Virus record (IMG/VR): IMGVR_UViG_3300045977_000336
Coordinates: 1-64,000 of that record
DNA length: 64,000 bases
DNA from: a virus
Direction: 5' to 3' (one strand)
Shown: piece by piece, positions 1 to 64,000 of the stretch
How positions within the stretch are numbered: the first letter of the stretch is position 1
Layout of the letters: the number at the start of each line of letters is the position of its first letter
Translations under genes and position numbers: made by a program
Notes under the pieces: generated by a model
The model's input: only the letters and a program-made list of their open reading frames with translations
Database searches by the model: none
Told to the model about the DNA's origin: nothing

Positions 1-1
1 C

Positions 2-133
2 CTGCGCGCCGACGCCGCCGAGCGCGACCTGATGGCCCAGACCGGGCACCACGACATGGACACCATGCTCGAATATCGCGACGACGCCGGCATCGGCGCC
101 CTCAACGCCGCCCGCGCCGCGTTTGGAGAGTAA
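2..133 (+). CDS. Tyrosine recombinase, C-terminal fragment (truncated by window start)
   Basis: Manual translation LRADAAERDLMAQTGHHDMDTMLEYRDDAGIGALNAARAAFGE*; GH...Y matches the box II His and catalytic Tyr. Confidence 0.8.
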   Translation: MRADAAERDLMAQTGHHDMDTMLEYRDDAGIGALNAARAAFGE

Positions 134-157
134 CGCAGTCGCGCGCCCCGTACCCGC

Positions 158-173
158 TGTTTCCGTGGAAACG
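158..173. promoter_or_regulatory. parS/NBS-like 16-bp palindrome, copy 1
   Basis: TGTTTCCGTGGAAACG. Confidence 0.6.
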
Positions 174-212
174 GCACCTGGCCACCAGCTGCCGTGAAAA
201 CCCTTTCCCTTT

Positions 213-265
213 CTACCAACCTCCAATCTCCAATTACTAATTTCCCAATAGTCTACCAACTTACT
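213..265. repeat. Degenerate ACCAAT-type 7-8 nt tandem repeat
   Basis: ctaccaacctccaatctccaattactaatttcccaat... Confidence 0.7.
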
Positions 266-292
266 TGACAATTACACGCTAACGGATACAAT
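265..292 (+). promoter_or_regulatory. Sigma70-type promoter
   Basis: TTGACA-N16-TACAAT. Confidence 0.65.
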
Positions 293-297
293 AAAAA

Positions 298-417
298 TGG
301 CCCGCCGGACCAACGGCGGGCAAGTATGGGAGGCCACCATGCGGTTCGCAGCACCCGGCCCGCGCAGCGCAATAATGCCCGTGACAAGGTTTGCGCTCTG
401 CGGGCCGGCCCATTTTC
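298..417 (+). ncRNA. Candidate small structured RNA ending in a hairpin with short U-tract
   Basis: Follows promoter; hairpins GCCCGCCG/CGGCGGGC and CCGGCCCGC..GCGCAA/TTGCGC..GCGGGCCGG, then CCCATTTT. Confidence 0.35.
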
Positions 418-439
418 ACTACTTATCTACTTGTTTCCT

Positions 440-500
440 TATTTCCCAATCTACCAATCTACCAATTTACCAATTTACCAATCCCTAATTACCAACCTCC
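440..500. repeat. ACCAAT(C/T)T octamer tandem repeat
   Basis: cccaatctaccaatctaccaatttaccaatttaccaatccctaattaccaac. Confidence 0.8.
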
Positions 501-510
501 CCTCTCCCCC

Positions 511-2892
511 TCACGGTTCAAACAGCACCCACGCCACATTACTGTTGTCGCTGCCGCTGGAACTCACGATGTCAAATGAGGTGGACGGGACGATATTCTG
601 CACGATCAAAAGGCCAGGCGTCCCGCTCGGTCCGATGCACGTGCAGATAATACGGCTGCTGAAACTGACCGTCGTCTCGCTCACCGTCACCGTGCCGCTG
701 GCCAGCGTCGCGATCCCGTGCCTAATGTGCTGCGTATCGCTGCCCGCTGCCCCCCAGCGATTCATACCATACAGTATGCCGGCGCCGCCATAAGACGAGC
801 CCGGATCGGCCGTCGCATTCAACCCGTTATGGGCATAGCCGGTTACTCGCGGCTCTGTGCCGTCTTGCACCGCGACGCCCGTGGGGGCGAGATTGTTGCC
901 GAATTCCAGATGCACAAAGCCCGCGCTGGACATATCCGACTTGAACCACGCCGTCGTGTGCAGCGGCGAACCTTCCCCTTGCATATAATTGCCGTGCAAG
1001 GCGGCGATAAACCGCGACGTGCCGCCTGCGAGATACGTGTTCCAATCGACCTCGATCACATATTTCGCGTCGGTCAGCCAGAAGCTGCAATCGCGAATCA
1101 TCAGGCCGCGCACCAAATTTTCATACGTGTCACTGTTGGTGTAACTCTTGACCACGCGGCAAGTGTATGAGCCGCCGCCTGACGCTGACAGGAAGCGGCA
1201 GTTATGAAACAACACCGACATCACGACGACGGCCGCCGAGGCGCTGTCAAATAAGATCGCCGTGTCGAAGGTTTCAATGTGCGTATCGCTCACGCTGAAC
1301 TGGCTGGCGATGGCAAACTTAAACACCGTATCGTTGTCATACAGGTTGCAGCCGCGCACATTGACCACGCTCGCATACTGCACATCAAACCCGATCGTGC
1401 TGCCCGATACCGAACTATCCTCGAACTGAATCAGGCCGCTATAAGCCCCTTCAATCTTGACGCCCGTCGCAAAATTCTGGAACCCGCAGCCGCGCACAAT
1501 CACTTCGTCGCCCAGGTCGACGTGCAGCCCGATCGCGCCGCTGCCCGACTTCGTGACGTACAAATTGATCAATTCGCAGCGGTGCTGGAGTACGCTGCCG
1601 TTGCCGAACTTGAAGCCTTCACACGAAACGAGCGTGTCCTTTTTCGAGCCGATGATACTCACGAACTCCTTAATCGTGATCACGCCGGCCGGTTCCGTGG
1701 TGTTGCCGTAGACCTTGATCACTTTGCGGTGCGTGCTGTCTGGCGAGATGGCTGCCATCGCAGCCGTAATCGTGGTGTAGTCGCCGGCGCCGCTGGGATC
1801 GACGATGACTTGATCGGTATAGTTCAACGCCCCGATCAATTGCTTCCATGACGCATCGAAATACCACAGGCGGCGGTTCGTCTTGTCCAGCGCGATCGGC
1901 TGCCAGCCGCTATAGGTCGTGGGTGAGCCGTTCGGCGCGCCCGCCATGCCGGGCAGGTGCACAAAGCCCGCCGTGGCATTGGTCGCGGGATTGCCGAGCG
2001 TCAGCACCAGGTCGCAGTTGTCTTGCATCAAAAGGCCCGTCTGCGTGTCGGCCTGATTCACCAGCCGGACGCCCGTGCCGCCTGACTTGAGTTTCAGATC
2101 GTTGACCGAGGCGAGGATGTACGCCGTCTTGCTGCCGGGGGTGATCCATTGAATGCCCACGCCGTCCTTATTGAACACGAACTCCCCGCGCGCTACCAGC
2201 GATAGCCAGTTATTGCCGCTCGTCTCGTCATCCAGCCGCCACACGGGCATGCCGCCGTTGAAGCCGGCGTCGCCCGCGACCACCACCATCTGCTGCATGT
2301 TGCGGTTCGCGCGCAGCGTCATCAAGAAATGATCGGTGTTGAGATTGGTCACCTTTTGAATCAGCAGGCCGCGTGGCCCGCCCACGGACTGATTGAACGA
2401 CGACCAGTCGAAAATTTGAATGCCTTGCTGGCTGCTGCTGGTGCTGCGCTCGGCGCTGCTGGCAATCTCTTTGTTGAGATCGATGGCGAGGCCGGTCGGT
2501 TTGTTGTCCGTCCACGGCGCGCCTGCGCCCTGTTTGCCGGACAGGTTGATGTAGATCGCGTCGCTTTTGCCTTCGTTATACAGCGCCAACGCTGCGCCTG
2601 TGTCGATCGCGTCTGTGTCGAATTCAAACTTGAGGCCGTAGAACTGCGACGCGCCTTGAGACGCCTGTGTATTCTTGAAATGGAAACGCATCAAGTCGAG
2701 CTCGCCGCCGCCCGGCACGAGCACCGACCACGGGCGCGGCACATGGTCAAGAAACGCGACGCCCGTCACCATTTCAGGATTAGACAGCACGATCGGCAGT
2801 ACAATCGCGCCGACATTCGAGGCGGGCAGACGCACGCCTTGCCGCAACTTCAAAGACTCGTAGTTGTCTTCACCGCGCCCTAATTGTCTCAT
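511..2892 (-). CDS. Tail spike / receptor-binding protein with right-handed beta-helix region
   Basis: Last gene of tail module; GAGDYTTITAA motif followed by beta-helix-like repeats. Confidence 0.7.
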   Translation of the reverse strand: MRQLGRGEDNYESLKLRQGVRLPASNVGAIVLPIVLSNPEMVTGVAFLDHVPRPWSVLVPGGGELDLMRFHFKNTQASQGASQFYGLKFEFDTDAIDTGAALALYNEGKSDAIYINLSGKQGAGAPWTDNKPTGLAIDLNKEIASSAERSTSSSQQGIQIFDWSSFNQSVGGPRGLLIQKVTNLNTDHFLMTLRANRNMQQMVVVAGDAGFNGGMPVWRLDDETSGNNWLSLVARGEFVFNKDGVGIQWITPGSKTAYILASVNDLKLKSGGTGVRLVNQADTQTGLLMQDNCDLVLTLGNPATNATAGFVHLPGMAGAPNGSPTTYSGWQPIALDKTNRRLWYFDASWKQLIGALNYTDQVIVDPSGAGDYTTITAAMAAISPDSTHRKVIKVYGNTTEPAGVITIKEFVSIIGSKKDTLVSCEGFKFGNGSVLQHRCELINLYVTKSGSGAIGLHVDLGDEVIVRGCGFQNFATGVKIEGAYSGLIQFEDSSVSGSTIGFDVQYASVVNVRGCNLYDNDTVFKFAIASQFSVSDTHIETFDTAILFDSASAAVVVMSVLFHNCRFLSASGGGSYTCRVVKSYTNSDTYENLVRGLMIRDCSFWLTDAKYVIEVDWNTYLAGGTSRFIAALHGNYMQGEGSPLHTTAWFKSDMSSAGFVHLEFGNNLAPTGVAVQDGTEPRVTGYAHNGLNATADPGSSYGGAGILYGMNRWGAAGSDTQHIRHGIATLASGTVTVSETTVSFSSRIICTCIGPSGTPGLLIVQNIVPSTSFDIVSSSGSDNSNVAWVLFEP

Positions 2893-4418
2893 GACACCTC
2901 CGAGCGCATCGTCAACGTGCCCAACGGCTGTTCTGCGGTCGGCGGTCCCATTTCAACTTCGCTCACGAATTCGATGCGCGGATCGTCACTGAAATGACCA
3001 CTGATCTGTCCCGGCCCAACCGGGGCGTCGTCGATATACAGATACACGCCTGCCTGTGCAAACCACGGCTCAAGCGGCACGTTGCCGCTGCCGGCGTAGT
3101 AACGCCCGCGGCGAAAGTGGTAACGGATGTCGGTCGGCGCGGCTTCATAGTCAAAACGGCGCTCGGCATAGACGCCGCACACCCAGCGCGCACTCGTGCC
3201 GTCGCCTGCGGCGGCGATGTCTTTCAGAGCTTGCCAGTGGCGAATCGGTGCGCCGTCGTCGATGCGGTACAGCGTGCTATTCGTGCCGATCGTGCCTCGG
3301 CTGACGAACTCGGCTTCACTGAGAATGGTGACGACTTGCTCGCTGCACGTGGCCGACGTGCCTACCGCCAAGCAATACTTGTTGCCCAGCGTGTGCGCAT
3401 AACCGTGCAGCAGCAGCGCCAGCGCGGTTTTCTTGCCCGTCACTTCGAAATCAAAACTCGTCAGGTCGCTAGGGCGGCGCGTCTTAGGCCATGCCTGTTC
3501 TTTGAGATCGGCCTGTGCGACGGCGTTCGCGGCTGCGCTGGTCATACCCACCAGCCGCGCCGCCTGTTCATAGCGCCCGAACTCAGTGATCGACGCCGTG
3601 TCGGTGAACCAACCTGTTTCAGATTCCGGGATCGACTCACGCTGCAAGATGAACGAATCGCCGTAGCACGTGCCCGCCACACTGAGCGATTTCACTTCGA
3701 CGTTGACCGCGCCAGCATAGGTATTGTTCGATTGAATATGAATCGAAATGCCCACCTCGCCTGCGGCGTCGTGCCGCAGGCCTTCGCCCAACAGCGCCCC
3801 CGTGTCGGCGCGCGCGATCGTGACGCGCCACGCGCCGCTGACGATCTTTAATTTGCCCGTCAACGTGTAAGCGAGGCCCGCCGCAATCGTCGGCGTGCCC
3901 AAGCACGCGCCGCGCACCGTCGTATCGTTCACAACGACTTTGCACGAATAAAAGCCGGTGTTGACCCATTCCGGGCTTTGCGTCACCGTCGCGCCGTTGA
4001 GCGCCGTCCACGCGCCGCTTTCTGCGCCGCCGTTGGTCAGCAAGTTATCAAACAGGCGCGTGTAAACCGCTTTACAAGCGTTCGCCAACGGCGGCGAGAC
4101 GATCGAGCGCCGCCATGTCACCCCGTTCAACGTCAACTCCATCTCCGCGACATAGCCTTGCCACGTCACGTAACCCCCCACGGATTCGCGCACCTCGCGC
4201 GTCATCCCCTCCAAAAAGAACTCCAACATTTCATCCTGTGTCCAGCCCGCGCGTCGATCGTCACGCTTGTCGGGTAGCGTGGTGGTGCCTTGCCAGTCGC
4301 CGCCGATCGCGCGCTTGCTGCGCGTCCAGGTCGGATAGAAATTGGGCGTCAGGTCACGCAGCGGCGCGTTGCCACGCTTGATCGAATTGAATAAGCCGAT
4401 CGAGAAATCGTAAGCCAT
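2889..4418 (-). CDS. Minor tail/hub protein with internal carbohydrate-binding-like domain
   Basis: Position; NLLTNGGAESG motif typical of CBM4/9-like domains. Confidence 0.6.
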   Translation of the reverse strand: MAYDFSIGLFNSIKRGNAPLRDLTPNFYPTWTRSKRAIGGDWQGTTTLPDKRDDRRAGWTQDEMLEFFLEGMTREVRESVGGYVTWQGYVAEMELTLNGVTWRRSIVSPPLANACKAVYTRLFDNLLTNGGAESGAWTALNGATVTQSPEWVNTGFYSCKVVVNDTTVRGACLGTPTIAAGLAYTLTGKLKIVSGAWRVTIARADTGALLGEGLRHDAAGEVGISIHIQSNNTYAGAVNVEVKSLSVAGTCYGDSFILQRESIPESETGWFTDTASITEFGRYEQAARLVGMTSAAANAVAQADLKEQAWPKTRRPSDLTSFDFEVTGKKTALALLLHGYAHTLGNKYCLAVGTSATCSEQVVTILSEAEFVSRGTIGTNSTLYRIDDGAPIRHWQALKDIAAAGDGTSARWVCGVYAERRFDYEAAPTDIRYHFRRGRYYAGSGNVPLEPWFAQAGVYLYIDDAPVGPGQISGHFSDDPRIEFVSEVEMGPPTAEQPLGTLTMRSEVS

Positions 4419-4421
4419 CGC

Positions 4422-5828
4422 TCATGACTCGTTGCCGCGCAGCGTCAACCAGCGCGGTACATAAGCATAGGTAATGTCGGCGGTCGCCGTCTTGCCGTTG
4501 CCCGGGTAAAGTAAACTGTCGGCGGCGAACACCAAGCGCGTCGTGTCATCGCGGGGGGTGATCCCCCAACGCGTCGGCTCGACCATCGCTGAATAAAAGA
4601 CAATATCCGCTTCCGTTGCATACGCGGTGATGTCTTCGTTCATATGTTGGAAAACGTTGACCCACACGACGTCCGTGCCCCCGACGTCATACGGCAGCGT
4701 GACTTTGATACTGCCGTCATCTTTGGGGATCAAGATGTAACAATCCAGATGCAGCGCGCCCGACCCGCTTAGGCGCTCGGTCGCCAGCGCCATCATCGCA
4801 TTGTGCAGCGTGCTGGGCGGCATGACGGTCAGCGACGGAATGTTGAACGAACCGACCTCGTAGAGTTTCCACGCCGTGCCGCTGATAATCTTCTTGGAGT
4901 TATACGTGGGATTGTAAATCGTTGTGGAATCGCCGAAACCGTGCAGCATCTGCACGCGCGCCACACTGCTGTCACTCATCTTCGCGCGCAGCAGCACACT
5001 GTACGATCCGCGCTGATCGGCATAGTTCGGCGTCACGTTGATGGCCGGGAGGTAGGTGCGCACCGTGTAACCGGGCGTCTCGGTGAACGTCACGGTCATG
5101 CGTGTGCCAGAGTAAGCCGTCGCGTCCGCTGTCGGCATCATGTCACTGCTGTCTGGCCCGTAGCCATCTTTCAATGACCACACGGGAACGAAGTTCGCCG
5201 CATTGCCGAAGCGATTCGTCTTCCAGCCGAACCAGAACGCGCCCATCACGTAGCCCGACGTCGGGCTGACCGACAGCCGCAGCACGCGTGCCCGCACGTC
5301 GCCGCGAATTGTTTCCGCCAAGGCAGCCGTGCCGCCTAAGAAATTGATCCCGTTACGCGCGCTGGTGCTGGGGTACGGCGCAACATCTTCCCACGCGCCG
5401 ATCCGCTCGATCGTCAGCGTGTAGTCGCCGATGTCGGAATCCAACTGCGCGGGTAATTGCATGACGGGCACACTGCTGCCCGTCATGCCGCGAATGAACG
5501 CTTGGCGCTCATAGGTTTCATTATTCATTTTCACGCGCAGGACGACGAGATAGCGCTCGACGTGCGGATCGGCCAGCCAATCCTGCACCTGTTTGATTTT
5601 AGCGTCGAGGTTCTGAATGATTGCCGCGAGGTTGTCGTTGCTCGAACCTTTCACACGCAGCGTCAACGCTTCAGTTACGCTGTCTGTACCAGGCGCAGGG
5701 ATCTGCTGTACCCAGCCGTCGCGCGTCAAGACGATGCCCGTCGCCGCGCCTAAGCCGCCCATCAAGTCGAGCGAATCAACATCCGTCCCGCTCAGATCGC
5801 AGCGCACCAGCTTGAGTACGGTCGCCAT
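4422..5828 (-). CDS. Distal tail (Dit-like) protein
   Basis: Directly downstream of tape measure; C-terminal Y-x-P-R-W-L motif. Confidence 0.6.
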   Translation of the reverse strand: MATVLKLVRCDLSGTDVDSLDLMGGLGAATGIVLTRDGWVQQIPAPGTDSVTEALTLRVKGSSNDNLAAIIQNLDAKIKQVQDWLADPHVERYLVVLRVKMNNETYERQAFIRGMTGSSVPVMQLPAQLDSDIGDYTLTIERIGAWEDVAPYPSTSARNGINFLGGTAALAETIRGDVRARVLRLSVSPTSGYVMGAFWFGWKTNRFGNAANFVPVWSLKDGYGPDSSDMMPTADATAYSGTRMTVTFTETPGYTVRTYLPAINVTPNYADQRGSYSVLLRAKMSDSSVARVQMLHGFGDSTTIYNPTYNSKKIISGTAWKLYEVGSFNIPSLTVMPPSTLHNAMMALATERLSGSGALHLDCYILIPKDDGSIKVTLPYDVGGTDVVWVNVFQHMNEDITAYATEADIVFYSAMVEPTRWGITPRDDTTRLVFAADSLLYPGNGKTATADITYAYVPRWLTLRGNES

Positions 5829-5831
5829 GCC

Positions 5832-8780
5832 TTAGCCTCCCATCCGGTTATTGCTGCGCCACAAAGTTTCACGCCGCCGCTGCTCGTAATAATGCGCCAG
5901 CGCCATGCGATCGTTGATGACGATGGTATCACCACCGCGCGTCAAGTTCGCTTGAGGCGCATGTTCAATCTGCGTCTGCCGCCCCGCCAATGATTCTAGT
6001 GCGCGCAGCAGCCGCGCCGAATCTATATTGTCCATGACATAGCCGCGCGTCTGCGGGAAGAACAATTCCGGCCCGGCTTCACCCACCCACGTCGGCGCGC
6101 TGATCTGCCCGCCGTACTGCGCCCCGCCCGTCAACGGCTGATCACTGCCCGGCGCGGCTCTCTGCTCATGGAAGACGGTCGTGATCGTGATCGTCTTGCT
6201 GCGCAGCGCGTCGATCTTCGCTTGCATCCCGCCCAGCTGCCCGATCGATTCACGCACGGGCGGCAGCAGCGTGTCATCCAGCGCGCTCTGCACATTGCGC
6301 GCGAAGGTGTACGGGTTTTGATCCTCGGCCAGTTGCCCCGTCGCCAGCAGCACATTCGCCGTCATGGTGGCGGACTTCTCATCAAACACGCCCATTTGTT
6401 TGGCGACTTCGGTGAAGCCTTTGATCTCGGCCTTCGTCCAGCCGTCCTGCGCCAATTGCTGCTGCGCAATGTCCAACACAATGCGCTTCATGGCCTCATC
6501 GTGTGCGTCGGCGTTTTCTTTGATCGCGCCGGTCACTTCGTCGTACTTGACCTTGAGTTCCGCGATCTTTTTCGTGTTATCTACGTAGGCCGGGCCGACT
6601 TCGTTGGTCAGTTTGCCTGTCAGTTTATCGGCCTGCACCTGCAGGCCCGACATGCGCGCCTCGAATTCGGCGTCACTTTCATTGCGCTTGCGCTGGCGCA
6701 GGATGAGGTCTTCCGTCACGGCGGCCAGTTTCGTCTCGGCCGCGTGACGCTCGTTGGCCGTCATGGTGGCCTTATTGGTGGTGGTGATCAATTGTCCGTT
6801 GGAGGCTTCCAGCGCCTGAATCTTTTTCATCAGGTCGTCGGCGTCGGCCTGTAATTCGCGCTGTTTCTTGTTGTAGTCCGTCATCTCCTTGCGCACGGCC
6901 CCGCCATAGCCTGCCGTCATGACAGCCACGGCCTGCGTCAGGCTGGCGGTCTGTGCCGCCGCCTCGGCAGCGCTGATCCCGATCGCCTGATTGCCTTTGG
7001 CCGCCGCTGCCGCTCCCTCAGCCGCGCGGCGTGAAGCGCGCTCGCTTTCGTCCAGCGCGCCCCCCACGCCATACGCCCCGCGCGCCGCGTTGAACTGCGC
7101 TTCCGTCAGCAGGCCCATCTTGCGCATCAATTCATCGGTCAAGTCGATCTGATTGCCGACGCCCGTCGTCACGCGCTGCCCGGCCGCCAGTAGATCGGCT
7201 TGCTGCTGCGTCAACTGGCCTGCGGCGACGGCGGCGCCCAGCACGCCCGCCTGGTACGCCTCGAACGACGGCGCGCTGGTCTTCAATTCTTCATTGACGC
7301 CGCGCACCGCATCGTCGAGTCTCTGGTTGGCCGTTACCAGCAGGTCGAGCGTATTGAGGCCCTTCGCCATCGTGTCAAAGAAATCGGTCAGCGCCGGCAG
7401 CGCGCGGTTGGCAATGCTGATCTTGAGCGCGTCAAAACTGGCTTCGGCCTTGTTGAGCTTGAAAGCCATCGTATCCGAGGCCGTCGCAAAGGCCTTCTCA
7501 GTTGAGCCGGCAGCACCTTGCATCGACTTCAACACTTCAGCATACGCTTCGCCCTGGCTGCCCGCCGTCGCCAGCACACCCGTCAGCGCCCGCACGTTGG
7601 GGATAATGGCATCGAGCACGTCAATGTTGCCTTGCGTGCGATCCATCAAGTCTTTGAGCGTGACCAGCAGCCCGCGATCGCGGATCGAGGCGCGCACTTC
7701 ATCAGCCGTCAAGCCGATCCCGGCCAGCGCATCGCGCGCCTGTTTGCCCGGCGATTCCAGCGCGGACAGTGTGCCGCGCAGCGCGGTTGCCGCTTCCTCC
7801 GCCGATAACCCGATGCGCGTCATGGTCGCCATGCTCGCGCCGACCTGTTCAAACGAGACGCCTGCCTGCGAGGCGATCGGCAGGATGCGCCCCAGCGCGC
7901 CCGCAAACTCAGTCGGCTCGCCCTTGCCTTCCTTGACGATCTGGATCAGCACGTCCGTCACGCGCGAGGCTTGATCGACGCCCAGTTTGTAGGCGTTGAG
8001 CGTACTGGTCACCGCGTCGGCGATCGTCTTGGTTTGGCCCAGGCCCGCCGCGCTCGCCTTGGCGCTGGCTTCCAGCACCTTCAAGCCTTGCGCGCCCGCA
8101 AAGCCCGACGAAGCCACGAAGTACAGGCCTTCGGCCAGTTCGCGCGGCCCGCGCCCCACTTCCTTAGACATCTGCGAGACGGCATCCGTCATGCCGCCGA
8201 TCTCGCGCTCGGTGGTATTGGTCAGCGCGACGATCTTGTTCATCGTCGTTTCGAACTGCGACGCCGTGCGCACCGCATCGACAAAGGCCGCCGCACCTGC
8301 CAGCACCGCCGTCGTCGCCAGCCCGATCCCGACTTGCAGCGCCTTCGCTTTCAAGCCCACTTGATCGAGCGAGTGCTGCACCTTCATCACGCCATCGGCA
8401 TACTGCTGCGCGCCGATCTTGCCGGCGCCGTAGTCGGCATTCAATTTGTTGATCGACGTCGAGGCTTGCAGCGCCGCTTTGTTGAGGATGCCGGCCGCGA
8501 GGCCGGTCTTTTCAAACGCCTCGCCATATTTCTGCGTGTCCAGCCGCCCCGCTTGCATCTCGGTCTGCAAGCCGCCCAGGGCCGTGCGGGCCACATTCGC
8601 CTTGCTGGAGTTTTGTGTGAGGCTCTGCGCCATGCCGTAATAGGCTTTGGTCGATTGCACGGCGCTGTTGTGCGTGGCTTTGATCTCGCGTTCGAGCGCG
8701 GCCAGTTCCCGGCGCGCGTCAGCAGGCCCGCTGCCGGTTTTGGTCGCTCTGAGGATGAGATTCAGGTAAGAGTCAGCCAT
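5832..8780 (-). CDS. Tail tape measure protein (TP901-like core)
   Basis: 982 aa, Ala-rich helical; ELAEGLYFVASSG core; C-terminal VGEAGPELF. Confidence 0.95.
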   Translation of the reverse strand: MADSYLNLILRATKTGSGPADARRELAALEREIKATHNSAVQSTKAYYGMAQSLTQNSSKANVARTALGGLQTEMQAGRLDTQKYGEAFEKTGLAAGILNKAALQASTSINKLNADYGAGKIGAQQYADGVMKVQHSLDQVGLKAKALQVGIGLATTAVLAGAAAFVDAVRTASQFETTMNKIVALTNTTEREIGGMTDAVSQMSKEVGRGPRELAEGLYFVASSGFAGAQGLKVLEASAKASAAGLGQTKTIADAVTSTLNAYKLGVDQASRVTDVLIQIVKEGKGEPTEFAGALGRILPIASQAGVSFEQVGASMATMTRIGLSAEEAATALRGTLSALESPGKQARDALAGIGLTADEVRASIRDRGLLVTLKDLMDRTQGNIDVLDAIIPNVRALTGVLATAGSQGEAYAEVLKSMQGAAGSTEKAFATASDTMAFKLNKAEASFDALKISIANRALPALTDFFDTMAKGLNTLDLLVTANQRLDDAVRGVNEELKTSAPSFEAYQAGVLGAAVAAGQLTQQQADLLAAGQRVTTGVGNQIDLTDELMRKMGLLTEAQFNAARGAYGVGGALDESERASRRAAEGAAAAAKGNQAIGISAAEAAAQTASLTQAVAVMTAGYGGAVRKEMTDYNKKQRELQADADDLMKKIQALEASNGQLITTTNKATMTANERHAAETKLAAVTEDLILRQRKRNESDAEFEARMSGLQVQADKLTGKLTNEVGPAYVDNTKKIAELKVKYDEVTGAIKENADAHDEAMKRIVLDIAQQQLAQDGWTKAEIKGFTEVAKQMGVFDEKSATMTANVLLATGQLAEDQNPYTFARNVQSALDDTLLPPVRESIGQLGGMQAKIDALRSKTITITTVFHEQRAAPGSDQPLTGGAQYGGQISAPTWVGEAGPELFFPQTRGYVMDNIDSARLLRALESLAGRQTQIEHAPQANLTRGGDTIVINDRMALAHYYEQRRRETLWRSNNRMGG

Positions 8781-8787
8781 GATCGTT

Positions 8788-9060
8788 TCAGTGATACACG
8801 GGCGGTGTCAAACCAAGGCGCCGCCAGTATGCGGCGCGGATCTCGGCTTTGCGCCGTTCAATCAACGGCGACGCGGGCAAGGCCGTATGCTCCGGTTGCA
8901 GCGTCGCCAAGATCGCTCCGATGAGGGCTTCGTCCAGATGTTCAATGTCCCACGGGGCGAGGTTCGTGCCGATCGCCCGGTTGATGGCGCGCGCCGTCAA
9001 AATGTCGTTGACGATCGGATCATCGGTCAGTCGAGTTCGGACGGCGTCACGGGTTTTTTT
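8788..9060 (-). CDS. Tail assembly chaperone, -1 frameshift extension (gpGT-like)
   Basis: The -1 frame is open from the A7 run at 9060-9054: KKTRDAVRTRLTDDPIVNDILTARAIN... Confidence 0.8.
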   Translation of the reverse strand, partial: KKTRDAVRTRLTDDPIVNDILTARAINRAIGTNLAPWDIEHLDEALIGAILATLQPEHTALPASPLIERRKAEIRAAYWRRLGLTPPVYH

Positions 9061-9404
9061 ATCAACCCGTCACGGTACTTGTTGATAATGTCCCACACGC
9101 GGCGCGTGATGAATACGTAGAGCTGCGGATCGGCTTCGAGTGTTTCTCTCAAGTCGGCGACGCTGACGTGTGTCTCAGGCTCGCCTTGCGAAAGCAATTC
9201 GGCATAGATCTCAAAAGTGTTTTGAGCGTCCGGTGTTTCCAGCCCGTTTGCTCCAAAGAAATCGATTTTAGCCGTTAAGGCGAGCGAGCGGCGCGTCACG
9301 CTGCGGCTGGGATTAACCCACACCTTCAAGGTTTTGCCGTTCATTTCGGGCGCATAGTCAGATAATGGTAAATCACGCGTCAGGCGCGGAATCGTGATGC
9401 TCAT
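9027..9404 (-). CDS. Tail assembly chaperone (gpG-like)
   Basis: Between tail tube and tape measure; start MSITIP; ends just after slippery ATA AAA AAA CCC. Confidence 0.8.
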   Translation of the reverse strand: MSITIPRLTRDLPLSDYAPEMNGKTLKVWVNPSRSVTRRSLALTAKIDFFGANGLETPDAQNTFEIYAELLSQGEPETHVSVADLRETLEADPQLYVFITRRVWDIINKYRDGLIKKPVTPSELD

Positions 9405-9520
9405 TTGAACAATGCTCCCAAGAGGCGTGCCATCAGCCAGCAGCCCAGCGTCCAGCCCAGCCCCGCAAACGCCGCCGCGAGAAACAACCACACGAACATT
9501 TCTACTGTAAACACTCCCAT
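9401..9520 (-). CDS. 39-aa single-TM protein (not in ORF track)
   Basis: MGVFTVEMFVWLFLAAAFAGLGWTLGCWLMARLLGALFK*; AAGGA RBS; ATGA overlap with next gene. Confidence 0.6.
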   Translation of the reverse strand: MGVFTVEMFVWLFLAAAFAGLGWTLGCWLMARLLGALFK

Positions 9521-9532
9521 TTTTGATCCTTT

Positions 9533-10543
9533 CTACACCGTGTTGGTATTCGTCACGACCGTCACGGCCAGCGCGTTCGCCAATGAAGCGTCCACGAGGC
9601 CGTGGAACAAGGCCTGTGTTAAGTTGTTGTTGTTGCTTTCACTCGCCAACGGGGTCACGGCCTCCCACTGCCCGTAGATGTCCACCGTCAGCGCGTGCGT
9701 CGAATTGGTATTGCCGATCGTGTCGCCGTTGACGCGCAGGCGCAGCGCGCGATAAGCGCGCGAGTCCCATTCATCGGTGATAGCGTTCGCCGCGGCGTTG
9801 CCTTCCAGCGTGACCGTTAGCATCGTATCGACGAAACCTTCCCCGTGCGAATCAAACGTCAGATTGGGCGACCCGAAAAACTTTTGATGGTTGCCAAAAT
9901 TCATTTCGACTTCAAAGCCGCGCAGCGTGTTGGCGACTTCGGTATTGCCCACCGTGGCCCACGTCGGGTTGTCATACAAGCGCGCGAGTTTGGCGCTCAT
10001 CGAACTGACCTGCGCCACGGTCAGGCCCGCCGTGAAGTTTTGCTTGGCGACCTGCCGCGCGAAGTAAGCGGCTTCAATCTTGACGGCGCTCTCACCGCCC
10101 GCTTGATCGATCTCGCCCGACAATTTGAGCGATTTGAACATGCCATATTCCATCACGTAGGCTTGCGTATCGTCGCCTGTTTCGAGTGTGAACGTGTCAG
10201 GCGCGTTGGCGGTGTTCAGCAACGGCGTAAACGTCCACGTGCTGACGCCGTTATTCGTCACCGCCGCCACGCCGCCGCGCAAGCCGCAGCCGAAGAAAAA
10301 CGGCAAGCCTTGATAGTACATGCGCGGCACGGACAGCGATTCCTCGACAAACTTCTCAGACAGAATCGAGCGTGACGAGCGGATGCGGATGCCGAGGTTA
10401 TCCTCAGCAAACGTCGGCACGAAGTCAGGCGGCACGGGCTTTTGATCCGCGCCCACCAAGATCTTTGTCGCGGCGACGATGACGCCGTGCGCGTTGGCTG
10501 CTTCAAGGCCATACTGGTATTTTGAAAAGATTCGTTCACCCAT
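9533..10543 (-). CDS. Major tail tube protein
   Basis: Position, size, N-terminal QYGLE motif, beta-rich. Confidence 0.8.
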   Translation of the reverse strand: MGERIFSKYQYGLEAANAHGVIVAATKILVGADQKPVPPDFVPTFAEDNLGIRIRSSRSILSEKFVEESLSVPRMYYQGLPFFFGCGLRGGVAAVTNNGVSTWTFTPLLNTANAPDTFTLETGDDTQAYVMEYGMFKSLKLSGEIDQAGGESAVKIEAAYFARQVAKQNFTAGLTVAQVSSMSAKLARLYDNPTWATVGNTEVANTLRGFEVEMNFGNHQKFFGSPNLTFDSHGEGFVDTMLTVTLEGNAAANAITDEWDSRAYRALRLRVNGDTIGNTNSTHALTVDIYGQWEAVTPLASESNNNNLTQALFHGLVDASLANALAVTVVTNTNTV

Positions 10544-10564
10544 TGCGTATGCTCCTTTGCGGCG

Positions 10565-11035
10565 CTAAGCCGCGACTGTGAATTCACCGCCGACGTGTTC
10601 TTTGACTTGCCACTGTACGACGACCCCAAGGTGTTCTTGATCATCGCCATATCTCAGTTTGACCGGTCCGCGCACCGGGTACGGTGCATCCACGCGCGGC
10701 AGCCAGTGCGCCACTTTCCCGCCCAGCGTCAAGTGCGCGGCCATCGCATTACGGATGCGCGCGAAGTACAACATGCATTCGGGATAGTGCGCGCGCGAAA
10801 TGTCAGGGAACAAATGAAACTCGGTGATGCCTGTCCACGCGTCGATCAACGGTCCGCCCGCGCTGTATTCAGGCCGCATGGCGTCGGTGAACGTCAGCGC
10901 GCTGGGGAACGTCGCGAGCGCGTCAGGAAACTCGGCCTTGCGATAGACGTAGAACGCCCGCACAGTTTTACCGTCATGTCCCGGCAAACCGTTGAACACG
11001 GCCACGATGTCGTCGATCCAATCCTGCACCGCCAT
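10565..11035 (-). CDS. Tail terminator/completion protein
   Basis: Between gp10-like gene and tail tube; HLTLGGKV motif. Confidence 0.6.
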   Translation of the reverse strand: MAVQDWIDDIVAVFNGLPGHDGKTVRAFYVYRKAEFPDALATFPSALTFTDAMRPEYSAGGPLIDAWTGITEFHLFPDISRAHYPECMLYFARIRNAMAAHLTLGGKVAHWLPRVDAPYPVRGPVKLRYGDDQEHLGVVVQWQVKEHVGGEFTVAA

Positions 11036-11037
11036 TG

Positions 11038-11092
11038 CTTCCAATCTCCAGTCTCTATTTACCAACTTTCTAATTTACCAATCCCCAACCTA
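11038..11092. repeat. ACCAAT-type degenerate tandem repeat
   Basis: Fills the intergenic gap. Confidence 0.65.
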
Positions 11093-11578
11093 CTTCACGG
11101 CCAGCTTCTGCGCGATGCGCTCCGTAATCAACCTGAACAGGCCCAGGATCGCCGCTTCATTTTCGCGGAAAGCCTTGCGCAAAAAGAAACGGCCTTTAAT
11201 GCCTTTGCGCCCGATCGAGCGTGCCACCACGAACGCCAGGCTCGCGTCGCCCAGCACGGCATCTGCCCACCCCGCCAGCGCGTCGGGCGGTGGCATGGCC
11301 GCGCCTGCGCGGCGCCCGCTCTCCATCACCAGCGGATAGACCGGATCGGCGGCATCGGAATACACCTCGCCCACCAGCCAACTGCCCACGTTCGAGACGC
11401 GCGACTGCATCGAATTGGCCAGATCCCCGCTGAAGCGCGGCGCATGCACCCGCGCCGAGTACCGGATCGCTTTCACGCTTTCATACATGCCGTGCGTCAA
11501 CTCGGCTTCGGCAATGTCGTCGTAGCGTTCGAGCAAGCCGATCTGTTCTTCCAGTCCCTGAATCTCGACGGTGTACAC
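11090..11578 (-). CDS. HK97 gp10-like tail completion protein
   Basis: APRFSGDLANS, YPLVMESG, GIKGRFFLRKAF motifs. Confidence 0.85.
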   Translation of the reverse strand: MYTVEIQGLEEQIGLLERYDDIAEAELTHGMYESVKAIRYSARVHAPRFSGDLANSMQSRVSNVGSWLVGEVYSDAADPVYPLVMESGRRAGAAMPPPDALAGWADAVLGDASLAFVVARSIGRKGIKGRFFLRKAFRENEAAILGLFRLITERIAQKLAVK

Positions 11579-11620
11579 GGCATTCAGCCTTTGAAACGAC
11601 GCACGCTATTTATCGAGCGG

Positions 11621-11899
11621 CTAATAGGCACAAAACCCCAACAGTTCGAAGCGTCCTTCGGCGTCGGGCATGTCAGACCATTTGGGTGCGATGAGCGGCA
11701 AACCCAATGCGCCGATCACGCCGTTGACGAGGCCCAACGCGCTGACGCTGGTCATGTCTGGCAATTCTCCACACTGAATCGTCGGATGCGCGGCGAGCGC
11801 AGCATTGCACGGCACCACGTTGATCAGCAATGCGCGTATCGCAGCCGGATCTTGTTCAAAAGCGGCGTTGAGCGCGTCGATCGCGTGTTGAATATCCAT
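11621..11899 (-). CDS. Hypothetical phage protein
   Basis: 92-aa ORF with AAAGGAA RBS inside the operon. Confidence 0.7.
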   Translation of the reverse strand: MDIQHAIDALNAAFEQDPAAIRALLINVVPCNAALAAHPTIQCGELPDMTSVSALGLVNGVIGALGLPLIAPKWSDMPDAEGRFELLGFCAY

Positions 11900-11909
11900 G
11901 TTGTTCCTT

Positions 11910-12950
11910 TCAGATTTGCACGATGCGATAGTTGGTCATGACGGCCTTGAGCGGGTCTTTCGGGAATTCATTGTGATAAAACACCTCGCCCAGCTCCGCA
12001 TTCCCCGTCTTCCCCGCAAAGCCCCCCGGCGATTTCTTGAACATGAGCGCCGCGATCTGCTCGCACAAGTAGCGCACGTCATACGGCGGCAGCAAGCGGT
12101 ACAGCGGCGTCGCGTTGTGCGCGCTGGCCGCCGTGCCGTTGGCCGCGCGTGACACGCAAAAAGCGCGGTACACGGCGACGGGCGTACCGTCGGCATGCGT
12201 CGCGCGCGCCGTGGCGTTCCAGCCGCGCCCGACCTGCGCTTCAGCGGCACTGACATCCAGCACGCGCATCTGCTCGAAGCCACAGCGGATAATTTCGCCG
12301 CGCTCGACTTGATCGGAAGCGTTGAGCGTCAGCACGTCGGTCGCATCGTCGATCGCGCCGGCCAGCGTCGCACCCAGTTCGAGCGGGTCATCGTAGCCCG
12401 TGATGATTTCTTGCTCGCCGCCCACGTCGAGGATCACGCCGGGGCTGACGTCCGGCGCGCGGCTCACCACGATCGTCTCCGCGTCAGCCGTCTGCGTTGC
12501 CGTCGCGGCCAAGGCCACCCGATCGGAATACAGCCCCCACTGCCCCGCAATTACCACGCCGCTGGGAAACGCGTCAGGCCATAGTCCGCCCCGCGTCAAC
12601 TCGATCGACGTGTACGGCCCGTGCTCCCAGTGCTTGTTGTGCGGTAGCAGCACGTATTCGTCACTCATGAGCAGCATGCCGTCGAGCGTAATCGACGCCA
12701 GCGCCAGCAGCGGCTCAATCCACTGGGTCACGCAGCCGCTGCCCGTATAAGTGCGTGTCTCCGTTACCGGCACGAACTTGCCGCGTTTGTCGATAAACTG
12801 GCTAGCCGCGTTGATGAAGCGCCACAGTTTGTCGTGCGACTTCACGCCGTCCAGTTCGAGATCGTCGAGCACGTCAAGCAGGCTCGCGTAAGGCCGCGCA
12901 AACGTCGCGATCGGAGATGCTGCCGCAGGTGAACCAGTTCCGCTGCCCAT
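11910..12950 (-). CDS. Head-tail connector protein with inserted beta domains
   Basis: YASLLDV..L N-terminus, INAASQFID, PYDVRYLC. Confidence 0.7.
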   Translation of the reverse strand: MGSGTGSPAAASPIATFARPYASLLDVLDDLELDGVKSHDKLWRFINAASQFIDKRGKFVPVTETRTYTGSGCVTQWIEPLLALASITLDGMLLMSDEYVLLPHNKHWEHGPYTSIELTRGGLWPDAFPSGVVIAGQWGLYSDRVALAATATQTADAETIVVSRAPDVSPGVILDVGGEQEIITGYDDPLELGATLAGAIDDATDVLTLNASDQVERGEIIRCGFEQMRVLDVSAAEAQVGRGWNATARATHADGTPVAVYRAFCVSRAANGTAASAHNATPLYRLLPPYDVRYLCEQIAALMFKKSPGGFAGKTGNAELGEVFYHNEFPKDPLKAVMTNYRIVQI

Positions 12951-13513
12951 CAGGTCACTACCTCGCTGTCAGGATTGTCAAACACCCACCCGGCTTTTTG
13001 TCGCCACACGTAAATGATGCCCGGATCGAGCATGAACACGACTTGCCCGCTGGCATCGGTCACACCGTTCGCAATCACACTTTGCCCGAGCGCGTCCGAC
13101 GTCACCCACACCGCCGCACCCACGATCGGCGCGCCGTCCACGTCGCTCGTGAGCGTGTAGGTCCACGGGGCTGCACCGCTGCCTGAAAACAGGCCGATGC
13201 TCAACGCCGGATCGACCGCGTACACTTGCAGCGTGTCGCCAGGACATTCCGCCGTATTGCTGCTTTTGTAACGCGTCTCGATCACCGTGCCCAACGTCGC
13301 TAAGGCGGCCTGCGTCAGTTCGGCGTAATAACGCCCGTTGCCGATCGCGACCAACGTTCCGATCCCGCTGGCCGTCCACGCGGCCCCGTTGAGACTGATC
13401 TGCGGCTGACCTCCGCCCTCGCCGTTGGCAGGCGTGATGCCGTCCGTAGCGACGAGTTGAAAAAAGACGCGTCGCTTGCTGGCAATTTCTTCGTTGACTT
13501 TGATCGGCCTCAT
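12950..13513 (-). CDS. Virion-associated protein with C-terminal Ig/prealbumin-like domain
   Basis: GAPIVGAAVWV...GVTDASGQVVF motif. Confidence 0.6.
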   Translation of the reverse strand: MRPIKVNEEIASKRRVFFQLVATDGITPANGEGGGQPQISLNGAAWTASGIGTLVAIGNGRYYAELTQAALATLGTVIETRYKSSNTAECPGDTLQVYAVDPALSIGLFSGSGAAPWTYTLTSDVDGAPIVGAAVWVTSDALGQSVIANGVTDASGQVVFMLDPGIIYVWRQKAGWVFDNPDSEVVT

Positions 13514-13521
13514 ACGCCATC

Positions 13522-13591
13522 ACCCGTGTTTCGCCAGGCGCGCCGCCGACTGTTTCCACGGAAACAGTCGGACACGATGCCGCGGAAACAC
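13522..13591. repeat. Composite ~70-bp element containing parS/NBS-like palindrome copy 2 (13551-13566)
   Basis: CGACTGTTTCCACGGAAACAGTCG; whole element is an inverted near-copy of 57137-57205. Confidence 0.85.
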
Positions 13592-13615
13592 ATCACCCTG
13601 CTCCTCAGGGACACT

Positions 13616-14956
13616 TCATCCCCGCCGCCTGAGAATGTAATGTCGGAAGTAATAGGCGGCCGTTCCGGCGCCCGCGCTGATAAACTCGGCGATCAGAGCG
13701 CCCGCACTGGCCAGAACGCCCGCCACGGCGACCAGAAAAGTAATCGTCACGCTGCCGCCGCTGTCGATGGCACCCGATACGGCGCGCGTCACGTCGCGCT
13801 GCACCTGCCCCGCGCTCGCAATAACCCCGCTGCTGAAATGACGCGCTTGCTTTTCGATCGCGCCGCTGAGGGAAAGCGCCCCGCTGCGTGCCGATTGAGT
13901 GAGGCGCGCCAGAGCGCCGTTGACGTCCACGCTGCCACTGGCCAGGCGCGCGCTGCGGCGTGTCAGATCCCCGCCGCTCGCTATCATCCCCGCCAATCCT
14001 TTGGATACCTGACGCACGAGCGCCCCGCTTGAGGTGAGCGCGCCGTTGAAAGCGATCAAGATGCTGCGCAAGCCGGACAGTGCTCCGCTTGAAGTAAGTA
14101 CGCCCGCCCGTGCCGTCAAAGTCTGCTTAACCATCGCGCCGCTGTTGACGATCGTGCCTGCCAAGCTGCTGGCCGTGCGCCTGATCACTGAGCCGCTGCT
14201 AGTGAGCGTGCCCGTCAAATCGATCATGATCCCCTTGATGGAAGTTAAGGCGCTGCTGCTGGCGAGCGCCCCGCCGAACGTTTTCGCCGTGCGCTTCACC
14301 ACGTCCCCCGACGACGCCAGGCTCGCCGCCAGATCTCGCGCCAAGCGCTTGGTCAGCGTGCCGGCGCTGGTTATTGTTCCAGACAGGCTGGTCAGAATTG
14401 TTCGGATCCCGGCAACCGCGCTGCTGGATGCGATCGCGCCCGCCAATGACCGGGCCGTTTGCTTCGTCGCCTCGCCGGCGCTCGTAACCCCGCCGCTCAG
14501 CGCGCGCTGCATCTGCTTGACCAGTGCCCCGCTGCTGCTGATCGCACTCGCCAGGGCGCGCAGCGTTTGCCGCGTTAAGGCGCCGCTGCCAACCATGACG
14601 CCGGTCAGTGCGGTAACGATTGTGCGCGCGCCGCTGACACTGCTACTGCTGCCGGCCGCCCCACCGAATGGCTTTTGCGTCTGCTTCAGCAGCGCGCCGC
14701 TGCTCGTGCCGGTGCCGGTCATCAGGTGCGCGATCGCCTTGATCGACGCGCCTGCCTCGGTCAGCGTGCCTGCGCGAATGACATTCGCCTGGCGCGCGAG
14801 CGCTCCGCTCGATGCGAGCGTGCCGCCGACATCTTGCGTAAACAGCGTGCCCGTCGTGTGCAGCAGTTCGATGTCAAACCAGCCGGCGCTTTGCCCGACC
14901 TCGTCGAACCAGCCTTCGGTTTTGATCGTTTGATCGAACGTGCCGAAACGCGCCAT
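13616..14956 (-). CDS. Ser/Gly/Ala/Thr-rich protein with ~21 tandem 18-20 aa repeats
   Basis: Approximate consensus G-x-L/I-x-S-S-G-x-L/V-x-K/R-Q-x-x-R-x-L-A. Confidence 0.85.
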   Translation of the reverse strand: MARFGTFDQTIKTEGWFDEVGQSAGWFDIELLHTTGTLFTQDVGGTLASSGALARQANVIRAGTLTEAGASIKAIAHLMTGTGTSSGALLKQTQKPFGGAAGSSSSVSGARTIVTALTGVMVGSGALTRQTLRALASAISSSGALVKQMQRALSGGVTSAGEATKQTARSLAGAIASSSAVAGIRTILTSLSGTITSAGTLTKRLARDLAASLASSGDVVKRTAKTFGGALASSSALTSIKGIMIDLTGTLTSSGSVIRRTASSLAGTIVNSGAMVKQTLTARAGVLTSSGALSGLRSILIAFNGALTSSGALVRQVSKGLAGMIASGGDLTRRSARLASGSVDVNGALARLTQSARSGALSLSGAIEKQARHFSSGVIASAGQVQRDVTRAVSGAIDSGGSVTITFLVAVAGVLASAGALIAEFISAGAGTAAYYFRHYILRRRG

Positions 14957-14958
14957 GG

Positions 14959-15825
14959 TTATGCCTTGATGACTTGCGCCACGACTTGTCGTACAGTGAT
15001 CGCGTGCGATGCACCTGTCGTCAGCGCGATGCCGACGATCAGCGGCAAGCCGGTAATGTCGAAGGCCGCGCTGGTGCTGACGCGCACCTGCGCCTTGCGC
15101 GCGGCGTTTGAAAAGCCCGTGGTCGTGAGGTTATCGTCCATGCACCAGAGCGCTTGCGCTACGCAGGAGGCTGAGATCGGCCCGCGAATCGTGCACAAGA
15201 TATCCACCAGCGCTTCGTCGGCCACAGCCGTTTCAGTGTCGCCCGTAAACGAATTGCGCGCCGTATCGCCTGTCGTGCCGTTCGCGCCGAAGCGAATGTC
15301 CCAGGTCTCGGTCGCCGTGGCTGCGCCGGACTTGGCGACGCTGATGCGCCATTGCAGCACCGTGCCGATCGACGGATTGGCGTCGAAGCGCAGTGCCGAT
15401 CCCGCGAGGTACGCCGTCGCGCTCGCACCGATCGATTGATCAGAGGTGGAAGCATTGGGCGTGGTCGGCAGGCGTGGCCCGACGACAAAGAAGCCGACGC
15501 CTTCCACATATTCCAATGTTTCACCGGGGCGCAGCGTCGCGGCGAACAATTCATAGATCGTCGCGTTTTGATTGAACTGCACCAGCACCCCGACGCTGGC
15601 TGACGTGCTGCGATTGCGCGCGTTGAGTGTCTTGAGATTGCGCTGTGTCGATGACGCCGGCGCGGCCAGTACATCGGTCGTCGTGGCCGTGCTGATGGCC
15701 GTGTTCTGACGCAGCGGCGTAACCGTCGTGCCGCTGAGATCGACGGCCGAGACATGCACATCGACGGTCACGGCGGCGTCCGTCACGATCTGAATCTTAT
15801 CGGTGGTGGCCGTCAAAAGAATCAT
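14959..15825 (-). CDS. Putative virion structural protein
   Basis: Thr/Ala-rich, beta-type, in structural operon. Confidence 0.6.
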   Translation of the reverse strand: MILLTATTDKIQIVTDAAVTVDVHVSAVDLSGTTVTPLRQNTAISTATTTDVLAAPASSTQRNLKTLNARNRSTSASVGVLVQFNQNATIYELFAATLRPGETLEYVEGVGFFVVGPRLPTTPNASTSDQSIGASATAYLAGSALRFDANPSIGTVLQWRISVAKSGAATATETWDIRFGANGTTGDTARNSFTGDTETAVADEALVDILCTIRGPISASCVAQALWCMDDNLTTTGFSNAARKAQVRVSTSAAFDITGLPLIVGIALTTGASHAITVRQVVAQVIKA

Positions 15826-16505
15826 TCGAGCCTCATACTTGCTTTCGGAAACGTCGAAAAGTCAGGACGTATTTTGGCAAACACCGGATTGCCCGATTTG
15901 AAAGCGACAGTGGAATTACAGTAGGTCGTCGTGGAGTTGGCTGTGAAGTTCGCATTGTAGCTGCCCGTTGCGCCTGTGATTTTATAGCCCGACGCATTGC
16001 CGTCTTGAATGTCGCCTTCCGTAAATGTATTGCCGACGGCCGTGATCACCGAGTCGTTGATGCTGTGCGAACAGATGAACGTATCGGCCACCGCGATCGA
16101 CACGCTCGCGCCCGGCAGCGGCGAGGCGCTGCTGCCGTCCGTGACCACGTTGACGGCCTCAGGCGTCGGATTATCGATACCCGATACCTCAAACACCCAC
16201 AGGTATTTGGTGCGATTACCCGAACCTGTGATTGTCAGCGTGATCGACGTTTTGCCCGACGCGCTCGGCGTGAGAATCCAGACATCCGTCCAGTGCTGCC
16301 CGCTGCCGAACGTGGCGCGCGCGCTGCCGACCTGTGAGAAATTGTTCGTGCCGTCACTGACGCCCGTGACGGTCGCGCCGTTGCCGTAGCCGCCAGCCAT
16401 CGCAATGAGCAAATTGCCTGAGCCAGTCGGGTCAACCGTCACCGCCAGTGTGTCGCCGCTGTCCGTCGCGAAGTTGGCTTTGTGCTGCACCAGCACGATC
16501 GCCAT
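15822..16505 (-). CDS. Putative virion structural protein
   Basis: Ser/Thr/Gly-rich, beta-type. Confidence 0.6.
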   Translation of the reverse strand: MAIVLVQHKANFATDSGDTLAVTVDPTGSGNLLIAMAGGYGNGATVTGVSDGTNNFSQVGSARATFGSGQHWTDVWILTPSASGKTSITLTITGSGNRTKYLWVFEVSGIDNPTPEAVNVVTDGSSASPLPGASVSIAVADTFICSHSINDSVITAVGNTFTEGDIQDGNASGYKITGATGSYNANFTANSTTTYCNSTVAFKSGNPVFAKIRPDFSTFPKASMRLE

Positions 16506-17152
16506 TAGCCACCGCTGTTCAGCGTCAGCGTATAGGTGAATTGAATCGAGTCACCCGATCCGACGTTGATCGCTGCGAACACGCTGCGATCGAGCAGCGT
16601 CCCGCCGCCGGTGGCGGCCTGGGTAAAGATGCCGTGCTCGGTGATCGCCGCCGAAGCGTCAAACGTCAGCGTGCCGATGGTGCGCATTTGATTAGCCGCA
16701 GGCTGCGACTTCGTGCCGATGGTGCGCGTCGAATCTGGATTGAGCGCCGTAGTCGATTCGGTTTGCAGCGTCGTGTCGCCTGCGGCTTCGGCATTCGTGC
16801 CGGTGCCCGCGCCGTGATAATTAAAGTTATCGATGGCGTTAGCCCCGCCGTCCCAGTCATCGACGATATATGCCACGCCGGCGTCAGTCACCACGCGATA
16901 AGACAGCACGCCGTAATCGACGCGCGACCCATCGGCTTTGATCCACACCGCGCGCAGCTCGGCATACGCCGTCATCAAACCGAAATGGTTCGCCAGCGGC
17001 CCGATCAGTTGGATGCCCAGCCACGCCTTGATAAATGACCAGCGCAGCACGTTCCGCACGCGCCAACTGAGTGACGCCGACTGTTGCCGATTAACGGTTG
17101 CAGTGAGTGATCCGTGCGCGAACCTGGAGTGGCGTCGAAGGGATTTGATCAT
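16505..17152 (-). CDS. Fibre/collar-like structural protein
   Basis: GAGTGT..DTTLQTE and ITEHGIF..GTLLDRSVF..GDSIQFTYTLT motifs seen in phage fibre/collar-type proteins. Confidence 0.6.
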   Translation of the reverse strand: MIKSLRRHSRFAHGSLTATVNRQQSASLSWRVRNVLRWSFIKAWLGIQLIGPLANHFGLMTAYAELRAVWIKADGSRVDYGVLSYRVVTDAGVAYIVDDWDGGANAIDNFNYHGAGTGTNAEAAGDTTLQTESTTALNPDSTRTIGTKSQPAANQMRTIGTLTFDASAAITEHGIFTQAATGGGTLLDRSVFAAINVGSGDSIQFTYTLTLNSGG

Positions 17153-17394
17153 GTCACAGCCTCCAATGCGCCGGGCGGCGCGATGACGGCCAGCGCCGCC
17201 GCTTCGAGCGGTGTCACTTCGATGGTGTCGCCTGCGATATAGATTGCGCCGTTCGTCAAACCCACGCGCGGTTCAAGCGGCGGCTTCATTTCACCTTGCG
17301 GCGTCGCGGCGCGCGCGGTTTCGACGTGCGCCGCATAAGCGGCGAACGTTTCATCCGTGATGCGAAAACTTTGCTTGACAAGAAATTTGCTCAT
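17149..17394 (-). CDS. Small hypothetical protein
   Basis: 81 aa, AAAGGAA RBS, translationally coupled. Confidence 0.65.
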   Translation of the reverse strand: MSKFLVKQSFRITDETFAAYAAHVETARAATPQGEMKPPLEPRVGLTNGAIYIAGDTIEVTPLEAAALAVIAPPGALEAVT

Positions 17395-17421
17395 GTGCTG
17401 TTCCTTTGCCTGTGGCGCGCG

Positions 17422-17676
17422 TCAGGCGTCGCTATCAGCGGCTGTCGTACCTTTCGTGCGCGGCGTACGTTTGACGGCCGTCGTGCGCGGCGGTTCATCA
17501 AAGGCCGTGGTCTGCACAGGCGGCGCTTCGCTGATCTCCATGAACGCGCCGGGCGCATCGCGCAGCAGGAATTCGCCGCGCGTTTGATCGACGGTGATTT
17601 CCTTGCCGGGTTCGTACTCGACGCCCAGCGGCCCGTTACGATACCGGCTCAACACTTTGAGTTTCATGTTGTCCAT
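17422..17676 (-). CDS. Small capsid-region protein
   Basis: YEPGKEITV..RGEFL motif with low-complexity tail, typical of small genes after the capsid gene. Confidence 0.6.
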   Translation of the reverse strand: MDNMKLKVLSRYRNGPLGVEYEPGKEITVDQTRGEFLLRDAPGAFMEISEAPPVQTTAFDEPPRTTAVKRTPRTKGTTAADSDA

Positions 17677-18445
17677 TCTCCTTGCGCGGCGCGGCTGACC
17701 ATGCTTGATCGGTGTCCCACTCGCCCCACGTCGTTTTGTTGGGAAAACGCGCGCTGCCGATGTGGCGCAGGCCCACGCGGCGCGTCACGCACACGCGCGC
17801 CCCGGCCAGCGCGCACTGGCGCGAAAAGTACCAATCTTCCGGCTCGACGTCGGCGATAAACTTGCCGTCGCCATTCGTGAAGATGGCGTCGTTGATCTCG
17901 AAGTGCACGCGCTCGGCAAACGGCTGCCGCACGTCGAGCAGCAGCAGGCCCGTGTTGACCAGCAGCACGCCGTCCGGCGAATCATCGCTGAACAGGTGCT
18001 GTATGTCGTGCACGTCAAACAGATCGGGCAGGCGCGTCGCTTCTTTGATGGTCAAGCGCCGCCGCCTGAATTCATAGCGCCCTTGCGCGTCGGGCGGACC
18101 CAGGTGCGGCAGATACGCGGTAGACGTCAAGCCGTGCCCGTCTTTGATCGGCACGATCGCGCCCAACACATCGGCGTGCGCTTCTTCCATGTCACTCAGC
18201 ATCTGAATGAGGAAGCCGCGATCGGGCAGGATGTCGGCGTGCACGATCAGCAAGTGGGAGATGTCGGGGCGGTTATTGAGCGCGAGGCACAGCAGTTCAT
18301 TGTGTCCCAGCGCGAGCAATGAAACCGCCTTGAAGGCGACGGTGTACACCGGGCAGTGCGGCAACGCCCCTTCGGCAATAAGCGCCGCCGCCAGCCCGGT
18401 GTTCACCTTGTCATCATAAGTCGGGACGCCGATTAAAACCGCCAT
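17636..18445 (-). CDS. GT-A (family 2-like) glycosyltransferase
   Basis: VLIGVPTY, HADI (DxD-like), NTGLLL, PEDWYFS, LRHIG motifs. Confidence 0.8.
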   Translation of the reverse strand: MAVLIGVPTYDDKVNTGLAAALIAEGALPHCPVYTVAFKAVSLLALGHNELLCLALNNRPDISHLLIVHADILPDRGFLIQMLSDMEEAHADVLGAIVPIKDGHGLTSTAYLPHLGPPDAQGRYEFRRRRLTIKEATRLPDLFDVHDIQHLFSDDSPDGVLLVNTGLLLLDVRQPFAERVHFEINDAIFTNGDGKFIADVEPEDWYFSRQCALAGARVCVTRRVGLRHIGSARFPNKTTWGEWDTDQAWSAAPRKENGQHETQSVEPVS

Positions 18446-18457
18446 GACATAGGCCGA

Positions 18458-18868
18458 TCAGGCGGGCAGCAGCACGCCGACTAAAACTGCGTCGATGTCC
18501 AGCGTGTTCGGGGCGAAGTTGGCGTCTTGCACGATATTCAACGCGACGACTTTGCCCGCTGCGATCGGATCGGCATTGACCCGCGCCGTCGCGACCGCTG
18601 TCTGTGTGTTGGCATTGAGCGTCACGCTCGGCCCGCCCGTCAGCGCGGTTGTATTGGCCGTCACTTTCACGACGCCGCTGCCGCCTTGTACGGCGGCATT
18701 GACTTCGGCGTGCAGCAGCATCGGATGAAACTTGTAGCCAGTCGGCACGACGAAGCCCGCGCCGCCCTGCGTCAGCGTGAGCAGCGTGGTTGCGTTTCCG
18801 GCCAGGTTCGCTTTTCCATACTGCAACGCCAGCGGCAAACCATATTCGTAAGACAGATCGCCAGCCAT
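18458..18868 (-). CDS. Putative capsid decoration protein
   Basis: Immediately after capsid gene; beta-rich 136 aa; GGAGG RBS. Confidence 0.55.
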   Translation of the reverse strand: MAGDLSYEYGLPLALQYGKANLAGNATTLLTLTQGGAGFVVPTGYKFHPMLLHAEVNAAVQGGSGVVKVTANTTALTGGPSVTLNANTQTAVATARVNADPIAAGKVVALNIVQDANFAPNTLDIDAVLVGVLLPA

Positions 18869-18895
18869 ATGTCAGCCTCCTATTGCCTGTGACGG

Positions 18896-20254
18896 CTACG
18901 AGAATTTGATGTGATGTGCGCCGGCCGTGTGTACCGCGGTGCTGCGCGTGCCGCGCGCGGCGACCGCGATGCGGAATGAAGCCACCATCACCAACTGCCG
19001 CTTCTGGATCAAGCGGTCCACTTCGATCATGAGTTGACGCCGGAAGCCCACGCGCCATGACGGGCGATGAAAGACGGCCATGGACCCGTAGACGTCATTA
19101 GTCGCGGGCGTGGTCGTCGTGTACTTGCCGTCCGTGTCCACCAGGCTCAGCGCGCCGCTGACCAGCACGGGCACGTTGGCATACTTCGCCAGCTCGCCCG
19201 TCAGTACCGTCGCGTTCGGCCCGAACTTATCGAGCGTCGCGACGTTGGTCAGGCCCAGCATGGCGATGTACGTCAGCGCATCGACGGCGATGCCGAGGTT
19301 GCTCGTGTCAGCCGCATACTTGCCCGTGCGCCCGATCGCGGCCAGCACCAGCGCATCGGTCAAGGTCGTATTGAGCGCGACGCTTTGCGCCGTGTTGTCC
19401 ACGAGAAACAGGTGGCGAATGCCGTCTTGCCCGGCCGAGAGGAAGTACGAATCGTTGGCGGGGTTGGCGTCGTCGCTGTTGATGTTGCCCGTCGCGGCGT
19501 CGGTCGCGTCGGCGTTCATGATGAAGCGATCGATCTGCTCGGCCCCGTCGCGCGTGATCTCCTGGCGCAGCGACGGCAGCACGGCAATGATTGAATCCTC
19601 ATCGAGGTCATACGCCCAGTCAGCCTCATACACTTGCTCGGTACTCGTCAGCGTGCTCTTGGCCGTGGTCGCATCCTGCGCGGTGATGGCGGTGTTCGCC
19701 CCGCCCTTGCGCCACGCGCCAGTTGCCCAGCCCAGCGGGATGTCGAACGGGTCGGTCGGCATATTGATCGCCGGGATCGACCCGCCGATCTTCGCGGCCA
19801 GGAACATGTCCTGCCACAGCTCCGCCGCCATGCCGGTCGGCACGTACTCGTCGCCTGATCCGGCCGTGGTCGAGTCGAGGGCTTTGGTTAAGCCGATCGC
19901 GTTCTTCAATTCAGGCGACGGCGGCCTGACGCGCTCGCCGCCCACCTGCTGGGCGCGGCTCAACAGCCAGTGCGTGAAGATCAGATCATCCACGCGCGCG
20001 CCGTCGAACTTGCCGCCCTGCACCTCGCCCTTCGAACGCACGCGGAAGCCGGGCGGGCCGATCAACTCGCCCTTGCGGCGCGGGCGGTTGGCCTCCGCGT
20101 CGTCGAGGCGCTTCTGCACCTGCTGATCCACCAATCCGCTGACGGTCTGCGCCAGCCGGTCATAGTCAATCGTGGCCTTATCGCTTCCATGCTCCTTGAC
20201 CACGGCGGCGAGTTGCGCAATCTCGCCACGGATGTCTGCTAACTGGTCACTCAT
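18896..20254 (-). CDS. Major capsid protein (HK97 fold)
   Basis: Start MSDQL after AAGGAGG; ALDSTTAGSGDEYVPT, DLDEDS motifs. Confidence 0.92.
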   Translation of the reverse strand: MSDQLADIRGEIAQLAAVVKEHGSDKATIDYDRLAQTVSGLVDQQVQKRLDDAEANRPRRKGELIGPPGFRVRSKGEVQGGKFDGARVDDLIFTHWLLSRAQQVGGERVRPPSPELKNAIGLTKALDSTTAGSGDEYVPTGMAAELWQDMFLAAKIGGSIPAINMPTDPFDIPLGWATGAWRKGGANTAITAQDATTAKSTLTSTEQVYEADWAYDLDEDSIIAVLPSLRQEITRDGAEQIDRFIMNADATDAATGNINSDDANPANDSYFLSAGQDGIRHLFLVDNTAQSVALNTTLTDALVLAAIGRTGKYAADTSNLGIAVDALTYIAMLGLTNVATLDKFGPNATVLTGELAKYANVPVLVSGALSLVDTDGKYTTTTPATNDVYGSMAVFHRPSWRVGFRRQLMIEVDRLIQKRQLVMVASFRIAVAARGTRSTAVHTAGAHHIKFS

Positions 20255-22337
20255 GTTGGATAACCTCCTTAACGGTCGCCATGAGAGTGCGTAACTCGCC
20301 GACGAGCACGCGCTCGTCTTCGTCGCTGAGATGTTGATCGCCGCTAAGTTCATCTGCGGCTTCGTTCAAAGCCCGCGCGAAGTCACGCAGCGCGGCGGCT
20401 TTTTCAAACTGGGCTTGATGACGGTTGAGGTGTGCTTCGACACCGGCCCGATCGCCTTCGGGAATGTCGCTTTGCGGCAGGCGCGCCTTCGCATTGTTCA
20501 CGCCGCGCAGCACCACGCGCCCGTCGTTCAGGTGATGCGGCAACTTATAGGAAGACTTCGCATCCGGATCGCCGTCGCCGTCCACCCAGGCATGGATCTT
20601 GCGCAGCGCGCCGCGCTCGCTGGGGCACTCGCGCAGCACCTCACCCGCGTCCCATGCCGTATCCGGATCGGCCTTCGGTGTGGTGTGGGAAGGAATCGCG
20701 CCCTTGATGACGATGCCCGGCTCGACGGCGCTGACTTCAAGCAGCGTTTCATCCTTCACGGCATCACTGAATGGCACATTGAACACGCCGCTCGCGGGGA
20801 TGACTTCAAACGTGCCCTGGCAGTTCGGGCAGCGATACATCCCCCAGCTCAGCGCCGGGATCGACGTACCGCACTCGAACGGGCACGCCACGCGCACGAA
20901 CGGGAGCGGGTCCGCCGCCGCGCCGCGCATCAAATCCAGCGCATGCTGATCGAGCACCAGGCCGTCGTTAGCGTTTGCTTCCCTTCTCCCCTTCTCCTCT
21001 TCCTCCTCCTCTTGTTCCTGCACCTCCGCCAGCACCTCGTTCAAGTGATCGCGCGCCGCCTCGATCTTGCGCTCGTTCTTCTTGCTCAACACGCGGCCCG
21101 CCTTCACCTCGATCGGTTTGCTGTGCCGGTGCCAGCGCTTTGTCAGATGCAGCGCGCGCTCGAACACCTTATCCGTGAGAATGTCCACCGGCAGCAATTG
21201 TTCAAACGTCGCCACGTTGCCCGCCGCCTTTGTCCCGCCGGTGGCATTCGGCGCATCGTCCTGCGGCAGCGAGTCGAACACCTCGCCCAACGCTTTGACC
21301 TCCCACAGGTCGTGCGCGACCAGCGTCTCGTCGGCCTCGTCGCGCCGCTCGATGGCGTGTACCTGATCGCCTCTGGCGAGTTGCAAGGGCGGCAAAAACA
21401 CCACGCGCTTGAACTTGACGGTGGTGCCGCGATCGGGGTGCGGCTGCTCGTTGCACTCGCCCAGTTCCATATCCATCACCAGCACCGTCGCATCCTCAGG
21501 CACGTCCACCGTGCGTGTCGTGAAAGCCGCGTAATGGTGGCGCGCCTGGTCGGTTTCCACCACAATTCGCCGCAGCCACGCCTTCGGCTCGACTGGCGCT
21601 TCGGCTTCATCGTCGAGTGACTCGGCTTCCTGCAACGTCGCTTCACCGTCGCGTACCTGGCACTCGGCGCAGCGCAGCATCAGTGGATCCATCAGGCTCA
21701 TGGCGTACAACGTCGCGCTGACCGGCAGTTCGCGCCCGCAAGCCGTGCAGGCCGCTTTAATGACCCTCACACCCTCCGGATCGTCGATGCTCTTCACCGC
21801 CAGCCGCAGCGCTTCCTGATTCGCCGGCACAGGCACCAGCGAGAATTCAAGCAAATCCCAGTCGGTAAAGTCGTGGCCGCCGACGTTGTTCTGCTTGGCC
21901 TCAAGTGGCTGAAAACCGATTGAAGCCGCCTTGATCCAGCCGCCGTTCCACAACAAGAGCACAATCGTTTGGGGATCGAATTCATTGGCCGCCGGCCGCA
22001 ATTCAAAATCGGCAACCAATCCTTCCGGCGAGCGCGTCAGTGTGAGGGTGCGCCCGATCGTGGCGAACGGATCGCGGTAGTTGTGGGCCCATTGCACCAC
22101 GGGATTCTTGAGGTAGTTTTCGACGCGCGCCCCGGCCGGGAGCACCCGATCACGCTGGCGATCGACCGCGCCCGTGTTGATCAAAATGCGCCCACCGTTC
22201 TCTTGCCGGTCCAGCACCTTGACGGTGAAGACCTTGTGCACAACGCTGGGCGGCGCGCCACTGGGTGGCGCATTCATCGGAGTGGCCCTTTCGCCCTCGG
22301 CAGATTTCTTTTGATCCTGGCGCGTCTTGTTTCGCAT
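20247..22337 (-). CDS. HK97-type prohead protease with long multi-domain extension
   Basis: VDRQRD, NPVVQWAH, ASIGF, LLEFSLVPVPAN; then CxxC pairs, GRVLSKKNE and an SSYKLPHH domain. Confidence 0.9.
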   Translation of the reverse strand: MRNKTRQDQKKSAEGERATPMNAPPSGAPPSVVHKVFTVKVLDRQENGGRILINTGAVDRQRDRVLPAGARVENYLKNPVVQWAHNYRDPFATIGRTLTLTRSPEGLVADFELRPAANEFDPQTIVLLLWNGGWIKAASIGFQPLEAKQNNVGGHDFTDWDLLEFSLVPVPANQEALRLAVKSIDDPEGVRVIKAACTACGRELPVSATLYAMSLMDPLMLRCAECQVRDGEATLQEAESLDDEAEAPVEPKAWLRRIVVETDQARHHYAAFTTRTVDVPEDATVLVMDMELGECNEQPHPDRGTTVKFKRVVFLPPLQLARGDQVHAIERRDEADETLVAHDLWEVKALGEVFDSLPQDDAPNATGGTKAAGNVATFEQLLPVDILTDKVFERALHLTKRWHRHSKPIEVKAGRVLSKKNERKIEAARDHLNEVLAEVQEQEEEEEEKGRREANANDGLVLDQHALDLMRGAAADPLPFVRVACPFECGTSIPALSWGMYRCPNCQGTFEVIPASGVFNVPFSDAVKDETLLEVSAVEPGIVIKGAIPSHTTPKADPDTAWDAGEVLRECPSERGALRKIHAWVDGDGDPDAKSSYKLPHHLNDGRVVLRGVNNAKARLPQSDIPEGDRAGVEAHLNRHQAQFEKAAALRDFARALNEAADELSGDQHLSDEDERVLVGELRTLMATVKEVIQHE

Positions 22338-22372
22338 CTTCGCCTCCTACAGATCCTTCCAGGCCATAAACG

Positions 22373-22408
22373 CAAAAAGCCCACAGCGGCTTGACCGCTA
22401 TGGGCTTT
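22373..22408 (-). terminator. Intrinsic terminator in leader of capsid operon
   Basis: AAAGCCCATAGCGG-TCAAG-CCGCTGTGGGCTTTTT on minus strand. Confidence 0.7.
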
Positions 22409-22527
22409 GAATGAACAGCTATTTTCCGCTTGCGCTGGACGCGCTCTATAAGGCGCTTCAGGTAGGGTGCCTCGTCCAGCGGCTAACGGTTATCTCACAT
22501 TCTCAACTCTTACTCCCTACGCTCACC

Positions 22528-22557
22528 ATCTTACACCAAATTGTGTACCAGTGTCAA
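22528..22557 (-). promoter_or_regulatory. Sigma70-type promoter upstream of protease/capsid genes
   Basis: TTGACA-N18-TAAGAT. Confidence 0.6.
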
Positions 22558-22566
22558 TATGACTCA

Positions 22567-23154
22567 CTATTCATACGTCGACCACCACACAATACACTGC
22601 ACCGCCGCCTTGAACGGCCCGGCTGAGTCCAGCGGGTGAGTATAGTACACCAGCGTCAACGTCTCCCCGGCGTCCAGCTGCACGTAATCCGGCGCAAAGT
22701 CAAACACCTGCGCCACCGGCGCACTCGGCTCGGCATAATGATCCCATTGCAACTTCGCCACGATCGCCCCGTCGCGCGTGCGCAGCACCGTCGCATCGCC
22801 GTCGCCCAGGGCGCCGTGGTACATCCCCATCCACAGGTACGCCTTGCGGATGCGCAGCGGCGTGCCGAGCGTATTCGTAAACACCAGCGTGCGCACCTCG
22901 CCGTCCGCCGTATATTCCCGCGTGTCAAACACCACGCTGCCGGTCAGGTCGCCGCCGGTCAGGTCCGCGCCGGCCCGCCCGCCGTCACTCTCGGCGGCCG
23001 TTCGTTGGGCCATCCCGAGCGCCGCTAAAACGACGCTTAACATGATGATGAGCAAACCCACCAAAATAAGGAAAAATACAATTTCAGCCGGCCATTGCGT
23101 GAGCCGCTTCGACCCACTCCGTAGTTGCGAATTCATTCGCCATCTCCTGACCAA
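22567..23154 (-). CDS. Membrane-anchored hypothetical protein
   Basis: One N-terminal TM, then a beta-rich domain; start uncertain. Confidence 0.65.
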   Translation of the reverse strand: MVRRWRMNSQLRSGSKRLTQWPAEIVFFLILVGLLIIMLSVVLAALGMAQRTAAESDGGRAGADLTGGDLTGSVVFDTREYTADGEVRTLVFTNTLGTPLRIRKAYLWMGMYHGALGDGDATVLRTRDGAIVAKLQWDHYAEPSAPVAQVFDFAPDYVQLDAGETLTLVYYTHPLDSAGPFKAAVQCIVWWSTYE

Positions 23155-23209
23155 TCTCCCCGCTGACTAACCTACCAACTTACTAATTTACCAATTACCA
23201 ACCTCCCCC

Positions 23210-23425
23210 TCACTTCGGCAGCCACCGCGCCTGCGGACGCTCGTAATTGATCCAATTGCTCCCATTATAGAACGCAATCAAAATTCCGGGCCGGTGCTCG
23301 CCTTCGACCGCCCGCATGTAATTCAAGATCGCCTGCTCATCGGCGCGCAGGGCTTCCCCGGTATTTACCTGGGTGAGCACACCCGCGCGCGACAGCCCGC
23401 TGCCGTTCTCTGCTGGTTTACCCAT
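23210..23425 (-). CDS. Small hypothetical protein
   Basis: Start MGKPAEN just after the M23 gene stop. Confidence 0.5.
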   Translation of the reverse strand: MGKPAENGSGLSRAGVLTQVNTGEALRADEQAILNYMRAVEGEHRPGILIAFYNGSNWINYERPQARWLPK

Positions 23426-23433
23426 CGTCTGCC

Positions 23434-24015
23434 TCACGCTTTCCTCAACACGCTCTCCGGATCGATCACGCCGTCTGGCCAAAAGGCCGAACAATCCTTG
23501 CAGCGCACGTAACCCTTCAACCCGGCCACGGCGTCGTGCACGCTCCAGTGCAAGTGAATGGCTTCCGTGCCCGTGCGGCCTGCGACGCCCAGCGGCGTGC
23601 CGCGTTTGACGATCGCGCCGGGCACGACGAAGATTTGAGACAGGTGCGCGTACAGCGTGCGCCAACGATCGGCTTCTGCGCCCCACGGATGCTTGAGCAC
23701 GACGTGCAAGCCATACGACGGCGAATCGCCGCGCTGGCACACGTACTCGACCACGCCGTCTTGCGCGGCGACGACGATCGCGTTGGTGCCCGTCGTGTTG
23801 TCGAAGGCGTCGCCGTCTGCGCCTTCGTGCTTGCCGTTGGCATAGTTGCGCGGCGCGTTGAACTTGCCGCCGTCCGTGATGCGCGGCGCTTCGTGCGACT
23901 GAATCGGCCACGCCACCCAGAACGGCTCAGGCGGTTCGGGCAGCGGCACTTCGACGGGCACGGGCGTGAACGTGAACGAACCTTCATGAATGGACAAGGC
24001 ATAGAGTTGCGGCAT
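23434..24015 (-). CDS. M23 family metallo-endopeptidase (lysin candidate)
   Basis: HEGAD (HxxxD), YAHL, HLH motifs. Confidence 0.92.
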   Translation of the reverse strand: MPQLYALSIHEGSFTFTPVPVEVPLPEPPEPFWVAWPIQSHEAPRITDGGKFNAPRNYANGKHEGADGDAFDNTTGTNAIVVAAQDGVVEYVCQRGDSPSYGLHVVLKHPWGAEADRWRTLYAHLSQIFVVPGAIVKRGTPLGVAGRTGTEAIHLHWSVHDAVAGLKGYVRCKDCSAFWPDGVIDPESVLRKA

Positions 24016-24026
24016 AGTGGACTCCT

Positions 24027-26051
24027 TTACGTCGCGATGATGCGGATCGACGTGTTAGCCGGATGCGTGCCGGGTTGCGGCGTCACCGTCACACGCGCGG
24101 CGGCTGAGGCGGGCACGACGCTGTGCTGAAACGTATAAGTCACAGGCGGCTGCGCGGCGGCGAAGCGCGTCTCGATCGACGTGTTGGCTGTCAGGTTGAA
24201 CTGGTAATCTTTGTCACGGCTGATCAACGCGCCCGTGGCTTTGTTGTAGTGCCCGTCGAACACGAGGTCGGGCGGCGGCAGCGTCGGCACGTAGTCTTTC
24301 AGGCCGCGCGGAATGTCCTGCCGTGTGACCCATTCCTCCCCGCTGCTGGCGAAGGCGTCGCCTTGCAGCGTGAAAAAGAACACGCCTGCCACATACGGTT
24401 CGAGCGTCGTGGCATACTGCCCATAGAGCAACCCCACCTCGCGCGGCGTGCACGTGTAGAACTTGAGCGACGCTTCGGTGATCCAAATCTTTTGCGTGCC
24501 CGTCAGGCGCGGCTGAAAGCGCCGATAGTAGCGCAGTTCGTCGTTGTTATCGACGTGCTCCAGCTTGCTGCCGTAGGCGTGCGCGCCGATGCCGTCGCAG
24601 GCGGCATACACGCCGCCGCTGGCAAAGGCGTCATCCCACGTCGGCGTGGTGGCGTTGGGCGACAAGCCCGGCGAGATGATCTTCAACGCCGGATGATTCT
24701 GGCGCAGGATTTGAATGACGGACTTCGACCACGTGACGAAGGTACTGACACCCCACTTCCATTCGTCGCTGAGGTTGACTTCGTTCAAAAATTCCAGCCA
24801 GAAGATTTGATCGGCCAGCATTTCCAGCACGGGCGTGCGGCAGACTTGATTATAGAAATCCTGCGCGGTCGGCAGTGTGCTGATATTGCCGACGTCCCAG
24901 TACAAGCGGTTAATGCAATTGGCCGCAGGCACGCCGAGGTTGACCAGCGCGCCGTGATTGTTCCGCGCATCCGACGTGAGGAACTTGTAGCCGTTCAAGC
25001 GCGGCATGGCGAGTTGAATCGTCGCTTTATCGAGCGCGGTGAGATCCCCGCCGTTCGAACGTGAATTGACCCCAATGATCTGCGCCACGGATTGGCCTCC
25101 TGTGCGTTGAATTTCGCTCGCCACCTGTGCGTAAGCGGTCACGGCATCGGACGTGAAATCACTCTCGGCCCCTTCGCTCAATTGGAACGCGCTCGCCCAT
25201 AACACATAGTCATCCCTGACGATCTCTTGCCCGTACCATTGCGCGTCAGCCATTTGCGCAGGCACGTCGCCGGTCGCTTCAAAGCCGTTGCCCCACCAGA
25301 ATTCGCTGAGCACGAACGGCACGCGGCAGTCAACGGGCAGCGCGGCGTAGATCTCGCGGTAATACAGCGCGCCGCTGCTGGGGCTAGTGCGCAGCGCGCC
25401 TTCGATGCCGTAGGCGTGGCAGTCGAAGATATCGCCATGTTTCTTGGCCGCTTGCAGCATCGGGTACAGGTGTGGCAGCACGTCGAGTTTCGGCCCGCCC
25501 GACGCGAAAGACCCAATACACAGCCGCGCGCCGTGCTCATGCGCAATATCCTGCGCGCGGCACGTCCACGCATTCATCCAATCGGCCTTAGCGAAGCGAT
25601 CGTCGCCTTCTCCCAGGTCCCATTCGTTGTACGGCGCATACCACGTCTCTTGCGACAGCAGCCAGTATTCGGTCAGATTGAGATTCGCGCCTCGCGCCGT
25701 GTACGGAATATGCAGCTGTTGCAAGACGCGCTCAAGCAGTAGCCGGGCGCGCTCGCTTAAATTCTGAGGTTTGTCCAGCGGCACGAAGATGCGCTTCTCC
25801 AGCAGCTCGTAATTGGCCGACGCGATCGGGTCCTCCTTCTCAAAATACCGATCGACTCCGCACGCGTCGGGCAGGCGACCCCACACATCGTTCTGAATGC
25901 GCAGCACCGTCAGCACGTTGGGATACAGTTCGCGCACGCGCTGATTGAGGCAGTACAACCCGGTCGGCTGCGCCTCGTTGACGAAGTCGCCGAGGCCGGT
26001 CGGCTTCAATCCGATCATGAACGACAGCGGGCTGGTCATCGAGATGGACAC
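24027..26051 (-). CDS. Tandem clan GH-A-like glycoside hydrolase
   Basis: Two motif sets: YNE..CHAY..LSEF and LNE..AHAY..ITEA. Confidence 0.7.
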   Translation of the reverse strand: MSISMTSPLSFMIGLKPTGLGDFVNEAQPTGLYCLNQRVRELYPNVLTVLRIQNDVWGRLPDACGVDRYFEKEDPIASANYELLEKRIFVPLDKPQNLSERARLLLERVLQQLHIPYTARGANLNLTEYWLLSQETWYAPYNEWDLGEGDDRFAKADWMNAWTCRAQDIAHEHGARLCIGSFASGGPKLDVLPHLYPMLQAAKKHGDIFDCHAYGIEGALRTSPSSGALYYREIYAALPVDCRVPFVLSEFWWGNGFEATGDVPAQMADAQWYGQEIVRDDYVLWASAFQLSEGAESDFTSDAVTAYAQVASEIQRTGGQSVAQIIGVNSRSNGGDLTALDKATIQLAMPRLNGYKFLTSDARNNHGALVNLGVPAANCINRLYWDVGNISTLPTAQDFYNQVCRTPVLEMLADQIFWLEFLNEVNLSDEWKWGVSTFVTWSKSVIQILRQNHPALKIISPGLSPNATTPTWDDAFASGGVYAACDGIGAHAYGSKLEHVDNNDELRYYRRFQPRLTGTQKIWITEASLKFYTCTPREVGLLYGQYATTLEPYVAGVFFFTLQGDAFASSGEEWVTRQDIPRGLKDYVPTLPPPDLVFDGHYNKATGALISRDKDYQFNLTANTSIETRFAAAQPPVTYTFQHSVVPASAAARVTVTPQPGTHPANTSIRIIAT

Positions 26052-26070
26052 CTGTTGCGAGCAGTGCTCG

Positions 26071-26415
26071 TCAAATACTAGAGGGCGGCGGCGGCGCAGG
26101 CAATGTTTCAGGCGCTTCGTCCGCCACTGGCGTCTCGGCCGCCACTGGCGCCGCCTCCGTCTTCAGCAGCCAGCCGTTGATCTTCCGCCCCTTGTGTTCG
26201 ACCTCAACAAAAATCCATGCGTCTGCTTCGCTCAATTGCAGCAGTTCTGCGCCGGCCGCAAGATGCTCCAGGACGCGTGCATACTGCGCCGGCGTGACGC
26301 GCAGCCTCGCATCCGGCGCGCTGACCCGCCATTTGCCCCTCGTGGAATGAATGTTATGAATGGCCTCCTGTTTCGATTTGCGCGGCTGGTGCGTTGAGTT
26401 GCCCGTGCGAGACAT
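26071..26415 (-). CDS. Bacterial SH3-like domain protein (start uncertain)
   Basis: ARLRVTP...W.FVEV...GW motif with Pro-rich tail. Confidence 0.65.
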   Translation of the reverse strand: MSRTGNSTHQPRKSKQEAIHNIHSTRGKWRVSAPDARLRVTPAQYARVLEHLAAGAELLQLSEADAWIFVEVEHKGRKINGWLLKTEAAPVAAETPVADEAPETLPAPPPPSSI

Positions 26416-26590
26416 ACGCGCCGCGCCTGACGTTTTCAAAACACGCCTCGCACAACGATACAACGTGGCTAACGTCAATGACGCTCTCAAGCGTGATGCC
26501 GATCTTGACCGTAAAGACGAACTCGCGCGTGGCAGGATTGAGACATTGCTGCCCGTCTCTTTGCACAGCGCATTGCTTGACCGCATTCAT
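26354..26590 (-). CDS. Small Cys-containing (Zn-finger-like) protein
   Basis: C-x7-C ... LCEAC. Confidence 0.5.
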   Translation of the reverse strand: MNAVKQCAVQRDGQQCLNPATREFVFTVKIGITLESVIDVSHVVSLCEACFENVRRGAYVSHGQLNAPAAQIETGGHS

Positions 26591-26629
26591 CTTGGCTTCC
26601 CTTCTCGCGAAGCGTGTCCCGCAGGGACA

Positions 26630-26722
26630 CGTCACCCTGTCACGCGAAGCGTGTCACACTGTCACATTGTCATCCCTTCACCTTGTCACCCCGTCACCCC
26701 GTCACCCCGTCACCCTGTCATC
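26630..26722. repeat. GTCACCNN octamer tandem repeat
   Basis: ...ttgtcaccccgtcaccccgtcaccccgtcaccctgtcatc. Confidence 0.85.
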
Positions 26723-27082
26723 AACCTCGCGCAGGTAAATAACGTGCGACCAGAAAATCAAGCGTCCCTCCTCGCACGGCTCGCGCGGCGTGGACCAGCG
26801 GTAATCGCGCGTCCGCACGCGGGCAATAAACGAAGTGCGATCGGCGCGCTGGCAAATATACTGCGCATCGGGCAGCGCCTTCCCCGGCTCGTGGCGCAAC
26901 CGGTCGGAACGTTTGACCACCAGATCGGCCGATTCGCGCGCCACCAGGTCGAACACGCTCAAGCGCAGCATGGCCTCGCACGACGGGTAACGAAACAATT
27001 CGCGCAGCGCATCGTTGACACGCCGCACAGTGATGCCGTCGTGCAAAAGAACGGCTTGACCGATCGTGTCGAACATGCGCAC
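26702..27082 (-). CDS. Stand-alone PAS-domain protein
   Basis: MFDTIGQAVLLHD..VNDALRELFRY..SVFDLV..RADRTSF PAS pattern. Confidence 0.75.
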   Translation of the reverse strand: MRMFDTIGQAVLLHDGITVRRVNDALRELFRYPSCEAMLRLSVFDLVARESADLVVKRSDRLRHEPGKALPDAQYICQRADRTSFIARVRTRDYRWSTPREPCEEGRLIFWSHVIYLREVDDRVTG

Positions 27083-27100
27083 GGCGAACCGTCCTTGAAA

Positions 27101-28585
27101 TCACGCTGTCCCTTTCTGCGCATCGTCGGGCGCGTCATCGGAAGCGGCGGGCGGCAAGTCGATGACACCCTGTCCGCCACGGTAATGCGCCAACACGTCG
27201 GCCACCACGGCGATCGCGCTCACAAATTCGGCGAATTGAATCTTCTGCGCCGTAACAGGATTGGTCGTCTCGCCGATCAACAGTTGCATGGCTTGTGCTT
27301 GCGATGGAGTTAGCGCGGGTGCGTCTTTATCTTGCGGCGCAGGCATGCCCGCGCCGCCGACCGGCACCAGGTTCGCCGGTGCCCACCAGACATCTCCCCA
27401 CGGTTGTTTTTTCAACCCGTGATTTTCGTTGTATTCGTTGATCGTCACGTGGCCGCCCGCGATGCGTTCCTTGTCGCGCTTCCATTCCGCATCAGCCGCC
27501 TCTTGCAGTTCGGCCACACCGCTGTAGTCGGTGAAGAGCTCCTCGTTGTCGGCCAGCAAACCGAGCCGCCGAAAGTCCTTGGTCAGTTTGCCGTCGCGAA
27601 AGCCCAGTAGCGGCTTGATCGTCAGCGAATACAAAGCCACGATCGCGGCCGTGCGCTTCACCTCGTTGTCGTAGGTATCGTTGCCGAAGCCCGCCAAAAT
27701 ATCAGGCACGCCCAATCCGCCCGCGATCTCGTCCCGTGAGAACTTGCGTAGCTCCAGTTCGCCCAGGTCCTTCGGTCGAAACGACAAGATCTTGATGTCC
27801 GTAATACCTTCTTCCAGCGCGATGACCTTGCCCGCGTTCTGAACACCGCCATGCTTCTGGTAAATCTTCTTCTCGATGTCTTCGCGCTCGCCGCGCGTCG
27901 TGCCCTGCGGGGCCACCACGGCGTAGTCCGGGCGCGCATTGTTCACAAATAGAAATTTTTCCCAGGCCTGCGCGAAGACGTCGATCGCAATCGACATGCG
28001 CAGCGCCAGCAGCGGGCCGACGCCCCGCCACGGGTTGCGCGGATTGAAGAACTTATAATGCATGAACTCGTCCGGGTTCAGTGAGTACGGCTCGCCTTGC
28101 TTGTCGTCGATCTCATAATGATCCACCACGTAGTATCGCTTCAACTTGGGATCCGGCATCACACCGAAAACGTGCGGCTGGCGCGGCCAGATCTCGCCGA
28201 TGCGCCCGTGTCCGTTGTGGACCAGTTCCCAACCCTCCTCGCCGCCCAGCAGCATATCGGTGCACCACCAGCGCCACAGTTCTGCCGCCGAGTGCTGCTC
28301 GTTGGGATTATTGAGCAGTTTCAGCGCATCATGCTTATCGATGCGTTGAGCGCCGCGCTGCACGTACAATGGCAGCGGCGCGGCATTGTCGCAAATGATC
28401 TTCACGCCCTTCATCACCCACACGTGATTCTCATTGGCCACCAGCGCATCGAGGTACGAATACGGCGCCAGCATCTGGGCATCCGAGCGCACCGACATCA
28501 AGTGCTCGCGCGTCGTCGTCTCAGGATGCTGCGCCGCCAGGTCTTTACCCCGTGCCCGCGCCGAAATGCGTTGAAAAATATTCAC
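27101..28585 (-). CDS. Portal protein (HK97 family)
   Basis: LLNNPN, FFNPRNPWRGVGPL, IAGGLGVP, TINEY motifs. Confidence 0.95.
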   Translation of the reverse strand: MNIFQRISARARGKDLAAQHPETTTREHLMSVRSDAQMLAPYSYLDALVANENHVWVMKGVKIICDNAAPLPLYVQRGAQRIDKHDALKLLNNPNEQHSAAELWRWWCTDMLLGGEEGWELVHNGHGRIGEIWPRQPHVFGVMPDPKLKRYYVVDHYEIDDKQGEPYSLNPDEFMHYKFFNPRNPWRGVGPLLALRMSIAIDVFAQAWEKFLFVNNARPDYAVVAPQGTTRGEREDIEKKIYQKHGGVQNAGKVIALEEGITDIKILSFRPKDLGELELRKFSRDEIAGGLGVPDILAGFGNDTYDNEVKRTAAIVALYSLTIKPLLGFRDGKLTKDFRRLGLLADNEELFTDYSGVAELQEAADAEWKRDKERIAGGHVTINEYNENHGLKKQPWGDVWWAPANLVPVGGAGMPAPQDKDAPALTPSQAQAMQLLIGETTNPVTAQKIQFAEFVSAIAVVADVLAHYRGGQGVIDLPPAASDDAPDDAQKGTA

Positions 28586-28643
28586 GTCGCACCGTCCTTA
28601 ATTACCAATCCCTAATCCGCGAAGCGTCTCCCAACCTCTCTCT

Positions 28644-28886
28644 TCACCCATCGATGAGCCTCCGCCCATCCTGAAACCCCTCACGCGCCGCAATGACCAT
28701 ACGCCGTCCCACGGCAAACAAAACGCCCACGGCGAAAGCCAGCACGATCGGCGCGAGCACCAGCGCGATCAAAATCGCCTCGCGCGCGATGATGCCGGCG
28801 CGCAGCAGGGCACGCCTGGCCAGCGGCAGCCATCGCACGCGCAGCAGCGCCATGCTTTGACGCATCATGGCAGCCTCGCCACCCAC
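28644..28886 (-). CDS. Small membrane protein
   Basis: Hydrophobic segment; coupled to methyltransferase gene. Confidence 0.5.
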   Translation of the reverse strand: MGGEAAMMRQSMALLRVRWLPLARRALLRAGIIAREAILIALVLAPIVLAFAVGVLFAVGRRMVIAAREGFQDGRRLIDG

Positions 28887-29416
28887 AGCCGCTGGCTCGC
28901 CAGCAAATCAACCGACGCCACCGGCTGCGTCTTAAAGAAATCCTGCACCGCCCCCTTGACCTCGCCGTAATCGTCGCCGCACACGATCCCGCCCGCCTTG
29001 ACCTTCGGCACCCACGCCAGCAGATCCGCCGTCACCGCATCGTAACTGTGCTCGCCGTCGATATAGACCAGGTCCACCGCCGACACCTTAAACAGTCGTG
29101 CCACGGTCACGCTCTCGCCGTACAACGGCACCACGCGCCACCCGGACACGTTGGAATGCACGTGATCGAGAAACCGCATATACAGATCAAGCGGATCATC
29201 CACAGCCCCGCAGCCGTGCGACCCGCGCCAGTGATCCACGCAATACACGCGCCCGGCGCAGCCCTGCGCTAAGGCCAGCGCTGAATGGCCCAGCCACGAG
29301 CCAACCTCTACCACCGTATCGAGTCCGTACACCAGCTCCGTCAAATGGCGCATCATCTCGGCCGGATGCCACCCCTCAGGCGCCTTGATCGTATTTGGAT
29401 TCGTCATTGCTTGCAC
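28865..29416 (-). CDS. Class I SAM-dependent methyltransferase (Methyltransf_24-like)
   Basis: VEVGSWLG, CVDHW, YIDGEHSY, GGIVCGDDY. Confidence 0.9.
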   Translation of the reverse strand: MQAMTNPNTIKAPEGWHPAEMMRHLTELVYGLDTVVEVGSWLGHSALALAQGCAGRVYCVDHWRGSHGCGAVDDPLDLYMRFLDHVHSNVSGWRVVPLYGESVTVARLFKVSAVDLVYIDGEHSYDAVTADLLAWVPKVKAGGIVCGDDYGEVKGAVQDFFKTQPVASVDLLASQRLWVARLP

Positions 29417-29486
29417 CTTCCTTCTCGTCTTCCCCTCTTCTTGTCTTCTTTGTCATGCTGTCACCCGCCGCGCTGTTCGCGGCGCG

Positions 29487-30968
29487 TCACCCCTTCGACC
29501 TCAACCAGGCCCACATGCGCAGCGCATCGCAGGCGTGATTATTCTCGTCGATGGGCTGCTCGTTGTCCCGCTTGCTGCTCTCGGCATCGGGATAAACATA
29601 CCCCTCGGCCATTTCGGAAATGAGATTCCGGCAGCGCCGGTTGACGCGAATCGTTCGATACTCGTTGCCATCACACACCAGGCTTCTGACTAAGCGGATA
29701 CCCTCCACGATCGGGTGCAGCGCGTGCCGGCTTGGAATATCCGCCTTGCGGAAGCGCCTGTGCAGCTGCGTCGCCTCATGCGATCCCACGGCGATCTCCG
29801 GCAGCCGCTTGGCCCGTCTAGACCAGCCTTTGGCCAGCGCCCCCGCGGCGTCGTCAGGTTCTTCGACGTCTTGCCCGCCCTCGTCTAGCCAGCGCCAACC
29901 GAACCGCTCACCACAGCGCTCGACCGCCTCCTCCACGCACACCTCCTCCAGATGCCGCCTGTGATACAACTCATCGAAGACCAAAATGCGCGTGCCTGTG
30001 CGCTGAATAAACAAAATCGCGCGCGGGTCGATGTAGCCGTCGTCGAACGCAATCTCGAAAGGCAACTCCAGGTCCGGCTCATCGTCGGTCAGATTCTCCT
30101 CGCCAAACGTGCCATACACCAGGCCCGCGGCCCCGGCGCTCCACTGGGCCTCCAGCAGCACGTCGGCCTCTTCCTTGGTGAGCGAGTTGCGCCGGTTGCG
30201 CTCATACTCCGGATCGAGGTTCGCCGAGTTGTCGCGCGTCAGCAGCGTGATCACCAAAGCGTTGCGTTTGAACTCCTCAAACTCCCCGCCGGCGCTGGTA
30301 TCGATCGGACCGAAATACCGGTAGATCCACCCGCGCCCTAATTCGGGGGTGGTCGTCAGCCAGAGTTGGGGCGATTCTCCAGACGGCCCCGTAATGCGGA
30401 TACGGCCGTCGAGCACCTTCAGCGCCGCCGGCCGCTTGGCTCGCCGGGCCTCGTCAAAGTGCGCAAAATTGACGTTCGGCCCTTCCCAGCTGCCGGGCTC
30501 CTCGATGCCCCCACAGTACAGCGTCGAGATGCCGCCCAGCATATTGTAAAAGTGCAGTTCAAAGCCGTGCTGCGCTTCCCATGTCTCCGACAGGCGATAG
30601 CGGTCCTTTTCGACCACCGCCTCCGGAGGACACCAGCGCCGGAACTCCGGCCAGAGCGATTTCTTGAAGTGGGGCAGGTCCGGCGAGACCAGGATCCCGT
30701 TCATGCCCGCCCGCAGCCGATTGAGATCCTTGACGATCCCGAAAACGCTTTTCCCGCCGCCCTCGCCGCCCTTCGCCAGCATGTAGCGCGGCCTGTCGCA
30801 AGCCTGGGCGCTCTGTTCATCCGCGTGATGCGGTTGATAGGCGCGCCCTGTGTCTCGATTGCGATACTCAGGCGGCCAGGCCTCAGCCTTGCTCGCCCGG
30901 GCTGTCTGCCGCCGGTGCGCGCGAAACGATAACTTGCCCTGCGGCGACAAGTATTGCTCGAGCCCCAT
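29487..30968 (-). CDS. terL: Terminase large subunit
   Basis: Walker A GGEGGGKS, Walker B HFDEA, TTTP, nuclease FDDG and NHACDALR. Confidence 0.93.
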   Translation of the reverse strand: MGLEQYLSPQGKLSFRAHRRQTARASKAEAWPPEYRNRDTGRAYQPHHADEQSAQACDRPRYMLAKGGEGGGKSVFGIVKDLNRLRAGMNGILVSPDLPHFKKSLWPEFRRWCPPEAVVEKDRYRLSETWEAQHGFELHFYNMLGGISTLYCGGIEEPGSWEGPNVNFAHFDEARRAKRPAALKVLDGRIRITGPSGESPQLWLTTTPELGRGWIYRYFGPIDTSAGGEFEEFKRNALVITLLTRDNSANLDPEYERNRRNSLTKEEADVLLEAQWSAGAAGLVYGTFGEENLTDDEPDLELPFEIAFDDGYIDPRAILFIQRTGTRILVFDELYHRRHLEEVCVEEAVERCGERFGWRWLDEGGQDVEEPDDAAGALAKGWSRRAKRLPEIAVGSHEATQLHRRFRKADIPSRHALHPIVEGIRLVRSLVCDGNEYRTIRVNRRCRNLISEMAEGYVYPDAESSKRDNEQPIDENNHACDALRMWAWLRSKG

Positions 30969-31569
30969 CCTCGCCCAACTCCGTGATCACTTCATCCGGC
31001 GTGATCACGCCGGACTTCACCTGCTCAATAAGTTCGGACTGCCACGTCTCCAGTTTGACCCGCTCCGCAAATAGGCCGTGATACTTCCCGATTTGAACCA
31101 GCGCATCCTTGGCGTCGTACAACTCAATCGAAACACCCTGCTTCGTCTTGCTGTACTTCTTCAGCAGGTGCAGTTTCCCAGCATCCTTGGCGCGCTTCAA
31201 ATCCAGGCTGACCCCCTTGCCGCGCGGCATCAGAAAATCACCCAGGTCCGAAGTGGCCATCTCGCTCAGGCGGGCCAGCACCTCGTCGGCCGACAACTTC
31301 AGGCTCGTCAACCGCTGCTGAATGAGCGTCGCAACCTCTTGTTTTCTCTTGTTCTCGTACCCCGCCTGCTCCGGGTCTTTATAGCCGGCCCGGCGCGCGG
31401 CGTCGGTCGCGTTCCATGTCTTGAGGTATTCCTCCACGAACACGCGCTGCTTATCCGTCAATCCATCCGCATCGACCGTCTCGGGGGACGTCGCGCTTGC
31501 CTGCCGTCCAGCGCCCTTCACCGCGCGCGTTTTCTTGGAAGTCCGTTTCGTCGTGCGTGTTCTGCCCAT
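30883..31569 (-). CDS. terS: Terminase small subunit
   Basis: LTDKQRVFVEEYL..NATDAARRAGY motif. Confidence 0.93.
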   Translation of the reverse strand: MGRTRTTKRTSKKTRAVKGAGRQASATSPETVDADGLTDKQRVFVEEYLKTWNATDAARRAGYKDPEQAGYENKRKQEVATLIQQRLTSLKLSADEVLARLSEMATSDLGDFLMPRGKGVSLDLKRAKDAGKLHLLKKYSKTKQGVSIELYDAKDALVQIGKYHGLFAERVKLETWQSELIEQVKSGVITPDEVITELGEDGARAILVAAGQVIVSRAPAADSPGEQG

Positions 31570-31599
31570 TCTATTTACTCATGCCCGCTCGCCTATTTA

Positions 31600-31652
31600 C
31601 CCGTGTCCGGTGTTTCGACTGGCGCGCCGCCAGTGTTTCCGTGGAAACACTG
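31600..31652. repeat. Composite element containing parS/NBS-like palindrome copy 3 (31634-31649)
   Basis: CAGTGTTTCCGTGGAAACACTG upstream of terS. Confidence 0.85.
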
Positions 31653-31818
31653 CTCGCCAATTACTAATAACCAATTACTGATAACTGACGACTGACAACT
31701 GATAACGACCTCTCAACTCAAACTGCGCGCCGGCGCCAGATACGTATCGTAAATGCGCCAGTTGCGCCGCTGCCGCATGTGCAGCAGGAGGCGCGCCCGC
31801 AGGGCCTCTCTGAAAGCC

Positions 31819-32070
31819 TCAATCGGATCCATGGCGCCACAGCCTCAACTTTCTCAAGGTCCACCAACCCAATGCCGTCGCGATCACGCCCAAGCCCAAC
31901 ACCGCGCTCAGTCCGACGATCACCACGCGCCCCAGGTCGGGCAACGCGCAGTCAAGCGCCGCGCATCCGGGCTCAGCCAGCACCAGCGGCGGAAAGATCG
32001 TTGACGCGTCAACACTGGGTGTCTCTTCCTGCCAATCTGGAATCGGAAACCACAGGTCGCTTCTTGTCAC
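31819..32070 (-). CDS. Small membrane protein
   Basis: C-terminal TM followed by basic tail; start uncertain. Confidence 0.5.
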   Translation of the reverse strand: MTRSDLWFPIPDWQEETPSVDASTIFPPLVLAEPGCAALDCALPDLGRVVIVGLSAVLGLGVIATALGWWTLRKLRLWRHGSD

Positions 32071-32147
32071 CCTGTCACCCCTTCACACTGTCATCTTGTC
32101 ACGCGCTGAATGTTGCTCATTTTCCAATTTACCCGCTTACCCATCTA

Positions 32148-32417
32148 CTAACTCACCAGCCACAGCCCGCGCGGCACGGCAGCATCCCGCCCGATCAAAC
32201 CGTCGCGCTCCAACCGATCCAAGTGATACTTCACTAGACTTGTCGTCGTGATCCCGACGCCCTTTCCGATCTCGCGCAGCGTCGGCGGATAATGCCGCTC
32301 GGCTATAAACTGCTGGATGTAATCCAGCACTGCCTGTCGCCGAGCCCCCAGCACCAGCGATGGAAGTGGCGTTGACGCGGCAACGGCTGACGCATTGTTG
32401 GTTGGCTCAACTGTCAT
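32148..32417 (-). CDS. LexA-type winged-helix DNA-binding domain only, copy 1
   Basis: RQAVLDYI..HYPPTLREIG..SLVKYHLDRLE..PRGL; no peptidase domain. Confidence 0.9.
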   Translation of the reverse strand: MTVEPTNNASAVAASTPLPSLVLGARRQAVLDYIQQFIAERHYPPTLREIGKGVGITTTSLVKYHLDRLERDGLIGRDAAVPRGLWLVS

Positions 32418-32577
32418 CTTGTCACCTTGTCATCCCTTCACCCTATCACCAGGTCACCCTGTCATCGTCCTGCTCGAGCACCGCTCCATCGCGCAGCGCC
32501 AGGCCGATAATCCTCAACAGCAATATCGCGTAATATGCTCGAACCTCCGCGCTCATTCGACCTTCATCCTGAAGCCT

Positions 32578-32811
32578 TCACCCTGAGGCCTTCACCGTGA
32601 AATAGATCTTGCCGTCTTCATCCACCGCGAACAGTTTCCCCATCCGCTGCGTGATTTCTTCGGGTGTCGCGCTCGGCCCGTTCAGCGAATTCGACGGCGT
32701 CTCGTCCGCCTCAACCACCCGCAGCGTCAGCACTCGATCTTCCCTGCGGCATTGCAGGCACGACTCCCGCTCGCAGCCGTCGCATCGCTCGTAGATCAAC
32801 CAGTGTGTCAC
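32578..32811 (-). CDS. Small CxxC-containing protein
   Basis: CDGC..CLQC. Confidence 0.5.
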   Translation of the reverse strand: MTHWLIYERCDGCERESCLQCRREDRVLTLRVVEADETPSNSLNGPSATPEEITQRMGKLFAVDEDGKIYFTVKASG

Positions 32812-32815
32812 CCTG

Positions 32816-33427
32816 TCACCTTGTCACCCTGTCAATAGTCTCGGCCATAACCGGCACCTCCAGTACATACGCCGGTGCCAGCCCCGCCTCCGTCGCCTGC
32901 TTGACCAGCGCCGCCACCCCCACCGCCATGTCGAATAACTGTTGCTTCAGCGCGGTGTTCTCCTCGCGCAGCGTTTGCTGCGTCTGAGCGGCGAGTTTGA
33001 AAGCCGCCTTCACGTCGGCCAGTTCATCACGCAGCTTGGTCAACTGGCTGCGCAAATCCTCGGCGATCACGTCGGCCTTGCGCCGCATCTCCATTTCTCG
33101 ATCGAGCCGGGTTTCATAGGCAGATAGCGCCGCCGCCTGCGCGTCGAGCCGATTCTGGAAAGCCCCCTGCTGCTCAGTGATGATGACCTTGAGATCGATA
33201 ATCTGCTGATCCTGCAGCGCGACGATTCTTTCGGCGCTCTGGATCAGCGTCAACTGCGCCTCAGCCTCGGTCTTGCCGGCGTCGGCCTGGGTCTTGACCG
33301 CATCGACCTGTTGCCGTCGATCGTCGCGCCGGGCATTCGCGCGCGCGTTGAACGCATCGATCGCCGTCTTGCCCAGCGCGCCGATCCCGCCGCCCAGCAA
33401 CAGCGGAACCAAATCATCAGGATTCAT
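32816..33427 (-). CDS. N-terminally anchored coiled-coil protein (lysis cassette candidate)
   Basis: LLLGGGIGAL anchor, then heptad-rich region. Confidence 0.7.
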   Translation of the reverse strand: MNPDDLVPLLLGGGIGALGKTAIDAFNARANARRDDRRQQVDAVKTQADAGKTEAEAQLTLIQSAERIVALQDQQIIDLKVIITEQQGAFQNRLDAQAAALSAYETRLDREMEMRRKADVIAEDLRSQLTKLRDELADVKAAFKLAAQTQQTLREENTALKQQLFDMAVGVAALVKQATEAGLAPAYVLEVPVMAETIDRVTR

Positions 33428-33464
33428 CGCCCCCGCCCCAACACACACAACGGCGAGCCAGGTC

Positions 33465-33932
33465 CTAAGACCCGCTCGCCGACAGTGGTGCCTTTTGCGC
33501 TGCCTTGATTTCTTTCACGTCGTTGGTGTCCGGGCTGACCCGATCGGTAGTCTGGTTGGCGATCAGCGCCAGCAGAATCACCTGCACCAAGTACCAGAAT
33601 CCTCCGGTAGGACATACAACGAAAGGGAAGCCGGTATTTGGCGAACAGGCCAGAGCATAAATCACCACGCCAATCAGGATATTGGCCAGAGCCATGATGA
33701 GGCGTTTATAGTCATCCAGCAGCGCCGCCCACCACGTGCGGAAGCGGGGCACATAGGAAGCCGCCAGCGAGAGCACCACGCCCAGGACCGCGGCCAGCAC
33801 TTCAGGCGTCAGCGCTACGGCTGGCTCTTGCGCCGTCGGGACCGGTTGCGCCGGCGCCGCGGCCGCCACATTCAACATCGCCACGGAAAGAATCAAAACG
33901 ATCACGATTGACACCAACACCTTTGCCTTCAT
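33465..33932 (-). CDS. Holin-like membrane protein
   Basis: Signal-like N-terminus, three TM segments, ANQTT motif, charged C-tail; GGAGG RBS. Confidence 0.6.
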   Translation of the reverse strand: MKAKVLVSIVIVLILSVAMLNVAAAAPAQPVPTAQEPAVALTPEVLAAVLGVVLSLAASYVPRFRTWWAALLDDYKRLIMALANILIGVVIYALACSPNTGFPFVVCPTGGFWYLVQVILLALIANQTTDRVSPDTNDVKEIKAAQKAPLSASGS

Positions 33933-34204
33933 GTCTGTCCTCCAAAGAAATGTGAAGAAACCGGGGTTCCGGTCCGCTCGATGAGCCACAGGCCGCGCGG
34001 CACTGCCTCCGCGCGACCGATGTAGCCATATTGCACTAGGGCGTCCAGGTGATACTTGACCACGCTGGTGGTTCCAATGCCCACTCCGGCTCCAATCTCA
34101 CGGTACGTAGGCGCGTAATGATGATCGGCGATGAATTTGCGTATGTAATCCAGAATCGCCTGCCGTCTCTGGCTTAAGGCGGGTGGCGCCGATCTCTCCA
34201 ACAT
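33929..34204 (-). CDS. LexA-type winged-helix DNA-binding domain only, copy 2
   Basis: LSQRRQAILDYI..APTYREIG..SVVKYHLDAL..PRGL. Confidence 0.9.
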   Translation of the reverse strand: MLERSAPPALSQRRQAILDYIRKFIADHHYAPTYREIGAGVGIGTTSVVKYHLDALVQYGYIGRAEAVPRGLWLIERTGTPVSSHFFGGQT

Positions 34205-34224
34205 GACCTATCCTTGCCTGAAAC

Positions 34225-34264
34225 GGAAAAAGCGCCGTCACCCCCCACGAGGGCACGGCGCTTT
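34225..34264 (-). terminator. Intrinsic terminator near start of late operon
   Basis: AAGCGCCGT..CCC..GGG..ACGGCGCTTTTT on minus strand. Confidence 0.65.
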
Positions 34265-34311
34265 GGATCTCCGCACAGAGTTAACTGATTGAATTTTAGA
34301 ACCGGATCACG

Positions 34312-34491
34312 TCACATAATTGGATCGAAGTGCTCCGTGATTTTCGGCTTGACCGTTTTTCCGTGGCACTCCACCTCGATCGTCTTGTGGCCGTGCGTGA
34401 TGTCATCGCTCTGCTTCAGCATCCAGAGGATAATGGCTTCCAGCCTAGCTGGCACTTCCTGCTTCTTTCCATCGGGGAGAACGATGACCAT
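34312..34491 (-). CDS. 59-aa protein, probably leaderless (not in ORF track)
   Basis: MVIVLPDGKKQEVPARLEAIILWMLKQSDDITHGHKTIEVECHGKTVKPKITEHFDPIM*. Confidence 0.6.
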   Translation of the reverse strand: MVIVLPDGKKQEVPARLEAIILWMLKQSDDITHGHKTIEVECHGKTVKPKITEHFDPIM

Positions 34492-34497
34492 ATCCCT

Positions 34498-34527
34498 ATT
34501 TTACGCCCGCTTCGTTTGAAAAGTCAA
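34498..34527 (-). promoter_or_regulatory. Sigma70-type promoter at head of late operon
   Basis: TTGACT-N18-TAAAAT; ATG starts 7 nt downstream of the -10. Confidence 0.6.
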
Positions 34528-34580
34528 TATAGTGAACCACTACAAAAACGGTACACAATACAAACCGCGGGGGCAAACAG

Positions 34581-34690
34581 ATGGGCTTGACAATTAGCGT
34601 CAGGCCCATTTTTAACGCTGCGCGCGGCTGCCGAATAGCCACCGAAACTGCTTGAAGGTGGTTACTGGGCAAGCGTAAACTACACTTACA
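34581..34690. repeat. Structured ~110-bp element, copy A
   Basis: Two hairpins; direct diverged homolog of 43417-43530. Confidence 0.8.
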
Positions 34691-34769
34691 GAGGTTGTGT
34701 GTCAAACGTCATGCGCGGCGGATGACAAACGATCCGCAAACTGCCATCATCTGATTCACTACTACACGG

Positions 34770-35594
34770 CTAAGTATTCGCTCTGTCTAATTTTGGAGAA
34801 AATGGAGGAAGCTCTGAGGCTGCTCGCACGATATTCGATAATCCGCTAATTGTTCGTTGTGGGAATTCATCCCAAGTACGACCATCCAAAATGCGGCCAC
34901 CCGCACTTGGGGTGCGTCCCCCCCACTGCTTAAAGAAGAAAGCAATACCTGTTCGACGACATCGATCTCGAAGATCCTTGATCCAATCCGGTTTACAGGT
35001 GCGATACCCAGGGCCGCTTTCTCCGCCTGCAATCAGCCAGTGAATATCTTTCAAGTCTAAGCCTTTCAGTGAGTCTAGTAGAGGCTCAGCGCTTATGAAA
35101 CGGATAGCAGATGGAACTTTGCGAAGTCGATCGACGCGCCACGCATAACTCATTGTTTCGACAGATACACCCATCCAAATGTTCATCGGCCATGTTGTTG
35201 AGCCAGTGATCGTACTAAGATGTCGGGTAATAGCGGGCACCAAACTAACTAGGCGTGAAGGGCGCTTTGTAAGCACCTGATAAGTGTGCCAGTTTGCTAA
35301 CGCCATTGTTGTAAAAACTTGCAGGATGAACTGCTCGGGGATATCACGATGGAAGAGATCAGACATCGAATTAACGAAGATGCGCCGGGGCTTCTTCCAA
35401 GTTATAGGGTAATTGAGTCGTTCCGGCCATAGCCGCAAATCAAACCCTTGCTCAAAGTGATGCCCTGGGATTCCTCTCCAGCGTTCAGCAAAGGTTCTGG
35501 CGTAACAATGATCGCATCCAGGCGAAACTTCTGTGCATCCAGTGACAGGGTTCCAAGTGGCGTCTGTCCATTCGATAGTCGAATTAAGACTCAT
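34770..35594 (-). CDS. DUF5131 / phage Gp37-Gp68 family protein (CxxxxxxCxxC, radical-SAM-like)
   Basis: IEWTDATWNPVTGCTEVSPGCDHCYA, FVNSMSDLFH, GGESG, FFKQWGG. Confidence 0.93.
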   Translation of the reverse strand: MSLNSTIEWTDATWNPVTGCTEVSPGCDHCYARTFAERWRGIPGHHFEQGFDLRLWPERLNYPITWKKPRRIFVNSMSDLFHRDIPEQFILQVFTTMALANWHTYQVLTKRPSRLVSLVPAITRHLSTITGSTTWPMNIWMGVSVETMSYAWRVDRLRKVPSAIRFISAEPLLDSLKGLDLKDIHWLIAGGESGPGYRTCKPDWIKDLRDRCRRTGIAFFFKQWGGRTPSAGGRILDGRTWDEFPQRTISGLSNIVRAASELPPFSPKLDRANT

Positions 35595-35644
35595 TCCTTT
35601 CTCCCCCTATAGAACATCTTACCTCATTCATGTGTCACCTAATG

Positions 35645-36817
35645 TCACAACGCAAAAGTTATCCGGGTGTTGTCATCACTTAATGCGCCATCATGAGAAA
35701 GAATAATACCATCTTTAACCAGCTGCCTCAAGGCCTCGGTCACGTGAGGGCCCTTGATCTGACCAAAGTGATGCTCCAGTAATAGCGCATGAAGATCGAG
35801 GCGCGTGAGAGAGTGCCCATTGCCTTGGGCGTGCCTGCCAGCCGTAGTCATATATTTAGTGATATCTTGCACTTTCGCCTCAAAAATTTCTTTAGGACTA
35901 GGATCGATGATAGCAAACATGGTCATTTGAGGACTGGCCTTATAGTGCTCCTTATAGCGCTCAAGATCCCGTTGATACTCCTCCTCAATCTTATAAACGA
36001 TGTTACTGGCCAGAATCAACCCCTTCTTGTTGGCTGTTGCAAAAATTAAATAATACTTGATATCCTCCTGCAGTGAGCCAATACGATATGCAGCCGAATA
36101 ACCCTGCCCTTTATTCCGAACAAAATCCCTATTCAAACGTTGAAGGTACAGTTCAACTGCGCGCTCCTTACGTGCTTCGGGATCGGCCGCCTGCAAAGCC
36201 TGATGGAGCTTATCGTTGTCTGATATTCCATAAACACGAGTTAAAATCTCGAATTGCTTATCTGCACCAGGCAACGAGGATCTATAGTAACCATCGCGGC
36301 GACGCACTTCATCGGCGTCAAATCTTAGCCAAAGGTCGGTGGGGGGTTTGCGCGCTATTAACTGTTGGACGGCTTTCCAGTCCATTCCGTCTACACCGAA
36401 TGGATCTAAAAAGCACACTGCCGGATATCGTCCCATCGCTTTCAGAATTGTGGCAATACTGTCGGCAAATGTTCCTGAGATATTCTGGACATACTGTGCA
36501 TAGGAAACAGTTACCCTTTCGAGTTCATCAAATGTGTCCCGATCGGATTCAACGTTGATACATCGCAGAGCGTAAGGCTTCGAACTTGCCGCAAACTCCT
36601 TTGCCAGCTGGGCGGCCTGCAACGGAGATCCAGGAATTTGAACCTCACCGGCCTTCCCGTAGCTGCCTCGTCCGGCGAATCCATCTAAATAATAGACGCG
36701 GCCATAACTGCTTAGGATTTTGGTCGAGCTCTCCAGATATTGTTTGATCAGTTGGAGTTTACGCTCGGACCATTCTTTAAGATCGTCGAAAAATCTGAGA
36801 TTGGCGGATGGCGTCAT
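35645..36817 (-). CDS. tcmP: Three-Cys-motif partner protein (methyltransferase-like with C-terminal wHTH)
   Basis: WSERKL, YLDGFAGRG, GSPL, FLDPFG, YYLIFAT; adjacent to DUF5131. Confidence 0.85.
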   Translation of the reverse strand: MTPSANLRFFDDLKEWSERKLQLIKQYLESSTKILSSYGRVYYLDGFAGRGSYGKAGEVQIPGSPLQAAQLAKEFAASSKPYALRCINVESDRDTFDELERVTVSYAQYVQNISGTFADSIATILKAMGRYPAVCFLDPFGVDGMDWKAVQQLIARKPPTDLWLRFDADEVRRRDGYYRSSLPGADKQFEILTRVYGISDNDKLHQALQAADPEARKERAVELYLQRLNRDFVRNKGQGYSAAYRIGSLQEDIKYYLIFATANKKGLILASNIVYKIEEEYQRDLERYKEHYKASPQMTMFAIIDPSPKEIFEAKVQDITKYMTTAGRHAQGNGHSLTRLDLHALLLEHHFGQIKGPHVTEALRQLVKDGIILSHDGALSDDNTRITFAL

Positions 36818-36870
36818 TGGCTTCCTTTCGGCTGAACGACAATCAGGCATGGATTAGTGGCTGCGGTTTG

Positions 36871-37569
36871 CTATCGCAGTGCTTCAAGTTTTTTAAGCAG
36901 CAAATTCAAAAAGACGATAAATGCCCCACCCTCCTCAGGCGAAGGATCTATTAAGCGATGTGCGTACGGGTTACGGATCACCCCAAAAACGCCGGCATAT
37001 AATTCGCGATAACCTTGCAACTCAGATTCATTAGTAAATTTATGCGCTAGTGTTCCTTCTTTACCAAAGATGGCATTGACTAAATTGCGGCCGTCACTTT
37101 TGGGGCCAGTAATTCCACTAACATCCTTAAGTCGCTCCTCCAGAATTACGGCGGCGGTGCGTACGGCAGAATCCCACAGCACCGGGTCAGTTCCACCAGC
37201 CGCAAGAAGGGGTAGGCACCGCTGCTTGATCTCTTCATCGAAGTCTGAAATATCGTCCAATGGCGTAAGGTATTTCAAGAAGGAGTTGTCAGGCTGTTGA
37301 AAGTTGGAATCAACTGCTTCAAACGCAGTGCCAGTCAACACAAACCGCCACGTGTGCCGACCACGGTCAACTATATTGATCAACTGGTTCGATTCAAGCA
37401 CAGTTAATGTCCCTTGCTTAAGATCTGGATGGTCACCGCGATAATTGATTACGCTTGAGCCTCCCATAGTCCAGGTCACCATTATCTCTTCCCCCAGAGA
37501 GCCGTTACGAGACTGTTCGACAAGAAACTCAATTACTGCTTTCTGACTATCCGTAAGGTTGTATGGCAT
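36871..37569 (-). CDS. TIGR02391-like (HEPN-like) protein with N-terminal wHTH
   Basis: SAVRTA..LEERL, GRNLVNAIF, IRNPYAH. Confidence 0.75.
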   Translation of the reverse strand: MPYNLTDSQKAVIEFLVEQSRNGSLGEEIMVTWTMGGSSVINYRGDHPDLKQGTLTVLESNQLINIVDRGRHTWRFVLTGTAFEAVDSNFQQPDNSFLKYLTPLDDISDFDEEIKQRCLPLLAAGGTDPVLWDSAVRTAAVILEERLKDVSGITGPKSDGRNLVNAIFGKEGTLAHKFTNESELQGYRELYAGVFGVIRNPYAHRLIDPSPEEGGAFIVFLNLLLKKLEALR

Positions 37570-37638
37570 GATTGTTTTATACTCTCACATGAAAATGACA
37601 GGCTGGCAAGCAGCAGAAGAGACTGGTTACCATGGCGC

Positions 37639-38547
37639 TTATTCTGAATCACTTGAGGGTAATACCGCGTCTTCATCATTCTCTACTACCGTGACTTCAG
37701 CGCCGTGGGCCTTCCAGTCCTCCACAAGTGCAAGGCGATACTCTTCGTCTGGCTCTGCCTCACACAAAGTTCCCAATTCAACCCCAATATCAGTTAACGG
37801 GTAACATCCAATTTGTAGCCAGGGTTGAGCATTAATAATATGACGTTTGTCAAAATACGTGGCCTCAAATGGATTATTTTCTTCGGCAACAGTTAGGGCG
37901 GCGTCAGATGTAGCCGATAACAGGCCTAGTGATTGAAGGTGGACAAGGTCAATGAAACCCAGGTCTCGTCGTTTCATAATTTCTGTTGACGCGCCACCGT
38001 ACAGATGAACATATCCATTCCATATATAAGCATTAAAGCGCTGGAATAATTTGGCATCCTCTGGGCTCAGCACCCGAACGGTTTGTAGCGTACGAAGCGA
38101 GAAACTTCCCGGTTCTGCAACTTCCCCAGCAAGCAACTTTGCCCACAGCTGCTGCATTTCATTATTTCCAATATCTTGGGCGTAATTGAAGAATTGAACA
38201 ATCCAATCCTCATCGACTGGTTGATTGTTTACAGACGTCGGCAATTGATCAATTGCTTGGTCAACAATAACATCAATGTTTCGCTGCCGTCTGATTTCCA
38301 GATTCTTCGTACGCTCTTGGGCCTGCTCTGCCAGCAGTTGCAATTCAATTTCACTTTCAGCCTTAATTAAGGCAGCGTCGCCTTCAGCGCGCGCGGCAAC
38401 CCTCAGCGCGTATGCATCAGCGTCCGCTTTGCGGCGAATGCGCTTTGGCTCATACGATGCACCCACCGCTGCTCTTACAGCCTCGATTAACTTGCTGATA
38501 GGCTCAGTTAGATTGAGGTTAATCAAAGAGGATGACGGATCTGGCAT
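37639..38547 (-). CDS. DUF2806-like protein
   Basis: RRQRNI, VDEDWI, MQQLWAKLLAGE..PGSFSLRTL. Confidence 0.85.
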   Translation of the reverse strand: MPDPSSSLINLNLTEPISKLIEAVRAAVGASYEPKRIRRKADADAYALRVAARAEGDAALIKAESEIELQLLAEQAQERTKNLEIRRQRNIDVIVDQAIDQLPTSVNNQPVDEDWIVQFFNYAQDIGNNEMQQLWAKLLAGEVAEPGSFSLRTLQTVRVLSPEDAKLFQRFNAYIWNGYVHLYGGASTEIMKRRDLGFIDLVHLQSLGLLSATSDAALTVAEENNPFEATYFDKRHIINAQPWLQIGCYPLTDIGVELGTLCEAEPDEEYRLALVEDWKAHGAEVTVVENDEDAVLPSSDSE

Positions 38548-38611
38548 TAGACCTCCCAATTTCGCCTTAACCCAGTCGGCGCGCAATCAAAGATTATCGA
38601 TCCCATCGCGA

Positions 38612-41431
38612 TTAGTCCGACTTAATATTGGCGGCTCGCTCCAGATTCAACGCCAGCAGCCGCGCCAGGATTTCATCATCGCTCAGGTCGGTCGGCCAGC
38701 CATAAGCGGCGAAGACGGCCGCGTCGAGTTTTTTGTGCGCGTTGTCGAGCCAGGTTGGCCGCGCATTGTACAGGTTCGTCAGCGTTTGTTTCTTTAACTC
38801 GGCTTCACTCGCGTCTGGTGGGTTAAGCCACGCGTCACGCAACTGAACGAGATCCCGCGCAGCCTCAGCGATAGCCTGCACAAGTGGATTAGTCTTGGGC
38901 TCTTTGCCCGGCGGCCACGGAAAGGCGAACGTTTCAAAAGTGGATGTGGGCGTGTAACGTGTTCCGCTCTCCGCTTCTCGTAGTTGCGTCGCCTTACGAC
39001 GCGACCAAAGTTCATGAATCCTGGAATGCAGTACACCAAAGAAGTAATCGTCATCCCGTGCGACAACGATCACGAGGTTTTCAGGCACAACATTTATGGA
39101 TTGCCATACAAATATACGATGCTTTGATACCATCGGTGTTACTATATACCGCATCAAAGGCGTGATAGCCCTGCGCATTCCGGGCCTGGTATCTCCAAAG
39201 AGCCACCACTTTTTACGATGCGCTGCTCGGCGCACTTTATCCCGTACTGGCTTGACGTGCTTTTTCACATACTCAAATGGCATTTCATATTTGGCCGCTT
39301 CGGCAAGTGGCATATCTGGTCCGAAGTCGATGATCCACATACGCCGCGGATTCTGTGTCACATCGATTGCATTTATCCACGGTTTAACTACATCACTGTT
39401 TGGGCGCTTGTTAGGATTCCCTTTTGTGGCGAGCATTTCTTGAGCTTGTGGCTCAGTCAGATCAAATGGTCCCGACTTCTGAGTGCCAACGAAGCTCAAT
39501 CTCGCATTCTCCGTCAATGTTTCCGCTGTTGTTAGATCAGCAGTGCTCGACAAATCAGAGTTGATATTGCCAACTTGCTTACCGTCTAAAACCCGCTTTC
39601 CTTCCATCCCCTTATCAAACCCTATCATCGCAACATGGACTATGGCACCATCGAGAACCCAGTCTCGATCAGATTCAGCAAAGAAGATATCTCCAGTTTG
39701 CTTGATGCGATCCAGTACCGTCCGATTCAGTCCCCCCCGAATACCTTGCGTTGCGAGCAGACCAACCCTCTGCGTAACGCCCAACTCGATCATACTCCTC
39801 GCCTTCTCAAGCCAATAGCAGACAAGATCGCTTCCGCCGGGAATGCGATCTGTATACAGAGATCTCAATGCATCAACGTATTTATCGCCGAGTTCGCGAC
39901 GCATTTTCCGATCGCCAACGAACGGCGGATTGCCGACGATCACATCGGCAGCCGGCCACTTTGGCTCGGCCGGCTGGCCAGTCTCGTCGAAGGCGAGAAT
40001 GGCATCCATCTGCTGAACTGTATCGATGGGCCTCAAGATCGGCTCGGGTGGAAAGCCAAACCCATTCAGATCGAACCACTGAATATAGCCGATCCAGATG
40101 GTGGTCCGCGCCAGTTCCTGGGCGTATTCGTCCTTCTCGATGCCGTATAATTGCGCCGGCGACGGAGCCACGTCTGGCATCGGCATCAGGCGCGGAAAGC
40201 CTAACTCGGCCATGAGGTTTGAAACTTCTTTCCACAGGTCGAGCAGCGAGACCAGGGCGAGATAGAGAAAATTCCCGCTACCGCAGGCAGGGTCGAGCAC
40301 GGAGGTGTCGGCCAGTTCGGTGGCAAATCCGATTAGCCGATCGCGCAGTTGCTTGTCGAGTTTCGTCTTCTTCGCGCCGGCGGCCGCTTTGCGCTGCGCG
40401 GCCAGGTCGCTGGCCTGCTGCTGCACCTCGGCCCATTTCCGGCGCAGCGGCGCCATGAGCACCGGCTCAAGGATTAAAAGAATATCCTCTTTACTGGTGT
40501 ACTGCGCGCCTAACTGCGCACGCTTTGATGGGTCCAGGCTGCGCACAAACAACGTGCCGAAGATCGACGGCTCAATGCTGGACCAATCGAGGGTACTCAC
40601 CCGCCGCAAGATCTCCAGGCCGTCAGTGTCCAACTCAAATGCAGCCGCATTGTCGAACAGCCGGCCGTTGAAGTATTTGATTTCATCGGCTCCAAAGAAA
40701 CCGCCCGTGGCCATGGCCTGAAAAAGTTGCCGCACCTGGGGCACGAACGTCTTCGGTTTTTGACGGGCCTGTGTCACGATGCGCGTAAACAACCGATCGG
40801 GCAGTAACCCCACGTCCTCGGCAAACAGGCAGAAGAGACAACGGATCAAAAAGTGCGCGGCCTCGTGCGGAGGCGTGCCATATTGGCGCAGCAGCTCGGC
40901 CAACCGGGCAAATTCCGCGGCTGCTTGCTGGGTCACCTGCTCGGTGGTTTGAGCGGCTTTGAAGAAATCGGGATCGTGGAAGACGGCGCGCACTTGGTGC
41001 AAGCCGTCACTCGTGACAAGATCTTTTAGTGTGATCGTGTGGACCTTGTGGACCGTGTTGGTGAAGTTGGTGTGCACCACAATGCGATCCATGTCGCACA
41101 CGACCAGCAGCGGCGGGTTAAGCAGGTCGGAGCGATACTGAAGCAGTTGGCTGTATGCCTTGTCGAGGTTGGCGTGCTTGCCCTTATACTCCCAGCCGAA
41201 GAATCCACGCTTGAAAACATCGGCGAAGCCGTGGCCGCCGTCTTGTTTGGAGGCGCCGTATTCGAATGCGAAGCGCTCACCGGTGGGATCGTCTTCGGCC
41301 GGCGTCGGGTGGCCAATCAGATGGCAGAGGTCGAGGAAGTGTTCCTGGCAAGCAGCCCGTTCTTTGAGTTCGACGTGCCGCCATTTATCGACGAAGGCCT
41401 GCGGGGTCAGGATCGGTGATATACTGGACAT
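38612..41431 (-). CDS. MmeI-like type IIG/IIL restriction-modification enzyme
   Basis: N-terminal AD..WEYK nuclease motif; DPACGSGNF; GNPPF; C-terminal TRD. Confidence 0.9.
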   Translation of the reverse strand: MSSISPILTPQAFVDKWRHVELKERAACQEHFLDLCHLIGHPTPAEDDPTGERFAFEYGASKQDGGHGFADVFKRGFFGWEYKGKHANLDKAYSQLLQYRSDLLNPPLLVVCDMDRIVVHTNFTNTVHKVHTITLKDLVTSDGLHQVRAVFHDPDFFKAAQTTEQVTQQAAAEFARLAELLRQYGTPPHEAAHFLIRCLFCLFAEDVGLLPDRLFTRIVTQARQKPKTFVPQVRQLFQAMATGGFFGADEIKYFNGRLFDNAAAFELDTDGLEILRRVSTLDWSSIEPSIFGTLFVRSLDPSKRAQLGAQYTSKEDILLILEPVLMAPLRRKWAEVQQQASDLAAQRKAAAGAKKTKLDKQLRDRLIGFATELADTSVLDPACGSGNFLYLALVSLLDLWKEVSNLMAELGFPRLMPMPDVAPSPAQLYGIEKDEYAQELARTTIWIGYIQWFDLNGFGFPPEPILRPIDTVQQMDAILAFDETGQPAEPKWPAADVIVGNPPFVGDRKMRRELGDKYVDALRSLYTDRIPGGSDLVCYWLEKARSMIELGVTQRVGLLATQGIRGGLNRTVLDRIKQTGDIFFAESDRDWVLDGAIVHVAMIGFDKGMEGKRVLDGKQVGNINSDLSSTADLTTAETLTENARLSFVGTQKSGPFDLTEPQAQEMLATKGNPNKRPNSDVVKPWINAIDVTQNPRRMWIIDFGPDMPLAEAAKYEMPFEYVKKHVKPVRDKVRRAAHRKKWWLFGDTRPGMRRAITPLMRYIVTPMVSKHRIFVWQSINVVPENLVIVVARDDDYFFGVLHSRIHELWSRRKATQLREAESGTRYTPTSTFETFAFPWPPGKEPKTNPLVQAIAEAARDLVQLRDAWLNPPDASEAELKKQTLTNLYNARPTWLDNAHKKLDAAVFAAYGWPTDLSDDEILARLLALNLERAANIKSD

Positions 41432-41629
41432 ATCGACGTGGACGCTCCGCGTTGATCAAGCCCCGGCTGTTGGTAGCAGTGCGGGGCGTTCTGCTGGCAG
41501 TATAGCACACGCCGGTGATTAGCAGAAATGCGACTGGAGCGCTGACCGCATCTTTTCTCGGAAACACTGGCTTGAATACTACATCGGTCACGCTGTTATG
41601 CCCTACGCCCTCGCTCATTGCCCAGTCTG

Positions 41630-42565
41630 TTACTTGGCCCACTCGGCCTGGTCAACCACGATTTCGTATCTATCATTTGATTGTGTTGGTGCTTTCACTA
41701 TCACCTGGTAGGTAGATAATTGTCCGGGAAAAATGACATCGCTATCTGGTGCTCCATAAACGGTGTTGAGCACATGATTACTATTGTCTTTAATTCGGAG
41801 CAATAACCGTATCCGATCAATTGGCAGATCACATAGATTCTTGAGCGTCCCAGATACCTGTATATTGGCGGCCGTACGTTTCGCTTCGCGTGACATGATC
41901 CCTATACATGTCACTACACTCGTCGATCCGAATCGGTTAATAATGGGCGTTACAGTTGCCGACACAGCGGCCGGGGCGGACTGTATATTTGTCGTCGCCG
42001 GTGCCCTTGGCGCGGCCCAGACGATCATCGCGCCGGTTGCCAATCCACCTAACAATAATACAACTAACACGGCCTGTCGTGCCATTACTGCACCAGCCAT
42101 TGCCCCGGCCATAATCAACCCGAATACCATGATATTTTCAGGCTGAATCGTTATACCGCGCCACACAAGATAGGATATGCTTAATAGCCCGACTCCGGCG
42201 CTTATCAAAACGCCGCGCCTAGGAGTCGCTAGCCGCCCGATAACCAGACCGCCTATGAAGAAGCTGAGCGGATAAGCAAGAAACAAACCAAGATCGATTG
42301 ATGTAGTGAAATCAATCGTGCCCTGCTGATACATCGAGCGAATAATTCCGGTACTGACATAGAACAGAACGCCGGCAACAAACAGGCCCACAAGGGCGGC
42401 CGCCCCTGAGCGCCAGTCAAATCTGATTTTTCCGCTGTCTTTGGCTGTGACTTGCATAGATGGTGTGACCGCAGAGGGCACATGCACACGCAGATCATGT
42501 CCACAATACCGGCAAACAATAGCTGCTTCTTGGATTTCCTCGGCGCAGTAAGGGCAACGCTTCAT
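41630..42565 (-). CDS. Zinc-ribbon membrane protein with C-terminal FxLYD-like Ig domain
   Basis: [13 protein letters not shown]; several TMs; VSGTLKN..IKD. Confidence 0.75.
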
Positions 42566-42610
42566 GGCTTCCTCCAGGGATTCAAGTGTTATATTTGCTA
42601 TGGTGTCCTC

Positions 42611-43186
42611 CTAGCTCTCGCACCCGATCCCGTCGCCATCCTTGTCAAATCCATGAGGGTCGGGTGGCAGGACCCGGAACTTTTTATGCGGCGCCAGATC
42701 CTTGCAATTCAAATCGGGCGGTGGCGGAGCGATGCAGAAATCTGGATAGGCCGGATCGCAATTCCCCGTCTGCGGCTCAGGCGTCCAGGTCCACGTCGGC
42801 TCCGGCAGCGGCGTATCCGTCGGGATGATGGGCTGTGGGGTGTTCGTAGGGACGATCGGGACTGGCGTGTTGGTCGCCACGATCGGCGCTGATGTGCGCG
42901 TTGGTGCAGGCGGTTTCGTCGGGGCCTTGGTCGATGTGGCCACCACCGTCGCGCTGGGCTGCGGCGTGATAGACGGTCGCGGGGTATCAGTTGCTGCCAG
43001 CGTTGAGGTTGGCAATGGGTGTCGCGTGTCTGTGGGAAGGATCGTCGTCAACGTCGACGCGGGTGTGGCGCTGGCCACCTCAATGACCATCTCGACGGTT
43101 GCCACAGGCGTGGCCGGCGGCCGGTCCGGTACCGCACAGGCGGCGAGTAATGCCGTCACGATTACAGCGAGGGATCTATGTCTCAT
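42611..43186 (-). CDS. Pro/Thr-rich lipoprotein with Excalibur-like Ca-binding C-terminus
   Basis: Lipobox LAAC; CDPAYP..DKDGDGIGCE. Confidence 0.8.
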   Translation of the reverse strand: MRHRSLAVIVTALLAACAVPDRPPATPVATVEMVIEVASATPASTLTTILPTDTRHPLPTSTLAATDTPRPSITPQPSATVVATSTKAPTKPPAPTRTSAPIVATNTPVPIVPTNTPQPIIPTDTPLPEPTWTWTPEPQTGNCDPAYPDFCIAPPPPDLNCKDLAPHKKFRVLPPDPHGFDKDGDGIGCES

Positions 43187-43333
43187 CGTTGGACTCCATC
43201 CAGATTGATGGTCAGACAACAAAACGCGAGAGATAGCCTGTCACCATCTCCCGCCCCCGCTGACTTCAGTGTATTACGATTGCGTCGTTCTGTAAATAAG
43301 TAAAACTACGTAGGACATCCGTTCTGAGTCCTG

Positions 43334-43386
43334 GTGTTTCCGCGGCACCCTATGGCCCGCCGCTGACGGCGGACACGGGCAAACAC
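43334..43386. repeat. Composite element lacking the central palindrome
   Basis: GTGTTTCCGCGGCACC..TGGCCCGCCG..CGGACACGGGCAAACAC; inverted homolog of 47288-47367. Confidence 0.75.
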
Positions 43387-43416
43387 GTCCGGCGCAAGGT
43401 CTCGCCATGAAGAAAG

Positions 43417-43547
43417 GACGGGCCTGACGATAAGCGTCAGACCCGTCACCGTACACCGCTCTCGCGGCTGCCCAGTAGCTTCCTATACTGCCAGGAGGTG
43501 GCTACTGGGCAATTGTGAATCACTCTTACACATGAGCGGTTCACAAT
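43417..43547. repeat. Structured element copy B, ending in candidate attP palindrome (43512-43547)
   Basis: ATTGTGAA..ACTC-TTA-CA-CAT-GAGC..TTCACAAT, just downstream of the integrase stop. Confidence 0.65.
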
Positions 43548-43570
43548 GTCCGATACAGCGGGCCATTCTA

Positions 43571-45094
43571 TCACCGCCCCAGGTTATGCCGGATGGGAAT
43601 GACCTTGGACCGCCCAAAGATCGTCTCGATCACAATGCCCCGCCGGCCGTCGCTCCGCGCCTTCAGCACCACCCGCACCCGCAGCGCCTCCAGCACCTTC
43701 TGCCGCACCACCTCGTCGGGATCGTCCAGCATCTCGCGCAGCTGCTCGGCATTTTCGCTCACCGTCACCCGGGCTTGTTCGTCCAGCGCCGCGTCGCGCT
43801 GATCGGCCTGCTCCCCTGCCCGTTCGGCTTCCAGCGCCTTGATGTCGCGCGATAAGGTCCGGATCTTATCGGCGGCGACCGTCGCCAGTGTCTCGTCGTC
43901 GGAGAAGTCGTCCATCAGCACAGCGATGCGTTTCTTGAGACGCTCGATCTGGCGCTCGATTTCTTCCGCGTGCGCTGGGGGCTGGCGCGTCTTGCGCTTT
44001 TGCTGTGCCTGATGAGTCCCCTGCTCTAGTCGCTCGGGCGTCAGCTGCTCGCGCAGGTGATCCCACACCACCGACTCGATCGACGACCGGTACACCTTGC
44101 CGAAACCGCAGCGGCCAACCACCGTAGCATGGCCCGCAGCCTGCCCTCTCTTTTCGGGGGTACCGGCCACCGGCGCATTCTGCGACGTGCAGCGATACAG
44201 GATCCCGCTCTCGCCGAACATCTTGCGGCCGCAGGCGCACAGCAGCCGGTTCGACAACGCATACTCATGTTTCCGATTGCGCCGCGCGAATTCCTTATTC
44301 TGCGCTTTGAGGCGCTGGGCCAGGTCAAACTGCCTGCGCTCGATGACGGCCAGCTCCGGCAGCGGAATCAGAATGCCGGCGTATTCGATCTCGCCGATGT
44401 AGGCGCGCGTGCTCAGGATGCGCTTGACGGTGCTCCACCACCACACCCCGCCCGTCGGCGACGGTACGCGCTCCCGGTTCAGTGCTTCGGCGATGGCGCG
44501 GATGCCCAAGCGCTTCTGTGTGTAATCATTGAAGATGCGCTGCACGACCTTCAAGACCGCCGGTACTTTCACCAGCCGTGACTCACCTTTGAGTCCCTCT
44601 TTGCGATAACCATACGGCGCATGGCCCCCGCCTGGCCACTTCCCCGCCCGCGCCTTGCCACGCCGCCCGGCGATCGAGCCGCGCACCAGGATGTCGATCT
44701 GGTATTGGCTGAACGCGCCTTCGACGTTACTGGACAGGTTCGCTTCCGGCGTGTCTTCGATCAGACCGCGCGTGGTCGTGTACAGTTGCAACTTGAGCCG
44801 CTTGATCTCACTGCGCAGCGCCAGCTGCACCTCCAGCCCGCGCGAGAGCCGATCCATGACGAACACGACCACGGCCCTAATCCGGCCCTGCTCGGCCAGG
44901 GCCCGCATCGTTCGCACGTCCTTGCGATCGGCCGTGAATCCCGTCTTCGCCTCGGTGACGAATTCGACGATGCGGATCTGGTGCGTATCCGCAAAATTCT
45001 GGATGGCGCGCTTCTGCTCGGGGACCGAATACCCCTGCCGTTCCTGTCTTTTGCTGGAGACCCGGATCATGCCGAGCGCGGGAATCAACGCCAT
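43571..45094 (-). CDS. Large serine recombinase (integrase)
   Basis: IRVSS catalytic motif, DRLSR, APYGY, Zn-ribbon and coiled coil. Confidence 0.95.
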   Translation of the reverse strand: MALIPALGMIRVSSKRQERQGYSVPEQKRAIQNFADTHQIRIVEFVTEAKTGFTADRKDVRTMRALAEQGRIRAVVVFVMDRLSRGLEVQLALRSEIKRLKLQLYTTTRGLIEDTPEANLSSNVEGAFSQYQIDILVRGSIAGRRGKARAGKWPGGGHAPYGYRKEGLKGESRLVKVPAVLKVVQRIFNDYTQKRLGIRAIAEALNRERVPSPTGGVWWWSTVKRILSTRAYIGEIEYAGILIPLPELAVIERRQFDLAQRLKAQNKEFARRNRKHEYALSNRLLCACGRKMFGESGILYRCTSQNAPVAGTPEKRGQAAGHATVVGRCGFGKVYRSSIESVVWDHLREQLTPERLEQGTHQAQQKRKTRQPPAHAEEIERQIERLKKRIAVLMDDFSDDETLATVAADKIRTLSRDIKALEAERAGEQADQRDAALDEQARVTVSENAEQLREMLDDPDEVVRQKVLEALRVRVVLKARSDGRRGIVIETIFGRSKVIPIRHNLGR

Positions 45095-45165
45095 CGCGTT
45101 AATCCTTTCCTTTCACAACGCACATTGACTTTCAGGCTGAACTTGCATTAGAATTTATCTGCCCG

Positions 45166-45372
45166 TTATTCATCGTCCGCCTGCGACGATTGCCCTTGAG
45201 CGGGATCAGGACTATACCCGCCTTGTTCGCTAGTCGCATCTCGATCGTGAGACATGTTCGTCCAGTGTTCAGAGGAATGGGACTCGATAGCGCGCGTGAG
45301 TGAGAACAAGGGCGGCGGAGGCGGCTGCGGCGGAACGACTTCAGGTTCAGGTGGTTTTTCATCGTCGGTCAT
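45166..45372 (-). CDS. Pro-rich acidic peptide
   Basis: GAGG RBS; MTDDEKPPEPEVVPPQPPPPP. Confidence 0.45.
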   Translation of the reverse strand: MTDDEKPPEPEVVPPQPPPPPLFSLTRAIESHSSEHWTNMSHDRDATSEQGGYSPDPAQGQSSQADDE

Positions 45373-45393
45373 GCAAACCTCATAAGGAGCCGG

Positions 45394-45882
45394 ATGGATA
45401 ACATTGACGGTCTTAAGGTCGGTGTCGAAGAGATGAATCGCAATCTCAAATTGCAGTATGAAGGCATTGATTCGCTCAAGGCGACGGCGCGTTCCGTGCT
45501 TTCAGCAGCCAGCCTGATCACAGGCCTGATGTCGCTGCTCCAACTGGCCCGGCCGACGATTCAACCTGACTACGTCGCCTTGTTCAACCTGGGCATCGTC
45601 CTCACCCTCATACTGTACGTACTGTTAATTGGCGCCTGTCTGGCCGCGATTTCAGCCCTGACGCTGAAAGCGCCCGTCGCCGCCGATTGGGTCGTGATTC
45701 AAAGATTCTTCGGCGGTAAGACCGGTACTGAGCTTATGAACCTGCAAATCTCCGCCCTGCTCCACGCCATCACCACCAACGAGCCGATAATTGCGCGTCA
45801 GCGCCGCCTGGTGATCATCGCCTGTATTCTGCTGCCGATCATTGTTGTGATCCTGCTAGGGCTTAGCCTCATTCCACGGTAG
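45394..45882 (+). CDS. Three-TM membrane protein
   Basis: TAAGGAG RBS; three hydrophobic segments; opposite strand to neighbours. Confidence 0.75.
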   Translation: MDNIDGLKVGVEEMNRNLKLQYEGIDSLKATARSVLSAASLITGLMSLLQLARPTIQPDYVALFNLGIVLTLILYVLLIGACLAAISALTLKAPVAADWVVIQRFFGGKTGTELMNLQISALLHAITTNEPIIARQRRLVIIACILLPIIVVILLGLSLIPR

Positions 45883-46001
45883 TCAGCAGTTCGCTCCATC
45901 TCGACCTTAGCCATGGCCCGCACGCGCGGCCCCTTAATTCCAGGGAAAAAGTAGAAGTCGATGATTTCAATGTTTCGGATTGCGCTCATCGTTTTGTACC
46001 C

Positions 46002-46616
46002 TCAATCACTCAACCAGGTCCAGGTCCCGCAGTCTTCCGTCTCAAATTGAAAATCGCTGGCCAGCAGATAAGCCGTGCCCCCACCCGCGCCAAAATGATT
46101 GTCGATAATGTCGCCCGTCATGGTCGAGCGTTCCCAATAACAATTGTCGGTGGTGCCGTCGTTACGCCAGAGGCCGGGCGCCATATCGACCCCGACGATA
46201 TAGAAGCCGTCGCCGTGCGGCAGTTTCATCTCGGCCTCCACCATCGCTTCGGCGGTGGCCCGGATGCTGGTCGCCTTGGCCCTGGCCGTGGCCGTGGCCT
46301 GCGCGATCGCAGCCTGGGCGGTGCTCGTGACTTGTGCCGGCGGCAGCGTCGGCGTGGCCGTGAATTTTGGCGTCGGCGTCGGCCTCGGTGTCACCTCGAC
46401 GATGCGTGTCACCTCGGCCAGGACGGTCACCTCAATGGCGATCGTCGGAGCGGGGGTGTAGGTCGGCGGCGGCGTATAGGTCGGATAAGGCGTCGCCTCC
46501 TTGGCCAGCGCGGTGACTTGAGCGACGACAGTGGATTGAATCTGTTCAGGTGAAACACTGGGAGCACATCCGACGATAAGGACAACGACGAAGATCGCAA
46601 TCAGCCACTGCTTCAC
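46002..46616 (-). CDS. Pro/Thr-rich lipoprotein
   Basis: Lipobox IVGC; TPYPTYTP; DG.Y.VG.D..PG..CYWER C-domain. Confidence 0.85.
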   Translation of the reverse strand: MKQWLIAIFVVVLIVGCAPSVSPEQIQSTVVAQVTALAKEATPYPTYTPPPTYTPAPTIAIEVTVLAEVTRIVEVTPRPTPTPKFTATPTLPPAQVTSTAQAAIAQATATARAKATSIRATAEAMVEAEMKLPHGDGFYIVGVDMAPGLWRNDGTTDNCYWERSTMTGDIIDNHFGAGGGTAYLLASDFQFETEDCGTWTWLSD

Positions 46617-46655
46617 GTCTTCCTTTCTTTCTCCCCCGCGTTAAGATCGTTTCGG

Positions 46656-47258
46656 TTAAGGCGTGATCAGCAGACGTGTGACGAACTGCTCGTCTGTCAG
46701 TCGCCCTGCGCTGAAATCAACCAAATCCTGCCAGGTTCCCGCCACGGTCTGCTTTGGATTCAGTTTCGCATCGCGCATGATGATATTGAACGCAAATAGA
46801 TCCGGCTCCAGCGCAGGCTTCTGGCTAAGAAAGCCGGCCAGCAGCCCCACCACCGACCCCGCCGCATTCGCGTCATATACCTCGCCAGTATGTTTAGCCT
46901 CCACGTGCAAAATGGTCCGTGGTCCCTTGGCGCCGTCTTCATAGCGCACGTCGATGATGGCGATCGAGGTCTCATCCAGTTTGGCGAGTAAGGCCGTCAG
47001 GCTCTTCAGCAGCTGCGCCTCGTCGAGCATCTTCGGCGCTTTCGGCGTGGCCGTGGCGCGTGGCGTCGCTGTGGCGGCGCTAGTCGCCGTGGGGGCCGCC
47101 GTCGGCGTCGCGCTGGGGCGTGGGACATCCGTTGGCGTCGTCTGTGCTGTCACTGGCGCAACGACAGTGGATTGAATTTGTTCAGGTGAAACACTGGGAG
47201 CACAGCCAACTATGAGTGCGAGGCAGACTACCACCGGGCACAGCGTCAAGCGCTTCAT
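46656..47258 (-). CDS. Pro/Thr-rich lipoprotein sharing its N-terminus with the neighbour
   Basis: IVGCAPSVSPEQIQSTVVA is identical in both. Confidence 0.8.
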   Translation of the reverse strand: MKRLTLCPVVVCLALIVGCAPSVSPEQIQSTVVAPVTAQTTPTDVPRPSATPTAAPTATSAATATPRATATPKAPKMLDEAQLLKSLTALLAKLDETSIAIIDVRYEDGAKGPRTILHVEAKHTGEVYDANAAGSVVGLLAGFLSQKPALEPDLFAFNIIMRDAKLNPKQTVAGTWQDLVDFSAGRLTDEQFVTRLLITP

Positions 47259-47287
47259 GCGTTGCCATCTTTCTCCCCCGCGCTGAA

Positions 47288-47367
47288 TGTTTGCCCGTGT
47301 CCAGTGTTTGCCCGTGTCCGGTGTTTCCGTGGAAACACCGGCGGGCCACTAGGTGCCGCGGAAACAC
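47288..47367. repeat. Composite element containing parS/NBS-like palindrome copy 4 (47322-47337)
   Basis: TGTTTGCCCGTGTCC twice, then GGTGTTTCCGTGGAAACACC. Confidence 0.85.
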
Positions 47368-47546
47368 TACGCGGACGCCCTAATCCCCATTATCGTCAGT
47401 TGATCTTTGGGCGGCGGATTCGTCCGCTCGTCCCTGGACACCCGCCGTGGCCGGAACAGCCAACGCCAAAACACCCTCCAACCGACGTAGACCTGTTGAG
47501 CGAAACCGAGCTTGGATAGCATGGCTTTGAATTCGTGGTCGCTCAT
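47367..47546 (-). CDS. 59-aa protein, paralog of 47626-47838 (not in ORF track)
   Basis: MSDHEFKAMLSKLGFAQQVYVGWRVFWRWLFRP...; GGAG RBS. Confidence 0.7.
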   Translation of the reverse strand: MSDHEFKAMLSKLGFAQQVYVGWRVFWRWLFRPRRVSRDERTNPPPKDQLTIMGIRASA

Positions 47547-47625
47547 GTTTTGGACTCCTACGGGCGCAGCTTTCCGCTGGGCCCTCTCTCCATCACGGCG
47601 CCCAGCCTCTTCCCCTGCCCGTATC

Positions 47626-47838
47626 CTACCCTAACAAGTGCATCACCACATACTGTTCGCTGATACTCCAGGACCGCCGATGTATTTGCTGTGGCAGTCG
47701 CCGCGTCAACTGACGCGTCAACTGACGCGTCAGCCCCTTTTGCCGGAAAAGCCAACGCCACCACACCGTCCCCCAGACCGTGATCTGTTGGACGGTCGTG
47801 AGTGCCGCCAGCATGGTTTTGAACTCGTCGTTATTCAT
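47626..47838 (-). CDS. 70-aa protein coupled to the repressor gene
   Basis: MNNDEFKTML..QQ..WWRWLFR; ATGA overlap with repressor stop. Confidence 0.7.
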   Translation of the reverse strand: MNNDEFKTMLAALTTVQQITVWGTVWWRWLFRQKGLTRQLTRQLTRRLPQQIHRRSWSISEQYVVMHLLG

Positions 47839-48209
47839 GACTTTGACTCACTACGGCGCGGCTTCTTCCGCTGGGTCCGCTCCCACTTACTACGCACCAT
47901 CGCCCGGAAGTCTTCCTGATCTTCCTCGGAGAGATCGTTCAGCATGGAGGCCGTGGATTCGACGATCGGGTTGTACTTTGGAGTTTCCGATGAAGCGGCC
48001 AGGCCTGCGATTTCTAAGACCTGGATGTCGGTCATTCCAAATGCCCGTGCAATTCCTCGGCAGAATTCCACGCCGGGATTACGCTCACGACTTAACACCT
48101 TACTCAGGTGGCCCGTGTGAAGATTAGCCAAGCGCGCCAAGTCTGCCTGACGCAAACCACGCGCATCCATTTCGCTTTGGAGCCAGTCGGCAAAATCCGT
48201 TTTTGTCAT
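47835..48209 (-). CDS. XRE-family HTH immunity repressor
   Basis: FADWL..RGLRQADLAR..HLSKVL..RNPG..IARAF. Confidence 0.9.
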   Translation of the reverse strand: MTKTDFADWLQSEMDARGLRQADLARLANLHTGHLSKVLSRERNPGVEFCRGIARAFGMTDIQVLEIAGLAASSETPKYNPIVESTASMLNDLSEEDQEDFRAMVRSKWERTQRKKPRRSESKS

Positions 48210-48262
48210 TTGGGTTTATTTACTCACATTTGGCACACACAGTGGCGAGTAAAAATTGCCTA

Positions 48263-48290
48263 TTGACAAGTCAAGAAAAGGCTATATACT
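48263..48290 (+). promoter_or_regulatory. Early rightward promoter
   Basis: TTGACA-N16-TATACT; GAGTAAA motif three times nearby. Confidence 0.75.
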
Positions 48291-48326
48291 ATTGTCATCA
48301 GCGAGTAAATGGAGTCAAGAGACAAC

Positions 48327-48617
48327 ATGCCAACCAAAGCCGCCTATTCCCTGAAAGCCGAGACCGTCAAAATCATCAAAGAGATTGCCGACAAGACGTA
48401 TCGTTCGCAAAGTGCCGTGGTCGATATGGCCATCGCCTTGCTGGCCGAGAAAGTTCTGGCCGAAGACGGCGCCGTCGATCTCCCCACCCCGCCCCCGGCC
48501 GCGCCCGCGGCGCGCGCACCTCGCAAGTCACCCAAGTCTTCGTCAAAAAAAGCACTCCGCGCGATCCCCGGCGTGCAGCGCGGGCTTAAGCAGCAAACCC
48601 TCTTGGAGGCCGCATGA
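48327..48617 (+). CDS. Ribbon-helix-helix regulator in the Cro position
   Basis: AAYSLKAETVKIIKEIA..SQSAVVDMAI pattern. Confidence 0.7.
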   Translation: MPTKAAYSLKAETVKIIKEIADKTYRSQSAVVDMAIALLAEKVLAEDGAVDLPTPPPAAPAARAPRKSPKSSSKKALRAIPGVQRGLKQQTLLEAA

Positions 48618-48859
48618 CACATACCACCCGTACGGGCAGACCCACGTGTCTGCCTCTGACCTCCGACCAACTCGACGCCATGACGGAGTTGTGCGAACAA
48701 CTGCTCGCCTATTTTCCGACCTGGCAGGCCAAGCGCGCCGCGCAGAGCGCCGCCGCTGTGCCGCAACGCGCTTCAGCACACGCCAAGCGCACTCGGCGCG
48801 CGGCTGCCACATCCCGGCCGCAGAATCGTATCCGCCGAGAACAGGCTATCACACGATGA
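48614..48859 (+). CDS. Hypothetical protein
   Basis: ATGA-coupled on both sides. Confidence 0.6.
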   Translation: MTHTTRTGRPTCLPLTSDQLDAMTELCEQLLAYFPTWQAKRAAQSAAAVPQRASAHAKRTRRAAATSRPQNRIRREQAITR

Positions 48860-49173
48860 ATGCCTTGACGCTATCTGCACTCTTTCTGGCGGTCATCTGG
48901 GGCGCTATCTACGCCGCCTTCTTGCAGTTCACCACGCTGGGCCGCTGGATGTGCAATCGGCGCACCTACATAACCGTCATCGTCGGCATCGGCATCGATT
49001 TCGCCATCATGTTGCTGGTCATTCCCGTAGAGTACGTCTTAACCGCTTTCGTGGTCGTTGGGCTGTCCGCCGTCGGCATCGTTATCCGCTCGATCTTGAA
49101 CGAACTCTCAGAGCATCGAGAACTGGAGAGCATCAATGCCTCGCCTGCCCACGAACGCGATCAACGGTATTGA
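48856..49173 (+). CDS. Three-TM membrane protein
   Basis: Start MNALTL; hydrophobic segments. Confidence 0.7.
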   Translation: MNALTLSALFLAVIWGAIYAAFLQFTTLGRWMCNRRTYITVIVGIGIDFAIMLLVIPVEYVLTAFVVVGLSAVGIVIRSILNELSEHRELESINASPAHERDQRY

Positions 49174-49363
49174 GGACATCATGTGCCTGTGCCGCAAGGC
49201 ACGTCGTGAATGGCAGGATGCAATGGATCGAGCGCTCAAGACCAATGACGTGATTGAACAGGCCAGGCTGGGGTTGCTGCGCGATACCCTGGCCGAGATC
49301 GAGCGCAAAGCCCGCGATGCGCGTTCGAACAGATATGAAGATGAATCGGCGTTAGCGGGATAA
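49136..49363 (+). CDS. Hypothetical helical protein
   Basis: GGAG RBS; 75 aa. Confidence 0.6.
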   Translation: MPRLPTNAINGIEDIMCLCRKARREWQDAMDRALKTNDVIEQARLGLLRDTLAEIERKARDARSNRYEDESALAG

Positions 49364-49465
49364 AAAAACAGCCGATTGGCTGCAACCCAATCGGCAAGGC
49401 AAGGTCAGGTGGACGAGCGTCCACCATCACTTGCAAGTGTAGCAGAAAGTGAAGGCAAGGTCAAT

Positions 49466-49930
49466 ATGCAAAAAAATACCCGTCGAACCTGCTGTGTCAA
49501 AGGGTGCCCCAACACCCCGCTCAAAGGCCGCAAGACCTGTGGCCGCCACGGCAAGCGATCATCAACCGCTACCCATCGCTCACGCTTCCTCCACCTCAAT
49601 TGTTCCATCCCCCTCTACCGGATGGACATGCCGGACGCCGCCGCTGCTCAACCGCTCAGCGATCTTCCAGCCGATCGGCCCTACAGCCGTGACGTCACCG
49701 TCCGCGCGAACTCCCGCCAGTTAGTCGCCATCGTCGGCCTGCCCACCAGCCGCGAGAACATGATCGCCTTTCTCGAAGACTGGCTGGCTCGCCCCGGCCA
49801 CACCCTGGCCGACCTCGAACGCCTCACCCCCGCGCAGCTGCTCCCCTCGCCGCAAATGGCCAACGCCTACTGCGACGCCGCCCGCCAATTGGTCCTGGCC
49901 GACCTTTCGCAGAACGGAGGTGCGGAATGA
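49466..49930 (+). CDS. Hypothetical protein with N-terminal C/H zinc-finger
   Basis: CCVKGC...CGRH. Confidence 0.6.
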   Translation: MQKNTRRTCCVKGCPNTPLKGRKTCGRHGKRSSTATHRSRFLHLNCSIPLYRMDMPDAAAAQPLSDLPADRPYSRDVTVRANSRQLVAIVGLPTSRENMIAFLEDWLARPGHTLADLERLTPAQLLPSPQMANAYCDAARQLVLADLSQNGGAE

Positions 49931-50406
49931 CCGATCAGACTCGCACCCTCCCGCAAATAGCATGGCCCGCAGTACCGGCCACCGCCGAACTGGATGCGCT
50001 GAAAGCCGCTGCCGATGAGAAGCACGCGGCCTTCAAGCAACGCGGCCAGGTCCCGATCGAGGCGTACACCCGCTCGGGCTACGTCGCCTACTTCGACCAC
50101 GCCGGCGCGCGCTACTCCCTCAGCACCTTCCTGTGCAACTGCGCGGAGCTCTCAATCACCTTGTCATCCGACAATACCCCGCGCGAATACCTCAACGCCA
50201 CCTACACCTGCGCCACCCATGGCGCTCACCAATCCACCGCCATCCGCTGCGCCGCGCCCAGCGTGACGCACACGGACAGCGCCGCGTTTGCCTGGGTCGA
50301 ACAGCGCCACCGCCGCGACCGCCGCGTTCAGTGGGGCATGGCTAGACACTCTCTCCCTTCCACCTTTGGGGGAGGGGCTGGGGGTGAGGGAGGGGGCCAA
50401 TCATGA
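49927..50406 (+). CDS. Hypothetical protein
   Basis: GGAGG RBS; ATGA coupling. Confidence 0.6.
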   Translation: MTDQTRTLPQIAWPAVPATAELDALKAAADEKHAAFKQRGQVPIEAYTRSGYVAYFDHAGARYSLSTFLCNCAELSITLSSDNTPREYLNATYTCATHGAHQSTAIRCAAPSVTHTDSAAFAWVEQRHRRDRRVQWGMARHSLPSTFGGGAGGEGGGQS

Positions 50407-51158
50407 ACGCCAACTGGTCAGACTACGAACGATTCCTCAAACCCATCCACCTCAAAGGCGGCGAGCGCACCCTGACCATCACGCGCATCAGCGAAGAGGA
50501 CACCCACCCGCGTCCCGGCGAGACAGTCAAGTCGCCCGTCCTGTGGTTCCGTGAACTGCCCTTCGGCCTCATCCTCTCATCCACCAACCGGCAGACTCTC
50601 ATCGCGCTCTACGGTGACGAAATCGGGCAATGCATCGGCAAGCCCATCACGGTTCTTGCCGTGGACGTCAAAGTCGGCGGCAAGCCCAAACAGCCGATCC
50701 GCATTCAAAAGAAGCGCCCTAACGCCCCGCACGTCGAACCATCCACCGGCGAGATCGTCCCCCCTCTCCCTGTTGGGAGACGAGACAGTCCCCATCTTTT
50801 GGTGGGAGGGGAAGCCGCAGGTGCCGATGCGGTTCCGGCAGTGGGTGAGGTTGAGGTCACTCCAGATCAACCCGCCGAGACGCCCACCAGCACACCTGCG
50901 CCGCTCAGCGAACTCGACGCCCATTTCGGCACACCCAAAATCACCGCCACGGCTGAACCCAAACCGGAAATGACGCCGATCGAAATCCTGCCCTCGACTG
51001 AGGCTCAGTTTAGTGGCTGGCTCAAGCATCACGGCTGGAACGGCAAAGAGACGCATAACGTGCTCGGCACGGATGCCAAGACCTGGCTGCGCCAGAATTC
51101 CGGCAAAGGCTGGGCCGACATCGCCCAGCTCGTCGCCGCCACACTGGGACAGCAGTAG
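50403..51158 (+). CDS. Conserved phage early protein, possibly ssDNA-binding-like
   Basis: FLK..L..TLTI..LILSSTN..IGKPIT motif. Confidence 0.55.
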   Translation: MNANWSDYERFLKPIHLKGGERTLTITRISEEDTHPRPGETVKSPVLWFRELPFGLILSSTNRQTLIALYGDEIGQCIGKPITVLAVDVKVGGKPKQPIRIQKKRPNAPHVEPSTGEIVPPLPVGRRDSPHLLVGGEAAGADAVPAVGEVEVTPDQPAETPTSTPAPLSELDAHFGTPKITATAEPKPEMTPIEILPSTEAQFSGWLKHHGWNGKETHNVLGTDAKTWLRQNSGKGWADIAQLVAATLGQQ

Positions 51159-51168
51159 GAGATCCCGC

Positions 51169-51408
51169 ATGGAATCTGCCATCCAGATCCAACATCGGCA
51201 ATTCGTGGCCGACCTCATCAAGTGCGCTCCGCACGGCGAGCGCGCCCGCGAACTGCGCGTCATGATCCGCCGCCTGGAAGCCGTCGCGCCGGAATTGGAA
51301 CAGGAACGGATCGGCGCCATGCAAGCGCACCTGGGCCGCGTGCCACCCAGCCTGCCCGCTGCGCTCGCCGGCTTGAGCGGATACCCCTACGACTCGGAGG
51401 CGCAATGA
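51169..51408 (+). CDS. Hypothetical protein
   Basis: AGGAG RBS; start MESAIQ. Confidence 0.55.
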   Translation: MESAIQIQHRQFVADLIKCAPHGERARELRVMIRRLEAVAPELEQERIGAMQAHLGRVPPSLPAALAGLSGYPYDSEAQ

Positions 51409-51758
51409 ATGGGCGCAGTCTTGGCAGTGAGTATAGCGTGCCTTCTGGTGCTGTTGTTCCTGTCTTATCACTCCAGCCGGGAAGAGGCGTCTTGATGGTG
51501 CGCCTCAACGTCCACCGCAACACGTGGCACGTGCCCATCGAACTAGACCGCACCCTGTGCGGCGAGCAATTCATTCATGTCGAAGAAGTCGCAGTTGGCG
51601 CGCCATATATGGCGCCGCAGCCCTTCATGTGCGGCCAATGCCGCCGGCGTCTGTGCACTCACTCTAACTCTCACTCATCAGGAGGCTATCATGAACATCA
51701 TCGACGAACTATTCGAACTTGGCTCAGCCGTCATCGACCACGAACGCGACGCCGCTGA
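51405..51758 (+). CDS. Hypothetical zinc-finger protein
   Basis: WH..TLCG..CGQC. Confidence 0.5.
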   Translation: MNGRSLGSEYSVPSGAVVPVLSLQPGRGVLMVRLNVHRNTWHVPIELDRTLCGEQFIHVEEVAVGAPYMAPQPFMCGQCRRRLCTHSNSHSSGGYHEHHRRTIRTWLSRHRPRTRRR

Positions 51759-52893
51759 GCAGGCGCGCGCCGATCAACGGGCGAAGGATGACGCGGAGTT
51801 TCGTCGCAAGGTGGACCTCATCGCCGACGCCACCGGCACCGACGCCGACACGCTGATCAACAGCCTTGGCCTGCGCTACACAAGACAATTCGACTATCCA
51901 TTCCTGCTGACTTATCTGGGCCACACGGCCTCCATCCGGGTCGCTCCGCCGCGTGGCTTGGGCAACGGAACCAGCCCAGACGAGGTGGTCTTTGACAGCG
52001 ACCACAAGGCCGCAACCCCTCGTGAATCACTCGCGAAATTCATAACGTGCGCCCGGACCAACTACTTGGCCAGGAAAGACAAGTTGGTGAAGCGGCTGCG
52101 CGCGGCTGAAGGGCTGGAAAGGTTCTCTTCCCTCCAGCGCGAAGAACCGGCGTGGCACGAGGCCGAAGTGCAGCGGGCCGCCATCGCGCATTTATTTTGT
52201 TTTGAACCGACCGCCGGTGCACCCAGCTGGCACATTGAACTCTGGCTGTCCAACGCCGCCATGTTCGACGCCGATCCTCTCAACGTGCTGAAACTCATTG
52301 TCCGGCAGCGCTATGAAACCGATCAAAAGCGCGAGCACCTGCTGTCCTGCATTAATCGCCGCGCTGATCCGGGCACCGGGCACACGCTCGACCACGTGGA
52401 CGATGAATACGATCGCTATGCACGAGTGCCGCTCACGCGCGCCTCCCTCGACGTGCTGTGGTCCGCCGCGCAGGATGCCGGCCTGCCCGCTGACGGCGCC
52501 GTCGTGCGCGCCATGTCCGAATTGGAAGACGAACTCACCAATTGGCAGCACCGATGCGATCTAGAACAGCAGCGCGTCGAACTCCAGCAGGCCTCGTTCC
52601 GGCCGTTCCGCTACTACGAAATCCGCTATTCGCTGCTCGGCGATAGCGACGACGGCGAAGAGCGCGAGGTCGAATGGAACAACTTCGACGTCCTGCGCGA
52701 GCAGCCGGAAGCGGACGGCTTCTATCACACGCTCGGCGGCAAAGTCATCAAACCGCGCAGCATCTTCGCCGTGCTGCGTCACGAAGTCGCGACAGTGCAG
52801 GACTATACCGCCATGGGCTGGTCGAAGCGCTTCACACAGCCGACCGACTGTGGCGACATCCGCGTCGTGCCGGATGGAGCGGAGTTGATCTAA
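51691..52893 (+). CDS. Hypothetical protein (400 aa)
   Basis: AGGAGG RBS; start MNIIDE. Confidence 0.75.
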   Translation: MNIIDELFELGSAVIDHERDAAEQARADQRAKDDAEFRRKVDLIADATGTDADTLINSLGLRYTRQFDYPFLLTYLGHTASIRVAPPRGLGNGTSPDEVVFDSDHKAATPRESLAKFITCARTNYLARKDKLVKRLRAAEGLERFSSLQREEPAWHEAEVQRAAIAHLFCFEPTAGAPSWHIELWLSNAAMFDADPLNVLKLIVRQRYETDQKREHLLSCINRRADPGTGHTLDHVDDEYDRYARVPLTRASLDVLWSAAQDAGLPADGAVVRAMSELEDELTNWQHRCDLEQQRVELQQASFRPFRYYEIRYSLLGDSDDGEEREVEWNNFDVLREQPEADGFYHTLGGKVIKPRSIFAVLRHEVATVQDYTAMGWSKRFTQPTDCGDIRVVPDGAELI

Positions 52894-52898
52894 GGTGG

Positions 52899-53825
52899 AT
52901 GTCAATGCCTAAGATTTGCTACACCCCTAAACAATTTTCAGAAGGCTCACTGCTCATCATCGCCAAGGCGAATGCGATCATTGCCGAATATGCGCGGCTT
53001 GGCTTTGACCTGACATTGCGGCAACTCTATTACCAGTTTGTGAGCCGCGGGCTGATTCCAAATAAGGACACCGAATACAAGCGACTGGGCAGCATCATCA
53101 ACGACGCCCGGCTGGCCGGCCTCATCGACTGGAATGCGATCACGGATAGAACGCGCAATCTCCGCGGACTGAGTCACTGGTCAAACCCTGGCGACATTAT
53201 CCACAGCGCGGCGAAGTCGTATCACGTCGATAAATGGGAAGACCAGGAATACCGGGTCGAGGTGTGGATCGAGAAGGACGCCCTGGTCGGCGTGATCGGC
53301 GGCGTCTGCCATGAACTGGACCTGCCGTATTTCAGTTGCCGTGGCTACACCAGCCAGTCTGAAATGTGGGTGGCCGCGCAGCGTCTGCTGGGCTACATCC
53401 GCAAAGGCCAGACACCTTTGATTCTACATCTGGGCGATCACGATCCGAGCGGGAAAGACATGACGCGCGACATCACCGATCGACTCGTGCTGTTCACCGA
53501 GAGCGAATTCGATCTGAAACGGCTGGCGCTGAATATGGATCAGGTCGAGACATACAGCCCTCCGCCGAATCCCGCGAAGATTACCGACTCACGTGCCACG
53601 GCCTACATCCTGCAATACGGCAACGAGTCCTGGGAACTGGATGCCCTGGAGCCGACGGTGATCGCTGACCTCATCCGAAACGCGGTGGACGATGTGCGCG
53701 ATCAAGAGAAATGGGATAAGGCCGTCGAGCGTGAGAACCGCGGGATCGCGCTGCTGGAACGTGCCTCGAGCGATTGGAGCACGGTCGAGCAACAGCTGAC
53801 CAGGCGGATGAAAGCGGAGGAATAA
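52899..53825 (+). CDS. Topo VI-A/Spo11-like wHTH-TOPRIM protein
   Basis: TLRQLYYQ, VWIEKDAL, GDHDPSG, WELDAL. Confidence 0.85.
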   Translation: MSMPKICYTPKQFSEGSLLIIAKANAIIAEYARLGFDLTLRQLYYQFVSRGLIPNKDTEYKRLGSIINDARLAGLIDWNAITDRTRNLRGLSHWSNPGDIIHSAAKSYHVDKWEDQEYRVEVWIEKDALVGVIGGVCHELDLPYFSCRGYTSQSEMWVAAQRLLGYIRKGQTPLILHLGDHDPSGKDMTRDITDRLVLFTESEFDLKRLALNMDQVETYSPPPNPAKITDSRATAYILQYGNESWELDALEPTVIADLIRNAVDDVRDQEKWDKAVERENRGIALLERASSDWSTVEQQLTRRMKAEE

Positions 53826-53827
53826 GG

Positions 53828-54049
53828 ATGGCGGCAGCGATATTGCCCAGGCCCGGCGCGCCGACCGGGCCGTGCAAACAAGACTGCAATCACAAAGATT
53901 GCGCCGAGACCCGGCACATGGCCGCCGAACTCTGCACGCATTGCCACCACCCGATCGGCTTCGGCGTGCGCTTCTATCGCGACGACGATCACCTGGTGCA
54001 CGCCCTCTGTTTTGAACAGGCCGTCGAAAGAGAAATGCTACTCGACTGA
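53828..54049 (+). CDS. Small Cys/His-rich protein
   Basis: GPC..C.H.DC, CTHC..HALC. Confidence 0.6.
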   Translation: MAAAILPRPGAPTGPCKQDCNHKDCAETRHMAAELCTHCHHPIGFGVRFYRDDDHLVHALCFEQAVEREMLLD

Positions 54050-54209
54050 GGTGGAGGTGATGAACATGAGCCCCTTACTGGTTATCGTCATTGTGATCAT
54101 GATCGTCCTGTGGCTATACAGCATCGTCGTCGTGGGCAGCCGCAGCGACCGTCACTGACCCTATCATTCCCGCGGTAGGAAGCGGGAATCCAGAAAATCA
54201 GGAGTAAAT

Positions 54210-54389
54210 ATGCGCATTAAAAACACTCAACAAACTTTCGCCAGCCAGGTGGCAGGGCGTCGCCGCTGGTGTGACAAGTGCCACCAGATGGTCAGCACGC
54301 AGCTCGGCAAATACGTCCCGCACGGCCGCACCGACGCAGCCACGTTCCAATGCCCGAACAGCGGCCAACCGGTGCCCAGGGCCTCGTAA
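54210..54389 (+). CDS. 59-aa zinc-finger-like protein (not in ORF track)
   Basis: AGGAG RBS; WCDKC..H..CPNSG. Confidence 0.55.
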   Translation: MRIKNTQQTFASQVAGRRRWCDKCHQMVSTQLGKYVPHGRTDAATFQCPNSGQPVPRAS

Positions 54390-54399
54390 TCGGACCGCT

Positions 54400-55164
54400 A
54401 TGACCCTGCAACTCGCTCCTACTCTGAAACGCGCCCTACGCGACAACAAGAACTCCAGGTTGCACATCCTGTTGGTTCTCCTGTCGCAGGCCTGCGGACC
54501 CGTTCCGATCGCGACGCCCGCCAGCGAAATCGCGCACGAACTGAACCTCAATCGCGACACCGTGAACGACGCGCTGAGCGCGATGGAACGCGACGGCTAC
54601 GTCAGCAAGGTGACCTTGGGATGGATTGCTTCCACCAAGGCCCGCCAGCTACCGCTGTCCACTCTCTTTTTGGAATCCGGCATGGAGGCCCTCCAGTCAG
54701 GTCTGTTGCCGGATCCGGGAGGGGATTGTTTCGCAGCGCCGGGGCGGAAAATTTCCGCCTCCTCTGTTGTTGTTGTTGATCAAATAGATCCCAATCAGCT
54801 AGCTGATCAACAACAACAAACAACACACGCCGCCGAGGCGGAAAAATCCCGTAGCGCCGATCGGGAAGGGGTGCGCGCGGCTCTGAAAGCGGTCGGCATC
54901 AAGCCCGGCCGGCATCATCGCGAACTGATCGCCGACCCGTGGGTCACGGTGGAGCGCGTTCGCCACTGGCAGATCGAAACGCAACGCATGATCGCAGAAG
55001 ATGCCGCCGAATTGACCAATTGCCCTGGATACATCATTCGCCGCCTGATCGAGCATGAAGAGCCACCGGTGCTGAACCGTCCCATTCGTGATAGCCATGT
55101 CGCCGCGAGCCATTCTGTCGCGGAGGAGTGGGCCCGAGTCTTAGCGCAACGCAAACGATCGTGA
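54400..55164 (+). CDS. Replication initiator-like HTH protein
   Basis: SEIAHELNLNRDTVNDAL..GYV HTH; C-terminal NCPGYIIRRL; internal inverted repeats. Confidence 0.7.
   Translation: MTLQLAPTLKRALRDNKNSRLHILLVLLSQACGPVPIATPASEIAHELNLNRDTVNDALSAMERDGYVSKVTLGWIASTKARQLPLSTLFLESGMEALQSGLLPDPGGDCFAAPGRKISASSVVVVDQIDPNQLADQQQQTTHAAEAEKSRSADREGVRAALKAVGIKPGRHHRELIADPWVTVERVRHWQIETQRMIAEDAAELTNCPGYIIRRLIEHEEPPVLNRPIRDSHVAASHSVAEEWARVLAQRKRS
54743..54851. other. Candidate replication origin within the initiator gene
   Basis: GGCGGAAAATTTCCGCC; (TTG)nATCA...TGATC(AAC)n inverted repeat; second GGCGGAAAA. Confidence 0.55.
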
Positions 55165-55165
55165 C

Positions 55166-55181
55166 CGTTTCCGCGGAAACA
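55166..55181. promoter_or_regulatory. parS/NBS-like palindrome copy 5, 20 bp upstream of parB
   Basis: CGTTTCCGCGGAAACA. Confidence 0.7.
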
Positions 55182-55201
55182 CTCATCTGATAAGGAGTCC
55201 C

Positions 55202-57076
55202 ATGACCGAGCAAATCATCGACATTGCCGTCACCCAAATTAAGCCCAACCCGCATCAGCCGCGCCAGGAATTTGACCCCGGTAAGTTGCAGGAACTGGCC
55301 GACTCGATCAAAGAGCACGGCATTCAGCAGCCCTTGATCGTCGAGCCCAGCGCCAACGGCGGCACCCATATCCTCACGGCCGGCGAGCGCCGCTGGCGAG
55401 CGGCCCAACTCGCTGGCCTGACCCACGTCCCCTGCATCGTGCGCGCCGTTGCCGACGATCGCCAGCGGCTGGAATTAGCCCTGATCGAAAACGTCCAGCG
55501 CGAAGATCTGTCGGCCGCCGAAGAAGCCCGCGCCTACCAACAGCTGCACGCCGAATTCGGCCTGACCGATGAACAGATCGGGCAGCGCGTGGGCAAAGCC
55601 CGCAGCACCATCGCCAACCTGCGCCGCCTGGCCGAACTCCCCGCCGACGTCCTCAACCTCATCGGCGAAGGCCGCGGCCAGTTAAAGATCCGCGACGCGC
55701 GCCAACTCATTGCCGTGTCGCGCCTGGTCAAGCCCGACGCCCTGACCAGGACCGCCGCCGCGATCGCCAAACTCGATCCCGACGAGCGCCGCGACATCGA
55801 TCAACATCTCGCCAGCCTCATCGAAAAATCCGCGCAGCTCATGGTGGCGTCCTGGGACCGCGCCTGGCCCAAGACCCCCATCCCTCTCCCTTTGGGAGAC
55901 CATGGCACCGAGCGCAGCGAGCGTGGTGGTAAGGATGAGGGAGATGGCGGGGTGAGGTCCATCCCCGCTTGCACCGGCTGCGAATCCTACCTGGTGCTGC
56001 ACGGCCGCTGGAACGGCACGACCGAATACTGCCTCAACCCCCAGTGCTACGCCGCCAAAGACAAACTATTTTCCGCGCACGAACTCAAACGCGTCAGCGA
56101 CAAGACCGGCATTCCCAGCGCCGCCGACGGCGACGCGCAGCGTGCCGCGCCGCTGACCCTGAACCACAGCGTCATCGACAAAGTGCGGCGCTGGATTGCC
56201 GCCGCCGAAGCCGGACACCCGCCCGAGCACTTGCGCCTGACGCTCAACGGCAACCCCCAGCGCGCGGATGGTCACTACCATCGCTCCATCACAGAATCCG
56301 CGCGCGTCTTCCTGGCCAGTGTCGATCCGGACGCGCTGAAAGATAAGCCCACCCCCTCAACCAGCAGCCGGGCCGCATCGGCGAGCACATCCGCGAGACC
56401 GGCGCCGAAGGAAACGCCGGAAGCCAAAGCCGCTCGCTTGAAGGCCGAAGAAGAAACCCGTCGACAGCTCGAAGCCGAGGCGCAAAAAGAACGGCTCGCC
56501 CGCCGCAAAGTCCAGGGCCAGGCGCGCAAAGCGCATGCCGACAGCACCTGGCTGTTGACTGCTGCCGCTCACTTCGTCGCCACCAAACTGCCCTTGAGCG
56601 GTCTGTATCTGGACGTGCTCGCCGCCTTCCTCTTCGAGGAGATCAGTTACTTAAACACCGAGACGGCCAGCGAACGCCTCGACGCCATCGACAAGGCCAT
56701 GAAGTCGGCCAAAGGCCAGGCTCGTGAAGGCCTGCTGCGCGAGCAGATCACCTGGTTCTTGATCGACAGCGGCAGCCCGCGCGAAGAGGACTGGCCCGCC
56801 GTGAAGAAACACGTCACGGAACTGCTGACCGGCGCCGGTAAAGGCCGCGGCTTTGGCCTGAAACTCCCAAAAGACCTCGCCGCGCCGCCCATCTATCACA
56901 CCGCCGCCAACTGCTGGACCTGTGGCGCCTTCGCGCCCGAAGAAACCATCACCGCCGACGACCTGAGCGACGGCTGGACCATCCAGCGCGCAAGCCAGCA
57001 GCCGTCCGACGTTCGCTGCCCCGCCTGCAGCAAGAAGGCCAAGCCGCCCGCCGCCAAGGCCAAAGCGAAGAAGTAA
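55202..57076 (+). CDS. parB: ParB/Spo0J-family CTPase with HTH and long Cys-rich C-terminal extension
   Basis: NPHQPR, AGERRWRAA, LIENVQREDL, GKARSTIAN; CTGC..C..C and CWTC..CPAC. Confidence 0.93.
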   Translation: MTEQIIDIAVTQIKPNPHQPRQEFDPGKLQELADSIKEHGIQQPLIVEPSANGGTHILTAGERRWRAAQLAGLTHVPCIVRAVADDRQRLELALIENVQREDLSAAEEARAYQQLHAEFGLTDEQIGQRVGKARSTIANLRRLAELPADVLNLIGEGRGQLKIRDARQLIAVSRLVKPDALTRTAAAIAKLDPDERRDIDQHLASLIEKSAQLMVASWDRAWPKTPIPLPLGDHGTERSERGGKDEGDGGVRSIPACTGCESYLVLHGRWNGTTEYCLNPQCYAAKDKLFSAHELKRVSDKTGIPSAADGDAQRAAPLTLNHSVIDKVRRWIAAAEAGHPPEHLRLTLNGNPQRADGHYHRSITESARVFLASVDPDALKDKPTPSTSSRAASASTSARPAPKETPEAKAARLKAEEETRRQLEAEAQKERLARRKVQGQARKAHADSTWLLTAAAHFVATKLPLSGLYLDVLAAFLFEEISYLNTETASERLDAIDKAMKSAKGQAREGLLREQITWFLIDSGSPREEDWPAVKKHVTELLTGAGKGRGFGLKLPKDLAAPPIYHTAANCWTCGAFAPEETITADDLSDGWTIQRASQQPSDVRCPACSKKAKPPAAKAKAKK

Positions 57077-57136
57077 CAACGCCCCTCTCCTCCCGTGTCC
57101 GCGGAGCGGCGGGAGGAGAGGGGTAGGGGGTGAGGT

Positions 57137-64000: not shown

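Follow-up and report, generated by a model that had tools for sequence, protein, structure and literature searches.

Intact and decayed copies of a structured element bracket accessory genes beside the serine integrase of a soil phage

Phages and islands with tyrosine integrases target tRNA, tmRNA and sRNA genes and carry a replacement for the gene end, and tandem accretion of such islands leaves repeated, decaying att copies. Accretion in the chromosome is also seen in SCC, where circles repeatedly integrate at a regenerated site. Specialised transducing phages, such as lambda gal/bio, arise by abnormal excision, and integrons are defined by the IntI tyrosine recombinase, attI and cassettes each ending in attC. 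The att pairs described for serine integrases have, to our knowledge, only a few bases in common. In these enzymes attP does not pair with a P-type site, and in the current model the zinc-ribbon motif lies 5 bp nearer the centre in attB half-sites than in attP half-sites (PMC3783163). The half-sites of A118 are 25 bp long (PMC3783163). In SCC/SCCmec, internal att boundaries separate blocks of different arrival and record their order (PMC13739063).

The locus described here lies in a 64,000-nucleotide stretch (the window; positions 1 to 64,000) of IMG/VR record IMGVR_UViG_3300045977_000336. Its terminase, portal and lysis genes identify the record as a phage. Two related elements, A and B, bracket a block of lower-GC genes next to an integrase gene, and both are copies of an element, E, that is also found in chromosomes. 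The features are:

34312-34527, minus strand: conserved gene of 59 aa with a promoter-like site (TTGACT-18-TAAAAT, promoter scan)
34535-34561, minus strand: host-like flank past the terminator of A (21/26 collinear match)
34581-34690, minus strand: element A, degenerate copy of E (about 75% identity to B; weak model score)
34691-34769, unstranded: spacer from the last cargo gene to A; on the minus strand, the arm upstream of A's TG
34770-35594, minus strand: cargo gene, 274 aa, DUF5131 (Pfam, 5.7e-94)
35645-36850, minus strand: cargo gene, 401 aa, without Pfam match
36871-37569, minus strand: cargo gene, 232 aa, Hypoth_Ymh family (PF09509, 3e-18)
37639-38586, minus strand: cargo gene, 315 aa, DUF2806 / Abi_alpha-like (Pfam DUF2806, 1.6e-44)
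38612-41431, minus strand: MmeI-like fused restriction-modification enzyme, 939 aa (all five MmeI Pfam domains)
41630-42565, minus strand: cargo gene, 311 aa, N-terminal zinc ribbon (Pfam Zn_ribbon_3)
42611-43222, minus strand: cargo gene, 203 aa, weak Excalibur-like C-terminus
43403-43536, minus strand: element B, intact phage copy of E (covariance model match, fold, terminator call)
43512-43547, unstranded: 36-bp imperfect palindrome, candidate attP core (inverted repeat, 12/14 complementary)
43571-45094, minus strand: large serine integrase, 507 aa (Pfam Resolvase 2.4e-21 and Recombinase 6.8e-12)

The direct, bracketing repeat described in the original prediction was confirmed. A (34581-34690) and B (43417-43530) are collinear, with a local alignment score of 68 compared to 14.2 +/- 2.1 for shuffled sequences, and a search of the whole 78,418-bp phage record with a profile of A and B (nhmmer) returned these two copies only. 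Their similarity ends, as had been claimed, at CTTACA, whose final CA is the centre of the palindrome. Past this motif, the right flanks of A and B are no closer to each other than shuffles over 60 nt (p=0.31) and indistinguishable from shuffles over 150 nt (p=0.89). In every junction comparison, that is A with B, and C190 with C389 and B with C213 (chromosomal sites described below), the break falls within a few nt of TG.

The gene next to B encodes a large serine integrase, with the resolvase catalytic domain (PF00239), the recombinase domain (PF07508) and four cysteines (Cys286, 288, 302 and 329) that are invariant in an alignment with seven homologues. PF13408 has no match in this integrase clade, and the conserved cysteines are taken to be the zinc ribbon. 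Among its homologues, the nearest show 58% and 47% identity, and one in an Anaerolineae MAG shows 46%. The palindrome noted earlier beside the stop codon (43571-43573) is real: its arms (43512-43525 and 43534-43547) are separated by 8 nt, its centre lies between 43529 and 43530 (CA, TG on the minus strand), and its right arm ends 24 nt from the stop codon. The symmetry fades past 18 bp per arm. The left arm is the 5' end of element B and the right arm, P', is phage-specific. Being a pseudo-palindrome near an integrase and having a central dinucleotide, it has the layout of an attP; such sites measure about 50 bp.

A related arrangement was found in the Anaerolineae-order genome G001, where site C213 carries a truncated integrase consisting of the last 96 codons, 62% identical to residues 414-507. 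The integrase remnant is followed by ATTGTGACCCGCTT, then by ATGTGTAAGAGTG, and then by non-E DNA without dyad symmetry. The P' arm and a 13-nt core recur here, and the far arm is unrelated and non-palindromic. Judged from its sequence, G001:C213 looks like the junction that a related integrase would leave on integrating at the predicted site; the comparison concerns one junction, behind a truncated integrase of 62% identity and not in a lysogen of this phage itself. Because the arm and core are shared before the sequences diverge, B appears to be the attP of the integrase, with a probable crossover at or next to the central CA/TG. This agrees with the dinucleotide named originally; the possibility, raised at the same time, that integrated copies might break elsewhere is not borne out at this junction. 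A search for a lysogen of this phage found none, nor was an attB-attP pair seen, and the suggested search for an excision joint returned only continuous A-cargo-B in the contigs of four soil runs.

When 401 Chloroflexota genomes were searched with B by BLAST, G001 was the only one with strong matches (E 8e-8 and 5e-7); it also carries the integrase homologue of 46% identity. An orthologous locus with 98% identity is present in a second species, G408. In both of these Anaerolineae-order genomes E is homologous to full-length B and is found downstream of a release-factor gene. Bacteria of this order are the likely host lineage of the phage.

E is approximately 120 nt long and is encoded on the minus strand of the window, in the same sense as the integrase. 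From its 5' end it runs through a conserved single-stranded tail into a long hairpin, close to whose tip lies an anti-Shine-Dalgarno-like CCACCUCC, and it ends in an intrinsic terminator, which in the chromosome carries GUUUUGUUUUG. The chromosomal E has a sigma-70-like promoter (TTGACA-17-GATAAT, read from the sequence). A covariance model built from three chromosomal copies matches B at full length on the minus strand (41.4 bits, E about 1e-10). With B included, 6 of 32 base pairs have changed on both sides, compared to none in slid controls, and 99% of the alignment cells pair; these figures come from two independent lineages only and from an alignment fitted to the structure. Pairs kept through two-sided changes, the mark of a structured RNA, are thus seen in E across those two lineages. 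The fold of the chromosomal E gives z=-8.0 on the minus-equivalent strand, the sense of B, and -4.8 on the other strand, and a U.G pair in the terminator stem becomes an A.C mismatch if read on the opposite strand. A contig from an RNA library spans 42607-43686, the region of B; it is strandless and may be DNA. No Rfam family reaches its gathering threshold in the window, sub-threshold matches being confined to B and a chromosomal copy, and B has a weak full-length resemblance to McaS/IsrA (22 bits, threshold 42). A 16-codon frame overlaps the hairpin, and its peptide is not conserved (10/16). The repeat unit of A and B is an sRNA-like gene with chromosomal homologues. The original alternative of a duplicated sRNA gene was therefore half right; its remaining part is a duplication reading, weighed below. 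Since the 5' tails of B and the host E are near-identical (17/18), which is at odds with the different spacing in the attB and attP half-site model, the chromosomal E sites may be old hybrid junctions of decayed elements rather than empty attB sites.

In B, the long hairpin spans 43469-43511 and the terminator hairpin 43417-43447, the latter leading into a U-rich run; a terminator-like site was called there on the minus strand by a scan, and B folds with a z-score of -6.2. Element A is a copy of E in decay. With the covariance model it scores 6.1 bits compared to the 41.4 bits of B, and it folds with a z-score of -1.95. It has lost the ATG-equivalent and the tail motif, its U-run is weak, and its stems contain mismatches, two in the long hairpin and one in the terminator. 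Its 5' tail matches B at 12/18 and the host at 11/18 positions. Past its terminator, A runs on into a flank of about 50 nt that resembles the sequence after E in both G408 and G001, the distance to the terminator being the same (p=0.001 against shuffles). B lacks the host-like flank that A keeps. The dissimilarity between the flanks of B and the chromosomal E is unexpected if B came from a G001-like host. On the other side of A, the spacer is unrelated to the P' arm of B and has no above-shuffle similarity to the flanks of B or of the host element. A TTGACA in the spacer and TAGTTT inside A form a sigma-70-like pair, as read from the sequence.

The cargo is an 8.5-kb block of seven genes, all located between the one A/B pair, which we refer to as a defence-gene block. 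The MmeI-like gene shares 85% amino acid and 80% nucleotide identity with G407:C820, and relatives at 64-74% were found in G408, G403 and G411, all from the same order as G001. On sequence comparison, this gene can be assigned a host-lineage origin. The neighbours of these relatives are not common to the phage cargo, and the cargo genes besides the MmeI-like one were not found beside E in any genome searched. Relatives of the 203-aa gene in the host order cover the C-terminal 50 aa only. A second gene containing DUF5131 is located at 62926-64350.

The GC content falls from about 0.60 to 0.49 directly right of A, as the original prediction stated, but the block is not of low GC throughout. GC contents are 0.58-0.59 for the host-order contigs, 0.60 for the phage and 0.52 for the cargo, which has at least three GC classes. 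Because the 0.9 kb adjoining B (42500-43400; 0.59-0.61, as in the 203-aa gene) and the 3' half of the MmeI-like gene (0.59) have phage-like GC, the cargo is a compositional mosaic and not one uniform insert. Mixed cargo GC counts against a single capture.

Of the conserved phage genes on the late side, the 59-aa gene lies closest to the variable region. Its homologue in L027, the one syntenic relative, is 42% identical, is located 1.8 kb from the L027 integrase, and is preceded by TTGACT-17-TAAGAT in the sequence. In L027, the stretch from integrase to 59-aa gene consists of 1.8 kb of unrelated genes. It is the variable part there as well, in the comparison with related phages that had been suggested.

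We propose, with moderate confidence, that B is the working attP and that A is what remains of an older junction after further DNA came in at the integrase site. B would be the working E copy of the phage, its 5' tail forming one attP arm and an inverted copy between E and the integrase stop codon forming the other, with strand exchange at the central TG (CA on the plus strand). A would be an older copy of E which, together with its host-like flank of about 50 nt, adjoins the conserved late region, and which fell out of use once B and the defence block came between A and the integrase arm, and is now decaying. As for the order of events and the excision route, we infer that att-linked capture would be the most economical, starting from a prophage with an E on each side. 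An abnormal excision would pass the integrase-side junction, take the neighbouring chromosomal E with the genes behind it, and close at the other junction, on or beside its TG. The outcome would be the newest E beside the integrase and the old E inside the genome.

A plain duplication of an sRNA/terminator cassette in the phage lineage, or recombination of two related phages, would fit the observation that A and B are mutual closest relatives in the long hairpin (35/45 identical), the spacer (12/15) and the terminator loop (21/25). The accessory genes would then have been inserted later and illegitimately, and the edge at the palindrome centre would be merely the 5' limit of the functional unit. 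That the unit has a natural edge is suggested by the two G001 copies of E (C190 and C389), which stop matching at the same ATG without an integrase alongside, and the mixed cargo composition and the soil-run contigs, with neither integration nor excision joint, are also consistent with duplication. However, the edge of the unit is the centre of a 12/14 palindrome beside a serine integrase as well as the junction behind the truncated integrase of G001:C213, A is degenerate and not maintained, and the exact bracketing of the sole variable region beside the integrase would be left to chance. We consider a duplication rather unlikely.

The mechanism originally put forward, in which the integrase inserted circular cargo into the phage attP in the manner of an integron hotspot and A is the hybrid site, accounts for the break of A and B at the central dinucleotide and for a variable integrase-adjacent region in one relative, L027. 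The decay of A claimed with it is borne out, but the literal mechanism fails because a circle inserted into attP would give one copy left of the crossover, not two of 110 nt on one side. Furthermore, the incoming site would have to bring its own E with a P-type arm, and serine integrases do not synapse such a pair (PMC3783163); at least three GC classes in the cargo also speak against it. Repeated capture is without support, as there are only two copies of the repeat, no further cassettes and no array. This route is very unlikely in our view. The integrase, B and the cargo could also be a separate integrative element with a TnpX-/Ccr-like serine recombinase, inserted in the phage and ending at A and in the region upstream of the integrase, consistent with all genes from 34770 to 45094 lying on one strand in a block between divergent late and early modules. 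However, a second phage, L027, has the integrase, the 59-aa gene and the holin-like gene in synteny, the region upstream of the integrase contains no repeat or comparable palindrome, and the integrase region has phage GC, making such an element highly improbable.

If B is the working attP and A its predecessor, the locus would be a natural case of a serine-integrase phage duplicating a whole target gene, a pattern described, as far as we know, for tyrosine integrases, and the att pair would become predictable from sequence. It would also be a dated fossil of a defence island entering a phage genome beside the attachment site, with a bearing on how phages acquire anti-phage systems. For the Anaerolineae, a soil group that has received little study, E would then be a new candidate for a regulatory RNA, with an anti-Shine-Dalgarno-like motif, and one that a phage copies and probably interrupts. 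Through this link, an orphan soil phage gains a probable host order. It is conceivable, though doubtful, that temperate phages with serine integrases grow their accessory region stepwise, each abnormal integrase-linked excision taking a chromosomal copy of the target RNA and the defence island behind it and pushing the old copy inwards as a fossil. Such a phage would be a harvester of islands parked beside its attachment site, and the host regulatory RNA would be swapped for the phage version at every integration.

Like sRNAs with Rho-independent terminators, the chromosomal E combines a predicted sigma-70-like promoter with a 5' part that is single-stranded, a hairpin of high stability and a terminator that carries a U-run, whereas it reaches no Rfam family threshold and is a gene predicted from sequence and fold. 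An integron was rejected, the sole recombinase of the block being a serine integrase and the two repeats forming no array. SCC/SCCmec, with Ccr at rlmH, likewise combines a large serine recombinase with internal att boundaries (PMC13739063); here the accretion would be in a phage, without Ccr or rlmH, and the repeat covers 110 nt on one side of the crossover. A cassette chromosome of the SCC type was rejected on account of the phage genes and the chromosomal E behind a release-factor gene. The proposed route resembles lambda gal/bio in that att-adjacent chromosomal DNA is taken up and a hybrid att is left; in contrast, both junctions would be kept, nothing essential would be lost, the enzyme is a serine integrase, and the event is deduced from a fossil rather than observed. 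The attP sites of A118/LI, phiC31, Bxb1 and SPbeta are likewise pseudo-palindromes beside the integrase with a central dinucleotide, and they give hybrid products on integration (PMC3783163). Here, one arm is the 5' end of a full-length structured gene that is also chromosomal, and the candidate attP looks shorter than the A118 half-sites would give (PMC3783163). Unlike the described serine-integrase att pairs, phage and chromosome here have about 120 nt in common to one side of the crossover. In elements with tyrosine integrases the target is likewise duplicated, direct repeats flank the element, and degenerate internal copies bracket cargo, whereas here a serine integrase is involved, the duplication takes in nearly all of the gene, starting at its fifth nucleotide, and the relic is located in a phage genome instead of a chromosome.

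The full IMG/VR record comprises 78,418 bp, is classed as linear and has an estimated completeness of 83%; the window is its first 64 kb. Early genes run in the opposite direction from about 45.4 kb. The features leading from the integrase to the late region are, in minus-strand order:

43571-45094, minus strand: serine integrase, first in this order and followed by element B
43417-43530, minus strand: element B, the intact copy of the repeat (element 43403..43536)
34770-43222, minus strand: cargo of seven accessory genes between B and A, all co-oriented (DUF5131; a 401-aa protein without assignment; Hypoth_Ymh; DUF2806/Abi_alpha-like; MmeI-like; zinc-ribbon; a 203-aa protein)
34581-34690, minus strand: element A, the degenerate copy

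Past A follow a conserved 59-aa gene, a small winged-helix gene, a holin-like gene, terminase and portal genes and the remaining late genes; A directly abuts this conserved region. The location of the integrase amid phage DNA implies that the record represents the unintegrated form, in which an intact attP is expected. A search for tRNA and tmRNA genes found none. A second DUF5131-containing gene, longer (474 aa) than the cargo copy at 34770-35594, is found in the early region (window 62926-64350).

The original prediction described A and B as diverged direct copies whose similarity ends at the centre of a palindrome beside the integrase. The repeat, its limits and the palindrome were right, as judged by alignment against shuffles, profile search, inverted repeat and GC. 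A and B are collinear and ~75% identical, with a local score of 68 versus 14.2 +/- 2.1 in shuffles, and a profile of both, run over the whole record, recovered no further copy. Rightward of CTTACA, which in B ends at 43530, the flanks of A and B are no more similar than shuffles. The inverted repeat pairs 43512-43525 with 43534-43547 (12/14), is centred between 43529 and 43530, and 24 nt separate the end of its right arm from the integrase stop codon. No comparable repeat was found upstream of the integrase.

G001 is a genome of the likely host order. BLAST of B over a sample of 401 genomes from its phylum gave strong matches only in G001 itself, in two places (E-values 8e-8 and 5e-7). Both, once read out, are full-length homologues of B, here called element E. 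Another species of this order, G408, has an orthologous E with 98% identity across 161 nt, against 90–92% for the surrounding genes; no E was found in other genomes of the order (22 searched) or in the class (151) and phylum (401) samples. None of the conclusions depends on the genomes marked as unpublished (G146, G174, G273, G345 and G406). In both species E is placed after ftsY and a release-factor gene (contigs G001:C190 and G408:C246). Just past the release-factor stop codon a TTGACA-17-GATAAT promoter can be read from the sequence, followed by a small hairpin, a Shine-Dalgarno-like run and then ATGTGTAAGAGTG, the start of the conserved unit. Downstream of E, G001 encodes a 1065-aa STAND NTPase (L081 1081-4278), which in G408 is cut to a 330-nt remnant (L096 17460-17792) followed by metabolic genes, so the DNA just behind E is variable in bacteria too. 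In IMG/VR the 22-nt tail of E had no match, and the 24 matches to the 16-mer GGTGGYTACTGGGCAA were all due to chance. The H1 25-mer search gave no match, and none of 40 metagenome contig matches to a two-block pattern was homologous by nhmmer.

In the window-minus sense chromosomal E folds with -62.4 kcal/mol (z=-8.0; opposite strand z=-4.8) into a 5' tail, a hairpin of 13+4 bp and, ahead of GUUUUGUUUUG, a terminator stem; the hairpin arm of the B-type element is UGCCCAGUAGC. A covariance model for which only the three chromosomal copies were used matches B at full length on the minus strand (41.4 bits), and 99% of cells in the phage-chromosome alignment pair. Both partners differ in six pairs when phage and chromosome are compared: the long stem has four of these, its inner stem one and the terminator one (slid controls 0). 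This covariation spans only two independent lineages, in an alignment fitted to the model. The terminator stem keeps a U.G pair, which read from the other strand would become an A.C mismatch. No Rfam family reached its threshold. A frame of 16 codons (MCKS...) opens at the ATG; its peptide is conserved at only 10/16 positions whereas the stem covaries, so E is read as an RNA and the small protein was rejected. A plus-strand terminator reading of A was also rejected, being conserved neither in B nor in the host copies. At the tip of the long hairpin (window 43470-43500; L081 4362-4484) all copies carry CCACCUCC, the anti-Shine-Dalgarno sequence of 16S rRNA, and the GGAGGAGGUGG run just upstream of the ATG in the chromosomal copy could pair with it.

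Several features point to the palindrome as the probable attachment site. Read on the minus strand, the integrase stop codon is followed by 24 nt, ATTGTGAACCGCTC, ATGTGTAA, GAGTGATTCACAAT and then the hairpins of B. The 5' tail of E makes up the second palindrome arm and agrees with the chromosomal copies at 17/18 positions; the first arm is a phage-specific inverted copy of this tail. G001 contig C213 retains the final 96 codons of an integrase gene (62% identity to residues 414-507), and past this truncated gene come ATTGTGACCCGCTT, ATGTGTAAGAGTG and then unrelated DNA that has a terminator of its own and lacks dyad symmetry. No further phage genes were found on this contig, and what lies beyond the junction occurs in G001 alone. 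An integrated relative that eroded later would leave just such a sequence: integrase-side arm, core and bacterial arm. In this stretch (L109 1513-1950; G001:C213:12158-12600) the truncated integrase end and its att-like junction are followed by a different small structured unit with the same first 13 nt (ATGTGTAAGAGTG) and a strong terminator at its end, which may be a paralogous target gene. The second G001 copy of E, on contig C389, and the junction on C213 may together mark both ends of a single eroded element, although they lie on different contigs. The junctions all break within a few nt of the central TG: A and B diverge just 5' of it, the two G001 copies 5' of the ATG, and B and C213 8 nt 3' of the TG. 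A pattern of the phage-specific arm plus core had one match, inside a coding region without an integrase, and was treated as chance. Under the half-site model for serine integrases (PMC3783163), chromosomal E with its P-type tail would resemble old hybrid junctions, not empty attB sites. E may thus be phage-borne DNA retained by bacteria, consistent with its 98% conservation versus ~92% for neighbouring genes. An IS200/IS605-like element was rejected; TTAC-type ends and subterminal hairpins are present, but there is no TnpA or TnpB and the geometry is wrong.

Element A reaches 6 bits on the covariance model and its fold (z=-1.95) is barely above shuffles. The equivalent of the ATG is gone, as is much of the tail motif (12/18 to B, 11/18 to the chromosome), and both stems contain unpaired positions. 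A is closest to B in the hairpin (35/45), spacer (12/15) and terminator loop (21/25). The stretch after A, not that after B, matches the chromosomal flank behind E at 21/26 positions and at equal offset from the terminator (p=0.001, flank comparison). Its degeneracy and host-like flank suggest that A is an older copy still with its neighbouring DNA. Similarity of the cargo-side flank of A to chromosomal flanks was not significant. A contig from soil run X2 follows the window as far as 34630, a point within A that lies between terminator and long hairpin, and then continues with 255 nt of dissimilar sequence; this could be a variant, or a relative that is arranged differently.

The cargo can be read as a set of defence-type accessory genes, among them a 939-aa MmeI-like restriction-modification enzyme (window 38612-41431). 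Relatives of this gene occur in the order of G001, at 85% aa and 80% nt identity in G407 and as four paralogues at 63-74% in G408, together with several broken copies. Its neighbours are not common to these relatives, so it appears to move as a single gene. In no chromosome were the cargo genes found behind E. GC is 0.58-0.59 in host-order contigs, 0.60 in the phage and 0.52 in the cargo. It drops to 0.49 just right of A, compared with ~0.59-0.60 in the 0.9 kb adjoining B and in the 3' half of the MmeI-like gene, and the block is therefore a mosaic. Its arrival in a single capture, as originally proposed, finds no support. The interval between B and the first cargo gene (window 43226-43296) has a second terminator-like hairpin as well as a promoter-like site (TTTACA-17-TACACT); as these directly precede the listed TTG start of the 203-aa gene, its true start may be further downstream.

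No close relative of the integrase was found in IMG/VR, and a TerL search found none either. Its best homologues anywhere are 58% and 47% identical, with further ones at 43-45%, and an alignment-based scan brought in the viral contig L027 (41%) and an Anaerolineae MAG (46%; L028, which is G001). L027 is syntenic: 1.8 kb of unrelated genes, most of them encoded on the other strand, separate its integrase from homologues of the 59-aa (42%) and holin-like (57%) genes. Since the two phages differ between the integrase and the 59-aa gene, this stretch is the variable part in both, and in the window A and B lie at its two edges. The expectation of variable cargo in a related phage thus held for this stretch. 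L027 contains no A/B-like sequence. The 59-aa gene is kept in both phages with a near-consensus promoter-like site (window 34312-34527; L027 13280-13510), similar to each other and preceding the gene, and marks the late-side edge of the variable region; a plus-strand ORF overlapping it (34289-34519) is its antisense shadow. The holin-like gene retrieved two distant contigs, both without an integrase. GenBank phages gave no match (megablast, 18 kb), and the portal protein was not found in the 22 host-order genomes.

We propose that an attP consisting of integrase-side arm, TG and E would integrate at the 5' end of a chromosomal E, giving a prophage with E on both sides, the phage E behind the host promoter and the chromosomal E behind the integrase. 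An abnormal excision running past the integrase-side junction and closing at or near the TG of the other would leave the order integrase arm, TG, newer E, chromosomal genes, foreign arm, TG, older E, older flank and phage. Such an event would explain why only one side of the crossover is duplicated, why the similarity breaks at TG, why the inner copy has decayed and why A has a host-like flank. Furthermore, it would account for an MmeI-like gene with 85% aa and 80% nt relatives in the same order, found there without its present neighbours.

The flank of B, which is unlike the chromosomal flank, counts against capture of chromosomal DNA. Simple duplication followed by insertions is a real alternative, and the duplicated sRNA gene first offered as the rival is the correct description of the repeat unit. 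In contigs from four soil runs the same phage is present at 100% identity in its continuous form; no lysogen, excision joint or joint of A-left to B-right was found in them, a search of contigs only, from which absence is not implied. The original reading, in which A is a decayed junction linked to the integrase site, is plausible and stands on firmer ground than before. Its integron analogy is not supported, and attC sites were rejected, there being no IntI. Among described cases the closest are the SCC composite islands, where the internal att boundaries of a large serine recombinase show in what order the blocks came in (PMC13739063).
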